Program-made: the position numbers and the translations under genes
Part shown: positions 1 to 64,000 of the stretch, one piece after another
Layout of the letters: each line of letters begins with the position of its first letter
Position numbering within the stretch: position 1 is the stretch's first letter
The notes under the pieces: model-generated
What the model saw: the letters and a program-made list of their open reading frames with translations, nothing else
What the model was told of the DNA's origin: nothing
Database searches by the model: none
From: Promethearchaeota archaeon
GTDB lineage: Archaea > Asgardarchaeota > Lokiarchaeia > Sigyniarchaeales > SOKP01
Reading direction: 5' to 3'
NCBI GenBank assembly: GCA_048941265.1
Contig: JBHLNT010000007.1
Location: 1 to 64,000, forward strand
Length of the DNA stretch: 64,000 nucleotides

Positions 1-2
1 AT

Positions 3-869
3 AAAAAGCTTGATAATTTAAAGGAATTAGAAAAAATCGCAAAAGGTTCAGATTACATAAAGGAATTAAGTGATATTGCCTTTTTACAGTTAGAAATTGA
101 GCAATATGAGGAATCTGAGAAAAATTTCCAAATATGTTTAAAACATTTTAAAAAACAGTTCGATAGGTTAGGTCAAGCATCTGTTTATGGTGTTTTAGGG
201 ATATTATATTTTAAAAAAGGGCAATATGACCAGTCAATTTCATATTATACTAAAGCATATGAAATTTATAAAGAACTAAATCAATTTCAAGAACAAATTA
301 CCTGTCTAATAGGTATTGGAAATAATTTAATCAACCTAAACCAATTAGATGAAGCATGTGATAAATTCTTAGAGTGTTCTGCTATTTGTTCGGATAATAA
401 TGATGTATATAATTTATTAGACTGCATAGGTAATTTGATTCATATCCATGAGATTCAAGAAAAATGGGAAGTCGTTTTTGAATTATATAAAAAGTCCTTG
501 GAAGCATTTGAGAAACTTAAGGATGCTAAAGGTACTATAATTTCCTATTTTAATATGGGGATTTTGAAGAAGAAAGCTTCTAAATTAGAAGAGGCATTAA
601 ATTATTTCAAAAATGGAACAAATAAAGCAATTGATTCAAATTATAGTGAATTAATTTTAAAGGGTCTAAGCTATATAGGTGAGACTCTATTTTACCAGGG
701 GAAACTTAAAGATGCTAAAAATGAGTATATAAAAGCCTTGAGTTTAGCTGAAAGGATTAAATCTAAAAATTCAATAATACAATTGCGAATTTTATTAAAC
801 TCTCTAGGATTATCTGAAAAGGATATAGAGAATGAATTAAAAATTTACCGAGAGAGCAGAAAGAATTAA
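3..869 (+). CDS. TPR-repeat protein (5'-truncated by window edge)
   Basis: Frame is open from position 3 to the TAA at 869, longer than the 435..869 ORF call. TPR-like helices throughout, e.g. ASVYGVLGILYFKKGQYDQSISYYTKAYEI. Confidence 0.85.
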   Translation, partial: KKLDNLKELEKIAKGSDYIKELSDIAFLQLEIEQYEESEKNFQICLKHFKKQFDRLGQASVYGVLGILYFKKGQYDQSISYYTKAYEIYKELNQFQEQITCLIGIGNNLINLNQLDEACDKFLECSAICSDNNDVYNLLDCIGNLIHIHEIQEKWEVVFELYKKSLEAFEKLKDAKGTIISYFNMGILKKKASKLEEALNYFKNGTNKAIDSNYSELILKGLSYIGETLFYQGKLKDAKNEYIKALSLAERIKSKNSIIQLRILLNSLGLSEKDIENELKIYRESRKN

Positions 870-996
870 TAACCCTCATATCTATGAAAAATAATGAAAA
901 TTTTAGAGTAATCCATGTAATTTTTTTAGCTTAAATAATTTTATATAACGAAATTTTCTTGTTTTATTATAAGTCCTTTTATAAGTTAGAGTAATT

Positions 997-2406
997 ATGA
1001 AAAATTGTCCATATTGTAAAAAGCCATTGCAGGAACACTGGTCTTACTGTCATCATTGCAACAAACCCCTTATAGTTGATTTGCAAAATCAAGAAGTTCT
1101 GGATGTAGTTTCGCCTTATTCAAATTCAGATTTAAAAGCTAACGTGAGGTTATACGATTTTAATCTTATCAATATGAATGAAATTGACTCGGATATCCAA
1201 AAAATTGATAATTTAATAGAAAATAAAATAAAAAAAGGAGAACAGATTGATATTTTGTTATTTGAAAAATCTGGCTTACTTTTTTCAAAAAAAGATTATT
1301 CCTTGGCTTTAAAAACATTAGAAAATGCTTTATATATTTTTAATCAAGATAATGATCTTTTAAATATGGCAATTGCTCATAATGAAATCGGATTGATTCA
1401 GGAGGAACTTGGGTATTTTGAAAATAGTATATATCATTTTGAAAAATCTATCGAAATTCTTAGTAAAATTAATGATTTTGATAAACTCATTAAAGTTTAT
1501 AATAATTTAGCGAATGTTTATTATTTAATAAAAGACATAGAACACTCCTATGAATATTACGATAAAGCTCTAAAATTAGCAGAAAGATTAAATATCATAA
1601 AGGAAGAAATTAAAACATCAAGCAATTTGGTTGATATTTTATTTTTATTAAAAGAGTATGATAAAATTGATAAAATTTTAAAAAGAAATTTAGAATATTT
1701 TAGTCAAATGGAAGATCCATACGGAACCATAATTACTCTTACTAAAATAGGAAAATTAAACTATTTTTTAGGACCTCAAAATTTCAATTCTTCATTTCAA
1801 TCATTATTAGAAGCTTTAGAGATGATTAATAAAATCAAGATTGGGAAAAGTTTTTCAACAGAAAATAAAGCAAAATTAGAATGGGAAGTTCTTCTTTATT
1901 TTGGTAAGTTAAATCTTTTACAAAATAAATATAAAGAAGCAGAAAACTACTTTTTTAAAAGCCTTGAATCTTTAAGAATATCCGAAGTTGAAACCAGTCA
2001 TGTTGATGAAAGTATTGTGTTAGAGAGTTTAGCAAATTTATTTGAAGCTAAAGCAGAATATAAAAATTCCATAGATTATTATAAATTGGCTGGAGAAATC
2101 TATTATAAATTCGGTGATGATTTAAGCTATGCAGAATCTAAGTATAAAATAGCTCAACTTTATATGAAATTTGATGATTCAGAATCTATTAGATATTTTG
2201 AGGAGGCATTAGATATTTTTAAGGAATTAAATTATTTAAAAAAAATAGCAGAAATAATGCATGAATTAGGGGATATTTATGCCAATAAAGGTCTAATAGA
2301 TCTCGCTATTTCATATTTTGAAAAAGCTAAGAGATATTACGTTGAATTAAATGATGAATATAATATTACATTATTAACTGAAAAGATTAAATCTTTAGTT
2401 GATTAG
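997..2406 (+). CDS. Zinc-ribbon + TPR-repeat protein (alpha-SNAP-like/TPR_12-type helices)
   Basis: N-terminal CPYC...CHHC, followed by many TPR units (YNNLANVYY, HELGDIY, AISYFEKA). Confidence 0.85.
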   Translation: MKNCPYCKKPLQEHWSYCHHCNKPLIVDLQNQEVLDVVSPYSNSDLKANVRLYDFNLINMNEIDSDIQKIDNLIENKIKKGEQIDILLFEKSGLLFSKKDYSLALKTLENALYIFNQDNDLLNMAIAHNEIGLIQEELGYFENSIYHFEKSIEILSKINDFDKLIKVYNNLANVYYLIKDIEHSYEYYDKALKLAERLNIIKEEIKTSSNLVDILFLLKEYDKIDKILKRNLEYFSQMEDPYGTIITLTKIGKLNYFLGPQNFNSSFQSLLEALEMINKIKIGKSFSTENKAKLEWEVLLYFGKLNLLQNKYKEAENYFFKSLESLRISEVETSHVDESIVLESLANLFEAKAEYKNSIDYYKLAGEIYYKFGDDLSYAESKYKIAQLYMKFDDSESIRYFEEALDIFKELNYLKKIAEIMHELGDIYANKGLIDLAISYFEKAKRYYVELNDEYNITLLTEKIKSLVD

Positions 2407-2455
2407 AATGCTACCATTGTGTAATGTATTGACATTTATTAACATCAATAGCCCT

Positions 2456-3100
2456 TCAGCAAGTAAAATCTTCACTATAATATACTCTAGTATCGTATTC
2501 TTCAAACCCTAAAGATTTTATAAAACTATAAGATACTTTATTATCAGTATATACTTCACATATAAGTTCTTTTACTCCTTTCTTTTTAAAATAATCCCAA
2601 CTTGCCATCCCTAACACAGTTCCAAGTCCTTTTCCCTGGAAACGAGGAATTACTCCAAGCCCCGCGATTACACCAATTTCATCATCAGGTCCCTCAAAAT
2701 CAAGTATAACAAACCCAGCATCAGTTCCAAATACATTAGCTATTAAAATTACAGTTTCGGGATAATCGAAGATTTGTTTTAAAGAATCTGCTGTCAATGG
2801 ACTATACGGGGTGCTTGAAGTCATCCAACTCCTATTATAGACATGAGAGACACTTTCTAAATCTTCAATTTTTGCTTCTCTAATTTTAGCGCGAAGTATA
2901 TTTTTTTCAACCCGTTTTCTTATTTGTTCTTCAAATTCAGGGGTAATTTTTTCCACAGGTAATTTCATTTGGATGTATTTCATCCCTGAAACTTCAATTT
3001 CGTCTTGGACTTCTACTTCTGTTTTAGCTTTTCTTTCAAGCGCTAAAAAAAGACTTCTTATCATTTTTCTCTTAAAACTTACTCTAGTTTCTTCTGACAT
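2456..3100 (-). CDS. GNAT family N-acetyltransferase
   Basis: Acetyl-CoA motif A GVIPRFQGKGLG and N-x-x-S-x-x-F...LGFEE. Confidence 0.85.
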   Translation of the reverse strand: MSEETRVSFKRKMIRSLFLALERKAKTEVEVQDEIEVSGMKYIQMKLPVEKITPEFEEQIRKRVEKNILRAKIREAKIEDLESVSHVYNRSWMTSSTPYSPLTADSLKQIFDYPETVILIANVFGTDAGFVILDFEGPDDEIGVIAGLGVIPRFQGKGLGTVLGMASWDYFKKKGVKELICEVYTDNKVSYSFIKSLGFEEYDTRVYYSEDFTC

Positions 3101-3159
3101 TTTAATACCAAAAATTTTATTTACTAATCAAGAATTATCATCTTAGAAAAAATAAAGGT

Positions 3160-3843
3160 TTATTCAATATCTTCTTCAATTAAAAAATCTTCTTTTCGAT
3201 ACCTTTTTTTTCCAAATTCTTCAAAACCAATCCATTTAATAAAGTTTGATGAACCAAAATTATCTTTATAGACCTCAGCTCTAATTTCTTTGACATTCGG
3301 ATGATTTTCTTTTATAAAATTCCAAGCAGCCATCCCTAATACGGTTCCAAGTCCTTTGCGCTGGAACCTAGGTATTACTCCCAAAGCAGCTATTATCGCA
3401 AATTCCTTATTTTCACCTTCAAAATCAATGATAACAAATCCAGAATCTCTTCCATATACTTTGCCAATTAAAAAAATGGTATCTGGATCATAAAAAATAG
3501 TTTTTAAAGAATCTATTTCAATTGGACGAAATGGTGTATTAGCAGTAAGCCAAGCTTTATTATAAAGCTCCATGACACTTTTAAGATCATGTTTATCGGC
3601 AACTCGAATATTTGCGCGAAAAATACTTTGTTCAATTTTTTTTTTTAATGAATCCTCAAACTCTTTTGTGATTTTCTCAACTGGTAAATGTACTTGAATA
3701 TAAATCATACCTTTTTCCAAAACTTCTTTTTGGATCTCGCTGATATCCTGATCTTTATGCTTATGCTTCGGTATAAATGTTGAAAAAAATTCTCTAATCC
3801 TTTTTTTTTTTAGGTCTAATTTAGACTCTGACATAATAAGCAA
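3160..3843 (-). CDS. GNAT family N-acetyltransferase (paralog of the adjacent gene)
   Basis: GVIPRFQRKGLG motif; shares GMxYIQxxLPVEKITxEFE with 2456..3100. True start may be the internal MSESK. Confidence 0.85.
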   Translation of the reverse strand: MLIMSESKLDLKKKRIREFFSTFIPKHKHKDQDISEIQKEVLEKGMIYIQVHLPVEKITKEFEDSLKKKIEQSIFRANIRVADKHDLKSVMELYNKAWLTANTPFRPIEIDSLKTIFYDPDTIFLIGKVYGRDSGFVIIDFEGENKEFAIIAALGVIPRFQRKGLGTVLGMAAWNFIKENHPNVKEIRAEVYKDNFGSSNFIKWIGFEEFGKKRYRKEDFLIEEDIE

Positions 3844-3851
3844 AAATAAAT

Positions 3852-5480
3852 TTAAGATATAAAATTAAGCTTTTCTTTAATTTTATCTTCAATTTGCTCG
3901 TTTATTAATCCTTTATTCTTTAAAATGGAGATTCCCATTTCTATTCTTTTCTTAAAATTTGGATCTTTAGTCAAATTATTTTTTTCGACTGAAAATTCGA
4001 AATTCGACCGAATTCTCATATCATCTTCTATTCTTTCATTTAGAAGGGCTCTTAATTCTTTAAAAGAATCTGATAAATCTTCATATAATGTAGTTATATC
4101 ATTTATATACCCGGGTAAAATGATCTTCATTTTTTCTTCCATTGAGTCTTCATCCTCTACAAACATAGCATACAATGGCATGTATATCCATTGAATCGGT
4201 TTAGAAAATAAATCAACTTCAGTATCTTTTATAGACCAATCTATTAAATCATTAGCATCTTGAAAACAGGTATTTATTTTAAGTTGTATAATTTGTTTAA
4301 TCTTGTTGTTTAGAGTTTCAATATCATTTTGTAAATTTTTAAGTTTGGTAAGATTTTCTTCTTTTTCCTCTTTGAATAAACCTAATTGTGTATCTCGGTC
4401 CTGGAGTTTTTTATTCAAATTTTCTTTGAATTCTGCTAGTTTTTTTTCAGCTTCAAGATCAATTCGCGTTGCTTGTTCTTTGATTTCATTAAATTTATTT
4501 TGTAGATTTTCCACATTATTTATAAACGTTTTGCTCTCTTCTTTTAAAAAATTGAAATGGTTTTCGAATGGTTGAATAAGATCCTCAAAAACTTTAGATT
4601 TTAGCGAATCTTCTTGGCTAAAAAACCGATTTTTTTTAATAGTTTCTTGTAAATTTCTTTCAGCGGTCTTAAATAGAACGGTACTATTTTCTATTAAATT
4701 CTTTTTTTCATTTACTTTCCACTGATCAATTTTATCGTGTTCTAACTCGAATAACTCTTTCACTTGGGTATTATCAATCGTCGAACTCGTTTTATTCATT
4801 TGAGAAGAATATAGTAACTCCACATCTTTAATCTTAACCGTCAGCTCAGTCATCCATTTATTTATTTCTTTATCTATTAATGAGATCTGAGTTTCCCATC
4901 TAAATGCATTTCCTTTCATAGTATCAATTGTATTACGATATTTTTCAGAGAGATCGAGAGCTTCTTCCGTGCTTATACTTGTGTCTAATGGAGAATAATT
5001 TGTAATTGGTAAATAGTCTAAATACGGTATTATCTTTAAAATAGATTCCAAGTATTCAGGTTTAATCAATCCATCAATCGCGAGTGTCTGATATTCAGAT
5101 TCCTCTCCAGCTCCGATTTCTTCTGCTTCAACATCCTTATATGTCAAAATATCGATTATCTTGTTTAAAACTTCTATTTCTGATTTCCCTTCTATATTTC
5201 TTAAGATATGACCTATTAACGGTTGCCTAGGAGGATTATTGAATTTACCTTTCTTAGAAAATATATTAAGACCGTCGAGTATTATATGAGTTGAGATAAT
5301 TCCTTGAATACTTAATAGAGGCCAAAGTAATTTTGAAAATGATAAGATCTTCTCATTTTTTAAATCCTTGGTCAATAAATAGAATACCAACGCTAATTCG
5401 TCATTCTCATAAATATAAGGTAAATTTGGATCTTTACGTAGAAGTAATGGTAATAGATATTGGTTTCCATGGATAGACAT
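3852..5480 (-). CDS. Hypothetical protein with long central coiled coil flanked by globular ends
   Basis: 542-aa ORF with a heptad-rich E/K/L/Q central region; 8 nt from the downstream GNAT gene. Confidence 0.75.
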   Translation of the reverse strand: MSIHGNQYLLPLLLRKDPNLPYIYENDELALVFYLLTKDLKNEKILSFSKLLWPLLSIQGIISTHIILDGLNIFSKKGKFNNPPRQPLIGHILRNIEGKSEIEVLNKIIDILTYKDVEAEEIGAGEESEYQTLAIDGLIKPEYLESILKIIPYLDYLPITNYSPLDTSISTEEALDLSEKYRNTIDTMKGNAFRWETQISLIDKEINKWMTELTVKIKDVELLYSSQMNKTSSTIDNTQVKELFELEHDKIDQWKVNEKKNLIENSTVLFKTAERNLQETIKKNRFFSQEDSLKSKVFEDLIQPFENHFNFLKEESKTFINNVENLQNKFNEIKEQATRIDLEAEKKLAEFKENLNKKLQDRDTQLGLFKEEKEENLTKLKNLQNDIETLNNKIKQIIQLKINTCFQDANDLIDWSIKDTEVDLFSKPIQWIYMPLYAMFVEDEDSMEEKMKIILPGYINDITTLYEDLSDSFKELRALLNERIEDDMRIRSNFEFSVEKNNLTKDPNFKKRIEMGISILKNKGLINEQIEDKIKEKLNFIS

Positions 5481-5647
5481 AATTTCTTTCCCTCATAATA
5501 TATTATTAATTCTATATAGATTAATCAAATATATTTTTATTTTTTAATATAAGATTTTATTTTTAAAAATTTTTTATTAAAAGAATGAAATTTTGTTCAA
5601 AACTCTACATTTAATAATAAAATAAGAATTTATAAATTATTCTTCTT

Positions 5648-6490
5648 TTACCTCAGCTGTTCATAGTTATTAGCAATAACGATTATTAGCAGCGATAATA
5701 ATATAATTAGAGGTGGTACTGTTGATTCTAAATGGGGATAGCGAGCTATTTCAAATACACCCTGCAGAAGTCTTCCAATGTAATAGAGAAGAAATCCTAT
5801 AGCATTTAAGGCATAAGATTTCCTTAAAACACCATAAGTTTTTATGGCTAAGTAAATAAACAAAAACGGAATTGCTATAATGAAAATAGGTAAAAGTACT
5901 AAGTTAATTATAAAAATACCAATTGGAAAGCCCCAGATTGTCTCCAACTCTATATCTAAATTATACCGTTCTACAATTTCAGGATCCATAAATAGATTAT
6001 CCGGTAATACCAACGTAAGAATTCCAATGAACACTGGAACTGCGATGAGAATAATCCTTAAAATGATTTTCAAATTAGGAGTTAAAGTGATAATTCTTTC
6101 AGTAGTATCTTTATTAGATTTAGAATCTGGTTCTGCTTCAGGAGGGAATAGGAGAACACCTAATACCCCCATTAAACATGCCACAGCTAGCCATGAAAAG
6201 AACTGAGCTAAACGATAAAAAAGCATAAGTAAATCAGCGAGTTGGACGTTTCCCATTGAACCTTGAAGTTCAGGAATGAAGAAATAATATATGATAAAAA
6301 AGACTCTTCCTGCAGCTAAAAATAGAAATAAAAAGCTAAAAAATAGCCAATACAAACGTTTAGATGTCCTAAATCTCATAAGTAAGAAGAACGCAAAAAT
6401 CAAGAAATAATAGCCTACTATCACAAAATATAAACCCATCTCAATAGCATCAAAGAAACCGAAATATCTGAAATTGCTTTCAAAAATCAA
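5648..6490 (-). CDS. Polytopic membrane protein (~7 TM), unknown function
   Basis: About seven hydrophobic segments in 280 aa. Confidence 0.7.
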   Translation of the reverse strand: MIFESNFRYFGFFDAIEMGLYFVIVGYYFLIFAFFLLMRFRTSKRLYWLFFSFLFLFLAAGRVFFIIYYFFIPELQGSMGNVQLADLLMLFYRLAQFFSWLAVACLMGVLGVLLFPPEAEPDSKSNKDTTERIITLTPNLKIILRIILIAVPVFIGILTLVLPDNLFMDPEIVERYNLDIELETIWGFPIGIFIINLVLLPIFIIAIPFLFIYLAIKTYGVLRKSYALNAIGFLLYYIGRLLQGVFEIARYPHLESTVPPLIILLSLLIIVIANNYEQLR

Positions 6491-6656
6491 AATAAATCAC
6501 TCGTAATAAAATTACAATATTTTTAATGTTTCTAATTTAAAATTATTATGTTTTATTCTTTTTTAAATATTAATTTTTTCAAAAATGCTTAAAATCTGAA
6601 ACTAAAAAAATTATGGATTTTTGTAATTTATTAATAGAAGTGAGTTATTATAAAAA

Positions 6657-8159
6657 ATGAAAATTGACGATACTATAGAAACATTTAATTCTCTATTAAA
6701 AAGACGGGGATTTATATGGGGCCCCTCTCCAGAAATTTATGGTGGTCTTGCAGGATTTTATTCTTATGGACCCGCGGGTATGGCTCTTAAAAACAATATA
6801 TTATCGCTTTTTAGAAGAGAGCTTCGAGCTTTTGGATTTGGAGAAGTAGAATGCCCCACAATAATGCCCGAAATTGTATGGAGGGCCTCAGGGCATTTGG
6901 AAAGATTTATTGATCCTGTTCTAAAATGTGAAAAATGTAATACCCTTTATAGAGCAGATAAGTTTCTTCAAGAAGCGCTTCCAGATCAAATGATTGATGG
7001 TTTGTCTTTCGAACAAATGGAAAATTTAATAAAAAGGAATAAATTAAATTGTCCAAAATGTGAAATTCCATTTGAAAAAGTTGAAGAATTTAATTTAATG
7101 TTGAAAACCTCGGTCGGGAATAATGTAACCGCCTATTTAAGACCAGAAACAGCAACCACAACATATTTATTATTTAATCGATTAGATCAAGATGCACGAC
7201 GGCAATATCCTATTAAAATTTTCCAATATGGAAAGGCTTATAGAAATGAAATATCACCTAGACAACAAGTCCTTCGAATGAGAGCTTTTGATCAATTTGA
7301 ACTTCAACTTTTTATAGGTAAAGAGCAGGAAATGCATTTTGAAGAATATAATGAAATTAAACTTAACAAGCTACCGTTATTGGATTGGAAACTTCAAGAT
7401 AAAAACATAGATGCACCTAATATTATGTCTCTTGAAGAAGCAATTAATAATGAAATTCTTAAAAAACCAGCATTCGCATATTGTATTTATCTAGGATATT
7501 ATTTAACTAAAATATTAGGCTTTTCTGATAAGATAATTAGATTTAGACAGCATTCTCCTAATGAAAGAGCCCATTATGCAGATGATGCCTGGGATTTGGA
7601 AGTTAATACAAGGCAATTTGGGTGGGTAGAAATATGTGGAATTCATGATAGAACAGATTACGACTTAAAATGCCATGCTAAATTTTCTAATCAAAATTTT
7701 GAAGTTAACGTAGACTCAGATACTCAGAAAAAAGAAATACCACAAATACTCGAAATCGCATTTGGACCCGATAGAATTATATATACATTATTAGAATTTG
7801 CATTTGATGTAGAAGATGGAAGAATTAATTTAAAATTAAATCCGGAGTTGGCCCCAAACACAGTTGCGGTATTTCCACTTGTAAGAAATAAGGAGGATAT
7901 TAAAAATCTCGCACTTAAAATTCATAAAAATTTACTTATGCATCGAATTAGTTCATTTTATGATGATGCGGGCTCAATCGGTAGAAGATATCGCAGGCAG
8001 GACGAGTTAGGGACTCCTTTTTGCATTACAATTGATTATGAGTCGTTAGAGGATAATACAATTACTCTTCGAGATAGAGATACAATGCAACAAACAAGAA
8101 TAGACATTCTTAAAGTTCCAGAAGTTTTAATTTCCAAATTATCAAATCCATTATCTTAA
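6657..8159 (+). CDS. glyS: Glycine--tRNA ligase (archaeal/eukaryotic alpha2 type)
   Basis: EIYGG, YLRPETA, YRNEISPRQ, HYAxDxWDLE and GSIGRRYRRQDELGTPFCITID anticodon-binding domain. Confidence 0.97.
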   Translation: MKIDDTIETFNSLLKRRGFIWGPSPEIYGGLAGFYSYGPAGMALKNNILSLFRRELRAFGFGEVECPTIMPEIVWRASGHLERFIDPVLKCEKCNTLYRADKFLQEALPDQMIDGLSFEQMENLIKRNKLNCPKCEIPFEKVEEFNLMLKTSVGNNVTAYLRPETATTTYLLFNRLDQDARRQYPIKIFQYGKAYRNEISPRQQVLRMRAFDQFELQLFIGKEQEMHFEEYNEIKLNKLPLLDWKLQDKNIDAPNIMSLEEAINNEILKKPAFAYCIYLGYYLTKILGFSDKIIRFRQHSPNERAHYADDAWDLEVNTRQFGWVEICGIHDRTDYDLKCHAKFSNQNFEVNVDSDTQKKEIPQILEIAFGPDRIIYTLLEFAFDVEDGRINLKLNPELAPNTVAVFPLVRNKEDIKNLALKIHKNLLMHRISSFYDDAGSIGRRYRRQDELGTPFCITIDYESLEDNTITLRDRDTMQQTRIDILKVPEVLISKLSNPLS

Positions 8160-8384
8160 ACTTCATTTTTATATCCTTTCCATGAGCAAAGTAAGTTTGT
8201 GAAATTAAAATAAGAAGTAAGATTAAATTTTTTGCAAGCTACTATTGTTTTATTTATACAACTTTACTCAAATAGACACATTTTTTAAAAAAGAGTTAAA
8301 AGTTTTAATAAATTTTTAAAATCTTAAAAGTTTAAAAAATATAACTTCAGAGAAAAGTTAAGAAATAAGATTGAAAACGATTAA

Positions 8385-11222
8385 ATGAATCTTTTTGAAA
8401 ATTATTCTTTAGGAAATAGAAAGAGATATATTGAAAAGAGAACCCTTAAAAAAATAGGAGTGATTTCTCTATTATGCTTCATGATTATTTCAAATTTTAT
8501 ATGTATTCAAAATTATAAGAGTAACCATGATTTTTCTAATAACACAATTCTTAACAATACAGATACTCTAAAAGAAATTAATCCAATAATTCCAAAATGT
8601 TCAGACAATCCTTCAGAACTTCAAGATCCATTTACTAAAAATTTTAGTAATATATGGGATTACTTTAATCTTAATTTTAAATCTGGATTAACGAAATATG
8701 AAATAGATACATATATTAGAAGCAAAGATAGTGGAGGTTCTACTGTTGATAATGGAGTTTATTCATTGGATAATCTTCTATTATATAATTCATTATTGGA
8801 TTTTAATTATGATCAAAATGAGACTTTTACAGCATATAATAAGTTAAAAACCACTCCATTATGGTATAAAAACGATGCAAGTGAATTTGAATATGGGTTT
8901 ATAGGTACCATAGATGGCACAACTGGTGACATTACAGATCATAACAGATATTTGATTGATAATGTAATGCCCATTTTCCTATTACTCGAAGATGGTACGC
9001 AAGATTTAGATGATATCACTTATCATGGTGAAACTGCTAAAGATGCAATAGAAGACACATTCTTATTAATAAACTCAACTCAATTTTATAATATCTCAGA
9101 TAATGGATTCTTAAATTTCAATTCCACATCAAGCGGAAGTATTTATCAAATGAAAAGCAATTTTTATACCATTTTGGCATATTATACTATATATCGAAAC
9201 TGGGCATATATTAAAAGCAGTGCTTTTAGTATAAATGATGTATATAACACTGCCAATTCTGTCATGGAAACTTTTATAGAAAAAATGTGGGACAACCAAG
9301 AAAAAGGATTTTATAAAAGTGCTGGTAAAAATTGGAATATAGGAACATCCATCGAGGATACTTGGAAATTTCTGGATGTAAATGCTTTAGGTATATTAGC
9401 TTTACTAGATTATTGGATAGAAAATGAAGAGATGAATACGGATTCATTATATTTTAAAAACGCAACCTTATTATATAATAAACTAAATGCAAATATGTGG
9501 AGTTCGGGACGGGGAGCCTACATTTACGCTAGAAATATTGATTGGTCTTCTTTATTTCCTGCTAATAATCCATATAATAGATATGATTTGGAAGCAAATG
9601 CTCTTATGATGCAAGCTTGCTTAAAACTATTTGAAGTTACAGGGAATATTACTTATTATAATAGAGCTTTTGAAATATATAACACTTTTGAAACAAAAAT
9701 GTATGACAGCGCAAATAATGCTTATATAACATCATTTCATCCGTCAGCAAGCGATAATACTAATTTAAACTTTACATCTAATCTAAAGTTAATAGAAATT
9801 TATTTGAAGGCTTTTGAAATTTACAATAGCACAGTCATAGATGCTAATTTTAATATCACTGGAAAAGTCGATTATATTGTCAATCAAGAAGCTATTAATT
9901 TAACCTGTGATTATGCTTTTGAAAAAAAAATCAGCTATTCACGACCTACTCAAGGAACAAACATCACCAGATATAACAATATTACTGGTGGAGTTATCAC
10001 ATATATTTTAAGATATCCTAACGAGACAATTATTGATATAATTAGAGATGATATTTTAGATAATACGACGACATTTATTTATCCTGTAACAGATAAATTA
10101 CCCTTTGGGAATGGCTATACAATCAAAATAAAAGCTAATTCATCATACTTTGGAGTAGCATTCGCTAATAAAATATTCAACGTCAAATCTGGACTAGTGG
10201 TCAAAGAAATCGTAGGATTAGATGAAATTGATGAGGAGGATGAGTTTTTTCAGGGTCAAACTCGATATTTTAATATCTCAATTGAAAGTTTTTATAATTA
10301 CAATTTAACCCTAAATGTATCTATTGAAGCTTTTGGTGTTATTAATTATACAAGATATAATTTAATATTCGTTAATAATTCCGAAACATTATTAGAATTA
10401 AATGTTTCAGCACTAAATTCGGCTGTAAAGGGATTAAGACCTTTAATTATTTCATTTAAAGACGGAGCGATTCTATATTTAGAGGAAATAGGAAATATAT
10501 TCATTTCTGATGCTCTCACTTATTCAAATTTACTCTATGATAAAGAAGTTGCACAAGGTAATAGTATACAAGTTTCTTTACAATTAATAAATTATTTACC
10601 CCACAATAATCAATCCTTAAATATTACATTTACAAGTGAATATGTTATCGGTCAAAAAATTTTTTCTTATACTCTATATGAAAGTGAGGTAAGAACTATT
10701 CTTACAAGTGTATCTGTATCTGGTAATATTGATGTTGATTCATTTGAAATAACTATGAAAATTTTAAAAGGAAACACAGTAATTAAAAGTGAAATACTAA
10801 CGATAAACGTAATATCAAAATTGGAAATTGTTAGCATTAATTATCCAGAGAAGGTTACACAAGGAGTTCCTGCAAAATTAATTTTAATAATAAAAAATAA
10901 CCAAGAAAGTCCTCAAGAATTTACTTTAATAATTAATGATAATAAAATTAAAACTAATATAGAAGAATTAGTTTCGGGAGAGAATAGAATAGAAGTAGAA
11001 GTCTTACCAACAATTAATCCTTATGAAATTGGAAACAAAAAATTTTATATTGAATTAGAAGATGAAAATGATGATGTTATTGTTGAAGATTATTTCGAAT
11101 CCGAAATACAATTATCAGCAATAAATTTATTATTATTTTATATACTCCCTATTGCGATTCCTATAGGAGTTATTTTACATTATAAAAATAAGGAAATAAA
11201 AATTAAATTATTAAGAAGATAA
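8385..11222 (+). CDS. Large surface glycoprotein: N-terminal TM/signal, (alpha/alpha)6-barrel-like domain (GH76/AGE-like), Ig-like stalk, C-terminal TM
   Basis: Hydrophobic N-terminus; ANALMMQACLKLFEVTGNITYYNRA-type helical hairpins; beta-rich C-terminal half; many NxS/T sequons; terminal TM then basic tail. Confidence 0.7.
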   Translation: MNLFENYSLGNRKRYIEKRTLKKIGVISLLCFMIISNFICIQNYKSNHDFSNNTILNNTDTLKEINPIIPKCSDNPSELQDPFTKNFSNIWDYFNLNFKSGLTKYEIDTYIRSKDSGGSTVDNGVYSLDNLLLYNSLLDFNYDQNETFTAYNKLKTTPLWYKNDASEFEYGFIGTIDGTTGDITDHNRYLIDNVMPIFLLLEDGTQDLDDITYHGETAKDAIEDTFLLINSTQFYNISDNGFLNFNSTSSGSIYQMKSNFYTILAYYTIYRNWAYIKSSAFSINDVYNTANSVMETFIEKMWDNQEKGFYKSAGKNWNIGTSIEDTWKFLDVNALGILALLDYWIENEEMNTDSLYFKNATLLYNKLNANMWSSGRGAYIYARNIDWSSLFPANNPYNRYDLEANALMMQACLKLFEVTGNITYYNRAFEIYNTFETKMYDSANNAYITSFHPSASDNTNLNFTSNLKLIEIYLKAFEIYNSTVIDANFNITGKVDYIVNQEAINLTCDYAFEKKISYSRPTQGTNITRYNNITGGVITYILRYPNETIIDIIRDDILDNTTTFIYPVTDKLPFGNGYTIKIKANSSYFGVAFANKIFNVKSGLVVKEIVGLDEIDEEDEFFQGQTRYFNISIESFYNYNLTLNVSIEAFGVINYTRYNLIFVNNSETLLELNVSALNSAVKGLRPLIISFKDGAILYLEEIGNIFISDALTYSNLLYDKEVAQGNSIQVSLQLINYLPHNNQSLNITFTSEYVIGQKIFSYTLYESEVRTILTSVSVSGNIDVDSFEITMKILKGNTVIKSEILTINVISKLEIVSINYPEKVTQGVPAKLILIIKNNQESPQEFTLIINDNKIKTNIEELVSGENRIEVEVLPTINPYEIGNKKFYIELEDENDDVIVEDYFESEIQLSAINLLLFYILPIAIPIGVILHYKNKEIKIKLLRR

Positions 11223-11239
11223 AACCAATGTGAAGACTT

Positions 11240-12946
11240 TTGAAGAGGAATAAGGCTTTTAGTACGGTTATTATTTGTTTTATGATTTTTACTATGATAC
11301 TTAGTATTATCATAATTCCATCTCATAAGCAAGGTAATTATCTTCAGTACAATCTTGATAATAATGAAAATATAACAAAGGAAAAGATACCAAAAACTTC
11401 AAATGGCGATTTAAGTTATTCTGATTTTTCTCAGAATGCTTCAATTATACGTCGCGGGTTTGAATCGATATTTTTTGAAGTAAATGTTTCTGATATACAA
11501 TATGCAAATGAGACTCATTTAGAAATAACATTTACAAATAATTCGATAAAAGAATTTAATATGACCTATGCTCCCGGAACTATGAAAAATTTTACTTACG
11601 AATATAGGCCAAAAGGATATGCTCCACTAGGATTTCAAAGAGTTAGATTTTTAGTATATGATGAAGCAGATGACCTTATAAACACAGAGGCGAACTATCA
11701 TACAAATTTTACAATAAGATCTACTAGTATGGTCAATTTCAATAGTAGTGAATATTATAGAGGTGATGAAGCAGTTGCTGATATAACAATTGACGGATCT
11801 GAGAATTATGACTGGAAAATAGCAATTGTGAATACAACGGACAAATCTCAACAACAAATCCTTGAAGAATTTCAAAATGATCCCTTTCAAATTAATTTTT
11901 CTATAGATGAAAGATTTGATAAATTGGGTTCTCATTATTACGTTGCTGTTAATATGACAGAAGATTCTTCTACTTGGAATGCTGATTATTTTGGTTTTTT
12001 GATTAACAATCTCAACCCTTCAATAAATAATATTAAATTCAATCCAACCTCGGTTTTTAGAGGTCAATTCTGCGCCGTTACATTAAACGCCAGCGATATA
12101 GAAAGTACTGTAAGTGAAGTTGAGATGAAAATTACTGATACATTTGGCCAATCATTATCACTTGCTCATCCATACTTATTTAATAGTCAAGGCAATATCT
12201 TTAAAGGAAACTTTACAATAAGGGCGGGAGGCCCTAAAGGTAATTATATTGTAGAATTTACAGCAAGAGATATTGATGGTGGAGAGACTACTGAAAGTAC
12301 TGGAATATTAGTAAGAAATAATCCTCCAGAGATCAATGGATATGAGATTAATGATATTGATACCAATGAGAGGATTTCTGTTGCTTATGGCGATGATATA
12401 GATTTTAAGTTTGATGTATTTGATGTTGAAGGTATTTCTTATATTACTGTAAAATTAATTATGCAAGATCCGATTAGTGATAAAGAGGATGAATATAAAG
12501 CTTCTGTCGCATATGAGGATGGTACTGAATTAACCATCAGGACTGAAGATTTAACGCCTGGAACATGGACAGTCTATGTTTCTGTTACTGATACTGATGG
12601 GGAAACCACAGACCTAGACAACGACTATAACACTGGACCCCAACAAATTACAGTTGTTCCCGATTTACTTTCAGATATTTTACCTTGGGTTATGCTAGTA
12701 ATTGGTTCCATTATAGGAATAATTACTGGAATTGGTATAGGTTATCATGTAGGTAGATCAAAATATACAAGACCTATAGAAGAAAAAATTTCTCCAACAA
12801 AAAAGCCAAAAAAGGAAATGAGACCTCTAAAAGAAAAAGAAATTCCCACAAAACCAAAACGCATCAAGGAAGAAATAAAAATTGAACCCGAAAAAGAAGC
12901 ACCAAAAAAGCCTACCCCAAAGCGAAAAATTAAAAGAAAATTATAA
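11240..12946 (+). CDS. Surface protein with Ig-like repeats, C-terminal TM and Lys/Pro-rich cytoplasmic tail
   Basis: Signal-like N-terminus; NNxP...F/Y...G.Y.V...A.D.DG repeats; TM with GxxxG motifs; tail ending KKPTPKRKIKRKL. Confidence 0.7.
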   Translation: MKRNKAFSTVIICFMIFTMILSIIIIPSHKQGNYLQYNLDNNENITKEKIPKTSNGDLSYSDFSQNASIIRRGFESIFFEVNVSDIQYANETHLEITFTNNSIKEFNMTYAPGTMKNFTYEYRPKGYAPLGFQRVRFLVYDEADDLINTEANYHTNFTIRSTSMVNFNSSEYYRGDEAVADITIDGSENYDWKIAIVNTTDKSQQQILEEFQNDPFQINFSIDERFDKLGSHYYVAVNMTEDSSTWNADYFGFLINNLNPSINNIKFNPTSVFRGQFCAVTLNASDIESTVSEVEMKITDTFGQSLSLAHPYLFNSQGNIFKGNFTIRAGGPKGNYIVEFTARDIDGGETTESTGILVRNNPPEINGYEINDIDTNERISVAYGDDIDFKFDVFDVEGISYITVKLIMQDPISDKEDEYKASVAYEDGTELTIRTEDLTPGTWTVYVSVTDTDGETTDLDNDYNTGPQQITVVPDLLSDILPWVMLVIGSIIGIITGIGIGYHVGRSKYTRPIEEKISPTKKPKKEMRPLKEKEIPTKPKRIKEEIKIEPEKEAPKKPTPKRKIKRKL

Positions 12947-12988
12947 TAAAGAAAAAAATTATTTTATTTATTTTTTGTTAATTCGATT

Positions 12989-13894
12989 CTATAAACCCAA
13001 AACATCTTTAAGGTGGTATTGGAACTTTCCAAGCTTGCCTCCGTAATTCCCTGCAGAAATTCGATTTAATCCAGGGACCTTAACAGCAGCTTCAATGCCT
13101 AATTTCATAGCTTTTTTAATTGCGTCTTCAGTAGCACCATCTAAAATAACTTCATACACACAATTATCTCCCTCTTTGAGCGTGCTATTTTGAGATTTGT
13201 CTCTTAATGTTGGACAATATGCATCGTTTGTTGAAGCCCCAAGGAAACTATATTTAGACCCAACTTTTGAACCCGATCTTGCTATACCGCCGGGGAATGC
13301 CGCTATAACATCTTCAAGATTTTTAATTACTTCTATTGAAGCTTCAGCAGCTTTTAAGGTGGATTTCTGATCTTTTCCTATTATGAGAAAGTTTCCACCA
13401 GCAATTCCTTTGCCAACTTTCATCATATCCTGACATTTAAAAATCCCATCCATAACTGGAATATTCCATATATTTCCCTCCTTTTCTTCGAATCCGTCGC
13501 CAAAATACCTTAAATTTTCCCCGATTTTTATTTCAAACATCTTTTCTGGCTCAACCGATCCCTTCATCGCATCAAAACATGCTGTAGTAGGGCAGGTTAA
13601 AATACATTGCCCAAGTCGATTCATTACAACATTGCCGACTTTCTTTTTATCCGAAATAAAGAACATCAGAGCTGCCCCCGGTCGCTTATCAGGAGTTTGA
13701 TCAGCTGGTACCATGACATCGATAGCCGCTTCAGCATCACAATGGATTGTTGAAGTACCATATCCAGTTGCTATGTGCCCAGCAATTTTAGCCCAATTCT
13801 CATTTATAGCAGTTACTAACACTCTCGCGAAGAATCCACCGAACGCTTCGCAGAAGGTTTCCTCAATTGGAATTCCATTTAATTCCATTTTCAT
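12989..13894 (-). CDS. ftr: Formylmethanofuran--tetrahydromethanopterin N-formyltransferase
   Basis: IEETFCEAF, TPDKRPG, RLGQCILTCPTT, GIAGGNF, SGSKVGS, ISAGNYGGKLG. Confidence 0.96.
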   Translation of the reverse strand: MKMELNGIPIEETFCEAFGGFFARVLVTAINENWAKIAGHIATGYGTSTIHCDAEAAIDVMVPADQTPDKRPGAALMFFISDKKKVGNVVMNRLGQCILTCPTTACFDAMKGSVEPEKMFEIKIGENLRYFGDGFEEKEGNIWNIPVMDGIFKCQDMMKVGKGIAGGNFLIIGKDQKSTLKAAEASIEVIKNLEDVIAAFPGGIARSGSKVGSKYSFLGASTNDAYCPTLRDKSQNSTLKEGDNCVYEVILDGATEDAIKKAMKLGIEAAVKVPGLNRISAGNYGGKLGKFQYHLKDVLGL

Positions 13895-14051
13895 TCAACT
13901 TTTTTTTAAGATTTTCAGTTATTACTATTTTTAATGATTTCATTTTATATAAAATTTTAAAAAAAAATTAAAAATATTGCAAAATTAAATAGAAGAAATA
14001 AAAATTTTAATTTTTAAATTTAAAAATCAATTAAAAATGGTGAAATGAAAA

Positions 14052-14891
14052 ATGAGTGAAGAAAAAGTCTTAAAAATCGGTATTTTGAAAAATGGAACGA
14101 TTGGTTCATCATTATTACTGGCTTTTTTAATGGATGAACGAGCTGAAGCAACGAGAATTAATGTTAACGAAGTTACATCCGGTGCGAAAATGCATCCCCC
14201 CGAAATGTGCACAGAAACTATGAAAACCTTATTGAAATGGGAACCTGAATTAATTATAATGTCTTCTCCTAATGCTGCTCTTAAAGGTCCTCAAGCTGCA
14301 AGAGATATGGCTGGAAATATTCCGACTATTATTATCTCTGACGCACCAGCAAAAAAAGCAGTAGAAGAGATTACTGAGAAAGGGATGGGATACATTTTAG
14401 TAAACTGCGATTCGATGATAGGGGCGCGAAGACCTTTTTTAGACACGATTGAAATGAGTATTTTTAATGCAGATCTTCTAAAGGTTCTTGCGATAACAGG
14501 AGCACTGAGCGTTATATCTGAGGAATTAAATAAAGTGATAATGGATATGTTAGAGGGTAAAACTCCGTCTTTGCCCAAAATTATTGTAGATGCTACCATA
14601 GCAACCAAGGCAGCTGGTTTTTCTAATCCATATGCCGAAGCTAAAGCGATAGCTGCATTTGAGCTTGCCTCTTCAGTGTCAAGATTAACAGGAAAAGCAT
14701 GTTTTCAACTTAAAGAAAGAGAAGAATATATGCCTTTACTAGCCGCAGCCCATGAAATGATGTCTTATGCAGCTAAAATGTGTGATGAGGCTCGAGGAAT
14801 TGAAAAGTCTAATGATACGGTATTAAGAAGACCCCATCATGCAAAACAACATTTATTAATAAAAAGAAGCCTAATGGAAAAAGAATCATAA
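14052..14891 (+). CDS. mtd: F420-dependent methylene-H4MPT dehydrogenase
   Basis: KIGILKNGTIG, DERA, SGAKM, SPNAALKGP, DSMIGARRPFLD, FSNPYAxAKA, VLRRPH. Confidence 0.95.
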   Translation: MSEEKVLKIGILKNGTIGSSLLLAFLMDERAEATRINVNEVTSGAKMHPPEMCTETMKTLLKWEPELIIMSSPNAALKGPQAARDMAGNIPTIIISDAPAKKAVEEITEKGMGYILVNCDSMIGARRPFLDTIEMSIFNADLLKVLAITGALSVISEELNKVIMDMLEGKTPSLPKIIVDATIATKAAGFSNPYAEAKAIAAFELASSVSRLTGKACFQLKEREEYMPLLAAAHEMMSYAAKMCDEARGIEKSNDTVLRRPHHAKQHLLIKRSLMEKES

Positions 14892-14973
14892 AAATACCAG
14901 AATTTACCTGGTAAATTTTCTTAAATTCTATTTTTTATTTTTTTGAGTTTTTTGATATTCTAACTGATTTTAA

Positions 14974-15933
14974 TTAATATTGCGATTTTGTGATAAATTC
15001 TTTGAGATTATTATAGCTTTCTCCATTCAGCGCATTCATTACCCCTGAAAAAACATCCATTTTTTTATTTTTAGTTACTGCCATTATTACAGCACTCTCA
15101 CTAACCTCCTTAACTAAAACAAAGCAAAGATTTGACTCGAATACTATAGTAGAAAGTGCTAACGGAGAGAAATTTTGCATATTTAATAATTCCATTATTT
15201 TTTGGTATATCATATATAAATTTGAATCTAAGGTTCCCATCTCGAACTTCATAAATTCTAACGGTTTTAAGCTTTCAAATTTACCAAAGGTTGATGAAAT
15301 TAACAGTCCATCTGGTTGGTTAAACAAAAGATATTCTGATAACGTGCTCATTTTTAATTGATCAAGTAAATATCTGATTTTCCCTAATCTTTGCATAGAA
15401 AGAGTTGATTTTTGAATTTCATAATCTAAGATTTCAATTAGTCTATGTTGGGCACTGCCCTCCTTGACAGATACAGGAGTAAATGCGATTTTATATCTAA
15501 TGCTATCAGCTAAATTTGCAGATAGTAACTTAAAAACATCATCTTCTTTTGATTCTGGTAAATCAATTTTATTTAGTAATACATAAACTTTTTCCAAATG
15601 AGGACTAAACTCAAATATATACTCAAGAAATTTATCGAAGACTTCTCTTTCTCTTGGATCTACTACTGCAGAATCAACCATAAAAATTGCAGTTGTAACT
15701 TCCGAAAAGATTAATTCTCGTTGGGAATCCGAAAAATATCTCTCTAAATATCGTTCTTGACCACCTGCATCCCATACATTCAATTCCATAATACCACGGA
15801 AAATAAAATTTTCTCTAGATATGCCTTTAGTTGGTTTTAGATTTGCAACTTTCATGAAATTATATCCTAAACAGGTAGTTCGCATTAAACTAGTTTTACC
15901 AGCATTTTGAGGGCCAAATAATAGAATTTTCAT
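14974..15933 (-). CDS. RagA/Gtr1-like small GTPase with C-terminal roadblock-like domain
   Basis: GPQNAGKTS, PTKG, LNVWDAGGQERYLERYFSDSQRELIF (RagA-like), NKID; C-terminal LFNQPDGLLISS...VLVKEV..AVIMAVT roadblock/longin-like fold. Confidence 0.85.
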   Translation of the reverse strand: MKILLFGPQNAGKTSLMRTTCLGYNFMKVANLKPTKGISRENFIFRGIMELNVWDAGGQERYLERYFSDSQRELIFSEVTTAIFMVDSAVVDPREREVFDKFLEYIFEFSPHLEKVYVLLNKIDLPESKEDDVFKLLSANLADSIRYKIAFTPVSVKEGSAQHRLIEILDYEIQKSTLSMQRLGKIRYLLDQLKMSTLSEYLLFNQPDGLLISSTFGKFESLKPLEFMKFEMGTLDSNLYMIYQKIMELLNMQNFSPLALSTIVFESNLCFVLVKEVSESAVIMAVTKNKKMDVFSGVMNALNGESYNNLKEFITKSQY

Positions 15934-16252
15934 CGTAACTTAACACTAAATAGTTTTTATTCTAAAAATGATTCTAATATATTTTTTATGACTTAATTTT
16001 TATTTAATTTTTTGTAATTATTTAAGATTATTTTATGGTTAATTCATTGTACTTCTCAACTTTAATTGCAAAACCTTTATTTGATTCAGCGATTTAAAAT
16101 TCAGAAAAATTGTTATGGTAAAACAGAATAATACTTGATTTCAATAACTCTAATTTTTCATATATTTAAGATATTTATTAGATATTGGATTTTAAATATA
16201 ATTTTTAATTTACTTAAATTAAAACCAACAACATTAAAATGTTGATTTCAAT

Positions 16253-16780
16253 ATGGATTTATTACAACATATAAGAAATGTACCAAATTGGCCTAAAGAA
16301 GGGATTCAATTTAAAGATATAACTACCTTATGTAAGGTACACGCTCCATTTAAAGAAGCATGTGATAGAATTATAAATCATTTTAAAAATCGGGGAATTA
16401 ATAAAGTTGCAGCAATAGAAGCGAGAGGATATGTTTTTGGTGGAGTTATTGCATACGAATTAGGTGCGGGTTTTATTCTAATTAGAAAGCCAGGAAAACT
16501 ACCATATAAAACAATAAGTGAAACTTATCAACTTGAATATGGTACTGACTCTATACATATGCATATTGATGCTATTGAAAAAGGAGATAAAGTACTCGTA
16601 TTTGATGATTTACTAGCAACAGGTGGTACTGCGAAAGCAGCATGCAGCTTAATAGAAAAATCAGGTGGGATTGTTGAAGGAGTTGCATTTATTATTGAAC
16701 TCACTGGAAGTCTACATGGAAGAGATCAGTTAGAGGGCTATGAAATACTTTCTTTAGTAGAAATTCCAGTAGAAGAATAA
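16253..16780 (+). CDS. apt: Adenine phosphoribosyltransferase
   Basis: WPKEGIQFKDIT, IEARG, RKPGKLP, LEYG, DDLLATGGT. Confidence 0.96.
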   Translation: MDLLQHIRNVPNWPKEGIQFKDITTLCKVHAPFKEACDRIINHFKNRGINKVAAIEARGYVFGGVIAYELGAGFILIRKPGKLPYKTISETYQLEYGTDSIHMHIDAIEKGDKVLVFDDLLATGGTAKAACSLIEKSGGIVEGVAFIIELTGSLHGRDQLEGYEILSLVEIPVEE

Positions 16781-16852
16781 AAATTTTAAAAAAACTAAAA
16801 ATTATAGGTAAAAATTAATCAAATCTTTTTTTTTTCACTTTAAATCTATAGA

Positions 16853-17716
16853 TTATAAAATTGCCCCTTTCAATGAATGATGACAGGCACAGTCTCTCTC
16901 AGTATCAATCTGTGGAATGCTCATTTCAAGTAGCTTCTTAAGGTTTATTGTATTAATTTCCATTGTTTTTAATACCTCTTCAATAGTGACTACTAGCTTT
17001 TGAATAGGACCTCCACATTGTGGACAATTAGCTCCATACTCCACAATTCCACAATTAGAGCAATCAGCAGCCCATACATCAAGATCTGTGACCATTGCTA
17101 TACAGCAATAACAGATTTCTTTTTCTGCTGCAAGAACGACTTCCGGAAATGTTGTCATCCCAATGATATCACCACCCCATAACCTAAACATTTTTGATTC
17201 AGCCCTTGTAGAGAATCTTGGCCCTTCTATACAAACATAAGTACCTCCATTTTGAATCTCTAATTTATTTACTTTTTTCCCATTTTCATATAAAAGATTT
17301 CTTAGATATTCACAATATGGATCTGCTTGGTTTATATGACATACTTGTCCTCTCTCGTAAAAAGTTTCTGATCTTTTTTTAGTTCTATCAATATATTGAT
17401 CAACTAAAATGAATTTCCTTTTATCATGTTCTTTTTTTAGCGAGCCCACTGCTGATGGTGATATGATGTATTTTACTCCTAATTCTTTCATTGCCCAAAT
17501 ATTTGCTCTAAAATTTAAATTATGGGGTGGAATCGTGTGACCAGTTCCATGCCTAGAAAGAAAAGCAACTTTTTTACCATTAAATTCACCTACTTTTAAA
17601 AAATCAGATGTAGCTCCATAGGGAGTATAAATTTTTAGAGTTTCAGCATTTTTTAATTCTATGTCTGATCCAGTTCCACCAATTATACCAATTTCAGCAT
17701 TTCCCTTGAATTTCAT
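16853..17716 (-). CDS. mtnP: Methylthioadenosine/purine nucleoside phosphorylase with zinc-ribbon insertion
   Basis: GIIGGTG, RHG..HTIPPH, EGPRFSTRAES, GMT..PE, TDLD; CxxC-x9-CxxC insert. Confidence 0.9.
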   Translation of the reverse strand: MKFKGNAEIGIIGGTGSDIELKNAETLKIYTPYGATSDFLKVGEFNGKKVAFLSRHGTGHTIPPHNLNFRANIWAMKELGVKYIISPSAVGSLKKEHDKRKFILVDQYIDRTKKRSETFYERGQVCHINQADPYCEYLRNLLYENGKKVNKLEIQNGGTYVCIEGPRFSTRAESKMFRLWGGDIIGMTTFPEVVLAAEKEICYCCIAMVTDLDVWAADCSNCGIVEYGANCPQCGGPIQKLVVTIEEVLKTMEINTINLKKLLEMSIPQIDTERDCACHHSLKGAIL

Positions 17717-17841
17717 AATTAATTCACTAAAAATTTTTCTTTATTAAGAACATTAAAAAAATTAACTCTAAGACAAACTATGTATTCATTTATAAAAAAA
17801 ATAATTTATAAAATTTTTAATATTATAATTCAAGATTCTAA

Positions 17842-18603
17842 ATGGTGAATATTATGGTTAAAATCGGTATAATTGGTGGTTCAGGATTGGATAATCCAGA
17901 TATTTTAAAAGATGCCAAAGATTTAGAAGTTGATACTTCATATGGAAAGCCAACTTCTCCTCTAAAAATCGGAAAAATTCATAATATAGATGTAGTTCTT
18001 ATAGCAAGACATGGAAGAGAACATACAATCCCTCCAACAAATATTAATTATCGGGCTAACATACAAGCATTAAAAGATCAAGGTTGTACTCATATCTTAG
18101 CAACAACAGCTTGTGGTAGTTTAAGAGAAGAAATTGGGAGAGGTGATTTTGTTATACTTGACCAATTTATTGATTTCACTAGACTTAGAAAAGTAAGTTT
18201 TTTTGAAGAGTTTCCTCCTGGAGATGCTAAACACACTGCTATGGCCTATCCTTATTCTGAAGAATTGAGAAAAATCTTTATTGAAACGGCAAAGGAACTA
18301 AACCTCAAATACCATGAAAAAGGGACCGTGGTCACTATTGAGGGACCAAGATTCTCTACAAAAGCAGAATCGGAAATGTTCAGGATATGGGGGGCTGATG
18401 TGATAAATATGAGCATCGCAACCGAAACAATTTTGGCAAATGAAGCTGGTATTCCATACTCAGCTGTAGCTATGTCCACAGATTATGACTGCTGGAAAGA
18501 AGATGAAGCCCCTGTTACTTGGGATGAAATACTAGAAATTTTTGGTAAAAATGTTAGTAATGTTATTGCTTTATTAACTAATGTAATAAAAAAAATACAA
18601 TAA
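17842..18603 (+). CDS. mtnP: Methylthioadenosine phosphorylase (second paralog)
   Basis: IGIIGGSG, ARHGREHTIPP, EGPRFSTKAES, NMS..TE, TDYDCW. Confidence 0.92.
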   Translation: MVNIMVKIGIIGGSGLDNPDILKDAKDLEVDTSYGKPTSPLKIGKIHNIDVVLIARHGREHTIPPTNINYRANIQALKDQGCTHILATTACGSLREEIGRGDFVILDQFIDFTRLRKVSFFEEFPPGDAKHTAMAYPYSEELRKIFIETAKELNLKYHEKGTVVTIEGPRFSTKAESEMFRIWGADVINMSIATETILANEAGIPYSAVAMSTDYDCWKEDEAPVTWDEILEIFGKNVSNVIALLTNVIKKIQ

Positions 18604-18798
18604 TTGTTTGACTCTCCATTAATTTTTCTTTTTTTTTTAAAACTTCAAGAGACACTTGTTTAAAAATTATAATAAACTTTTTCTTTTAAAAAATCAACTA
18701 AAATTTGGTATATTTTATCAAAAAAATTGAAAAAATTGAAATTTTTTCCAAATTTATCTAGTATAAATAGTTCTTTATTTTCATAGAGTCAATAATAA

Positions 18799-20109
18799 AT
18801 GGTAAAAATTACATTTTTAGGTGGATGCAGAGAAGTTGGACGCTCTGCCATCCTAATAGAATCTAATTCAGGGGAAAAATGCATTTTAGATTATGGAGTG
18901 AGATTTAAAGGTAAAACTAGACTTCCACATGATTTTAATAAGGATAATTTAAAAGCAATAGCTCTCACTCATAGTCATATTGATCATTCAGGAGCAATAC
19001 CTTATCTTTATAAAAATTTATCTGTACCACTTTTTACAAATCCAGTGACACTAGCAATAACTAAAGTTCTTGTTAAAGATATGATTAAGATATCAGATTT
19101 TTATTATCCATTTGGATATCAAGAATTAGATAAACTAATAAATAAATCTTATTTCCTTGAAAATGGTCAACGTAAACGAATTAGTGATAGTTTATTCCTT
19201 ACATTTTTTAACGCGGGCCATATTCCCGGAAGTGTTTCAATTTTAGTTGAGGTCGATAATAAGAAGATATTTTATACTGGAGATATAAATACAAAATCAA
19301 CGAACCTAGTTAAGGCCACAAATTTTACAAATTTAAATGAAATTCCCGAAATTGATGTATTAATAGTTGAATCAACATATGCGTTAAGAGATCATCCTCC
19401 TAGAGAAAAATTAGAAAAAGAATTTACGGAAAGAATAATTGATATTACTGAAAATAATGGTAAAGTTTTAGTCCCTGCATTTGGAGTCGCGCGCTCACAA
19501 GAAGCTTTGTTAATTTTACATAAGTATAATTACTATGGAAAAATCTTTGTTGACGGATTAGCAAGAAAAATTTCAAATGTTTTTATGGATTATCCCGAAT
19601 CTTTGAAAAATATCAATTTCTATAAAACGGCTATAAAAAGAGCTAAGTTTATATCAGGGAAAAAGGGTAGAAATCAGGTGAAAAACTCTAATGGTGTAAT
19701 AATTGCCCCTTCAGGAATGTTAAAAGGGGGTGCGGCCATTGATTTTGTAAAATCATTTTTAAACGATCCCGCATCTGCGATTTATTTAGTGGGATATCAA
19801 GTCGAGGGAAGTCCTGGAAGAGTTCTTTTGGACAGTGGTTTTCTTGAATTTAACAGTTATAAGAATAAAGATCAGACATTTAATTTTAAAATTAAAGCTA
19901 AATGTGATTATGATTACTTTGATTTCTCAAGCCATGCTGATGGTAAGCAATTGAAAGAATACGTGAAAAATTTTAAATTTAAAAATGGTTCTAATAATGT
20001 TTTTTGTGTACATGGAGATCCAAGGGCAACCACAACGTTATCTAGTGAATTAGCAAAGAACTCTTACAATTCTATTGCTCCAGAGACAGGTGAAGTCTAT
20101 TACATTTAA
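18799..20109 (+). CDS. MBL-fold beta-CASP ribonuclease (aCPSF2-like)
   Basis: FLGGCREVGRS, THSHIDHSG, AGHIPGS, YTGD, ESTY, GYQVEGSPG, FSSHAD, VHG. Confidence 0.9.
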   Translation: MVKITFLGGCREVGRSAILIESNSGEKCILDYGVRFKGKTRLPHDFNKDNLKAIALTHSHIDHSGAIPYLYKNLSVPLFTNPVTLAITKVLVKDMIKISDFYYPFGYQELDKLINKSYFLENGQRKRISDSLFLTFFNAGHIPGSVSILVEVDNKKIFYTGDINTKSTNLVKATNFTNLNEIPEIDVLIVESTYALRDHPPREKLEKEFTERIIDITENNGKVLVPAFGVARSQEALLILHKYNYYGKIFVDGLARKISNVFMDYPESLKNINFYKTAIKRAKFISGKKGRNQVKNSNGVIIAPSGMLKGGAAIDFVKSFLNDPASAIYLVGYQVEGSPGRVLLDSGFLEFNSYKNKDQTFNFKIKAKCDYDYFDFSSHADGKQLKEYVKNFKFKNGSNNVFCVHGDPRATTTLSSELAKNSYNSIAPETGEVYYI

Positions 20110-20140
20110 TTTAAAATGAGAACTCTAATTATCAATTTCA

Positions 20141-21646
20141 CTATTTAATTTGTTTTTTAATAACTTTATCCAAATTATCTAAATAGACATCTATTTTATC
20201 TATTGGTACTTTAGTTCCCGCAGCAGGAGGGTGGCCTCCTCCTAACGCATCTAAATTTGACATTTCAAGCGCTTCTCTAATCGCATCTGAAAGATTCACA
20301 CCTTTCTTTACTAGTTTCTCATGAGCTCTCCCTGAAATTTTATAAACATCTTCATTTTCCCTTAATGCGCACCCAAACAAAGGTTTATTTTTATCAATAA
20401 TATTACTTTCTCCAAGTATTAACATTGATGACACAGTTCCAACAATATTTTCTGTTATTACATTTTCTCCAAAAAAATATTGGATATTTTTTTTTTGTTG
20501 GATTTTTTCTTCTTTATTTATCCATGAAAGAGCTTCAAGTAAAGATTTCTTATAATTCATTAAACTTTCTTTTGCTTGCTGGAATGAATTTTTTCTATCA
20601 CCCATCGCTATTGCCACACCTAACGAACCATTGTCAGTTCTTCCACAAGCATTTAATAAATTTGAAAATTCTTCAGCATCATGAAGTTCTGCATCATTTT
20701 CACTCGTCAGTAGATACCTATTAACGATTAATTTTTGGATTATTTTATTTGGTTCTATGTTTAATTTAAGAGTAGCATATTCGATAATTGCACTAGTAAG
20801 TTTTTGTTTCTCATCTTTATCTATATCAATTAAGGTTCTTACTTTTCCCTCTGAATCCTCCATTAAAATTCCTAATGTTTTTAGAAATTTTAAAGTTTTA
20901 TTAGCATTATTAGTTAATCCGGGTAATTTTATATCAGAAGAAAATGCAATTGCTTCATTCAATGGTTTTATTGGAGAAAAATTCAAATCATCAATAATCT
21001 CAATTAATCCTGAAGTTTTAGCATCCTCTAAAATTAGAGAATTTATCCCTATAAAAGATTTATTAGGACCTTGATTTTGAATGTCACCGATTGCTCCCAC
21101 AATCGCAACTGATGATAAATCAATATTATTTTCATTTATACTTTTTGCGAAGTAGTAACTTAACCCTGCTCCCGAAATTTCAGTACTTCCATCAATTCCA
21201 TAAAAATATGGATTTATATGCCAAGGACGAGTTTCCATATGAATCTCTTCAATTGCTTTAAACTCGTTCTTATTTGATATTTTTTGAGGTAAATGATGGT
21301 CTAAAATCATAAAATGACCGTTATAACCTCGTAGAAGTAACTCTTTCTGTAATTCTAAATATTGACCGCTCCCAAAATCAGAAAATATTAGAAAGTTGTT
21401 ATATTCACTTTCAGCTATTTTTAATATCTCTTCTTTTTCAAGTTGTCGAAGAATAGTAATTTGAAAAGGGATATTTTCTCTGAAAAGCGCTTTACCGAGA
21501 ATTGCCCCAGCAGCTAGACCATCAGAATCTAAATGTGTATAAATATGAATCGCAGAATTATTTTTTTTAAAATGCTTTAAAAAATATTCTTTAACATTAT
21601 GAATATCTTGGATAAATACTTCAAAATTGTCAATTATGTTATTCAT
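20141..21646 (-). CDS. recJ: RecJ-like DHH nuclease (GAN/Cdc45 family)
   Basis: HLDSDG, FSDFGSG, LDHH, GAIGD, LLNACGR, KISGR, GGGHPPAAG. Confidence 0.9.
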   Translation of the reverse strand: MNNIIDNFEVFIQDIHNVKEYFLKHFKKNNSAIHIYTHLDSDGLAAGAILGKALFRENIPFQITILRQLEKEEILKIAESEYNNFLIFSDFGSGQYLELQKELLLRGYNGHFMILDHHLPQKISNKNEFKAIEEIHMETRPWHINPYFYGIDGSTEISGAGLSYYFAKSINENNIDLSSVAIVGAIGDIQNQGPNKSFIGINSLILEDAKTSGLIEIIDDLNFSPIKPLNEAIAFSSDIKLPGLTNNANKTLKFLKTLGILMEDSEGKVRTLIDIDKDEKQKLTSAIIEYATLKLNIEPNKIIQKLIVNRYLLTSENDAELHDAEEFSNLLNACGRTDNGSLGVAIAMGDRKNSFQQAKESLMNYKKSLLEALSWINKEEKIQQKKNIQYFFGENVITENIVGTVSSMLILGESNIIDKNKPLFGCALRENEDVYKISGRAHEKLVKKGVNLSDAIREALEMSNLDALGGGHPPAAGTKVPIDKIDVYLDNLDKVIKKQIK

Positions 21647-21869
21647 TTCTTTAAATTTGCAAATTATTATAATAATGAATGAGATTTATTCTTAAATATG
21701 AAAATAATTATAAATACTCAATCAAAAGTTATGATATAATAAAAATATAAGAATGCATAAAATAATAAAATTAAATTTTCCTATCTCAAACATTTTTAAA
21801 TCAATTATCGGTAAAAAGGAAAATATTAATAATAATTGCAACTAAAACATTATAAAAAGTAATATTGAG

Positions 21870-22871
21870 GTGAAAAAAATTACAACTATAAAAATTAATG
21901 AACTTGCTCTAGACATTGTAAAAAGAATAATTAGCAATAAAGAGCTATACGGAGCTAAAGTGAATACCTTAAATAATGGATCTACCGTTGTAGATATGAC
22001 AAATGCAGGATGGATTGGCGGAAAATTTGTCGGTGAAATTTGTATGGGGGGGTTAGGTACTGTAGATTTTGCAAGTTATCATATTGACAATCATTATTTA
22101 CCCTCTGTTACAGTACATACTTCTCATCCTATAATTTCTTGTTTGGCTTCTCAATTGGCGGGTTGGAGTGTTAAATTAAAAAAAGAAGTTGAAAAAGATG
22201 GAAATATAAAAAAAAAGGTAGTTTTTCAATCTTTAGGTTCTGGACCAGCGAGAGCTAAAAGTAAAAGTGAAAAGTTATTTGAAGAAATCAATTATACAGA
22301 TGATTCAGACTGTGCTGTTATTGTATTCGAAACACGCACTATGCCAAATGAAGAAGTAATGGCAATTGTAGCCGATAAATGCAAAATCGCAGTGGAAAAA
22401 ACTTATGCAATATGTGCACCCACCGCATGTTTAGTAGGTTCAATTCAAGTTGCCGCGCGTATTGTAGAAACAGGAATCCATAAATTACATGAAATTCATT
22501 TTCCACTTGAAGTTCTTCAAGAAGGTTTTGGAACTGTACCAGTGGCTCCTGTGGCTAAAGATGATTTTGCTGCAATGGGACCTCCTAATGATGCTATGTT
22601 TGCTGCAGGTAACACTTTTTATACTATTAGAGCTGAAAAGGAGAAAGAGGCAGAATTATTTGAGCTATTAAAAAAGGCCCCGGCAAGTACTTCTTCTAGC
22701 TATGGACAACCCTTTAACGTAATTTTCAAAGAAGCCGAATATGATTTTTATAAAATCGATCCTGGTTTATTTGCTCCTGCAATTTATACTGTAAATAATA
22801 TAAAAACTGGAAAGACAATTACGGTTGGACAAATTAATCAAAATTTATTAAAAGAGTCCTTTAATTTGTAA
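21870..22871 (+). CDS. mch: Methenyl-H4MPT cyclohydrolase
   Basis: CMGGLG, CLASQLAGW, GSGPARA, APTACLVGSIQVAARIVETG, DFYKIDPGLFAPA. Confidence 0.93.
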   Translation: MKKITTIKINELALDIVKRIISNKELYGAKVNTLNNGSTVVDMTNAGWIGGKFVGEICMGGLGTVDFASYHIDNHYLPSVTVHTSHPIISCLASQLAGWSVKLKKEVEKDGNIKKKVVFQSLGSGPARAKSKSEKLFEEINYTDDSDCAVIVFETRTMPNEEVMAIVADKCKIAVEKTYAICAPTACLVGSIQVAARIVETGIHKLHEIHFPLEVLQEGFGTVPVAPVAKDDFAAMGPPNDAMFAAGNTFYTIRAEKEKEAELFELLKKAPASTSSSYGQPFNVIFKEAEYDFYKIDPGLFAPAIYTVNNIKTGKTITVGQINQNLLKESFNL

Positions 22872-22950
22872 TTCAAGATAATTATATTAACAAATTTATT
22901 TTTTAAAGAATTTTTTTTATACAAATAATCTTTTACTTATTGATTAATTT

Positions 22951-24288
22951 TTAAATATTTGTTAATTCTTCTTGGTATTTTAAAATTTCAGCTATGCTGA
23001 CATCCCTATCAAATTCAATCTTTTGAGAGATTCCTAAATATGCACAAGCAAGATTAGCCGCTGCTGCTATTTCTGCTTTTTTCAGAGAAGTTGAATATTC
23101 ATCTCCAGGTTCATTTATTTTTTCTCTTAAGGCTGATAATTTTTCTAAAATTTTTCTTTTCTCTTGTTCTAAATGTAGTTTTTGATCGTTTAAAGAATCA
23201 ATTTCAATATATATTTTCCTTGTTGGTTTAAGTTGTTGTTTTCTTTTCAACTCATTTATTTTCTCCATTATACTAATTCGTTCTTCTTCAATTTGAGATT
23301 TACGTTCTTGTTCTAATTGATACTGATGTTCATGTTCTTCTTGAAGTTGAGTTACTCTTTCTGTTTTCATTTTAAATAATAATGAGGCCATTTTATCTGC
23401 AACAATAAACGGTAACTGGTTTTTCATTACTAATCTTGTTATATTATTTACGTCAAAATAGTTTAAATTTTTATATTTTGACCTTAAATAATTTTTAAGG
23501 TTATCAGTATTTCTTTCGCACTCAATTTGAGTCCAATCATGGATTGCTAATCTTCTCCTGAAAAAAATCATTTCCCAATCTATTTCAAGTTCTTTTAACA
23601 GTTCAAAAATTTTGTCATCGTCCGCTGTTTTTGATTCTATGGTAATATACAATTGAAGGCCATAATACTTATGCTCTTGCTGGAGAAAATAGCCTCTCTG
23701 CTGCATAGATGCTAGAATTTTAAGTTTTATTGAAAATATATTATCTGAAATATTTTTTCTTCCACAATTTAAATAAATTACATTTCCCTCTTCATTAACA
23801 TATTCGCGATCTAAAAAACCCAGTATACTCTCATCATTTTCTTTAATAAAATCTATTAAACCACTTAGGGTGGGTTTAACATCAAACTTAACTAAATCTT
23901 TCTCATTTATTGTAACATAGTCGTTTTTACTGCCGCCTATCCCTAATTTGACACTATATAGATTCAAATCTTTGTCACTACCAAAAACATTTCTCAGTGC
24001 CTCGTTTATCGGAACTACTTCTTCTTCAATAATTTTAATATCGGCCATAGAAGACTCATATGGCTCGGGATCATTTAAGAATTTATTTAACAGGGGAGCC
24101 TCAGATGCATCAACTTCTATATCATATTCCTTAGCAAGATTTTTTCGAATGATACAAAGAGCTCTTTCACCCTTTTTATACATTGATAAAGAAGTGCTAT
24201 CATTAACAACTGCCCTAAAACCATCACTGTCTTTACTCTCGGTACTATCTGATCTAGTTCTTCTTCTTCTCATCAAATATAAACTCAT
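22951..24288 (-). CDS. Hypothetical protein with C-terminal coiled coil
   Basis: 445-aa ORF with an Arg-rich N-terminus and an E/Q/K-rich heptad region; no recognised family. Confidence 0.7.
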   Translation of the reverse strand: MSLYLMRRRRTRSDSTESKDSDGFRAVVNDSTSLSMYKKGERALCIIRKNLAKEYDIEVDASEAPLLNKFLNDPEPYESSMADIKIIEEEVVPINEALRNVFGSDKDLNLYSVKLGIGGSKNDYVTINEKDLVKFDVKPTLSGLIDFIKENDESILGFLDREYVNEEGNVIYLNCGRKNISDNIFSIKLKILASMQQRGYFLQQEHKYYGLQLYITIESKTADDDKIFELLKELEIDWEMIFFRRRLAIHDWTQIECERNTDNLKNYLRSKYKNLNYFDVNNITRLVMKNQLPFIVADKMASLLFKMKTERVTQLQEEHEHQYQLEQERKSQIEEERISIMEKINELKRKQQLKPTRKIYIEIDSLNDQKLHLEQEKRKILEKLSALREKINEPGDEYSTSLKKAEIAAAANLACAYLGISQKIEFDRDVSIAEILKYQEELTNI

Positions 24289-24472
24289 TAAATATTTAAA
24301 ATCATATCTAGCTAATTAAAATAAAAAAATTTTGTCTTAAATTCTTATCTAAAATATAATATAAATTTCTATATTAAAAGAGATTGGATTCTTAACCAAT
24401 ATAATAAGAGTTCTTAATATCTTATTAAATAGAATGTAATATTACGTATTAAAATTAGGTTTGTAACCTTTA

Positions 24473-24643
24473 TCATTCTTCTAAAATAAAATCCTCTCCC
24501 CTCTTGATATATACGATGGTAGAACCAAAATTATTACGGACGGTATATTTTTCCCCTTGAACTTCTACAAGCTCGATAGAATACGGTAATCTTCTCTTTT
24601 TAATTATCTCTTCTATAATTTTTTTATCTTCTTCTGGCTTCAT
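24473..24643 (-). CDS. Small hypothetical protein (56 aa), below the ORF-track cutoff
   Basis: ATG at 24643; reads MKPEEDKKIIEEIIKKRRLPYSIELVEVQGEKYTVRNNFGSTIVYIKRGEDFILEE; TGA at 24475-24473. GC is higher than the flanks and the composition is protein-like. Confidence 0.7.
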   Translation of the reverse strand: MKPEEDKKIIEEIIKKRRLPYSIELVEVQGEKYTVRNNFGSTIVYIKRGEDFILEE

Positions 24644-24777
24644 TTCAAATATTCTCTGTTTAATGATTATTATAAATAATATATATAACCAAAAAAAATT
24701 TTGCTTTTAAACAAAAATTTAATAAAACCTAAGAATTAATTAATTATCATTATCAAATGCTTTCATTTAGTGACTAA

Positions 24778-25824
24778 ATGATGGTTGAAGAAATGCCAAA
24801 AGAGAAAAGATGGACTCTTATCATTCTTATCGGATGTTTGTCAATGTTTATGGCAGAAGTATTTGCTGGGGCTTCTCAACTTTGGTTTATTGACCCATGG
24901 TCTTTAATAGTTACTTATTGGCTTTACTTAGGACACTTATTATTATTTCTGAACTTAGCTTTTCGCACTAAACGTACCTCGATACCACAATTATATCTAT
25001 GGGGCGTATTATTTGGTCTATATGAATCTTGGATCACTAAAGTACTGTGGTTTGGGTATCCTGGAGCTGAAGGTCCCGCAATGGGTTTGGTTGGAGGAAT
25101 TGCCATTTTAGAGTTTTTTACCTTAGTTTTTTTCTGGCATCCAATTCTCGCATTTGTAATGCCCATTCTTGTATTTGAGGCTTTTGCGAAATCCCAAGAT
25201 TCTGACCTTGTATTGGAAAGAAAAATATTCATTAGCCATTTACCTTACTTGAATAAAAAAAAAAAGAAAACCCTCGTATTCTTAATATTTCTGATTTTGG
25301 CGGGTTCTGCCTTTCTTTCATTAAATACTGGATATAATCTCCCTGTAGCGGCTTTAGCAATATTAGGAAGTATTGTTTTAATATTTTTATTTTATAAAAT
25401 TTCGAGTAGAAGATGTTCAAATAATTTTTCTATCTATACACTAAAATTAGGGAAAAAAGGCTTTAGTATTGTTATTATTTATCTATCATTATTGTATATC
25501 ATAACTTTTTTCCTTCTACTTCCCGAAAGACTTCCTACATCTATAATACCCTATTTGATAATCATCGGATTTTATATATTTATAGGGGCTATACTTCGAA
25601 TTAGCAAACCGATAGATGAGACAAAAATTGGAATGAGAGAAGATATCGAAATCTATGATTCAAAGTTTTTTTTTAGATTTTTTGGGTTATTATTAATCTT
25701 AGTTATCATATTTTGTTTAATACCAATAATCGGTTTGATAGTTGCAATAATGATCTTTTTAAGTTTATTCATTATAGGACCAATAATTTTTGTAATATTT
25801 CTTATAAAAGCCCTTAAGAAATAG
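24778..25824 (+). CDS. Polytopic membrane protein, unknown function
   Basis: About 10 hydrophobic segments; GVLFGLYESWITKVLW and FFWHP motifs. Confidence 0.7.
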   Translation: MMVEEMPKEKRWTLIILIGCLSMFMAEVFAGASQLWFIDPWSLIVTYWLYLGHLLLFLNLAFRTKRTSIPQLYLWGVLFGLYESWITKVLWFGYPGAEGPAMGLVGGIAILEFFTLVFFWHPILAFVMPILVFEAFAKSQDSDLVLERKIFISHLPYLNKKKKKTLVFLIFLILAGSAFLSLNTGYNLPVAALAILGSIVLIFLFYKISSRRCSNNFSIYTLKLGKKGFSIVIIYLSLLYIITFFLLLPERLPTSIIPYLIIIGFYIFIGAILRISKPIDETKIGMREDIEIYDSKFFFRFFGLLLILVIIFCLIPIIGLIVAIMIFLSLFIIGPIIFVIFLIKALKK

Positions 25825-26020
25825 TATAGAGATATTATATTTTCTTTAATAAATTTTGGTCTACAATTTTTTTTAAAATAAAAATAAACTCTTGCTAGTA
25901 GAAATTGGAATTGTCTTATTAAAAAATTAAGAATTTTTTATTAAAAGATAATTAATTTAAACAAATATTCATCTAATTAAAATAACACAAATTTTTCATT
26001 TTTATAAATGGGATATTTTT

Positions 26021-27259
26021 ATGGCCAAACAAGTACTCGACATTGGATTCTTTAGCATTATGTACAATCAGACCAATGGAACAGCCCATGCAGTAAGGTT
26101 TCTTTCAGAGGAAATCGCAAAATTAGGCCATAACGTTCATGTTTTTGCTCCCAAAATTCAAAATGGCTATATTAAACCCAAAAATTTATACTTTCATGAT
26201 GTAGGAGGGGGAACAGTCTCTTCCAAAACGGGATTCGTTATAAGTGTACCAGTACATAAGTATTTTTTTTGCAAACATGATTATTTAGATATAGCACATA
26301 TTCATACACATGCAACAATAGGGGGTCTGGCTATAAACTGGGCTAAATATTTAGGAATCCCAATGGTTGGTACCCATAACAGTCCATTACAGTTTTACAT
26401 GGCACAATATGTACCAGTTATAGGAAAACTTCTCACTAAATTCCCTTTGGCATGGAAATATGAGCGCCATATGCTTGAAAAATATGACTTAACTGCTGTT
26501 GCAACGAAATCCAAAAAAGAGTTATTATTGGAACATTGGTTTAAAGAACCGATTATTACACTCTCAAATGGGGTTCATGATCTTTACTATCAAGAATTAA
26601 AGGAAAATGGAATACGAGATAAGTATGGATTAGGGGATAAAAAGGTGTTATTATACGCTTCTCGAATGTCTCCTGAAAAACATATGGTTAGCATTATTAG
26701 GAAATTTAAGTCTATTCATAAGATAGTACCAGATTCCCATTTATTAATTGTAGGAAGCGAGGGACCATCATCTAAATTGTTAAAAAGCTTAGCAAATAAA
26801 TTAGATTATGTTAGTTGTGCTGGAAGGGTTCCTTTTATTGATTTATTAAAGCTATTTAACACGGCTGACCTTTCCTGTCTTTGGTCATGGGTAGAAGCAG
26901 AAGGATTAGTATTGATTGAAGCAATGGCTCAAGGAACCCCAAATATTGGAGCAAATGGCTATGGGATTAGGGATGTAATTGTAAATGGAAAAACAGGATA
27001 TCTTGCTAATAATCTTAATGAATTTAAAGATTGTGCCGTCAAATTGTTTAAAGACGACGATCTTAGAGCAGAATTTGGTAAGAATGCAAAATTAGCGGCT
27101 GAAAAATATAGAATCAGCAGGGTCGCTGAAAATTGGATAAAACTCTATAAATTTGTTATAAATGATTTGTATCCTCTTCGATATCACGACGTAGAGAGGA
27201 AAAGACGTGTTGAATTGGTTAAAGAATTCATTTGTCAATTACCAAATGTAGGTTTTTAA
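26021..27259 (+). CDS. Glycosyltransferase family 4 (GT-B)
   Basis: GHNVHVFAP, HIHT, GTHN, SRMSPEK, EAEGLVLIEAMAQGTP, NGKTGYL. Confidence 0.9.
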   Translation: MAKQVLDIGFFSIMYNQTNGTAHAVRFLSEEIAKLGHNVHVFAPKIQNGYIKPKNLYFHDVGGGTVSSKTGFVISVPVHKYFFCKHDYLDIAHIHTHATIGGLAINWAKYLGIPMVGTHNSPLQFYMAQYVPVIGKLLTKFPLAWKYERHMLEKYDLTAVATKSKKELLLEHWFKEPIITLSNGVHDLYYQELKENGIRDKYGLGDKKVLLYASRMSPEKHMVSIIRKFKSIHKIVPDSHLLIVGSEGPSSKLLKSLANKLDYVSCAGRVPFIDLLKLFNTADLSCLWSWVEAEGLVLIEAMAQGTPNIGANGYGIRDVIVNGKTGYLANNLNEFKDCAVKLFKDDDLRAEFGKNAKLAAEKYRISRVAENWIKLYKFVINDLYPLRYHDVERKRRVELVKEFICQLPNVGF

Positions 27260-27373
27260 ATTCTTTTATTTTAAATCTTAGTATAAATTTTACTTCATTA
27301 ATTCATAGTTTTTATGCTATCTTTAATTTTATAAGTTATATATCATATTTTAAAAACAAACTTATTTATTAAC

Positions 27374-28429
27374 ATGTCAGATGTCCCTAAAAATAGCGAA
27401 GAAATAAGTAAAGAACGTAAGAAATTAAGGAAGTCTATGGATGAATTAAAAGAGCAAGAAAAATTAGACAAAGAATTTATCCCACATTTTTTTCCAACTT
27501 ATAGAATTTCCCGGAGACTATATCCACTCCCTATAATTATAGTAGTTATATGTGCAGGTTTATTAGCTTATGCAACTTATGTAATGGCAGGGATCCAAAT
27601 TGAGGGAGGTTATGTCTCAGAATCAGAATATGGCTTTGCAGCAGGATTAATAAATGGTTTAATTTTTACGGCAATGGCCGCGATTTCTTCATTTATTATT
27701 ATTTTTGTAGTTAAAAGAAAAGGAATTGAAGTATTAAAATATATTTTTGGGATCGTATTTGGCTTTATTATGTTTTTTTTAACTCTCTTTTTTGGTCAGA
27801 TTTTGTTGTATTTGTTTTTCTATAATAAGCCCGAAACGGAAGCGGTGATAACTAGTTATTACATTAGCTATTATGTCCTTTTAATCGGAACAGGAGCCCT
27901 CACAATATTAATGATTTACAAATACTTTACTACTTTTTCCTTACTTACAAAAAATTTGATTGTGTTATATCTTGGTTTATTAATTGGAGCTTTACTTGGA
28001 GTAATGATGCCTCTCTGGACCACTCTTGCAGTATTAATTGGTATTTCATGCTGGGACATCTATGCAGTAAAGTCTAAAAGAGGTCCAATTAGAAATATGA
28101 TTGATATTGCTTCTAAAGGAAATTTGGATGAAGATTTATCTGAGGAGGAATTAAAAGAAAAATTAAAAAGCGGGGAAATTGCCTATGATACTTCTAAATT
28201 AGAGATTGGAATAGGAGATTTAGCATTCTATAGTATGCTTACCACCAGTGCTCTAATAATCACAGAATATTTAATTGTTATGATTCTCACATCAATAGCT
28301 ATTATAATTGGAACAGGAATAACCATTCAAGGTCTTAAAAAAAATAAAATCCTGCCTGGACTTCCCATCTCAATTTTCTTAGGAATCGGTACTATGTTAA
28401 TCTCATGGTATCTGATTAGTCTCATTTAA
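27374..28429 (+). CDS. Presenilin-like GxGD intramembrane aspartyl protease
   Basis: WDIYAV...GPI, IGIGDLAFY and PGLPISI motifs; about 9 TM. Confidence 0.92.
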   Translation: MSDVPKNSEEISKERKKLRKSMDELKEQEKLDKEFIPHFFPTYRISRRLYPLPIIIVVICAGLLAYATYVMAGIQIEGGYVSESEYGFAAGLINGLIFTAMAAISSFIIIFVVKRKGIEVLKYIFGIVFGFIMFFLTLFFGQILLYLFFYNKPETEAVITSYYISYYVLLIGTGALTILMIYKYFTTFSLLTKNLIVLYLGLLIGALLGVMMPLWTTLAVLIGISCWDIYAVKSKRGPIRNMIDIASKGNLDEDLSEEELKEKLKSGEIAYDTSKLEIGIGDLAFYSMLTTSALIITEYLIVMILTSIAIIIGTGITIQGLKKNKILPGLPISIFLGIGTMLISWYLISLI

Positions 28430-28652
28430 ATACTTCTTTTTTTTTGGGTAAATACGGGATATTAATCTATTTAGGATAGAACAATTAACATAATGTTATA
28501 ATTCTCAAAAGTTTTATTATCGAGCAAGTTCAGAATAATTTGGATATAAATTTCATTAATTTTACTTTCAAGAGCTTTAAATGTTGATTCAATATTAGAT
28601 TTTTAAACTAAACTCAATTAAATTTTTAAAATTTGCAAATTAATAATTAATT

Positions 28653-29837
28653 ATGGTTGATATAGATAAAATAAATAATATAACTGTTGTAGGATCCGGA
28701 GTTATGGGTCGGGAAATCGCTCAAGTTGCACTTATGGCTGGTTTTAAGAAGGTTACTTCATATAGTAGATCCCAAGAAACCCTCAATAAAGCAGTTAAAT
28801 TTATAGAAGACGGCTTAAAGAAAATGAAATCAAAAAAAATGATCGCAGAGGGAACATCCATAGATTCACTAATGAAAAATCACTTTACAGAAAGAGATCT
28901 ACAAAAAGCAGTTGAAGATGCTGATTTTGTGTTTGAATCTGTTCCAGAAGTTATGGAACTTAAGCAAGATATTTTTAATAAATTAGGAGAATATACGCCT
29001 AAACACACCATTCTCGCAACAAATACTTCTACAATGAGTATTACAAAAATCGCAGAAAAATCAAATAGACCAGAAAAAGTAATTGGAATGCATTTCTTTA
29101 CTCCTATTCCTGTATTGCGCCTAATTGAAATAATCAAGGGAGAAAAAACTTCAGATGATACTGTTCAAACGGCTTTAGAGGTTGGAAAAAAGCTTCCTGC
29201 TTTAAGAGGTGAAAGATACCTCCCTGTGATTCAAAAAGAAACCCCTGGTTTTATTGTAAACCGGCTTGGTATTTGTGGTAGTCTTTATTTAAATTGGCTT
29301 TTAGATTATGCCACTGAAAATAATATTCCATTAGAACAAATAGATGCCGATTTAGGAAAAAGCTCAAATTTAGGAGTATTCGCAAGATGGGATTATTTTG
29401 GGCTGGATACTATTTATAACGTTGCAGTATATTTTGCCGAAACTCTCTCTCCTGAGTTTGCACCTGGAAAAATTCTTACAAAACTCGTGAAAGAAGGAAA
29501 TTTGGGAAAAAAGACGGGCAAAGGGCTTTATGAATGGAAAGATGGCAACCCAGTTTTAGATTGGTCTAAAAAGGCTAAACTTTTTGATATAGAACTTTCT
29601 ATAGCAATTCAATTAAATGAAGCATGCCGCCTATTAGAAGAAGGAGTAGTCTCAAGTTGCAAAATGATCGATGAGACTATGTTAGCAGGAATGGGTAGAC
29701 CTGGACCCTTTGCGTTAGGTGTAAAAAATTATAAAAAATGGACTAAATTTCTAGAAGATTTTTGTGAAAAAACTGGAATTGAATATCTTAAACCCTGTAA
29801 GCTCTTAAAATCTGGTGAATTCCTTAAAATGGAGTAA
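28653..29837 (+). CDS. 3-hydroxyacyl-CoA dehydrogenase (duplicated C-terminal domain)
   Basis: VVGSGVMG, ESVPE, ATNTST, GMHFF, PGFIVNR, LGKKTGKGLY, NEACRLLEEGV. Confidence 0.93.
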   Translation: MVDIDKINNITVVGSGVMGREIAQVALMAGFKKVTSYSRSQETLNKAVKFIEDGLKKMKSKKMIAEGTSIDSLMKNHFTERDLQKAVEDADFVFESVPEVMELKQDIFNKLGEYTPKHTILATNTSTMSITKIAEKSNRPEKVIGMHFFTPIPVLRLIEIIKGEKTSDDTVQTALEVGKKLPALRGERYLPVIQKETPGFIVNRLGICGSLYLNWLLDYATENNIPLEQIDADLGKSSNLGVFARWDYFGLDTIYNVAVYFAETLSPEFAPGKILTKLVKEGNLGKKTGKGLYEWKDGNPVLDWSKKAKLFDIELSIAIQLNEACRLLEEGVVSSCKMIDETMLAGMGRPGPFALGVKNYKKWTKFLEDFCEKTGIEYLKPCKLLKSGEFLKME

Positions 29838-29983
29838 TATTTACTTCCTTACTTTAAAATTTTTTATACTCTTTTCTAAATTTTTAAAAAATCCCTTAAA
29901 AAATATATTCATAATATTAATAGTTTATATCATCACATGTGTTAACTTTAGAATAATGATTTATTTTCAGGTGAAAGCTAAAA

Positions 29984-31174
29984 ATGGTTGATATTAGTAA
30001 TATCAAAAAGATTAGTGTAGTTGGAGCAGGAATAATGGGTCAAGGGATTGCCCAGGTATCATTAATGGCTGGTTATAATGTTTCTTTAATTGATATTGAT
30101 CAAAAATCGGTTGATAATGGTATTGCTAAAATTAAAGAAGGACTAAAAAAAGTTGAAATTAAAGGAAAATTAGGAGAAGGGATTTCTACAGCAGATATAA
30201 TGACAAAATGTAAAAAATCTATTGATCTAACATCTGCAGTCAAAGAAGCGGATTTGGTTTTTGAAGCAGTTGTTGAAGATTTAGATGTTAAAAAAGATGT
30301 ATGTAATATTGTCATGAATAATGCCCCTTCTCACTGTATATTTGCCTCAAATACTTCTACATATTATATAACAGATATTGCAAAAGATTCAAAAACTCCT
30401 GAGCAAGTAATCGGAATGCACTTTTTCTTACCAGTTGTCCTTCAGTGCTGTGTTGAGGTGATGAAAGGTGAAAAAACCTCTGATGAAGCTTTAGATATTG
30501 GTGTAGCTATTGGTGAAAGGTTACCATGCCTTAAAGGAAGAAGACTTTCTGTCCGTATTGAAAAAGAAAGTCCGGGATTTATTGCTAATAGGTTGTTAAT
30601 CCCACCAAATATTTATATTAATTGGATACTTGATCATGCTTACGAAAGAGGTATCCCATGGGAACAAATTGATGCCGATGCTGGTGCAGGACAATTAATA
30701 CCAATGGGGCCGTGCCAATTAATCGATTATCTCGGAGTAGATACTAATTACAATGTTTTAAAAAGTTATGAAAAGCATTTATCACCCGATTTCTCGCCAG
30801 GTAAAGTGATTACCAAATTAATGAAAGAAGGGAATTTAGGAAAAAAAACGGGAATGGGATTTTACAATTGGACAAAAGGAAGACCAAAATTAAATTTAAC
30901 TAAAAAGGCTGGTTTATTTAATCCTGAAATCCTCATGGCTATCCAACTCAACGAGGGTTGTAGGTTATTGGAAGAAGGCGTAGTTTCAGGTTATAAAATA
31001 ATTGATGATGTCATGTTAAAGGGAACAAACATGCCTGGTCCGTTTAGTGCCGGTAAAAATAATTTTGAAAAATGGTCTAAATTATTGGAAGACATTGTAG
31101 AAAAAACAGGAAAAAAGTATTTAAAACCTTGCGAATTAATGAAAACTGGAGAATTTCGTAAAATGCGAAAATAA
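29984..31174 (+). CDS. 3-hydroxyacyl-CoA dehydrogenase (tandem paralog)
   Basis: VVGAGIMG, EAVVE, ASNTST, GMHFF, PGFIANR, LGKKTGMGFY. Confidence 0.93.
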   Translation: MVDISNIKKISVVGAGIMGQGIAQVSLMAGYNVSLIDIDQKSVDNGIAKIKEGLKKVEIKGKLGEGISTADIMTKCKKSIDLTSAVKEADLVFEAVVEDLDVKKDVCNIVMNNAPSHCIFASNTSTYYITDIAKDSKTPEQVIGMHFFLPVVLQCCVEVMKGEKTSDEALDIGVAIGERLPCLKGRRLSVRIEKESPGFIANRLLIPPNIYINWILDHAYERGIPWEQIDADAGAGQLIPMGPCQLIDYLGVDTNYNVLKSYEKHLSPDFSPGKVITKLMKEGNLGKKTGMGFYNWTKGRPKLNLTKKAGLFNPEILMAIQLNEGCRLLEEGVVSGYKIIDDVMLKGTNMPGPFSAGKNNFEKWSKLLEDIVEKTGKKYLKPCELMKTGEFRKMRK

Positions 31175-31233
31175 AACAATTAAAATATCAAAATATTTAT
31201 TTTATTATTAAACGAATTCTATAATGAGAAAAG

Positions 31234-31527
31234 GTGGAAAGGAATATTCCTTTTGAAACTCAAGATAATTCACCAAAAACTGGATTTGAAAAAATATTAA
31301 ATTTTTTCAATAAAGATCTTGAAATTAATCATCCAATCGCCATTGCAGAGGTTGTAGATAAAACTGGTTTTTCTTGGAGTTTTGTTAAAAAGACTTTAAA
31401 AAAATTAAAAGAAGAAGAATATTGCGGTTTTCATTTTGAAAAATCAGGTAATACGTGGATCGTTTGGAAAGATCGAGATAAAATTTTACCAAAAATGGAT
31501 GATACTTGCTCTCGATTTTTAGAATAA
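31234..31527 (+). CDS. Small winged-helix DNA-binding protein
   Basis: IAIAEVVDKTGFSWSFVKKTLKKL HTH followed by a beta-wing. Confidence 0.65.
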   Translation: MERNIPFETQDNSPKTGFEKILNFFNKDLEINHPIAIAEVVDKTGFSWSFVKKTLKKLKEEEYCGFHFEKSGNTWIVWKDRDKILPKMDDTCSRFLE

Positions 31528-31565
31528 TGCATTTTAAATTTAGAAACAAGATGATCTGAAACTAA

Positions 31566-32045
31566 ATGAATGATGATCTATATAAAGAAAAGATCTTTTT
31601 GAAAGCCACAACGATATCTCTTGCGATAGTTACATTAATATTCCTATTATTATTAATTTCTGAAATTTTGTTTACTAAGAATATCTTTTTAACTGTGTTG
31701 GTCTTTTTTCTGTTCGTTGGATTCATACTACTCACATTTAATTTCAATACCCTAACCATAAGAATAAATCCACATTTTATAAAAATTGCTTATGGAATTT
31801 TTAATCGCACGACAAGTTGGGAAAATATCAGAGATTGTTATTTAGATAACGTCTCGAATTTACGCTATGGTGGCTTAGGTATACGATATGCGCGTGTTAA
31901 AGGCAAATGGAGAGTTATATACAATACATATAATACAGCAAGAGTAGTACTTGTTTTAAGGAAAGGAAAAATTAAAGAAATTGTTTTTTCAACTAAGAAT
32001 CCCGAAGAAGCTATGAAATTAATTAATCAACAAATCAGAAAATAA
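31566..32045 (+). CDS. Two-TM membrane protein with bacterial PH-like domain
   Basis: Two TMs, then LTIRI...YGGLGIR...IVFSTKNPEE pattern. Confidence 0.7.
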   Translation: MNDDLYKEKIFLKATTISLAIVTLIFLLLLISEILFTKNIFLTVLVFFLFVGFILLTFNFNTLTIRINPHFIKIAYGIFNRTTSWENIRDCYLDNVSNLRYGGLGIRYARVKGKWRVIYNTYNTARVVLVLRKGKIKEIVFSTKNPEEAMKLINQQIRK

Positions 32046-32264
32046 AATTATCACTTTAACTAATGTTTCCGAGCACTTGACAGTTTTTTTTCCATACAAA
32101 TTATATAAATATTGATGCAGCTATGTAGGATTAATGAGTCCAGTGAAATTTTTGGAATAATGTAATTTAATTACTATTTTCGCAGTTATAACTCTAGTTT
32201 ATGCTTTCCTTAAGCGATAAAATGCACTAAAAGTTTATAAATATAAATAGCATATTCAAAAATT

Positions 32265-33542
32265 ATGTCAGAACATAAGAATAATGAAATTTTAAGATCT
32301 AAAGGTTATTTCAGATATTTGATCTTTATATTAATACTTGCAAATATAGTTGATAGCTATGTTACAATTGTGAATGGAATGTTTCCCTCAAAAATTGCGG
32401 AGGAATTTTTAAGCGGCTATTCAACTAACGAACAAAACGCTCTTATGGCTATAGGGGCAAGTATCGCAAGCATGGGGTATTATTTTATTTTTGTGAATCT
32501 ATATTTAGCAGATAAAATTGGCAGAAAAAAAGTACTAGCTTATACAATAATCGGTATTGCCTTATCATGCTTAATGATGATACTTTCTACCAATTTCTGG
32601 CAATATGTTTTTTTTTGGGCACTATTGTATTTATTTTTCAGTTCAGATCTATGGGCAATTTATATAAATGAAGAATCAATAAAAGAAAAACGTGCTTTTT
32701 ATCAATATATAATTCTGATTGGAGGTTTAATCGGACCAGTATTAGCAATAATTTTACGTTCTATTTTTATCACAGAAACAAGGTCAGACTGGAGAGTATT
32801 ATTAATAATTCCAATCCTAATAGGAATCCCGTTATCTATTATTGTGTTATTTACACTGAAAGAGACTTCAATATTTCAATTAATGAAAAAAGATCCCTCC
32901 CTCATTGAAAAACGGTCGTTCAGGGAAGATTTAAAAGCAATTTTTAGAACAGATCAACGAAAAGCATACATTTCACTTTTAATTATAACCCTAGTCTTTG
33001 GAGCTGCAACAATATGGAGAAATTTATTTGAAAAATATATAACAGATGTAGGAATATTAACTCAGACTCAAATAAGTATTGTTTTTATATGGACTGTCCT
33101 AGCTGTTTTAATTGCTTTTCTTATTAATGGTTTACTCGCAGATAGAATTGGGAGGAAACCTTTAGTGTACCTGTGGTCATGTTTATTGCCCGTAGGAGTA
33201 ATGATCTGGGTTGTAGGTGCTCATGATCCGCAAAATGCTTTTATTATAGTACAAATAGGATTTGCCTTAATGCATGTATGCTTTTGGGGATTATTAACAA
33301 TTCTTAGTCTTATAACTATAGAAACGCTCCCAACCGACAGAAGAGCATCGGGTGTGGGGCTTAGATGGTTATTTTTTGCTATTGGCACTACACTTGGTCT
33401 ATTACTAAGCAGTATAGTCATTCTATTTTTAGGTTTAGGGATAGCTTTTATTATTTTCATATTGACAATGTATATTATAGCACCATTAACCTACTTGAGC
33501 TTAAAGGAAACGAAAGGGATAGAACTGAGCGAAATTAAATAA
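32265..33542 (+). CDS. MFS transporter
   Basis: LADKIGRK and LADRIGRK motifs, PTDRRA, KETKG; about 12 TM. Confidence 0.92.
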   Translation: MSEHKNNEILRSKGYFRYLIFILILANIVDSYVTIVNGMFPSKIAEEFLSGYSTNEQNALMAIGASIASMGYYFIFVNLYLADKIGRKKVLAYTIIGIALSCLMMILSTNFWQYVFFWALLYLFFSSDLWAIYINEESIKEKRAFYQYIILIGGLIGPVLAIILRSIFITETRSDWRVLLIIPILIGIPLSIIVLFTLKETSIFQLMKKDPSLIEKRSFREDLKAIFRTDQRKAYISLLIITLVFGAATIWRNLFEKYITDVGILTQTQISIVFIWTVLAVLIAFLINGLLADRIGRKPLVYLWSCLLPVGVMIWVVGAHDPQNAFIIVQIGFALMHVCFWGLLTILSLITIETLPTDRRASGVGLRWLFFAIGTTLGLLLSSIVILFLGLGIAFIIFILTMYIIAPLTYLSLKETKGIELSEIK

Positions 33543-33684
33543 TGTTAAAAAAAATTATTTTTTTTAACCTCTAAATCTCTCAAAAATTAAAGTTTTAGAT
33601 GATCTTCTTGAAGAGTACGAATCTTCACACTATCTTTAAATGAAATGAATTATTTTCCTATTCAAACATAATCGAAAATATTGA

Positions 33685-33708
33685 TCCTTCAAATTTTTGA
33701 TTGAGGGA
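33685..33708 (+). promoter_or_regulatory. Inverted repeat/hairpin just upstream of the FrhB-like gene
   Basis: TCCTTCAA-N8-TTGAGGGA, an 8-bp stem with one G-U pair. Confidence 0.3.
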
Positions 33709-33730
33709 CAATTTTGGAGCATGAAATAAG

Positions 33731-34669
33731 TTGAAAGTTGAAAAATGTTCACAAGATTTAGAAAATGAAGTAATTTATGCGGGCCTTTGTATCCACTGTG
33801 GATCGTGCAATGCTTTTTGCCCACACATGGATTTCAACAAGGAAACTGGAGAAGCTTATGTAGTTGATGAATGTACAGAAACAATAGGACTATGTTATAA
33901 TGCGTGTCCAAGAAGTTTTTTACCAGTGAGAGAAATTGAACAGGCCTTATTTGGCCAAACTCGTACTGATTTAGCAATTGGGGTTTATAAGGACATAATT
34001 ATAGTGAAATCAAAAAATAAAGATGAAATTTTATACAACCTTATATCAGCTGCATTTGAGAAGGGTATTATTAAACATTTAGTTATAGGAAAACCTAAAA
34101 GTAAGAAGCCTCCCGTAGCATTCCCCGAAGTAGTTGATAGCGCAAAAGATGCAAAGTCATTAATCCCTAAGGCTTCTATGGACAATGCTGGACCATTAAT
34201 TACTGGAATTGGTAAAGCATATTTGGATAAAAAAAAAGATATAGGTATTATTGCAAATCCATGTCATTTGCAAGGTTTAGCAAAGATTCTTGTAAGTGAC
34301 TTTAATACGGGAGCTGAAAGAACTTCATTAAGAATAGCACATGCATGCTCTTCAGGTGGCATGGCGGGATGTAAGTATTGTACAGATTTTTCAGGAGAAT
34401 TTTCAGACATATCTTATTCTCCAATGGGTGCTCCTAAAGGAGAAGCAATGTTGATTATAAGAACTGATATTGGTCAACAGGTAGTTGACGCTGCAAAAGA
34501 GATGAAACTAATAGAAGTGACAAATGAAAATCCTGAGCTTAGTGCAATGAAAAATTTTATTAATAAAAAGCGTAAGAAGAATTTCAGAAATCTCATGGGT
34601 AAAGATTTAGTAACTGCAAAATATTTAAAGCTAAATATTGAAGAAATCAGAGAACTTCTTGAGGACTGA
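33731..34669 (+). CDS. Ferredoxin + FrhB/FdhB/FpoF-like protein (F420 hydrogenase beta family), divergent
   Basis: LENEVIYAGLCIHCGSCNAFCP, LCYNACPR, ANPCHLQG, GCKYCTDFSGEFSDIS, IIRTDIG. Confidence 0.85.
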   Translation: MKVEKCSQDLENEVIYAGLCIHCGSCNAFCPHMDFNKETGEAYVVDECTETIGLCYNACPRSFLPVREIEQALFGQTRTDLAIGVYKDIIIVKSKNKDEILYNLISAAFEKGIIKHLVIGKPKSKKPPVAFPEVVDSAKDAKSLIPKASMDNAGPLITGIGKAYLDKKKDIGIIANPCHLQGLAKILVSDFNTGAERTSLRIAHACSSGGMAGCKYCTDFSGEFSDISYSPMGAPKGEAMLIIRTDIGQQVVDAAKEMKLIEVTNENPELSAMKNFINKKRKKNFRNLMGKDLVTAKYLKLNIEEIRELLED

Positions 34670-34737
34670 CAAATATCCATCTTTTTTTTCCTTTTTTTTA
34701 TTAATAAGAATTCTGATTTTTACTTAATTGCCCTAAT

Positions 34738-35268
34738 TTAAGTAATTTTTTTTTCCAATATCCCCTCTGTTAATTTCTGAAAAATAAGTTGATTATTTTC
34801 ACCTGATTTAGATGAGGTTTCAAAGAAGTAATCAATTTTAAACTTATCTTGAAATTGTTTTACATCGTTAAAATCAATAACTCTTCTATCAGCTAAATCT
34901 AACTTACAACCTACTAATACAAACACAGGATTGGCAGCATTATCTCTCACAATATTATACCATTCAATTAAATTCTCGAAACTATGATATCTGGTAATAT
35001 CATAGCAAAGAACACAACCCAATGCTCCTCGAGCATAATTTGGTAAGAAAAACCGAAATCGCTTCTCTCCAGCAAAATCCCATATTTGTAATTTCGCAGA
35101 ACCTTTATCTCCCATATCAATTTGGATAGAGGCTAAGTCTGTCCCTATCGTAATTTTTTGAGGTATAAATAGTCCTGTTGTTAGTCTTTTAACCATTGTC
35201 GATTTTCCTACACCACCATCACCGACAACAATTACCTTAAACAGCAATTGTCGAGACATTGTACTCAT
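34738..35268 (-). CDS. Rab/Ras-like small GTPase
   Basis: FKVIVVGDGGVGKST, TIG, LQIWDFAGE, GCKLD, ETSSK; no C-terminal prenylation Cys. Confidence 0.92.
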   Translation of the reverse strand: MSTMSRQLLFKVIVVGDGGVGKSTMVKRLTTGLFIPQKITIGTDLASIQIDMGDKGSAKLQIWDFAGEKRFRFFLPNYARGALGCVLCYDITRYHSFENLIEWYNIVRDNAANPVFVLVGCKLDLADRRVIDFNDVKQFQDKFKIDYFFETSSKSGENNQLIFQKLTEGILEKKIT

Positions 35269-35304
35269 CTAATTTAATAGTTATAGTTATTAATATATAA
35301 ATTC

Positions 35305-36183
35305 TTATTCCAATCTTAGCTTTTTTTTAAAATTTTCATTTAACAATATAAGGTGTTCTAAAATTTTGTTTTGAGTTAATTCAGGTAATGAACTTAAGAT
35401 TTTTTCTAATTTTTCTCTGTTAAAATCATTAATATCCCTATAATTAATGATTAAAAAGGCAATACTAATAATAGGTGGTGTGGCTATGAAAACATAGATC
35501 ATAAATGATAATTTAATTGGTTCTGAATTTTCAAAACCTGTCCCTGGTAAGCTATATTCAAATCCCGGCATAATATTATCGAAAAATGACAAAGCAAATA
35601 AGATGTTTAATATATTCAAAATTATAAAAACTAAAAAATTAATAATAGAAATTATTTTAAAACTTTTCATTTTGAGGAAAGAAATCACATTATCTAAATT
35701 ATTATGATCTTTTCCAGAATTTTTAGGATCAACACTTTCTAACTTTATCTCTATCTTACTATATTTCCATAAATCAATAAACACTGAATAAAAACCAAAT
35801 GTGTAAAAAAATATAAATATTGAAATGAAATAGATGAAATAATTATCAATTAACTGGGGATGATAAAGCGATTCTGCCCCAAACCAGAATAATAAAATAA
35901 TTTGAATGAGCGCACTAAAGTTTAATCTATGAGAAGAAACTTTTTCTGATCCTAAAGGATTGTAAATAATGAGATTATCGTCAGTGTTGCTTTTTTGTCT
36001 TATAGTATCGATCATTTTAAAAAGTAAGGCAAAAACGAAAGTAATAAGAGGAAATAGAAGTAAAAGTATATTATCCCAGTCTTGGGCAATGACAAGAATG
36101 AACAAGAATGAAAATAGAACTAAATCTCGCAAAAAACTTTCAGAAATCAAATCTTTAAACTGTGGCTTATTTTTAATGCTCAT
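35305..36183 (-). CDS. Membrane protein, unknown function
   Basis: About six hydrophobic segments; ESLYHPQL motif. Confidence 0.7.
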   Translation of the reverse strand: MSIKNKPQFKDLISESFLRDLVLFSFLFILVIAQDWDNILLLLFPLITFVFALLFKMIDTIRQKSNTDDNLIIYNPLGSEKVSSHRLNFSALIQIILLFWFGAESLYHPQLIDNYFIYFISIFIFFYTFGFYSVFIDLWKYSKIEIKLESVDPKNSGKDHNNLDNVISFLKMKSFKIISIINFLVFIILNILNILFALSFFDNIMPGFEYSLPGTGFENSEPIKLSFMIYVFIATPPIISIAFLIINYRDINDFNREKLEKILSSLPELTQNKILEHLILLNENFKKKLRLE

Positions 36184-36275
36184 TTTTTAATAGAATTATC
36201 TAAATAAATTAAGGTTTATAGATATAATTTTTATCCATTAGAATAATTAAATCTCTTAAAAATGAATTAAAGTCT

Positions 36276-36674
36276 TCAAACATTTTCGGATGATAATTTA
36301 CCAATATAATTTACAGAGGTTCTTTTTTTCCCGATTTTTGTGAATTTAAATTGAATTTTTTTTCTAATCTCTCGACTATAGAGTGCTGTGATCAATAAAA
36401 CAATAGCAAGAAGAATTACTAATAAATAAAGTTGAAAGTATAACAAAATAATTAAAATAATGATTTGTATCCCTACTAAAAAACTATAGATTCTTAATAA
36501 GAAGTTCATAAAAAATCTAGTATATACAAATAATCCCTTTTTATAATGATTAATATTTAGAGCTTTAAGTTCGGATTCAATATGTTTCTGAGCTTTTATC
36601 TCTCCATCTGAACCTGGTAAAAGAGGAAAAGAGAGTTTTTTTACAAATTCTTCACAAGCGAATCTATTATTCAT
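36276..36674 (-). pseudogene. N-terminal fragment of a membrane M28-family peptidase
   Basis: LSFPLLPGSDGEIKAQKHIESEL resembles the M28 N-terminal (R-x-x-GS/T-x-GE-x-x-A) motif; two TMs; SVNYIGKL; stops before any AHxD catalytic motif. Confidence 0.6.
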
Positions 36675-36796
36675 ATTAACATATTGCCTGTTTTTTTTTT
36701 TAAAAATAATCTTAATAATTAAACTTTTATAGTCCTTATTAATTTATAAAGGGTCAATCAGCTAATATATTATAATCAAATTTAACGTAAAATACT

Positions 36797-38983
36797 ATGA
36801 AATTTTGTCCCGACTGTCAAAATCTTTTATATCCTATGAAAAAAGGTCTATATTGTAAATTTTGCCATAATTTTTTTAACAATAAAGATGGTAATTTAAA
36901 AGAAGAAGTAAAAAGCATAACTATTAATAAAAGTAAACTTAATATGAATGATTTATCGAGCGAAATAAAAGGTAAAAAAAAAAATAATATAAAATTACCT
37001 AAAAATATGAATTATTTACATTTCTTTCCTTACGAGCAATTTAGAGAATCCCAGGAAAATATTATTAAAGAGATTGAAATAAACGCAAGGTCTAAAAAGA
37101 TTGTTTTATTAGTCGCCCCAAATGGTACTGGAAAAACTATTATTGCTTTAAGTAGTCTTCTTCCCCTTGCTATTGAAAATGATCTGAAAATAGTCTATCT
37201 TTGCCGTACCCATTCTCAAAATACAAGAGTTATCAAAGAATTAATTAAAATTTCAAATTTTATTAATTTGAACGAAATAAAGGGTGCCAAAATAAATGGA
37301 TTGTCAATAAGGGGAAGAAATGAAATGTGTCTAAATAAAACATTATTATCGTTGAAATTAAATCCTCGGGAATCAATGGCCGTTTGCAGAGACTTAAGAA
37401 AAAACAGAAATTGCACTTATTTTTTGAATTTATTGAAAAAAAGGGATGAATTTGACAAACCTGTACTAATAGCTCCAAAACTTTTTGAAAATCCCATTGA
37501 TGCTGAAGATCTTATTAATTTTTGTAACAATAATAAGATCTGTCCTTATTTTTTATCTAAATTCCTTTTAGAAGAAATGAGAGTAATTATTTGTAATTAT
37601 AATTGGATTTTTAATCCGTTTATACGAGAGTCTTTTTTAAAATTTATAGGGCGCGAAATTGATAAATGTATTTTAGTAATTGATGAGTGTCATAATATTA
37701 TTGATGTGGCAACGGATGTTAATTCAGAAAGAATAACACCATATTCATTAAGAATTTGTTTGAAAGATTTAGAAATGTATCAATCCCCTGTCTTAATGCA
37801 AAGTTTCGTTAATATCTTATATGATCACCTTAATAAAAAGAAAGAAGTTTTAAAAATAGAGGAAAAGGCAATAGTTCCAGACATTCTTTTAGAAAAAATG
37901 TATAAAAAGCTTGGTTTAGCCGATTTAAACGAATTTGAAAATTTTATTAAAGATCTACACGAGTTTAGCATAGCAATCCACGAGGAAAAACTAGCCAATG
38001 GTGAAATTTCGAGAGATTTTGTAGGGGCATTAGCAGAATTTTGGTTAAAATGGATTAAAGTTTATTCATTAGAGAATTATTTTTTTTGTTATAATATCCA
38101 AAAATTAAAAGAAAAAGCTAATATAGCAATTGAAATAGTTGCATTAGATCCCAGGGAAATTGCCATACCGATTTTGAAAAATTGTTATTCCTGTTTAAAT
38201 CTTTCCGGAACAGTTAATCCATATGTTTTTAATAATTTAATGGGTTTACATGAAAGTGGGAAGGGTTTTAAAGGAATTATTGCAGATTCACCATTTAAAA
38301 AGCAAAATATCAAAGCAATTATTACCGAAGGTGTAGATACTAAAAGAGAAAGTAGAAATACTCATATGTATAAAAAGATGATAAATAAAATCAATGAGGT
38401 TTTATATTGTACCCCCGCTAATGTCGGCATATTTTGCGCCTCATATAAAATTTTAAAGGGTTTGCTTGAAAATGATCTTGAAATCACAGTACAGAAAAAT
38501 AATAAAAAATTGTTTGTTGAAGAACCTGGATTATCTGCTTCAGAAAATGCTTTTTTAGTAAATGATTTTAAATCAATGGCTAGTAATCATGAAAATGGCG
38601 CTGTTTTATTAGGAGTATGTGGGGGAAGGAATTCTGAGGGTGAAGATTATCCCGGAGATTTTATGAACTCCGTAATCATCGCTGGATTTCCATATCATTT
38701 ACCAACTCCTCGGGTCAATGCAAAAATAGAATATTATGATAGGGTTTTTAATAAACAGGGCTGGAATTTTGCTTATTTATATCCTGCCGTACAACGGGCA
38801 AATCAAGCGTCTGGTCGACCAATAAGAAAAATAGTTGACAAGGGTGCAATTATTTTCATGGATTCCCGATTTAAAGATAAACATAAATGGATCTCTGAAT
38901 GGATTCGAAAAGAGTTAGAAATTGTTCCCGATAAGCAGAATGCGATTATTCAACATTTATATCCATTTTGGAATTCTAGTTAA
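36797..38983 (+). CDS. xpd: XPD/Rad3 FeS-cluster DNA helicase with N-terminal zinc ribbon
   Basis: FPYEQFRESQ, APNGTGKT, four FeS Cys (MCL, VCR, NCTY, ICPY), DECH, SGT, SEGEDY, QASGRPIR. Confidence 0.93.
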   Translation: MKFCPDCQNLLYPMKKGLYCKFCHNFFNNKDGNLKEEVKSITINKSKLNMNDLSSEIKGKKKNNIKLPKNMNYLHFFPYEQFRESQENIIKEIEINARSKKIVLLVAPNGTGKTIIALSSLLPLAIENDLKIVYLCRTHSQNTRVIKELIKISNFINLNEIKGAKINGLSIRGRNEMCLNKTLLSLKLNPRESMAVCRDLRKNRNCTYFLNLLKKRDEFDKPVLIAPKLFENPIDAEDLINFCNNNKICPYFLSKFLLEEMRVIICNYNWIFNPFIRESFLKFIGREIDKCILVIDECHNIIDVATDVNSERITPYSLRICLKDLEMYQSPVLMQSFVNILYDHLNKKKEVLKIEEKAIVPDILLEKMYKKLGLADLNEFENFIKDLHEFSIAIHEEKLANGEISRDFVGALAEFWLKWIKVYSLENYFFCYNIQKLKEKANIAIEIVALDPREIAIPILKNCYSCLNLSGTVNPYVFNNLMGLHESGKGFKGIIADSPFKKQNIKAIITEGVDTKRESRNTHMYKKMINKINEVLYCTPANVGIFCASYKILKGLLENDLEITVQKNNKKLFVEEPGLSASENAFLVNDFKSMASNHENGAVLLGVCGGRNSEGEDYPGDFMNSVIIAGFPYHLPTPRVNAKIEYYDRVFNKQGWNFAYLYPAVQRANQASGRPIRKIVDKGAIIFMDSRFKDKHKWISEWIRKELEIVPDKQNAIIQHLYPFWNSS

Positions 38984-39042
38984 ATTTTCATTATGTAAAA
39001 TAATTAGAATTAAATTTTAGCTGATGAAAAATTCCTACATTG

Positions 39043-40830
39043 CTAATTTTTAATATGTAATTTCATGACTTTTTTATATAAATCATCCAGCTTTTTCGTG
39101 ACTATTTGCCACCTAAAATGCTCTTTAACTCTCCTATAACAGTTTTCTCTGATCTTATTATAATAATTTTTATCTGATAAGACTTGATTTTTAATAACTT
39201 TATCAGGTATACTATTTGCTACTGAAACATATTGATTGTCATTCATAGAATTGGAAATTTCCGCTAATTTAAAAATTGATATTAATGCTTCTGAAAATTG
39301 AATTGGATTATCCTTTTCAATCAATATCCCAGTTCCGTTTTCAGGATCCGTTCGAACATCTATAATTGACTCCTGTAAACCTCCAACTTTAGTAGCAATC
39401 ACAGGTAATTTTGAAGCCATTGCTTCTAATGCCATTATACCAAAAGGTTCCCATCGGGATAATGCGCAATATGCATTTGATCCAATATGAGCGATTTGAA
39501 AAATTTCTGCTGCGATTCCAAAGACAATCCGTAGATTATTGGGATATATTTTAACAAATTGAGCATACTCTTTAATTTCACTTAAACTATATTCTGTTGG
39601 AAGGATTAACAGTAAAAACTTTGCCTCAGGAATAACTTTTATCACTTCCGGAATTGCTTTAAGTATTGTATCAAAACCTTTTTGACGCGATATTCGTCCC
39701 GTTGCTATAATTAAAGGACCAGTTTTATCAAAAGACTTAACACCTCCATTTTTCATAAATGGATCTCTATGAGAAATCTCATTTATCGCGGCTAATACTT
39801 TTTCTGATTTAACTAAAGGACTCTGTTTTAGATGACTAATTTTATAAGTTAATAAATAATCTTTCATATGATTTCTAGTTATTAAAGACCGACTTGGAAT
39901 TTGTAGTACTTCACAAATCTCATTGCCCAGCTTATCAATTATATTTTTATAAGACTCGTCATAATCCCAATCACAACCATCCCAAACAAAATCAGATTTG
40001 AATTTAATTAAATCTTTGCCGAGATTAGGTATAATATCTGAATGCAAATAAGATTCACTTACAGTTGTAACCAAATCGGCAATAACAGCTCCTATCTTTT
40101 CTATTGTTGGAAGATTAGATTCTGCAGTTTCATTTTGAGGTTCCTGACACAATTTAAAAATTTCTTGAATGGTTAATAATTTGAAACCCTCATTTAAAAG
40201 AATCTTGATAGGACTTTTATCAATTCCACACGCATAAAAGTAGTCTAGTTTCTTTTTAGGGTAAGTTAATAGATGAATAGTTATTATTGATGGAACATCC
40301 AAATCATTCTTGATTAATTCTTGTTTAATACATATAAATGGTATTACAACATGATAATCATGCATATGAATGATATCCGGTATAGCTGTTTTATGATTAA
40401 TAATCAAATTTCTTACATAATCTCTCATTCCAATACTAAATAAAAGCATTTTCAAATCAAAAGTATCAGGATGATATACAATAGTATCATCTAAGTATTT
40501 GCTAGTGAAAGCATTCTCTCCTGCTAATAATATTATATTTATTCCATTTAATTTGCATTTAAAATAGGAAATCTCACAAATAATTTTTGATTCAGCCATT
40601 CCTAGGTGTTTAATATCAAATTCTTGTTTACAAATAAATGGTAGTTGCTCTAATTCTGTAGACTCTTTTAATCGCTCAATTTGTCCGTGAGAGGGAATAA
40701 AAACGGTGACTTCAAAATTTTCTTTTAAATATTTTGCTTGGTTAGCAGGAACTTCGCCAAGACCACCAACTTTGGCAACACCCGCGTATTCAAATGTAAA
40801 GATCCAGACTTTTTCTTTCTCTTCTGTCAA
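39043..40830 (-). CDS. glgA: Glycogen/starch synthase (GT5)
   Basis: KVGGLGEV, HMHDYH, TIH, TTVS, GRISRQKG, SRWEPFG, VGGL. Confidence 0.9.
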   Translation of the reverse strand: MTEEKEKVWIFTFEYAGVAKVGGLGEVPANQAKYLKENFEVTVFIPSHGQIERLKESTELEQLPFICKQEFDIKHLGMAESKIICEISYFKCKLNGINIILLAGENAFTSKYLDDTIVYHPDTFDLKMLLFSIGMRDYVRNLIINHKTAIPDIIHMHDYHVVIPFICIKQELIKNDLDVPSIITIHLLTYPKKKLDYFYACGIDKSPIKILLNEGFKLLTIQEIFKLCQEPQNETAESNLPTIEKIGAVIADLVTTVSESYLHSDIIPNLGKDLIKFKSDFVWDGCDWDYDESYKNIIDKLGNEICEVLQIPSRSLITRNHMKDYLLTYKISHLKQSPLVKSEKVLAAINEISHRDPFMKNGGVKSFDKTGPLIIATGRISRQKGFDTILKAIPEVIKVIPEAKFLLLILPTEYSLSEIKEYAQFVKIYPNNLRIVFGIAAEIFQIAHIGSNAYCALSRWEPFGIMALEAMASKLPVIATKVGGLQESIIDVRTDPENGTGILIEKDNPIQFSEALISIFKLAEISNSMNDNQYVSVANSIPDKVIKNQVLSDKNYYNKIRENCYRRVKEHFRWQIVTKKLDDLYKKVMKLHIKN

Positions 40831-40968
40831 TATTGTTCAATTTATCTCTAAAACTAAATAAATATACTAAACTTAGTTAAATAATAGTAATATTTTTTTT
40901 CAATTTTAATTAAAAGAAATTTAGGATTTTCATAAAATAAAATAATAAAGTAAAAATGGATAAGAATT

Positions 40969-42171
40969 ATGTGTGATACCTTTGTTAGTTTAGCAACAAC
41001 TTCAAAAGATAATACTGTAATTTTTGGTAAGAATAGTGATAGACTTAGTACTGAAGCTCAATTAATTACCTATGTTCCTCGAACTAAATATTCAAAGGGA
41101 GAAGAAGTTCAGTGCACTCATATAAACATTCCCCAAGTAGATGAAACCGCCGCAATTTTAATGAGTCAGCCGTATTGGATGTATGGGTGTGAAATGGGAG
41201 TTAATGAACATGGTGTAGCAATCGGTAATGAAGCAGTCGCTACTAAAGAGCCACTTAGACAAATAGGGCTTCTGGGAATGGATTTATTGAGACTTGGTTT
41301 AGAAAGAGGAAAGACAGCAAAAAATGCCTTAGAGATTATTATTAACTTATTAGAAAAATATGGACAAGGAGGGGCTCATAATAAAAAAGGATTAAACTAT
41401 CATAATTCTATGATTATCGCAGATCCTAAGGAAGCTTATGTTCTAGAAACAGCTGGAGAATGGTGGATTGTAGAGATTGTCAATGATTATCGTTCTATTT
41501 CAAATAATTTATCAATTCGGGGAAAGGGTGATATTCGAAAAAAAGGCATAATCCAACATGCAATAGAGAAAGGTTACTGTAAAGATGATAATGATTTTAA
41601 CTTCAAAATTATATTTTCTTCTTCTCCTTTATCTGAAATTTTTCCATTAGATAGTAGAGATGGGTGTTCATTAAACCAGCTGGCCCAAAATAAAGGTAGC
41701 ATAACACCTGGAATGATGATGAATTTTTTGAGAGAACATGATGTTGGAATATGCATGCATGGTCGAAGTGATCGATCAGTAGGATCCCAAGTATCCCATT
41801 TGAGAAAAAATAAACCGTCTATTCATTGGTTTACGGGCAGTACCATCCCTTGCCTTGGTATATTTAAACCGTATATCTTCCCAATTGGAGAAGAAAAGGT
41901 TTTAAAACCGGGGCCATATGCAAACATAAATCCAGAGTGGTTTTGGAGTCGGCATGATAATTTTGTAAAAGATCTCGCTAAAAAACCTAAAATGAATAAA
42001 CCTGAAAGAAATATCTATTATGAAAAGCTTAGAAACGTTGAAAATGATATAATAGAGAGGGTTGATGCAGTTATTCAGAAAGAAGATTCCTTATCAAATA
42101 GGGGGTTCATAGATAAAATTAAAGAGATCAATGAAGAAGCATGGAAAAAGTCAGAAGAGATGATTGAATAA
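40969..42171 (+). CDS. Secernin/C69 dipeptidase family Ntn hydrolase
   Basis: N-terminal MCDTFV, FGKNSDR, EMGVNEHGVAIGNEA, GMDLLRLGLERG. Confidence 0.92.
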   Translation: MCDTFVSLATTSKDNTVIFGKNSDRLSTEAQLITYVPRTKYSKGEEVQCTHINIPQVDETAAILMSQPYWMYGCEMGVNEHGVAIGNEAVATKEPLRQIGLLGMDLLRLGLERGKTAKNALEIIINLLEKYGQGGAHNKKGLNYHNSMIIADPKEAYVLETAGEWWIVEIVNDYRSISNNLSIRGKGDIRKKGIIQHAIEKGYCKDDNDFNFKIIFSSSPLSEIFPLDSRDGCSLNQLAQNKGSITPGMMMNFLREHDVGICMHGRSDRSVGSQVSHLRKNKPSIHWFTGSTIPCLGIFKPYIFPIGEEKVLKPGPYANINPEWFWSRHDNFVKDLAKKPKMNKPERNIYYEKLRNVENDIIERVDAVIQKEDSLSNRGFIDKIKEINEEAWKKSEEMIE

Positions 42172-43374
42172 TTGTGTGATACGTTTGTAGCATTATCCAA
42201 TTCAACAAAAGATAACAGTGTTATTTTTGGAAAGAATAGCGACAGACCTCATAATGAAGTACAATTAATAACCTATATTCCAAGGAGGAAATATGCTAAG
42301 AGTGAAGAATTACATTGTACATATATTTCAATTCCACAAGTATATGAAACTTTTGAAATTCTTTTAAGCCAACCTTGGTGGATGTGGGGAGCAGAAATGG
42401 GAGTGAATGAGCATGGTGTTGCCATTGGAAATGAAGCTGTATATTCTCATGAACCTATTAGAAGTATTGGTCTGTTAGGTATGGATATATTAAGGTTAGG
42501 ATTAGAACGAGGAAAAACAGCTAGGAATTCACTTACAATAATGACGGATTTATTAGAAAAATATCACCAAGGAGGAGGATGTGCTTTTAATGATTCCAGT
42601 TGGATTTATCATAATTCATATATCATCGCAGATACGAGTGAAGCTTATGTTTTAGAAACAGCTGATGATTGGTGGATTGCTGAACGAGTAGAAAGTGTAA
42701 GGTCAATATCTAATGAGATCTCTATAAGAGGAAAAGGAGAACTCAGAAGAGAAGGTATAATCCAACATGCCATAGACCAAGGATATTGCAAAGATGACAA
42801 TGATTTTGACTTTGCCCTAACTTTTACAGGTTCTTACCATCCTGAAGAACCTTCTCCTTATTCTAGAGGGGGTAAATCAACAATATTACTAAGAGAAAAC
42901 AAAAAAAAAATTACCCCTAAACTGATGATGGAATTTTTACGAGAGCATGATGCTGGAATTTGTATGCATGGAGGATTTGAGTCTACAAGTTCTCAAGTTT
43001 CTCATTTAAGGAAAGATAAAAATTCAATTCATTGGTTTACAGGCAGTACCCTTCCATGTTTAAGTGTATATAAGCCTTATGTATTTCCTATCGAGGATCA
43101 AAGAGTTCTTGAGCCGGCCCCTTATTCAAAAATAAATCCTGAATGGTTCTGGTGCAAACATACTTCGGCTGTAGCATCATTTAAAGGATGGAGTATAATA
43201 TCCGAAAAGAAAATGTATTTGAAAAATCTAAAAACATTAGAAAATGAAATAATTTGTAAAGTGGATGAGACTATATTAAATGAAAATAATATTTCGGGTG
43301 AAGATTTTAAAAATAAAATTAAGTCGATCAACTTAAACTCATGGGAGAAATCTAAAGAGTTGATTAATTTATAA
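42172..43374 (+). CDS. Secernin/C69 dipeptidase (tandem paralog, TTG start)
   Basis: Same motifs as the upstream copy; starts immediately after its stop codon. Confidence 0.92.
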   Translation: MCDTFVALSNSTKDNSVIFGKNSDRPHNEVQLITYIPRRKYAKSEELHCTYISIPQVYETFEILLSQPWWMWGAEMGVNEHGVAIGNEAVYSHEPIRSIGLLGMDILRLGLERGKTARNSLTIMTDLLEKYHQGGGCAFNDSSWIYHNSYIIADTSEAYVLETADDWWIAERVESVRSISNEISIRGKGELRREGIIQHAIDQGYCKDDNDFDFALTFTGSYHPEEPSPYSRGGKSTILLRENKKKITPKLMMEFLREHDAGICMHGGFESTSSQVSHLRKDKNSIHWFTGSTLPCLSVYKPYVFPIEDQRVLEPAPYSKINPEWFWCKHTSAVASFKGWSIISEKKMYLKNLKTLENEIICKVDETILNENNISGEDFKNKIKSINLNSWEKSKELINL

Positions 43375-43413
43375 TCTAATTAGATATACCGAAACTAACA
43401 AAAATTAACACAT

Positions 43414-44628
43414 TTAATTTTGATCAGAATTATCTTGTGCATCAGTAATATCTAATTCATCTATTTTTTCTAATATCTTGTTGTCAACTTTTCGTACTTT
43501 GCTAACATGTCTAACATGCTCAGTTCTTTCACCAGACTTTCTAGCCAACCATACCTCAATTTTGCCAGCTTTTAACCTTATTTTCTCTTCGTCATATCCT
43601 TGTATTCCGATATATCCAAATATCACAATTAGGATAATAAATATGATTAATACGCTGATATCAGTCACAGTAATTAAAAGCGTCCCTAGTTGAGTATAAT
43701 CCGAAATTCCCAGAGCCTGAACAATACCTAACGTTCCGTATGGAAAGTAGACTGCGAATTCCCAAGCTGCTTTGGAGAAAATTAACCAGAGTATTAACGT
43801 TTCTTGTTTAAAACGTTTGAACCGTTCTGCTAAAAATTCACCTTGTTTCCCTATGATGGAGCTAATTGAGTATAATAAAATAAAAACATCTAAAATTAAT
43901 AATCCAATTATTGTAAAAATTGATGAAGATTCTCCCGTTCCATCAGTAAACCCTAAAAAAACCTTTATTACTAAATAAGCACTGTAGATAGTAATAAGAA
44001 TAAAGTATGTTCCAAGCCATGCGTTAAATTTTTTATTAAAACTCTGCATTAAACCATATATGGCTAGTCCGATTATTACTATGATTATCGCAATATACGC
44101 TATATTTATTATTTCTGGAGCGTTAGTCATTGTCATTGCTTCAAAGGTTCCTAAATATGCTAAATAAATAAAGAATAATGATATGACTAATCCACCCCAA
44201 AATTCTAAACCCCTCCAAAACCATGCTCCATGTTTATAATAAATACGCTCATCAATCTCTTTACTCATTTTAAAACATCCATATAGCAAAAAAAGAGATG
44301 TAAAGAAAATATAAGAAAATATTGATATAATTATAATTGCCACTATTACAACCAACATAATTATCATTAGCAGACAATCAAGAAATAGCAGTAAAATGAT
44401 TTTTGAAGTTGAATATTCTGTTATTTTTTTATTAAATAATGAAAGGAACCAAAAGAAACTCGTGAATCCTAATATCGGAAAATAAATAATAATCCCGATA
44501 AATGCTAAATTCATTAATGTTAGTATTCTTAGCGCTGAATATCCGATTAAAAGATAAATAAGCAGAATTAAATATAATTTATTTTCCTTTTCTCTATATA
44601 ATTTATTTAGGTTATCGATAAATTCCAT
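43414..44628 (-). CDS. Polytopic membrane protein, unknown function
   Basis: About 10 hydrophobic segments and a charged C-terminal tail. Confidence 0.7.
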   Translation of the reverse strand: MEFIDNLNKLYREKENKLYLILLIYLLIGYSALRILTLMNLAFIGIIIYFPILGFTSFFWFLSLFNKKITEYSTSKIILLLFLDCLLMIIMLVVIVAIIIISIFSYIFFTSLFLLYGCFKMSKEIDERIYYKHGAWFWRGLEFWGGLVISLFFIYLAYLGTFEAMTMTNAPEIINIAYIAIIIVIIGLAIYGLMQSFNKKFNAWLGTYFILITIYSAYLVIKVFLGFTDGTGESSSIFTIIGLLILDVFILLYSISSIIGKQGEFLAERFKRFKQETLILWLIFSKAAWEFAVYFPYGTLGIVQALGISDYTQLGTLLITVTDISVLIIFIILIVIFGYIGIQGYDEEKIRLKAGKIEVWLARKSGERTEHVRHVSKVRKVDNKILEKIDELDITDAQDNSDQN

Positions 44629-44761
44629 AGAAAGCTAATCAAAATAACATTATTTAAAATTTATCAAATGAAAAAAATAAAAACTAAGAAGTATTTAAAA
44701 ATTAAAACTATAAATTTGGTATTAAAATTACACAAAAACTTAATAAAAAATCAGAAAATTT

Positions 44762-46051
44762 ATGCCAATTAAATCTTTCAAATTTTTGTTGCCTATTTTA
44801 ATTTTGCTTATATTAGGTAATGGTGTTTCTAATTTTTTATTAGCTCAGAATTTCATATCAGATAAACAAGCCATTGAAACTCGTAATAAAAAGATCCCTC
44901 ATCGATCGGCCACTATTCTTCTTTGGAATTTCACTACCGGAGACGATATTAATTCTGTTTCAATATCCTCAGATGGAAGCTATATTGTAGCTGGAAGTGA
45001 TGATGATAATACTTATCTATTTAATAATACTAGTTCCAGTTCAAAAACTCCAATGTGGAATTCTACTTCAAGTAATGATATTAATTCAGTAGCAATTTCT
45101 TCTGATCTAAATTATATTGTTTCTGGGTCTAATGATAATCATGTATACTTATTTAATAAATCAATTTCTACCCCACGTTGGAATTATTCTATGGGAAACA
45201 ATGTGTTATCTGTTAAAATCTCGAATGATGGAAATTATATAATTTCGGGAAGTAATGATAAAATTTCATTTCTTAAAAACTCATCCTCGACGCCATCGTG
45301 GAACTATAGCACTGGAGCAATTGTGTATTCCGTGGCCATTTCTGACGATGGCAGATATATAACTGCTGGATGCGCTAATGATAAGGTATATCTTTTTTAT
45401 AAAACTTCTAATGATACTTTGTGGGAATTTCAAGCTGATAATGATATTAAAACAGTTGACATCTCAGCCGATGGGTATTATATAGTTGCTGGGAGTGATA
45501 ATAATGAGCTCTATTTGTTTAATAAATTTAGCAAAACTCCTCAATTAAGTTATGAAACTGGAGGAGATGTGAGAGCAATAGCTATTTCTTCTGATGGAAA
45601 CTATATTGTTGCTGGTTCCAGTGATAATAAAACTTATGTTATAGATGTAGTAAAGGAGGAGCTAGTTTGGACTTATGAATGTGGCGATGCAATAAACAGT
45701 GTTGATATATCTTCTAATGGCAAACATATACTCGTAGGTAGTAATGATAATAAGACATATTTATTTGCTATTTCAAGTAACATCCCTTTATGGAGTTATA
45801 AGGCAGAAGGAAGTATTATTACTGTAGCAATCTCTTCTAATGGAAATTATTTAGTAGTAGGTAGCGAAGATAATCAAATCTACATGTTTCATTGGACACC
45901 TACAATCGAAGAGGAAAGTGGCGATCATAAATTAGATATCGATTTTGGTGAGAGTTCTATTCCTTTTGGAAATTATTACATTATATTTATAGTATTAACG
46001 ATGATTTCATTAGTACTGATCTATAAAAGAAAGATTCAAAGATCGAAATAA
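44762..46051 (+). CDS. Secreted WD40 beta-propeller with Loki-CTERM-like anchor
   Basis: Signal peptide; about 8 repeats of SVxISSDGxYIVAGSxDxxxYLF; C-terminal SIPFGNYY-TM-KRK. Confidence 0.88.
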   Translation: MPIKSFKFLLPILILLILGNGVSNFLLAQNFISDKQAIETRNKKIPHRSATILLWNFTTGDDINSVSISSDGSYIVAGSDDDNTYLFNNTSSSSKTPMWNSTSSNDINSVAISSDLNYIVSGSNDNHVYLFNKSISTPRWNYSMGNNVLSVKISNDGNYIISGSNDKISFLKNSSSTPSWNYSTGAIVYSVAISDDGRYITAGCANDKVYLFYKTSNDTLWEFQADNDIKTVDISADGYYIVAGSDNNELYLFNKFSKTPQLSYETGGDVRAIAISSDGNYIVAGSSDNKTYVIDVVKEELVWTYECGDAINSVDISSNGKHILVGSNDNKTYLFAISSNIPLWSYKAEGSIITVAISSNGNYLVVGSEDNQIYMFHWTPTIEEESGDHKLDIDFGESSIPFGNYYIIFIVLTMISLVLIYKRKIQRSK

Positions 46052-46215
46052 ATGAATTAAATTTAAAATTAAAATCAAATTTTTGCTCAGTTTAAATTTT
46101 ACTTAGAAAAAGTGAAAACAAGTAAAATTTCTAAAAATCCAAAATTTTTTATTTTTTTTAATATTTTTTTCATTACTTATATGATATAATAACTTTTTTT
46201 CCTAGATTTTCTCTC

Positions 46216-46509
46216 ATGTCATCTACTAAATTAAATGTCCTTGGAATGGAAGGAGTTATAGCAAATTATCGACGAGGTCGTCACACAGTTCATCTGAAAC
46301 AATGTATTATTGTCTTCCCAAATATAAAAACAAGAAAGGAAGCAAATAAAATGATTGGGAGAACTGTTGTTTGGATAAGCCCTACAGGCAAAGAATTGAA
46401 GGGTATTATTAGCCGTGCTCATGGGAATAACGGTGCTGTACGAGCTATATTCAAAAAAGCTGGTCTTCCAGGACAGGCGCTTGGTACTAAGATAAAAATT
46501 GTAAAATAA
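46216..46509 (+). CDS. rpl35ae: 50S ribosomal protein L35Ae
   Basis: NYRRG, GRTVVW, GIISRAHGNNGAVRA, LPGQALG. Confidence 0.95.
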   Translation: MSSTKLNVLGMEGVIANYRRGRHTVHLKQCIIVFPNIKTRKEANKMIGRTVVWISPTGKELKGIISRAHGNNGAVRAIFKKAGLPGQALGTKIKIVK

Positions 46510-46560
46510 AATTGTTTTTGCTCCTTTTACGCTTTCTATTGGATAAGATTCATCATCCTT

Positions 46561-47070
46561 GTGGCTTGGGAGTACGCGGATATTCCTGCTGTACGACGTT
46601 TTTGGAGACAATATGAAAAACTTTTGTTGATTGGATTTGAAAAAACTAAAGTTTTAATTGAGAAAGGAAAAGGGGCTAGGCTTGTAAAGCCCGATGAGGA
46701 AAGCGCAATTCCAATCATTGAAGGGATAATAACAGACTCAAATCACATAGAACCTTCCGTAAATATTCCTAATGATAATATAATTACTAATTTACCTACG
46801 GATTCAATTATAGAATGCCCTGCAATAATCAATAAGGATGGAATAAAAGGGATAAAGATAGGTGAATATCCAAAAAGTATTGCTGCATTGTTAAATACAC
46901 AAATTTCCATTCAAGAGATTATTGTGGAAGCTATATTTAAAAAATCAAAAGATTTAGCATTGCAAGCGCTTCTAGCCGACCCTGTAGTAGAAACGTATTG
47001 GCAAGCGAAAAATATTTTAGACGAGTTATTAAAGATTGAATCAGAATACATTCAAATTCAACTAGAATAA
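46561..47070 (+). pseudogene. C-terminal fragment of a family 4 glycoside hydrolase (MelA-like)
   Basis: ESAIPIIEGI, VNIPN..IITNLPTDSIIECPA, ALQALLADPVV match the GH4 C-terminus; the NAD-binding N-domain is absent. Confidence 0.75.
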
Positions 47071-47271
47071 AGAATTTATTTAAAATTTATTCTAATATTC
47101 TTGTAATTGATTTGTTATTTCAATTTTAAAATCCTTAAGAAAATATCATAAATCGTGTTATTTAGCATTTTAAATGATAATATTCCAATAACATAGTCAT
47201 TTTTTATCCAATCACTTCTAATATTCTTGTTAAAATTAAATTTAATTCTTCTAATTATTATATAATTAAGG

Positions 47272-49335
47272 TTGAAAATGTCAGGAAAAGACTTGCAATT
47301 ATGTCGTTTTTGTCAAAAGCATGTCAAACTAGCATATTACTGCGAAGAGTGTGGCGTTAGTTGTTGTTCTGATTGTTTACATGACGAATCCGTGGATTAT
47401 TTTATATGTCAAGAATGCAATTCTAAAAATATTGAATTTTTTGATTCCAATGGAAAAAAAGTATGTAAAGATTGCGGTACAGAGAATATAAATAAAGTAA
47501 CCCAACACTTAAAATCCTGTCCAAAATGTCATTCTCATAAAATTTTAAATATATATGAAAAAAAAGAGGAGTTAGAACAGAAATTCTTAGATATAATTAA
47601 AGATACTCGCTCCTTTACTAAGCCCCTACGCGATATAATCAATGAATTATATATTTTAAGGCATAAAATTAAAGTCGCAAGAAGCCCTCCAATAAAGTGT
47701 TTTCATTATCCAAAAATGGAGTCAGAACTTCTAGTTCTTTTTAAACAAATCATCCACATAAAAGATACATTGTTAGAAAAAATAAATACTCACTTTCGCC
47801 ATTTAGCCTTAAATAAAGAGTTCTTTTTTGAAATCTATAATCAACCTAATTCGAATATTAGAATCATAGAAAACATATTAGATAATGTATGCCGGAGTCA
47901 TGAATCAATAAAAAAGTTCATAGAAGATAATAATAAGGAAATTTATGAAAAACTGGATGGGTTTCAAAAAAACCTCAAATTTATAGAAAAGATAAAAAAG
48001 TTATTTCTACCATACAAAAGGTTTCTTAATTTAGCAGAAGATGAAAAACCGGTGTATGCTGTGAAGACAACTCTAATAAATGGAATGAATAATCAGAATA
48101 AGTTCATAAAAAAAAATAAGGGACTTCTGTTTATTACGAATTTTGATTTATCTTTTGTCCATGAATATGGTATGATGAAAAAAAAGCAGGAATTAATTTT
48201 CAAAGCTCCTATAAATGATCTAATAAACATTGCTGATAAAGGAAAACTGTTTAAAAAATTATTTATTCAATTCGATTACGGCAAATATGAATTTTCGCTT
48301 CCCTCAAATATCATTACTAAGGTAATTGATTACATCATTTTAGCTAGATCTTTTCAGGAAAATGATTTATATAATTACGAAATAGCCAATAATCTTCATG
48401 AAATTGACATTGACCTAAACGATTTAATGAGATATATAGAAGAAGGCATAAATTCTTTCTTTACTTTAAAGATTAAATATAATAAAAAATTAAACCGTAA
48501 ACAAAAAAACGAGTTAGAAACTCATAATGAAAACACAATAAATTCCCATTATTACAAGTCTCAATATCCTTTTTATCATAATCAAGATCCTCCACTTGTT
48601 TGGCCCCGAAAACCTTTATATCCTTCTTCCCAGTTTCAAAATCCTGAAAATTATTATTATAACCAGATGAGATCTTCAGTACCATTTGAATTTGAAAAAA
48701 GTAATTTTTATCCCCAAAATAATACCCAACCCCATAGATTCCAAAATTATCATCCTCATAATGAGTTTGATTTTAATCACCACCAACCATATCAAAGACC
48801 TTTTGCTTATGATAATAGATTTGACTTTGATGAAAAAAGTATTCTTATGAAAAAATTGGAAAAAATGCATAAATTTGACCAAGAAGTACCCCCTTCCTAT
48901 CCCAATCAAATGAAATCTGATGCATTTAACCAATTTGGTGCCCGAATCAGTTCAGATCAATCTTATGGCAACGACCCTCGCAGTTCTTACAATAATTATT
49001 CCTTTCAAGATTTTCAAAAAAATCATTTATCTGAATTTTTTGATCCTAACGATCCTTCATTACAAAATCCAAATAATATGAAAAAAGACTTTAATGAAGA
49101 TCAGGATAGCATGATTAAATTAAAACAAGAACAATATAGTCTCAAGAAAACTCTGAAAGAACTAGAGACCAAATTTGAAAGCGGAGTTATTTCTGAGGTC
49201 GATTATTTTCGAACCTTTAAAAAATTGCAGAAAGACCTTTATTCAATCGAAAAAAAAATTGAAAGTTTGCAAGATAAACTAGATGATGAGTTGTTTCGAA
49301 GAAGAAATTATAGTAAACAAAAATATACTTTTTAA
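47272..49335 (+). CDS. Multi-Zn-finger / coiled-coil / PH-GRAM-like / low-complexity / steadiness-box-like protein
   Basis: About six CxxC pairs at the N-terminus; GLLFITNFDLSF...LFIQFDYGKYEF (GRAM/PH-like); N/Q/P/Y-rich tract; C-terminal LETKFESGVISEVDYFRTFKKL. Confidence 0.7.
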   Translation: MKMSGKDLQLCRFCQKHVKLAYYCEECGVSCCSDCLHDESVDYFICQECNSKNIEFFDSNGKKVCKDCGTENINKVTQHLKSCPKCHSHKILNIYEKKEELEQKFLDIIKDTRSFTKPLRDIINELYILRHKIKVARSPPIKCFHYPKMESELLVLFKQIIHIKDTLLEKINTHFRHLALNKEFFFEIYNQPNSNIRIIENILDNVCRSHESIKKFIEDNNKEIYEKLDGFQKNLKFIEKIKKLFLPYKRFLNLAEDEKPVYAVKTTLINGMNNQNKFIKKNKGLLFITNFDLSFVHEYGMMKKKQELIFKAPINDLINIADKGKLFKKLFIQFDYGKYEFSLPSNIITKVIDYIILARSFQENDLYNYEIANNLHEIDIDLNDLMRYIEEGINSFFTLKIKYNKKLNRKQKNELETHNENTINSHYYKSQYPFYHNQDPPLVWPRKPLYPSSQFQNPENYYYNQMRSSVPFEFEKSNFYPQNNTQPHRFQNYHPHNEFDFNHHQPYQRPFAYDNRFDFDEKSILMKKLEKMHKFDQEVPPSYPNQMKSDAFNQFGARISSDQSYGNDPRSSYNNYSFQDFQKNHLSEFFDPNDPSLQNPNNMKKDFNEDQDSMIKLKQEQYSLKKTLKELETKFESGVISEVDYFRTFKKLQKDLYSIEKKIESLQDKLDDELFRRRNYSKQKYTF

Positions 49336-49397
49336 ATTGTGTTATTCTTTTCCAACTTTCAATAATCTTTATAATTTCATCAATATTACTTTAAGAT

Positions 49398-50423
49398 ATG
49401 GAAAAAGAAGGGCTGTTTACGACATGTGTTGGCTCCATGCCTCTCAGTGATACTGAGGAAAATATGAATAGAGCGTTTAAGGAATTGATTGAAATTGGCA
49501 TAGATTTTCCATGCTACCCACAGCTGAAACCTATGAATCCTCAATTTCTCTCTCCGTTATCCAAAGTTATTGAACCATTAGAAGAGACTAAACCTGAAGT
49601 GTTCTACTTAGCAGATGATTTTAAAATTCCTGCTAAACCAGTTGCGTTAGAATATGGTGAATTTATAGTGAAATTTTTGAATGAACACCCCGAGCTTAAA
49701 AGCCGTATTAAAGGTACTAAAGCATGTTTGACGGGGCCTTTTACATTGGCAAGTGAGGTTTTCTTGCGTGAAAAGCTTTCCAAAGGAATAGAATTGAAAA
49801 TATTTAATGAACATCGGGCAATTATGTTAAGTTGGATTGTAGATAAATTTGCTGAGATTATGAAAGAAATTGGCAGAGCTTATAACGATATGGGAATTAA
49901 TATCATCTCGATGGATGAGCCTATATTGGGTTTGTTAGTTGGGAGAAAAATATTCTTTCATACAGAGGATTTTATTATTCAGACCTTAAATAAGGTTTTA
50001 TCAGGAATAAAAGGTATGCCATCTATTCATGTCTGTGGGAGAATAAGCCCCAATTTACGTGATATTCTTTTACAAACCGATGTAAAAATCATGGATCATG
50101 AATTCCGCACGAGTGAAGTAAATTTTAAAATATTTGAAAAAAAACATTTAGAAGAACATGATAAATATTTAGCTATGGGCACTGTTCAAACGAATGTATC
50201 TCCTAAAAAAGATGCTGATATAGATGATTATGTTGAGGACATCGGCTTTTTGAAAAATTTTATTGAGAAAGGGATCGAACTTTATGGAAAAGAGAATTTA
50301 GTCATAAAAAGCGATTGTGGGTTTGGAGCCTTGAAAAAAACTTTTGAAAGCGAAGAATTTGCCTATCAAATAGCTATTAGAAAACTTAAAAATATGGTTT
50401 TAGCAGCAAAAGAACTTAAATAA
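49398..50423 (+). CDS. Core (methylcobalamin-dependent, MetE C-terminal-like) methionine synthase
   Basis: TTCVGSMP, YPQL, LTGPFTLA, MDEP, IHVCG, DCGF zinc-ligand motifs. Confidence 0.8.
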   Translation: MEKEGLFTTCVGSMPLSDTEENMNRAFKELIEIGIDFPCYPQLKPMNPQFLSPLSKVIEPLEETKPEVFYLADDFKIPAKPVALEYGEFIVKFLNEHPELKSRIKGTKACLTGPFTLASEVFLREKLSKGIELKIFNEHRAIMLSWIVDKFAEIMKEIGRAYNDMGINIISMDEPILGLLVGRKIFFHTEDFIIQTLNKVLSGIKGMPSIHVCGRISPNLRDILLQTDVKIMDHEFRTSEVNFKIFEKKHLEEHDKYLAMGTVQTNVSPKKDADIDDYVEDIGFLKNFIEKGIELYGKENLVIKSDCGFGALKKTFESEEFAYQIAIRKLKNMVLAAKELK

Positions 50424-50484
50424 GCTATATACTAAGAAAATTTCTAAAAAATCACTAAAAAGAAGGTAAATTTTTCAAAAAAAA

Positions 50485-51141
50485 TTACTCACTTAATTCC
50501 TTTTTCAATTTTTCTATTTCTTCTTGAAGTTTTGCTTTTGATTTTGTTTCTTCCTCTTCAGATTCAAGTTCTATATCTGAAATATATTCTGGAAATTCCC
50601 CCTCGGGTACAGTTGGCATTGATCCACTTGCATCTAAGAGCATTTCAGTTTCAAGTTGGTCAAGCATATCTGAAACATCGATTCCGAGGTCAATCTCTAG
50701 ATCACCAGCGAGAATATCTCCAGCCTCTTCAATTTCAGAAACATACATTTCAGAATCTTCTGAAATTTCGGCAATCGCCTCAGGCGACGCTTTAGTAGCA
50801 ATAGTTTTTAATTCATCTCGCATTTTTGCCATAAAACTCCCAGATTGTGCAATTGCGGCTCCTTCTTCTAAGGCTTCTATCTGTCTATCGAATTTTGCTC
50901 GAATATTATTCGTTCTATCAACTTTCATTTGATATTGTTTATATTGAACTAAATAACTCTTAGCACGTTCTCTTTCCCCTCTTTGTAAAGCAATCTTAGC
51001 ATTTTTTCTACTTACTTCAGCTCTTTTTTGATAGTTTTTAGAGCGAATTCCTAATTGACGAGTATATCTCTTCACTTGAGTAACTAGCTTATCTTTTTCT
51101 TGAGCTTTCCTAGGAAAGAGTTTCTTACCAATTGGTGCCAT
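50485..51141 (-). CDS. ESCRT-III Snf7 family protein (Vps20/32/60 class)
   Basis: Basic N-terminal helices AKIALQRGERERAKSYL; acidic C-terminal half; DVSDMLDQLE; MIM2-like MPTVPEGEFP; terminal amphipathic helix. Confidence 0.85.
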   Translation of the reverse strand: MAPIGKKLFPRKAQEKDKLVTQVKRYTRQLGIRSKNYQKRAEVSRKNAKIALQRGERERAKSYLVQYKQYQMKVDRTNNIRAKFDRQIEALEEGAAIAQSGSFMAKMRDELKTIATKASPEAIAEISEDSEMYVSEIEEAGDILAGDLEIDLGIDVSDMLDQLETEMLLDASGSMPTVPEGEFPEYISDIELESEEEETKSKAKLQEEIEKLKKELSE

Positions 51142-51387
51142 ATTTTTGATCTCCTCTACTTTCTGGTTTTTAGATTCAAATTTTAAAAACTTTTTTTAAG
51201 TACTTTTTATATTAAATTAAAGCTAATACTAATTTAAAAATTTGTTTCGATATTTTACAATTTGACTAAGGAGACTAAAAAGTTTTTTATAAAAAAAACT
51301 TTCATAGACCAATAACTACGAAATTCAATTGTAATCTCAAGGATTTGTTATTTTTCAGAAATATAAAAGTAGATACGAATTATAATT

Positions 51388-51792
51388 TTATTTTGCATGA
51401 GGAGTCACTCGAAGTAGCTGAGATGTTCCAATACAGATTAATTCTCCCAGTTCATTGTAAATTTTTGATTCACAGAAAGAAATATTTTTCCCACTTCTTA
51501 GGCATTCTGCTTTAGCAGTCAGGGTTCCTTTTGCCACAGGTTTAAGATATGATACTTGAAGGTCTATTGTGGTTACCCATCCCTTAGGGTAAATAAGGGA
51601 AAATGCCGCGCATGCACAGGTAGAATCGATCATTGAAGCAAGAACTCCCCCATGAATCATTCCATTCTGAGTAAACTCTTCTCTTATATCCATTTCAAAA
51701 TGAGCATACCCGTCTTTTATCTCGATGAGCCTGAATCCGAGAGTACGGTAAAACGGAATCCGTTTGATAAGCGAATCTTTGATATCATCCAT
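51388..51792 (-). CDS. PaaI family thioesterase
   Basis: QNGMIHGGVLASMID, TIDLQVSYLKP. Confidence 0.92.
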   Translation of the reverse strand: MDDIKDSLIKRIPFYRTLGFRLIEIKDGYAHFEMDIREEFTQNGMIHGGVLASMIDSTCACAAFSLIYPKGWVTTIDLQVSYLKPVAKGTLTAKAECLRSGKNISFCESKIYNELGELICIGTSQLLRVTPHAK

Positions 51793-51958
51793 TTTAAGAT
51801 CTTTTCTTTATGATTTACAATGAAAAATCTTCAATTTTTTAACAAGTTTTTGATTCAAATATTTTTTAGTTCACTAGTTTCTTGAAAAGAGTATTATATT
51901 TAATATTCTTATAATAAATATAAATTATCAAAGTTAACACTATAGAGCTTGATATGCA

Positions 51959-53071
51959 ATGAAAAGAATTATTTTAAATTTCGAGCAAAAAACCAGTGAT
52001 TTTAAGGAATTAATACAAGAAGCTTTTAACAAAGATATTCTTAATTTTATGGTTTCCAAGGAAACTTATCCCGAGCTTGAAAAAGTTGAGCGTGTAGAGA
52101 TCTATTCTAAAAATTTAGAATTAAATCCGAAATTTAAGATATATGAGAATAAAGCAAAATTATTTGAAGAAATAGAAAAAAGAAAGGGTCAAAGCAACAT
52201 AGGGTTCTATAAGGAATTAAAAACAAAGACAGATGAACAAGAAATTGTAGAACTTTCTAAAATGGGATATGTCGATTTCATCATTGTTTCCGCGAATGAT
52301 TGGAAAATCATTCCTTTTGAAAACCTTATAGCAGAAATGCATTCAAATGAAACTGACTTAATAGCTGAAGTCGATGATGTGAAAGACGCAGAGTTAATGT
52401 TAAAAACACTAGAAATTGGAGTTGATGGAATTTTAATGGCTCCGACTGACGCAAATGATATTGTGGAAATAAAGAAACTTCTCTATACCGGATTTCATAT
52501 TGAATTAACAAAAGCGAAGATATTTAGTATTCAAAGTATTCCTGAAAGCGAGAGAGTATGTATAGATACCACATCATTGCTTCATATTGGAGAAGGTTTT
52601 CTTGTTGGCTCAACAGCCGCTGGTTTTTGTTTAATTCATTCTGAAACATTTGAAACCCAATTTGTTGCCTCAAGACCATTTCGTGTCAACTCGGGTGATG
52701 TATCAGCCTATGTTTTGGTTCCTGATGATGATCCACAAAAAGTTTACCATACAAATTATCTAAGCGAATTAAAAGGAGGTAAGCGGGTTTTAGCTGTAAA
52801 TTATAAAGGTGAAGCTCGAATAGTGTCTGTAGGACGGGTAAAAATAGAGACTCGACCAATGTTAAGATTCGAGTTAGAGGCAATGAAAGGAGATAAGAAA
52901 ATTCCCATAAGCTGTATCTGCCAAAACGCTGAAACAATAAGGTTAGTAGATCCTAGTGGCAAAGCTAAATCTGTAGTTGATATTAAGGTTGGAGATGAAG
53001 TGTTAGTTCATATTGGGCCTGGTGCAACTCATTTTGGGACTGCGATTAAAGAGACGATATTAGAGAAATAA
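51959..53071 (+). CDS. aroB': 3-dehydroquinate synthase II (archaeal)
   Basis: WKIIPFENLIA, LEIGVDG, RVCIDT, GEGFLVGS, RPFRVN, YLSEL, GRVKIETRP, QNAETIRL, ATHFG. Confidence 0.93.
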   Translation: MKRIILNFEQKTSDFKELIQEAFNKDILNFMVSKETYPELEKVERVEIYSKNLELNPKFKIYENKAKLFEEIEKRKGQSNIGFYKELKTKTDEQEIVELSKMGYVDFIIVSANDWKIIPFENLIAEMHSNETDLIAEVDDVKDAELMLKTLEIGVDGILMAPTDANDIVEIKKLLYTGFHIELTKAKIFSIQSIPESERVCIDTTSLLHIGEGFLVGSTAAGFCLIHSETFETQFVASRPFRVNSGDVSAYVLVPDDDPQKVYHTNYLSELKGGKRVLAVNYKGEARIVSVGRVKIETRPMLRFELEAMKGDKKIPISCICQNAETIRLVDPSGKAKSVVDIKVGDEVLVHIGPGATHFGTAIKETILEK

Positions 53072-53265
53072 AAAACACTAGCAGCTAAGCCCAAAACTTA
53101 AAAAGGAGATCAATCAAATTTGGATTTCTTATCTTGCCGGGGTCATATTTCCTCGAAATCGTCATAACCAGACATAACAATTGCGGTACAGTTATAGACA
53201 AGAATATTATTGAAGAGCAAAATTCTCTTTAAAGAAAAAAAATATCTTCTTTATTTTACAACTTT

Positions 53266-53721
53266 TTACTCTTCATACACAGCACTTGTAGTATCACTTT
53301 CTTTTAATCTTATTATAATCTTCTTATTATCATATATCTCTTTTAATTTATCATGAATATATTTTGCTAGTAATTCAGTTGTAGTAGCACGGATAGGAAG
53401 AAATACTACATCTTGACGAGGAAAAACATATCTTTTATTAGCAGTTTTAACTTCAACCGCCTCTCTATTTTCGATTATATGTAGGTCTGAGGCATTTTTT
53501 GGTATTAACACATAATGATCCATTTGTTTTATGATTGATTTTAGGTTCTTTTTAAGTTGAATGAAATCTTCTACAAAGAAATCTTCGTCTAAATCACTAT
53601 TCAGTTCAATGGAAACATAATAATTATGACCATGTAGTCTCGAACATCTTTCAGGTCTTTTTAGGAAATGACACGCACTAAATTTTATTTCTGGAGTATC
53701 AATAATAACTTTAAATCCCAT
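53266..53721 (-). CDS. queD: 6-carboxytetrahydropterin synthase / PTPS family
   Basis: FSACHF, CSRLHGHNY, DF..LK, MDH, TTELLA, E...TSA. Confidence 0.88.
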   Translation of the reverse strand: MGFKVIIDTPEIKFSACHFLKRPERCSRLHGHNYYVSIELNSDLDEDFFVEDFIQLKKNLKSIIKQMDHYVLIPKNASDLHIIENREAVEVKTANKRYVFPRQDVVFLPIRATTTELLAKYIHDKLKEIYDNKKIIIRLKESDTTSAVYEE

Positions 53722-53892
53722 AATTGATAAGACGATGGTGTTAGTGCTATCTAAATTACCTAAATATGAATACTATTTATTTTTAATACTTTTGTGTTTT
53801 AGAATATTAAATTAATTAAGATTACTGTTTTAGAGATTAGAAAAATAAGAAAATTTGTTATTTTTTTAAATTATTTCCCTAAACTATATATA

Positions 53893-55506
53893 TTGGTTTT
53901 AAATAATGGATTAGAGACAGACATGAAAAAACTTAAAAAATTAGCAATCACTGGAGCTAATGGTTATCTAGGAGTTCACACTATAAAGATAGCAACCAAA
54001 AATAATTGGATTGTTAATGCCATAATTCGACGAGAAGACGTAATTAAGGACATATATGAACTTGGAGCGACACCTTTTATAGTAAAAGATTTTGAGATAG
54101 AATCTTTAAAGAAAGCATTTATTGGCTGTAAAGCAGTAATTCATTTTGCAAATGTTGTCTGTGGGAGTAAGGAAGTTTTTGAAGCGATTAATGTTAATGG
54201 AATGAGAAAAATAATTCAAGCATGTTTAGAAACCGACATTAAAAGAATTATTTATCCATCAGGTTTGGGAGTGGATAAATATGGTAATTATGAATGGGCA
54301 AATAATGATTACTTTAAAAGTAAAAAAATTGCTGAACAATTACTCATTGATGGAAAAGTCCCTTATATTATATTTCGTCCGTCATATATCCTAGGACCTA
54401 AAGATGAGTTAATTCCAGAAATTATAAGTCAAATAGTTAACGGTATGATATTAATCGCAGGAAATGGTGATATTCCAATGCAACCTATTTACGTAAAAGA
54501 CGCTATTCAAGCATTTTTAGCTGCCGCTGAAGGAATTGGTGAGAATAATAAAATATATGAACTTGTGGGACCCAAAATAACAAATATGATAGAATTGACA
54601 GATTTTATTTATCAACAGTTAATAAATCAAGGATTTAATATTCCACCTCCTAAAAAGGAATTCATTCCATATGAGGAAGCTCCATTAAAATTGAATATCT
54701 GCAAAGAAATGGTTGATGTGATGAGATGTGACCTAACGGTAGATTATACTAAAACCCCTCAAGCTTTAGGATTTAATTTATCTTCATTAGATGAAGCAAT
54801 AGAAGCTGCAGTCACTGAAAAAATGTTTCCAAAAATAAATCCAAATAAGAAAAAAGCAGTTATTTTACTATCTGGAGGATTGGATTCAACTGTTGCTCTT
54901 TTTTGGGCTTTAAATCAACAATATGACTTATTTGCCATAACAATAAATTATACTAATAGACCACGTAAAGAAATTATTGCGACTAAAAAAATTACGGACT
55001 TATGTAAAGTGAAGCTTCTTGAATTACCGTTATCATTTTTAAAGGATGCAATTGATTTACGTTGTGAGGGATTTCCAATACCGTCTGCTGTCAATGCTCC
55101 TGAAGGATATATTCCTTTACGAAATCTGATATTCTATTCAATAGCAGCCTATTTTGCTGAAGCTCTTGCATGTAAATATATAATTGGAGGACATATCTCA
55201 ACAGACTCAAAAATATTTTCAGATGCTAATGAATCATTTTTTAAATCAATTGAAAAAGTGGTTAATCAATCTAAACACTCTAAAGATAATAAATTCACCA
55301 AATTTATCTTTCCGTTGATCACTATGGATAAAAGGGATGTTATTCAATTAGCAAATAAACTGAATGTGCCTATAGAATTGACATGGAGTTGCTATCATGA
55401 TTTTGATAAACCTTGCGGAAATTGTTTATCTTGCATAAATCGAGAAAAAGCACTTAATCAAAATAATTATAATCATAATGGTAAACCTGAGAAAAAACTT
55501 AAATAA
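53893..55506 (+). CDS. queC: Fusion: NAD(P)-binding SDR (NDUFA9-like) + 7-cyano-7-deazaguanine synthase QueC
   Basis: N-terminal half: ITGANGYLG, YFKSK, FRPSYILG. C-terminal half: LLSGGLDST, YIPLRNLIF, TWSCY...CGNCLSC. Likely start is the ATG at 53923. Confidence 0.88.
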   Translation: MVLNNGLETDMKKLKKLAITGANGYLGVHTIKIATKNNWIVNAIIRREDVIKDIYELGATPFIVKDFEIESLKKAFIGCKAVIHFANVVCGSKEVFEAINVNGMRKIIQACLETDIKRIIYPSGLGVDKYGNYEWANNDYFKSKKIAEQLLIDGKVPYIIFRPSYILGPKDELIPEIISQIVNGMILIAGNGDIPMQPIYVKDAIQAFLAAAEGIGENNKIYELVGPKITNMIELTDFIYQQLINQGFNIPPPKKEFIPYEEAPLKLNICKEMVDVMRCDLTVDYTKTPQALGFNLSSLDEAIEAAVTEKMFPKINPNKKKAVILLSGGLDSTVALFWALNQQYDLFAITINYTNRPRKEIIATKKITDLCKVKLLELPLSFLKDAIDLRCEGFPIPSAVNAPEGYIPLRNLIFYSIAAYFAEALACKYIIGGHISTDSKIFSDANESFFKSIEKVVNQSKHSKDNKFTKFIFPLITMDKRDVIQLANKLNVPIELTWSCYHDFDKPCGNCLSCINREKALNQNNYNHNGKPEKKLK

Positions 55507-56935
55507 ATTTGGGTTTTTTATCTTGCCAAGGAGCGATTTCTTCAAAAGATTTTGAAACTTGTAATACGGTTAATTCGTCAAATTGTGGTCCTATAATTTG
55601 CATCCCTATTGGTAAACCATCTTTTGACCATCCACATGGGATTGATGCTGCGGGATTCCCTGTCATATTAAATGGAAAGGTAAAAGGCATCCATGAAGTA
55701 GGTCCTACTCCCTCTCCATTTATTTCAGGAGGGAACATCATTCCTAACTCAAATGCAGGGATTGCTACGGTAGGTGTTATTAAGATATCATACGCGCTAA
55801 ATAATTTATTAATTTTTTCGTAAAATTTAATACGTATATCCATGGCTTTCATAATGCTTAAACCAGAATAAGTCATTCCAGCATTAATCAGTTTAAGGAA
55901 ATCGGGGTCCATTTTTTCTCTCCATTCTTCTAGATAAGGTTTATAATTATAAGCAAAACTCGCGGTATATAGTGTAGTAAACGCTAAAAAAGGGCTTCTG
56001 ATTTTGAGTCTTATAGGTTCTACAGACCATCCTAATCCTTCGAATTTTTGAACAGCATTAATAACATTTTTCTCAACATCGGCATCAATTATTTTTGCAT
56101 ACCCAAGATTTAAAGTATAAGCTATTTTGAGTTTATCTGGTTTTTCTCTAATTTTAATAAAATAGCTAATATCTTGCTTTGGTAAGCAAGTTCGGTCCAA
56201 ATAATATGGACCTTTTAAAACATCAAGCATTAGAGCAGCATCTTCGACATATCTAACTATAGGACCTTTTTGTGTGAAATAAAATGACACACCAGTTTTT
56301 GGATAATCTGGAACTCGGCCATATTGAGGTTTAATCCCATATACTCCACAAAAACTCGCAGGATGCCTTATACTACCCCCTCCATCTCCACCTAATGCTA
56401 ATGGACTAATTCCACTTGCCACTGCAGCTGCAGCGCCACCACTTGATCCTCCGGGAGTTCTATTTAAGTTCCAAGGATTTTTAGTTGGTCCAAAAATTTT
56501 ATTATCCGTAATACCAGCATACCCAAACTCAGGCGTATTAGTTTTTCCTAAGATTACGACACCTGCTTCTTTCAATCTAGTCACACAAAGCCCATCCTCT
56601 TCGGGAATAAGATTTTCAAAGATTTTACTTCCAAATGTTGTTCGGATTCCTTTAGTTAAATTCAAATCCTTAACTGAAGTCGGTACACCATGTAAGGAGC
56701 CTAATTTCTCACCTTTTTTAACGCTATCATCGGCCTTTTTTGCCATTTCTCTAGCTAAATCAAAAGTGGGAGTACAATATGCATTAATTATAGGATTAAT
56801 CTTTTCAATTCTTTCTATAATTGTTTCAGTTATTTCTAAAGAAGTGAGTTCCTGGGTTTTAATTGCTTTAACTATCTGGGCGGCAGGCATAAGGCAAATA
56901 TCTTCATTATTCATATTTTTAGATCTCTTTAGCAT
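55499..56935 (-). CDS. Amidase signature family enzyme (GatA-like)
   Basis: GVPTSVKD, GKTNTPEF, PGGSSGG, GGDGGGSIRHPAS, GLPIGMQ. Confidence 0.92.
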   Translation of the reverse strand: MLKRSKNMNNEDICLMPAAQIVKAIKTQELTSLEITETIIERIEKINPIINAYCTPTFDLAREMAKKADDSVKKGEKLGSLHGVPTSVKDLNLTKGIRTTFGSKIFENLIPEEDGLCVTRLKEAGVVILGKTNTPEFGYAGITDNKIFGPTKNPWNLNRTPGGSSGGAAAAVASGISPLALGGDGGGSIRHPASFCGVYGIKPQYGRVPDYPKTGVSFYFTQKGPIVRYVEDAALMLDVLKGPYYLDRTCLPKQDISYFIKIREKPDKLKIAYTLNLGYAKIIDADVEKNVINAVQKFEGLGWSVEPIRLKIRSPFLAFTTLYTASFAYNYKPYLEEWREKMDPDFLKLINAGMTYSGLSIMKAMDIRIKFYEKINKLFSAYDILITPTVAIPAFELGMMFPPEINGEGVGPTSWMPFTFPFNMTGNPAASIPCGWSKDGLPIGMQIIGPQFDELTVLQVSKSFEEIAPWQDKKPKFI

Positions 56936-57101
56936 TAATAGAATATATTAAAAATAGATCTAATGTAGTATAAATAATTACTTGTTGAGACTTAATTGAT
57001 TTTCTTAAATTTTCAATAAAATTAAATTCATGATTTGACTATAAAAGATAATAATATTTAATAAAAAGTATCATAGCTAATTTTTAATAGCCAATTTTAT
57101 T

Positions 57102-58385
57102 ATGACAACATATTGGGCCCCTTTACTTCATATTTATCAACCTCCAACTCAAGATATTAAAATTTTGCGGGAAATAAATAAGGACTGTTATAAACCCTTA
57201 TTTTCCGTTCTTGAACAACATGATAATCCGAAATTTACCTTGAATATTAACGGAGTGCTTATTGAGATGTTGTATGAAATCGATTTAGGCGATACAATGG
57301 AACAACTAAAAAATCTAGTTTCCGAAAGCAAAATTGAAATAGTGGGTACGGCTAAATTTCACCCAATTCTCCCATTAATTCCTAATAAGGAAATTTATCA
57401 TCAAATTCAAATGAATGAAGAAATAAATAGAAAAGAATTTGGGAACATCTGGGAAAAAAAGGGTTTCTTTCCACCTGAATTAGCAGTCTCTTCTGAAATT
57501 ACAAGAATTGTACGTGAACTTGGATATAAATGGATTTTACAAAGTGGAATCGCTTGTCCAGTAGAAGAAAAGGGAGTTGATTGGCCATATAATAAAATTT
57601 ATAGGGCTCCAAATGGACTCCAATTATATTTTCGAGATGATATACTTAGTAATAAAATATCTTTTAAGAAAATCACAGCTCAAGAATTTATCAAAGATAT
57701 AAAGATAAAATATAAAGATAAAAAACAAGATTACAAAAATAATACATATATATTAACAGCAATGGATGGTGAAACTTTTGGGCATCACATTAAGAACTAT
57801 GAGAAAATGTTTTTAGGTAAAACCTTAGAATTGCTTACAGAAAAAGAGGGGATTGAAACAATTTTCATCTCTGATTTAGATCAATACTTCCCAGTTGCTA
57901 AAAAGGAGATTATACCAAAAGAATCAAGCTGGAGCACTTCCTATCAGGATATCTTAGATCAGATCCCATATCCATTATGGAAACATCCTGATAATAATAT
58001 TCATAAATATTACTGGAAAATTGTCAAAAGTTTAAATGAATTAATAGATTTAGCTGATTCTTTGGATTTAACAAAAAAATGGGAAATAGAAAATTATTAT
58101 AACACCGCTAGATGGTTTTATGACAGGGGACTTCATTCCTGCCCTACATGGTGGGCAAATCCTCAGAATGGGACATGGAGTCCTAATTTAATATACAATG
58201 GATTAGAACTTTTATTAAAAGCAGCTCTAAATGCTCAAATGGCTTTAATTTATGCTGGTAGGGAAGATGGAGATTCAAATTTTGATTCTATTTCCTACTA
58301 TCATGGTCTATTATTAATGGAACTTTATGCTATTACAAAAAATAATATTAAACATCGAAAAAATCTCAATAAAGAATTAGAATAA
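57102..58385 (+). CDS. Glycoside hydrolase family 57
   Basis: HIYQP, HPILPL, FFPPELA, AMDGETFGHH, SSW. Confidence 0.9.
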   Translation: MTTYWAPLLHIYQPPTQDIKILREINKDCYKPLFSVLEQHDNPKFTLNINGVLIEMLYEIDLGDTMEQLKNLVSESKIEIVGTAKFHPILPLIPNKEIYHQIQMNEEINRKEFGNIWEKKGFFPPELAVSSEITRIVRELGYKWILQSGIACPVEEKGVDWPYNKIYRAPNGLQLYFRDDILSNKISFKKITAQEFIKDIKIKYKDKKQDYKNNTYILTAMDGETFGHHIKNYEKMFLGKTLELLTEKEGIETIFISDLDQYFPVAKKEIIPKESSWSTSYQDILDQIPYPLWKHPDNNIHKYYWKIVKSLNELIDLADSLDLTKKWEIENYYNTARWFYDRGLHSCPTWWANPQNGTWSPNLIYNGLELLLKAALNAQMALIYAGREDGDSNFDSISYYHGLLLMELYAITKNNIKHRKNLNKELE

Positions 58386-58520
58386 GGAGTATCTGTGCAT
58401 CAAATAAAATACATACATAAACTATATAATCTAAAATTCACATAATAAATAAAATAAAAATTGTACTAATTATTTATCATAAACTATTTTTATTGATATT
58501 ACCTTAATTTTTAACAAGCC

Positions 58521-59627
58521 ATGTCTGAAAAAAACGATAATCTAGTTAAATATTGTGTATATTGTGGAGCTAATGTGGGAAAAGGGCAAGTATATTGTCC
58601 AAATTGCGGAAAATTAGTTATAGAGATAAAAGAAACAAAAAGAACAATCCCTCATGAACACGAATCAGAAAAAATATCAACTAAAACAGCAGGAATTTCG
58701 AGGAAATGTCCTAGCTGTGGTTCTATAATCACGTCTACCGTGTTAGAACAATGTCCTATTTGTAATACCTTATTGGAACCAATTCCAGAATCTCTAAAAA
58801 TAAGAACTGCTAAAACGGGATTCGTTTTTACGCGTGAGAAACTTGAACCAGAAATTAGCTATGTTCTTAAAAAGGATGCTTGGAACTTAAAAGAAGGACT
58901 CCATGTTTTTACTACAAGTTTATTAGTCTATATCATTACTGTTTATTTTTTTTTAATCATGTTCGCATGGTCTCAATTAGGGCTTGATAATGAAACATCA
59001 ACAACCGAAATTCCTTTTAACTTAATTCTTTTAAGTCAAATTCCAGGAATGTTACTCGGAGTCTTTCCGTTATGGTATATTAGTACTAAAAAACATTCTT
59101 TTAAAAAATTGGGCTTTCCATCTGATAAAAAGAAAATACTGTCTGCCTTTATTATAGGTTTATTAGGATGCCTTGGTTTAATTGTTATAAATATATTCTC
59201 TAATTTCATAAATGCCATATTCTTTGAATTAGGATTGGATTTTTTTGATATTCAAGAATACTTGGATATGGAAAGCAACGCTATTCGTAGTGGTGGGATC
59301 TGGGTGTTAGTATTGCTATTTGAATTAATCATAACTTCGATTTCTGTAGAGATATTATTTAGAGGAGTATTACATAACACTTTAAAGGAAAGATTTGGAG
59401 CTGAGAAAAGCAAAGGGAGAATTATAACTATTTTAATTGTTGCGTTGGCTTATTCTCTAATTTATTTATTATTTTCCTTTCCGATAGGAATCTTTTTCAT
59501 AGTTTCAAATTTTTTGATTTTTATGTTTCTTGGTTTTCTTTATGAAATAAATGGAAATATTTATAATACAATTATTGCCAGTGTCTTTTATAATATCGTT
59601 CTAATTATTATGATTCTTTATTTGTAA
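58521..59627 (+). CDS. Double zinc ribbon + CPBP/Abi-like membrane domain (catalytic motifs degenerate)
   Basis: Four CxxC pairs; KKLGF; VEILFRG; TM C-terminal half. Confidence 0.8.
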   Translation: MSEKNDNLVKYCVYCGANVGKGQVYCPNCGKLVIEIKETKRTIPHEHESEKISTKTAGISRKCPSCGSIITSTVLEQCPICNTLLEPIPESLKIRTAKTGFVFTREKLEPEISYVLKKDAWNLKEGLHVFTTSLLVYIITVYFFLIMFAWSQLGLDNETSTTEIPFNLILLSQIPGMLLGVFPLWYISTKKHSFKKLGFPSDKKKILSAFIIGLLGCLGLIVINIFSNFINAIFFELGLDFFDIQEYLDMESNAIRSGGIWVLVLLFELIITSISVEILFRGVLHNTLKERFGAEKSKGRIITILIVALAYSLIYLLFSFPIGIFFIVSNFLIFMFLGFLYEINGNIYNTIIASVFYNIVLIIMILYL

Positions 59628-59768
59628 TTCTTTTTATGCAAAATCTCATGTTTTGTAATAAATATATAAATTTAATAATTAGAAAAATAAACTATCTCTA
59701 AGTATTATTAATACCATTGGCAATTCTAATTTATACGACATAATTTATAACATTTGGAGAACTGAGCG

Positions 59769-60491
59769 TTGAGTAAGACTTTTTATAGAAATAAGGGGAG
59801 TAGGGATAATATCGTTATTTCTATAGCTGGGGCTCATGGTGTTGGAAAATCAACGATTTATAATAAATTAAAGAAAAATTTGGAAGATAACAACAAATTT
59901 AAATTCTTTCCAGAGAGATATAAAAAAATTCCCCCATTTCCTTTTGGTTCTTCTAATAAACAAACTGCTTTTAGAAGCGAACTTCATTTTCTCCAACAAT
60001 TAATGAGGAGAAATAAAAGTCTTTTGAATTTTGATGAAAAATACAATGGAAGAATAATAATATTGGATCGCACTCCCATATGTGTTTTAATCTATTCAAA
60101 AAGTTTGAATTTAAAAGAAAAAGATTATCAATTAATTCTCGATACATATAACTCAATTGAATGGAAAGAAGATTATATCATTTATTTGACTGCTAAACCA
60201 GACACGATTTTAAAAAGAATTATTCAAAGAGGCTCTTTAGAAAAAATCAGGAGGGAATGGAATGAAACTGAGAAAAAATATCTATTAACTATTCTTTCCT
60301 ATTATAACCAGTTTTTATCCACAGAAGGCATTAAAAATAAAGTATATACGATTGATACAGATCAAATGACTCCTGAAGTTGTTGTGGAAAAGATTGAAAA
60401 AATAATTGAAAATTTGTCTGGACATTCATTTAAAAAGTCGTTTAAGCCCCCTACAGCTCAAATGAGTATAATTAAGTTTTTAAAAGAGTAA
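59769..60491 (+). CDS. Deoxynucleoside/dNMP kinase family P-loop protein with C-terminal PIP box
   Basis: GAHGVGKST, ILDRT, IIYLTA...RIIQRG; ends QMSIIKFLKE. Confidence 0.82.
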   Translation: MSKTFYRNKGSRDNIVISIAGAHGVGKSTIYNKLKKNLEDNNKFKFFPERYKKIPPFPFGSSNKQTAFRSELHFLQQLMRRNKSLLNFDEKYNGRIIILDRTPICVLIYSKSLNLKEKDYQLILDTYNSIEWKEDYIIYLTAKPDTILKRIIQRGSLEKIRREWNETEKKYLLTILSYYNQFLSTEGIKNKVYTIDTDQMTPEVVVEKIEKIIENLSGHSFKKSFKPPTAQMSIIKFLKE

Positions 60492-60604
60492 AAATAAAAT
60501 CGATAATAAAATATATTAGGATATTTTTTTACATTATACTTAGAGTAATTAATGTATATTTCGAATATATTTTAACATAAATATAAAGAATGAAGTAAGG
60601 AAAA

Positions 60605-61609
60605 ATGTCAGATCTCGCGGATGATATTCGATTAAATATGATGAATATTTTAAAAGCAGAAGAAGCAAAAACTGACTTGGATAACCTTTCAGTGATATCA
60701 AGAGTAGGCATGAAAGTAGCCTCAGCAAATTCTGCAGAATTGGATGCTGATGCAACCTCAGCATCAAGCACCGCATTAATAGACTTAGGTTTAAGACTTG
60801 CAGAAGCGACAAATCATGGTGATTTGAAAGAAATTGTTTTACATAATAAAAGCGGATATTCAATTTTGATGGCTGTGAATGATGAGTATATAGTCTTCGG
60901 TGGTTTGAAAACTGTATATCGTATCGGGTATTACTTAGGATATTTAAGAGAGTTAGTGAAAAAATTAAATATATTAATTTCTGGAGGTGAAATTAGTGAA
61001 ATGGCACTTTCCTTACAAGAAGAAGAATTGGAGAAGATAAAAAAACAAAAAGAAGAAACTGAAGCAGCTCAAATAGTAATACCTTCTATTGAACAAGATA
61101 GACAAGCGATGGATGAGTTGCTTGGATTCTTAGATGACTGGGATAAAGAAGAAAAAGAGGCAATGGGGGTGGAAGATTTTGAAGATCTAGAAACAAATAA
61201 TATTGTCTCAATTCCAAAAACAATGGCGATTGGAATTTCCAAAGATGATGAGATGGTTACTATTCCAGAAGAAGTGATTAGAGAAGTCCAAAGAGAGGAT
61301 GAAACACAATTTAAACTATATGAGGATGAGGTCCCTCCCATTCCACTCGAAGACTACACTCCAATGGAAATTGAAGATCAATCCTCTCAAGAAACACCTG
61401 CTCAAGTCAGTGAATCATACCCTAAAACTTCAGATTTAAGTCAAGCTGCGGAATTTCCCAAGACTGATCAAATTCCCTCGTTTGATGACCTTAAGCCTCC
61501 CGATTTTGAGTCAACTGCTACGGAATATGATACTGAATTTGTGTTAGAAGAAGAATCAGAAGCCTTAGATTCGGTTTTAAAAGATCTTGGATGGGAAGAA
61601 GATGAATAA
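60605..61609 (+). CDS. Roadblock/LC7 domain protein with long acidic disordered tail
   Basis: SVISRVGMKVAS...SASSTALIDLG.RL...GDLKEIVL....GYSIL roadblock pattern; about 200-aa E/D/P-rich tail. Confidence 0.85.
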   Translation: MSDLADDIRLNMMNILKAEEAKTDLDNLSVISRVGMKVASANSAELDADATSASSTALIDLGLRLAEATNHGDLKEIVLHNKSGYSILMAVNDEYIVFGGLKTVYRIGYYLGYLRELVKKLNILISGGEISEMALSLQEEELEKIKKQKEETEAAQIVIPSIEQDRQAMDELLGFLDDWDKEEKEAMGVEDFEDLETNNIVSIPKTMAIGISKDDEMVTIPEEVIREVQREDETQFKLYEDEVPPIPLEDYTPMEIEDQSSQETPAQVSESYPKTSDLSQAAEFPKTDQIPSFDDLKPPDFESTATEYDTEFVLEEESEALDSVLKDLGWEEDE

Positions 61610-61720
61610 TTAATTACTTAAATATTTTCAACTAATTCTGATAAATCATTTTTTCTCGTATATTATAAATAAAATAAAGTTAATTAAAAAAGAGCTAAAA
61701 AAAATCTAATTTTAAAAAGT

Positions 61721-61975
61721 CTAATAGCGACGATCTTTAGCAAGAATTTTAACTTTTAAAGCCTCTGGACCATTTCCATTTTTTGAATCATTCTTTAATT
61801 TAAATTCTACAAAATCTCCAATTTCTAATTTTTTAAAACCATCCATTTCAATATTAGAAAAGTGAACAAATATATCTTCATGGTCTTCCACAGTAATAAA
61901 TCCATATCCCTTTCTAGCATCAAACCATTTTACCCAACCGGTTAATCTTTCACCTGTTTTCTTGTTTCCTGCCAT
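61721..61975 (-). CDS. Cold-shock domain protein
   Basis: GWVKWFDARKGYGFI (RNP1) and DIFVHFS (RNP2). Confidence 0.93.
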   Translation of the reverse strand: MAGNKKTGERLTGWVKWFDARKGYGFITVEDHEDIFVHFSNIEMDGFKKLEIGDFVEFKLKNDSKNGNGPEALKVKILAKDRRY

Positions 61976-62198
61976 ATTATTAACACTTTCTTACTATTTA
62001 AAATTAAATCAGATTTTATTTCAATTTTTAATATCTTAATCTAAGATAATTAATTATATTATAGAAAAGAATAAATTTTAATTTTAAAATCTTTTTAATA
62101 GTCCCCTCCTCTATAAATCTCCAAAATCAAAAAATTAAAGTTAAAATATAAAAAAATTTGAACAATTTAATTTTAAATATTAAAAAGAGAATTAGAAA

Positions 62199-63557
62199 AT
62201 GAATATCTTAGACAAAGTTTTAGAAATATATCATAGATATTTTATTTGTTCATATTGTCTCGGAAGAATGTTCGCTCTCTTAGGAACAGATACTACTAAT
62301 TTTGAAAGAGGTTCTTCATTACTTCTTTCATTAACTTTAGAAAATCACAGAATTTTACTTACTGATAAAAATAATGAGCACATTGCCCATCAAAACTTAA
62401 AAATTCTTGCGGAGAATGCAAATTTTTCACCTGCTCAAAAAGTTTTAGAAAAAGAAGGTTTTGAATATAATGAAACTAAAACTACTAAAAAATGCTATTT
62501 ATGCCACGATATTTTTCTAAATTTACAAAAATATGTTGATACAGCAATTAATTTAACAAAAAATTATGAGTATAATACTTTTTTATGTGGGACAAGGTTA
62601 AACTCTAAAATAATAAATTATGAAGATAAATTCAAAGCAGAATTCAATTTATTGGAATCTGAGTCATTTAAAAATCATTTCAATCGGGAAATTGGAAAAC
62701 TCTTATCAAGCGTATTAAATAAACCTCCAGAATTTGAATATCCAGATATTCTTTTCATATTTTCTTTAGATTATGCTGAATTTGAAGTTCAATTATTAGT
62801 AAGATCCCTTTTTATATCTGGGAAATATAATAAATTAATACGAGGTATTCCTCAAACCAAATGGCCTTGTAGAAAATGTCAAGGGAAAGGTTGTGATAAT
62901 TGTAATTATTCAGGCACTCAGTATGATACTAGTGTTGAGCAATTAATTAATCCTTTATTTATTGAAATGTCAAAAGCAACGGGATCCAAATTTCATGGTG
63001 CTGGAAGGGAAGATATAGATGTAAGAATGTTAGGAAATGGTAGACCATTTATACTTGAATTAAAAGAACCTAAAAAAAGAGATTTAGATCTTGATTATAT
63101 TACTGAGCAAGTTAACAAAAAACAATATGGAAAAGTAAAAATTTCAGATTTAAGATATAGCAACAAAAAAGAGGTTATTAGTCTAAAAAAAAAAGCAGAG
63201 TGTACCAAAAAAGTATATTTGGCATTAGTAGAGGCTGAAGAGTCTATTGATAAAAAGTCATTTGAAAATAAATTAAAATCATTAAGAAATTTAATTGAAA
63301 ATAATAAAATATATCAAAGAACTCCTTTTAGAGTGTCTCATCGACGTGCTGATTTAATAAGAGAAAAATTTGTTTATAAAATAGAGAGTGAATATCTATC
63401 ACCAAACTTATTTAAATTCACTGTTAAAACTCAAGGAGGAACATATATAAAAGAATTAATAAGTGGGGATGAGGGTCGCACTACACCATCTTTTTCTGAA
63501 GTTTTTGGTAGTAAATTGATTTGTAAAGAATTAGATGTTATCGACATAAAAGAATAG
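62199..63557 (+). CDS. pus10: tRNA pseudouridine(54/55) synthase Pus10
   Basis: CSYCLGR, GKYNKLIRGIPQTKW, FHGAGREDIDVRMLG.GRPF, QRTP.RV.HRR, GGTYIKE. Confidence 0.96.
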   Translation: MNILDKVLEIYHRYFICSYCLGRMFALLGTDTTNFERGSSLLLSLTLENHRILLTDKNNEHIAHQNLKILAENANFSPAQKVLEKEGFEYNETKTTKKCYLCHDIFLNLQKYVDTAINLTKNYEYNTFLCGTRLNSKIINYEDKFKAEFNLLESESFKNHFNREIGKLLSSVLNKPPEFEYPDILFIFSLDYAEFEVQLLVRSLFISGKYNKLIRGIPQTKWPCRKCQGKGCDNCNYSGTQYDTSVEQLINPLFIEMSKATGSKFHGAGREDIDVRMLGNGRPFILELKEPKKRDLDLDYITEQVNKKQYGKVKISDLRYSNKKEVISLKKKAECTKKVYLALVEAEESIDKKSFENKLKSLRNLIENNKIYQRTPFRVSHRRADLIREKFVYKIESEYLSPNLFKFTVKTQGGTYIKELISGDEGRTTPSFSEVFGSKLICKELDVIDIKE

Positions 63558-63676
63558 ATTAAATGATTGAGAATAATTCAAATCGAATAAAACCAAAAAA
63601 TAAATAAATTATACTTCATAATTCTACTAAATTACGCGATTTAAAATTATAATAATTAACTCAAAAGCTGGTACAC

Positions 63677-63985
63677 GTGACCCTGCATAAAGGTTACAGA
63701 AATAAAACTCGCAAAAGGCATAGAAAGAACTGTCGAGCAAGAGGCTTAGGTTCAATCGAAAAATATTTAGAGGACTATAATATTAACGATAAAGTTGATA
63801 TTATTACTGACCCGTCGCAACATAAACGCGGAATGCCCCATAGAAGATATCATGGCAAAACTGGAGTTATTGTTGGAGTAAGAGGCCGATGTTATGAAGT
63901 TGAATTGAAGTTAGGTAATTCTACAAAAGTTTTAATTATCGGAAGAGAACACTTAAGGTTAAATCCTATTTCTATTAAAAATTAA
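63677..63985 (+). CDS. rpl21e: 50S ribosomal protein L21e
   Basis: KGYRNKTR, GMPHRRYHGKTG, EHL; conserved archaeal synteny after pus10. Confidence 0.95.
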   Translation: MTLHKGYRNKTRKRHRKNCRARGLGSIEKYLEDYNINDKVDIITDPSQHKRGMPHRRYHGKTGVIVGVRGRCYEVELKLGNSTKVLIIGREHLRLNPISIKN

Positions 63986-64000
63986 AGTTGATATATAAAA

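What the first reader, a model, noticed from the sequence alone, without database searches (positions are those of the whole stretch)
36797..38983. XPD helicase fused to an Rpb9/TFS-like N-terminal zinc ribbon: possible RNA-polymerase-tethered helicase
Seen: the XPD ORF begins MKFCPDCQNLLYPMKKGLYCKFCHNFF, then a ~40-aa K/N-rich linker before the Q-motif. Known: M-x-FCPxCxNxLYP...LxCxxC is the typical N-terminal ribbon of RpoM/TFS, Rpb9, C11 and A12, which docks on RNA polymerase. Characterised archaeal XPDs start near the Q-motif. Inference: this helicase may be recruited to RNAP, as an archaeal transcription-coupled repair factor or a TFIIH-like precursor.
Basis: partly seen in the sequence, partly recalled or inferred. 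Interest (0 to 1): 0.75.

Follow-up and report, generated by a model that had tools for sequence, protein, structure and literature searches.

The report
XPD helicase with TFS/Rpb9-type zinc ribbon
The only XPD repair helicase of this Lokiarchaeial genome carries, on a floppy tether, a small zinc ribbon of the kind that transcription factor S and Rpb9 use to sit on RNA polymerase, which suggests but does not prove that the helicase is held at the polymerase.

Summary
ORF 36797..38983 (+, 728 aa) is the genome's only XPD/Rad3 iron-sulfur helicase. It starts with a C4 zinc ribbon (aa 1-26, folded to about aa 36). A disordered, poorly conserved linker follows to about aa 72.

The ribbon is not a generic one. 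Its best Pfam family is Zn_ribbon_RPB9, matched by 40 of 44 orthologous ribbons. The window's own copy scores 21-22.6 bits, under the 25.2 cut-off. A profile of the ribbons finds TFS4/RpoM-2, solved on archaeal RNA polymerase, as the best PDB match (E 9.6e-7).

In 41 related genomes XPD was the only helicase-sized protein carrying this ribbon type. Its nearest relative is the ribbon of an uncharacterised ~84-aa Lokiarchaeial family that looks like TFS without its C-terminal ribbon.

The fusion is confined to one Lokiarchaeial family. It is seen in 17 full-length genes plus 4 fragmentary or frameshifted ones among about 135 genomes, and it was lost repeatedly. The ribbon is under purifying selection (dN/dS 0.26).

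Docking on RNA polymerase is a reasonable inference and remains untested. The 'TFIIH precursor' reading is weakened by the narrow, patchy distribution.

The parts
36797..38983 (+). Whole gene: zinc ribbon, linker and XPD/Rad3 helicase, 728 aa plus stop
   Evidence: ORF list. Pfam and NCBIfam. It is the only DEAD_2 match in the genome.
36797..36904 (+). N-terminal C4 zinc ribbon domain. Cysteines C4, C7, C20, C23 with 12 residues between the two CxxC knuckles; beta strands reach to about aa 36.
   Evidence: PF02150 is the best Pfam hit at 21-22.6 bits, under the 25.2 cut-off. The ribbon profile hits 7oqy_Y TFS4 at E 9.6e-7. AF2 pLDDT is 73-79, with strands at 10-14, 17-20, 26-30 and 33-36. dN/dS is 0.26.
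36905..37012 (+). Flexible linker, aa 37-72: predicted disordered, poorly conserved, variable in length among orthologues
   Evidence: AF2 pLDDT is under 50 for aa 37-72. Mean identity to orthologues is 21%, against 58% for the ribbon and 74% for the core. Length runs 27-63 aa and net charge -6 to +12. dN/dS is 0.64.
37007..37009 (+). Internal ATG (M71), at the position where ribbon-less orthologues start. A ribbon-less isoform from here is possible but untested.
   Evidence: Sequence. Ribbon-less orthologues have ATG, ATA or ATT at this codon, whereas ribbon-bearing L016-L018 have ATA or ATT with no GGTG upstream.
37013..38980 (+). XPD helicase core, aa 73-728: HD1 with the 4Fe-4S domain, Arch/HBB domain and HD2
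   Evidence: DEAD_2 134-316, HBB 335-517, Helicase_C_2 534-705. TIGR00604 is over its cut-off. Foldseek TMt is 0.85-0.88 to T. acidophilum XPD.
37115..37138 (+). Walker A motif, APNGTGKT (aa 107-114)
   Evidence: Translation. P108, N109, G110, G112 and K113 are invariant in 73 aligned homologues.
37328..37543 (+). Stretch holding the four invariant cysteines C178, C197, C206 and C249. I read these as the 4Fe-4S ligands; that assignment comes from recalled knowledge of XPD.
   Evidence: All four are invariant columns in alignment A2. They lie inside the DEAD_2 match.
37682..37693 (+). DEAH-box (Walker B) motif, DECH (aa 296-299)
   Evidence: D296, E297 and H299 are invariant and C298 nearly so.

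Best explanation
Architecture, shown here. This is an intact XPD/Rad3 5'-3' iron-sulfur helicase and the only one in the genome. It has acquired at its N-terminus a small C4 zinc ribbon of the TFS/Rpb9 N-ribbon class, joined to the helicase by a disordered tether of about 35-45 residues.

Origin, shown in part. The ribbon is a near-copy of the ribbon of a Lokiarchaeial ~84-aa protein family. That family consists of a TFS-like N-ribbon and linker plus an acidic-aromatic tail, without the TFIIS-type C-ribbon. The fusion arose within one Lokiarchaeial family and was later lost several times.

Function, inferred. The ribbon acts as a docking module that plugs into the groove between the upper jaw (Rpo1'') and the lobe (Rpo2) of RNA polymerase. 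That is where the N-ribbon of TFS4 sits in the solved archaeal complex. Archaeal polymerase has no resident Rpb9 there, so the site is free. The tether would then keep XPD within reach of the downstream DNA of a transcribing or stalled polymerase. The result would be a built-in link between transcription and XPD-dependent damage verification or unwinding, without a separate coupling factor.
For: Architecture.

Ribbon class:
- 40 of 44 orthologous ribbons match PF02150 at E <= 0.01, the best at 1.5e-8.
- Two orthologous fusions pass the Pfam cut-off in genomic scans: G155 at 32.1 bits and G170 at 29.3 bits.
- The ribbon profile's best PDB hit is 7oqy_Y (RpoM-2/TFS4) at E 9.6e-7. Plant RPB9 chains 8hil_I and 7eu0_I follow at 2e-3 and 3e-3.
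- In the alignment TFS4 has the same 12-residue spacing between knuckles as 41 of 46 XPD ribbons.
- Foldseek's top hit for the ribbon model is again 7oqy_Y (TMq 0.70, rmsd 0.9 over 28 residues). That hit is not significant on its own (E 0.62).
- ESM Atlas nearest named clusters for aa 1-40 are PF02150/TFS proteins at score 0.89. This is a lead only.

Specificity:
- Of 118 PF02150 matches in 41 family genomes, only XPD (3 matches) and one 295-aa frame exceed 160 aa.
- In 1.84 billion representative proteins the ribbon profile found XPD N-terminal fragments, the ~84-aa family, a few TFS and unrelated multi-finger arrays. It found no other large single-ribbon fusion.

Donor family: the XPD-ribbon HMM scores 18 of 18 full-length ~84-aa proteins at 41-54.5 bits. 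XPD's own ribbon scores 57.7 and the TFS N-ribbons of the same genomes about 10-16 bits. The ~84-aa protein matches TFS_arch model positions 1-55 at 33.8 bits.

Selection: ribbon dN/dS is 0.26, linker 0.64, core 0.11. The four cysteines plus M1, F3 and L11 are invariant.
Against: No result here shows binding to RNA polymerase.

The window's own ribbon is below the Pfam gathering score (21-22.6 against 25.2 bits). Its structural matches have non-significant E-values.

The XPD and ~84-aa ribbons are clearly diverged from the TFS N-ribbons of the same genomes, which score only about 10-16 bits against the XPD-ribbon HMM. They may therefore have a different partner.

The fusion looks dispensable:
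- Within genus g1, 4 of the 8 XPD loci fetched lack it at the same chromosomal position.
- On a tree of 90 helicase cores the ribbon state changes at least 6 times on well-supported branches, and 10 times by parsimony.
- Most genomes of the family have ribbon-less XPD.

The linker after the XPD ribbon does not resemble the TFS linker, which in TFS4 adds strands to the jaw. The match to TFS_arch is only 18 bits.

Gene neighbours give no hint of transcription or repair.
Confidence: 0.4

Rival explanations
1. The ribbon is a docking or nucleic-acid-binding module for something other than RNA polymerase. Candidates are DNA or RNA, or the still unknown partner of the ~84-aa family. The resemblance to the Rpb9/TFS N-ribbon would then reflect common descent and not a shared binding site.
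For: The XPD ribbon groups with the uncharacterised ~84-aa family (41-54.5 bits) and not with bona fide TFS (about 10-16 bits). That family has no assigned function: its members carry 'hypothetical protein' or an automatic 'subunit M/TFIIS' name. Other zinc ribbons also appear among the weak matches, namely yfgJ at E 1.6e-3 and NudC and TiaS.
Against: PF02150 is by far the commonest family match: 40 of 44 ribbons, against 24 for the next family. The single clearly significant PDB hit is an RNAP-bound N-ribbon. The ~84-aa family also keeps the TFS-like linker (TFS_arch positions 1-55), which in TFS4 contacts the jaw.
Confidence: 0.3
2. The ribbon acts in cis. It folds back on the helicase, for example on the Arch or FeS domain, as an autoregulatory or DNA-clamping element, and recruits nothing.
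For: Accessory zinc modules that regulate helicases are common; this is general knowledge and was not tested here. No partner was identified here.
Against: The 27-63-aa linker is poorly conserved and predicted disordered. The ribbon is predicted with the same confidence alone (pLDDT 79.1) as in the full-length model (73-79). Both points fit an independent tethered domain. Ribbon-less orthologues are 76-77% identical over the aligned part in the same genus, which shows no adaptation of the core to losing the ribbon.
Confidence: 0.12
3. The fusion is a nearly neutral accident. A duplicated copy of the ~84-aa gene's ribbon landed in front of XPD and is now on its way out, with no present function.
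For: The state is patchy and repeatedly lost. In genus g1 an in-situ indel removed the ribbon together with the neighbouring 132-aa ORF. G154 carries a frameshift inside the ribbon at a poly-A run; this could also be an assembly error.
Against: The ribbon evolves under purifying selection (dN/dS 0.26 against 0.64 for the adjoining linker). All zinc ligands and three hydrophobic positions are invariant across 44 ribbons that are as little as 37% identical. The fusion persists in five genera.
Confidence: 0.12
4. Annotation artefact: translation really starts at the internal ATG (M71, 37007) and the ribbon is untranslated leader.
For: Ribbon-less orthologues start at exactly this codon, and in the window it is an ATG.
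Against: There is no stop between ribbon and helicase in 17 full-length genomic copies. Conservation at the amino-acid level and dN/dS well below 1 are not expected of a leader. Ribbon-bearing relatives L016-L018 have ATA or ATT at that codon and no GGTG upstream. An additional short isoform from M71 is not excluded.
Confidence: 0.03

Closest known systems
N-terminal zinc ribbon (ZR-N) of archaeal TFS/TFS4 and of eukaryotic Rpb9, A12.2 and C11 (Pfam PF02150)
   Same: C4 ribbon at the very N-terminus, opening M-x-F-C-P-x-C-x-N-x-L-Y-P. The spacing between knuckles is 12 residues, as in TFS4. This is the best sequence-profile and fold match.
   Different: It is not followed by the TFIIS-type C-terminal ribbon that defines TFS, Rpb9, A12 and C11; a helicase follows instead. 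The window copy is under the Pfam cut-off. Binding to the polymerase was not shown.
Uncharacterised ~84-aa Lokiarchaeial 'TFS-N-only' family (two copies in this genome, L002 and L003)
   Same: The ribbon is nearly identical, at 41-54.5 bits against the XPD-ribbon HMM. The cysteine spacing is the same in 115 of 116 members. Its range covers this Lokiarchaeial family plus weaker matches in related families.
   Different: It is a free-standing protein. A TFS-like linker and a conserved acidic tail motif, R[KRE]A[YFH]E[ED][FYL]F, follow the ribbon in 112 of 120 members. It is present whether or not XPD carries the ribbon: G168 and G174 have ribbon-less XPD yet hold the small protein.
Archaeal XPD (T. 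acidophilum, S. acidocaldarius) and eukaryotic XPD/Rad3 of TFIIH
   Same: Same four-domain FeS helicase with all motifs intact.
   Different: Solved XPDs begin close to the helicase core. Human residue 8 aligns to query 73 and T. acidophilum residue 7 to query 103. None of them aligns to query aa 1-72. Eukaryotic XPD reaches Pol II through the multi-subunit TFIIH complex, not through a domain of its own (recalled knowledge).
Bacterial repair helicases and translocases that bind RNA polymerase directly (Mfd, UvrD); named from recalled knowledge, not searched here
   Same: The proposed logic is the same: a repair motor carries its own RNA-polymerase-binding module.
   Different: The folds and docking sites are unrelated, and there is no sequence relationship. 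The analogy is functional only and is untested for this protein.

Membership tests
XPD/Rad3 family of SF2 iron-sulfur helicases | Family models matched above the curated cut-offs | tested here: met
   TIGR00604 rad3 scores 296.2 bits against 246.95. DEAD_2 scores 107.4, HBB 56.1 and Helicase_C_2 121.4 bits, all over their cut-offs.
XPD/Rad3 family of SF2 iron-sulfur helicases | Walker A, DEAH box and four cysteines in the FeS-domain insertion | tested here: met
   APNGTGKT at 107-114, DECH at 296-299 and C178, C197, C206, C249 are invariant or nearly so in 73 homologues. Their assignment as FeS ligands is by recalled analogy.
XPD/Rad3 family of SF2 iron-sulfur helicases | Four-domain XPD fold | tested here: met
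   The AF2 model has pLDDT 80.8. Foldseek to 9p55, 5h8w and 4a15 gives E 7e-38 to 2e-35 and TMt 0.85-0.88.
Zn_ribbon_RPB9 (PF02150): N-ribbon of TFS, Rpb9, A12, C11 | Score at or above the Pfam gathering threshold (25.2 bits) | tested here: not met
   The window copy scores 17.3 bits in the whole protein, 21.0 for aa 1-68 and 22.6 for aa 1-35. Some orthologous fusions do pass: G155 at 32.1 and G170 at 29.3 bits. 40 of 44 match at E <= 0.01.
Zn_ribbon_RPB9 (PF02150): N-ribbon of TFS, Rpb9, A12, C11 | C4 ribbon at the extreme N-terminus with the M-x-F-C-x-x-C...L signature | tested here: met
   M1, F3, C4, C7, L11, C20 and C23 are invariant in 44 ribbons. They align to TFS4 residues 1-24 and to plant RPB9 residues 4-32.
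Zn_ribbon_RPB9 (PF02150): N-ribbon of TFS, Rpb9, A12, C11 | Ribbon fold superposable on solved ZR-N domains | tested here: inconclusive
   The ribbon model has pLDDT 79. The top Foldseek hit is 7oqy_Y (TMq 0.70, rmsd 0.9 over 28 residues), and most of the top 50 are chain I of Pol I, II and III. However, no hit reaches E <= 0.001; the best is 0.62.
Zn_ribbon_RPB9 (PF02150): N-ribbon of TFS, Rpb9, A12, C11 | Docks between the jaw and the lobe of the RNA polymerase | not testable with these tools
   The site is known for TFS4 from passages read in PMC8448823. Whether this ribbon binds there needs biochemistry or a structure.
Transcription factor S / Rpb9-like proteins (whole-protein membership) | C-terminal TFIIS-type zinc ribbon (PF01096) with an acidic hairpin | tested here: not met
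   No PF01096 match appears in the 728-aa protein. The genome's two true TFS proteins do have it, at 65.0 and 54.4 bits. The protein is therefore not a TFS or Rpb9 homologue as a whole; only the ribbon is shared.
TFIIH-like complex | Presence of partner subunits (XPB, p44/Ssl1 and others) in the same genome | tested here: inconclusive
   There is no match to TIGR00603 (XPB) or DUF790 (Bax1) in the 91%-complete genome. Two vWA+RING proteins match Ssl1 at 41.3 and 37.1 bits in hmmscan (42.9 and 38.6 in the genome scan), but the generic VWA_2 scores higher at 58.7 and 53.4. No complex can be inferred.

The most novel reading that the evidence does not exclude
The fusion is a 'Rosetta stone'. In Lokiarchaeia, XPD works at RNA polymerase, docked in the vacant Rpb9 site between jaw and lobe. 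Where the ribbon is fused the link is covalent. In the many relatives with ribbon-less XPD, the free ~84-aa 'TFS-N-only' protein would be the adaptor. Its ribbon and linker would hold the polymerase, and its conserved acidic-aromatic tail would hold XPD or another repair factor. That would be the first direct transcription-repair coupling device described in archaea with eukaryote-type NER proteins. It would also be a simple analogue of the way TFIIH is brought to stalled Pol II.
Probability: 0.12. Interest if true: 0.8.

Novelty: new variant of a known kind. Interest (0 to 1): 0.55.

Why it matters
Passages read in one review (PMC7690668) state that no nucleotide-excision-repair pathway has been explicitly defined in archaea. 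They also report that deleting XPB, XPD and XPF in Thermococcus gives only slight UV sensitivity. What archaeal XPD does, and with whom, is therefore open.

A natural fusion of XPD to the polymerase-docking ribbon of TFS/Rpb9 yields a concrete hypothesis: XPD acts at RNA polymerase, at the jaw-lobe groove. It can be tested with a 40-residue peptide.

The work also brings to light an uncharacterised small protein family with the same ribbon, which may occupy the same site.

The fusion does not bear on the origin of TFIIH. It is a late, lineage-restricted and often lost feature of one Lokiarchaeial family.

Tried and rejected
Complex prediction. I sent Rpo1'' (29-row alignment), Rpo2 residues 1-450 (27 rows) and XPD residues 1-60 (45 rows). 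The ipSAE scores were 0.20 and 0.23, under the 0.32 mark, and the controls were not run. The verdict was 'no answer', so this counts neither for nor against binding.

Expression. No RNA holder was listed for window 36500-37500.

Split-gene idea. I looked for a separate ribbon ORF within 1.2 kb upstream of ribbon-less XPD genes. None was found in 25 of 25 loci. Apparent N-terminal extensions read through stops in G273 and G150 also showed no ribbon.

Operon context. The window neighbours are an MFS transporter, an FrhB-like protein, a Ras-family GTPase, two membrane ORFs, a glycogen-synthase-like transferase and two C69 peptidases; none is informative. The ORFs directly downstream of the two ~84-aa genes are not homologous to each other, and their other neighbours are unrelated.

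Literature.
- 'XPD', 'Asgard', 'zinc ribbon': 44 papers held at least two of the three terms; none of the 15 listed held all three.
- 'XPD', 'Thermoplasma acidophilum', 'long form': no paper.
- 'transcription-coupled repair', 'archaea', 'XPD', 'RNA polymerase': 29 papers, 12 listed. None of the listed titles or abstract starts describes a ribbon-XPD fusion.
- 'Rpb9', 'transcription-coupled repair', 'Zn1': I saw the listing only and did not use it.
I found no description of this fusion in these searches. The residue-level TFS4-RNAP contact list (Supplementary Fig. 7 of PMC8448823) could have allowed a residue-by-residue comparison, and I did not see it.

Single versus multiple origin. HMM scores for XPD-type ribbons (56-69 bits) overlap those for the ~84-aa family (40-60 bits). 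The profile was built from XPD ribbons, so this cannot settle the question. A post-ribbon h-x-x-G-x-h motif occurs in 22 of 46 XPD forms against 1 of 116 small proteins. That favours one origin but does not prove it.

Limits of the counts.
- Tree: 30 of the 120 homologues were dropped because they were N-truncated gene calls or lacked the FFPY anchor. FastTree supports are local, with no bootstrap.
- dN/dS: pairs with dS outside 0.05-3 were dropped, and only 24 core pairs remained. Pairs of kin are not independent.
Full report
WHAT IS THERE

Counting on that translation:
- The four ribbon cysteines are C4, C7, C20 and C23.
- An internal methionine, M71, is encoded at 37007-37009.
- The conserved FFPY that precedes the Q-motif lies at aa 76-79.
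- Walker A (APNGTGKT) is at aa 107-114 and the DEAH box (DECH) at aa 296-299.
- Four further cysteines (C178, C197, C206, C249) are invariant in an alignment of 73 homologues.

The helicase part is XPD:
- Pfam finds DEAD_2 (8e-31), HBB (5e-15) and Helicase_C_2 (5.3e-35).
- NCBIfam TIGR00604 'rad3' scores 296 bits, over its 247-bit cut-off.
- An AF2 model (pLDDT 80.8) matches T. acidophilum XPD at TMt 0.85-0.88 and also human and yeast TFIIH XPD.
- A scan of the whole 5.0-Mb, 91%-complete assembly with DEAD_2 finds only this gene. It is therefore the organism's sole XPD as far as the assembly shows.

By sequence, human XPD residue 8 aligns to query residue 73 and T. acidophilum XPD residue 7 to query residue 103. 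About 70 N-terminal residues have no counterpart in solved XPDs.

THE RIBBON IS REAL AND TRANSLATED

Of the 120 best homologues returned (493 had E <= 0.001 among 8000 scored candidates), the N-termini fall into three groups:
- 46 carry the same ribbon.
- 46 have the FFPY anchor within their first 43 residues and no ribbon.
- 28 are N-truncated gene calls.

Across 44 distinct ribbons M1, F3, C4, C7, L11, C20 and C23 are invariant, and P5 and K21 nearly so. Mean identity to the window protein is 58% for the ribbon, 21% for the linker and 74% for the core.

Summed NG86 dN/dS over pairs of ribbon-bearing genes is 0.26 for the ribbon (76 pairs), 0.64 for the linker (71 pairs) and 0.11 for the start of the core (24 pairs). 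Pairs with dS outside 0.05-3 were dropped, and pairs of kin are not independent.

AF2 gives the ribbon pLDDT 73-79 with four short strands up to aa 36, and under 50 for aa 37-72. Alone, the ribbon folds with pLDDT 79. The linker varies from 27 to 63 aa and from -6 to +12 in net charge. The K/N richness in the window is therefore not a conserved trait. The picture is an independent zinc module on a flexible tether.

WHAT KIND OF RIBBON

- The window copy's best Pfam family is Zn_ribbon_RPB9 (PF02150). It scores 21.0 bits for aa 1-68 and 22.6 for aa 1-35, under the 25.2 cut-off.
- At family level the signal is clear. 40 of 44 ribbons match PF02150 at E <= 0.01 (best 1.5e-8); the next family, Zn_ribbon_6, is matched by 24.
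- A profile of the 44 ribbons searched against all PDB sequences finds 7oqy_Y first, 'DNA-directed RNA polymerase subunit M (RpoM-2)', at E 9.6e-7. Its N-ribbon aligns to profile positions 1-24. YfgJ follows at 1.6e-3 and two plant RPB9 chains at 1.9e-3 and 3e-3.
- Entry 7oqy is titled as TFS4 bound to the archaeal RNA polymerase.
- Foldseek with the ribbon-only model again ranks 7oqy_Y first (TMq 0.70, rmsd 0.9 over 28 residues). Most of the top 50 are chain I (Rpb9/A12/C11) of Pol I, II and III. No E-value is significant, as expected for 35 residues; the best is 0.62.
- ESM Atlas features for aa 1-40 point to small archaeal PF02150 proteins and TFS at score 0.89. This is a lead only.

IS IT A GENERIC LOKI RIBBON? 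NO.

In the window's own genome PF02150 passes its cut-off in four places, and the XPD ribbon ranks fifth. Two of the four are true TFS proteins (112 and 117 aa, each with a TFIIS-type C-ribbon). The other two are ~84-aa proteins.

Across 41 genomes of the same family there are 118 matches at E <= 0.001. Only four lie in open frames over 160 aa: three XPDs (729, 732 and 717 aa) and one 295-aa frame.

The ribbon profile run against 1.84 billion representative proteins gives 82 hits at E <= 0.001. I inspected 12 of them. They were contig-end fragments of XPD N-termini, the ~84-aa family and TFS. The long proteins in the hit list match in 3 to 15 separate stretches of the profile's C-terminal half. 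No other large protein with a single such ribbon appeared.

WHERE THE RIBBON CAME FROM

An HMM of the XPD ribbons scores the ribbons of 18 of 18 full-length ~84-aa proteins at 41-54.5 bits. That is nearly as high as XPD's own (57.7). TFS N-ribbons from the same loci score about 10-16 bits.

Both groups have 12 residues between the two CxxC knuckles: 41 of 46 XPD forms and 115 of 116 small proteins. TFS4 has the same spacing in the alignment.

The small family has these properties:
- It has 205 members at E <= 0.001. Every organism name shown is an Asgard archaeal MAG (Lokiarchaeota/Promethearchaeota and a few Hodarch-, Hermodarch- or Thorarchaeota labels). The proteins are called 'hypothetical' or given the automatic name 'subunit M/TFIIS'.
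- It matches TFS_arch model positions 1-55, that is ribbon plus linker, at 33.8 bits.
- It lacks the C-ribbon.
- It ends in a conserved acidic-aromatic motif in 112 of 120 members.

XPD therefore carries a copy of this family's ribbon.

DISTRIBUTION AND HISTORY

XPD itself was found in 358 of 400 Asgard genomes searched. The ribbon profile finds XPD-sized open frames (717-753 aa) in 17 genomes among the 150 listed of 201 matches. All 17 belong to the window's family, spread over five genera.

Four further cases are incomplete:
- Three are contig-end fragments with XPD-type scores: G243, G230 and G152. The G243 fragment was verified to run into FFPY.
- G154 has a copy with a frameshift inside the ribbon at a poly-A run. 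It may be real or an assembly error.

The family holds 134 genomes plus the window's own. Outside it, listed XPD matches begin at query position 62-72, and listed ribbon matches lie in small frames.

On a FastTree of 90 helicase cores (46 with and 44 without the ribbon; 30 truncated rows dropped) the two states are interleaved. Parsimony needs 10 changes, and well-supported branches force at least 6.

In genus g1 the four ribbon-less loci share the flanking 292-aa membrane-protein gene with the ribbon-bearing ones. Three of the four also show the glycogen-synthase-like gene. They lack both the ribbon-linker segment and the adjacent 132-aa ORF, which is present in 4 of 4 ribbon loci and 0 of 4 ribbon-less loci. 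That is one indel at an orthologous locus.

No separate ribbon ORF lies within 1.2 kb upstream of any of 25 ribbon-less genes.

The simplest history is one gain within this family followed by several losses. A post-ribbon motif shared by 22 of 46 XPD forms and only 1 of 116 small proteins favours a single gain.

HOW IT MOST LIKELY WORKS

Shown: an intact XPD with a tethered, selected zinc ribbon of the TFS/Rpb9 N-ribbon class.

Known from passages read in PMC8448823:
- The first part of its linker adds strands to the jaw.
- Rpb9, A12 and C11 are the stably bound eukaryotic paralogues.

Inferred: the XPD ribbon uses the same groove. This genome would then have five proteins able to occupy it, namely two TFS, two ~84-aa proteins and XPD. 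The 35-45-residue tether would keep the helicase near the downstream DNA of a transcribing or stalled polymerase.

I put this at about 0.4. Against it:
- Nothing here shows binding.
- The ribbon has diverged from the genome's own TFS ribbons.
- The XPD linker does not resemble the TFS linker.
- The fusion is evidently dispensable in most relatives.

The rivals are a different partner or nucleic-acid binding (0.3), a cis-regulatory role (0.12), a decaying neutral fusion (0.12) and a wrong start (0.03).

COMPARISON AND NOVELTY

As a whole protein this is a member of the XPD/Rad3 family; all tested features are met. It is not a TFS or Rpb9 family member, because it has no TFIIS-type C-ribbon. Only the N-ribbon is shared.

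The 'TFIIH precursor' idea is not favoured:
- The fusion is young and narrow in distribution.
- The genome gave no match to the XPB (TIGR00603) or Bax1 (DUF790) models.
- Its two vWA+RING proteins match Ssl1 less well than the generic VWA_2 family.

My literature searches turned up no description of a ribbon-XPD fusion. I rate it a new variant of a known kind.

WHY IT MATTERS

Passages read in PMC7690668 state that no NER pathway has been explicitly defined in archaea, and that XPB, XPD and XPF deletions in Thermococcus cause only slight UV sensitivity. A fusion that points XPD at RNA polymerase is a cheap, testable lead.

WHAT GAVE NO ANSWER

- The one complex-prediction job returned no verdict.
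- No RNA run was listed.

Noticed in passing
L002:1330-1581 (-) and L003:1333-1584 (-), which are G000 contigs C84 and C120: An uncharacterised ~84-aa Lokiarchaeial family. It has a TFS-like N-ribbon and linker, no TFIIS C-ribbon, and a conserved acidic-aromatic tail (R[KRE]A[YFH]E[ED][FYL]F in 112 of 120 members). The genome holds two copies. Matches to the ribbon profile occur in 125 of 134 family genomes, nearly all listed ones in frames of this size. It may compete with TFS for the polymerase or act as an adaptor.
   Followed up: partly
L023-L044 except L037: 21 ribbon-less XPD loci, from the best-scoring genomes outside genus g1: These XPD genes have no ATG, GTG or TTG before the Q-motif. 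At the codon where others start, 19 have ATA, 1 has ATT and 1 has ATG. It usually lies 7-8 nt after a GGTG. This looks like a conserved non-canonical ATA start, and it explains the many 620-630-aa truncated gene calls in public data.
   Followed up: partly
window 36276..36674 (-): This 132-aa membrane-like ORF has no Pfam match. It lies directly upstream of XPD and co-varies with the ribbon in genus g1: present in 4 of 4 ribbon-bearing loci and absent from 4 of 4 ribbon-less loci. A single indel probably took or brought both.
   Followed up: partly
L149:1453-2658 (+) and L150:1468-2652 (+), which are G000 contigs C258 and C302: Two paralogous ~400-aa proteins carry an N-terminal vWA domain and C-terminal RING/PHD-like fingers. 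They match Ssl1 (TFIIH p44) at 41.3 and 37.1 bits, and one matches Tfb4 weakly. The generic VWA_2 scores higher. The architecture recalls p44/p34, but membership is not shown.
   Followed up: partly
G000, whole genome: No match to the XPB model TIGR00603 or to Bax1 (DUF790) in the 91%-complete assembly, although both models hit Haloferax, Sulfolobus and Methanosarcina controls. XPD may work without XPB here, or XPB may be unassembled or too divergent.
   Followed up: no
L151 (G154:C309:900-1900): A ribbon-XPD gene whose ribbon is split by a frameshift at a run of A between the two CxxC knuckles. This is either an assembly error or a snapshot of ribbon decay.
   Followed up: no
window 34738..35268 (-), and L003:372-860 (+): Ras-family small GTPases (Ras 130 and 126 bits). 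One lies two genes upstream of XPD and another next to one of the ~84-aa genes. This is probably coincidence.
   Followed up: no
window 40969..43374 (+): Two tandem 400-aa paralogues with weak Peptidase_C69 matches.
   Followed up: no
PDB entry 9p55: The best structural match is a 2026 entry titled 'DNA-free long form XPD from Thermoplasma acidophilum'. Its residue 36 aligns to query 89, so its extra N-terminal residues are not a ribbon counterpart. No paper on it was found.
   Followed up: partly
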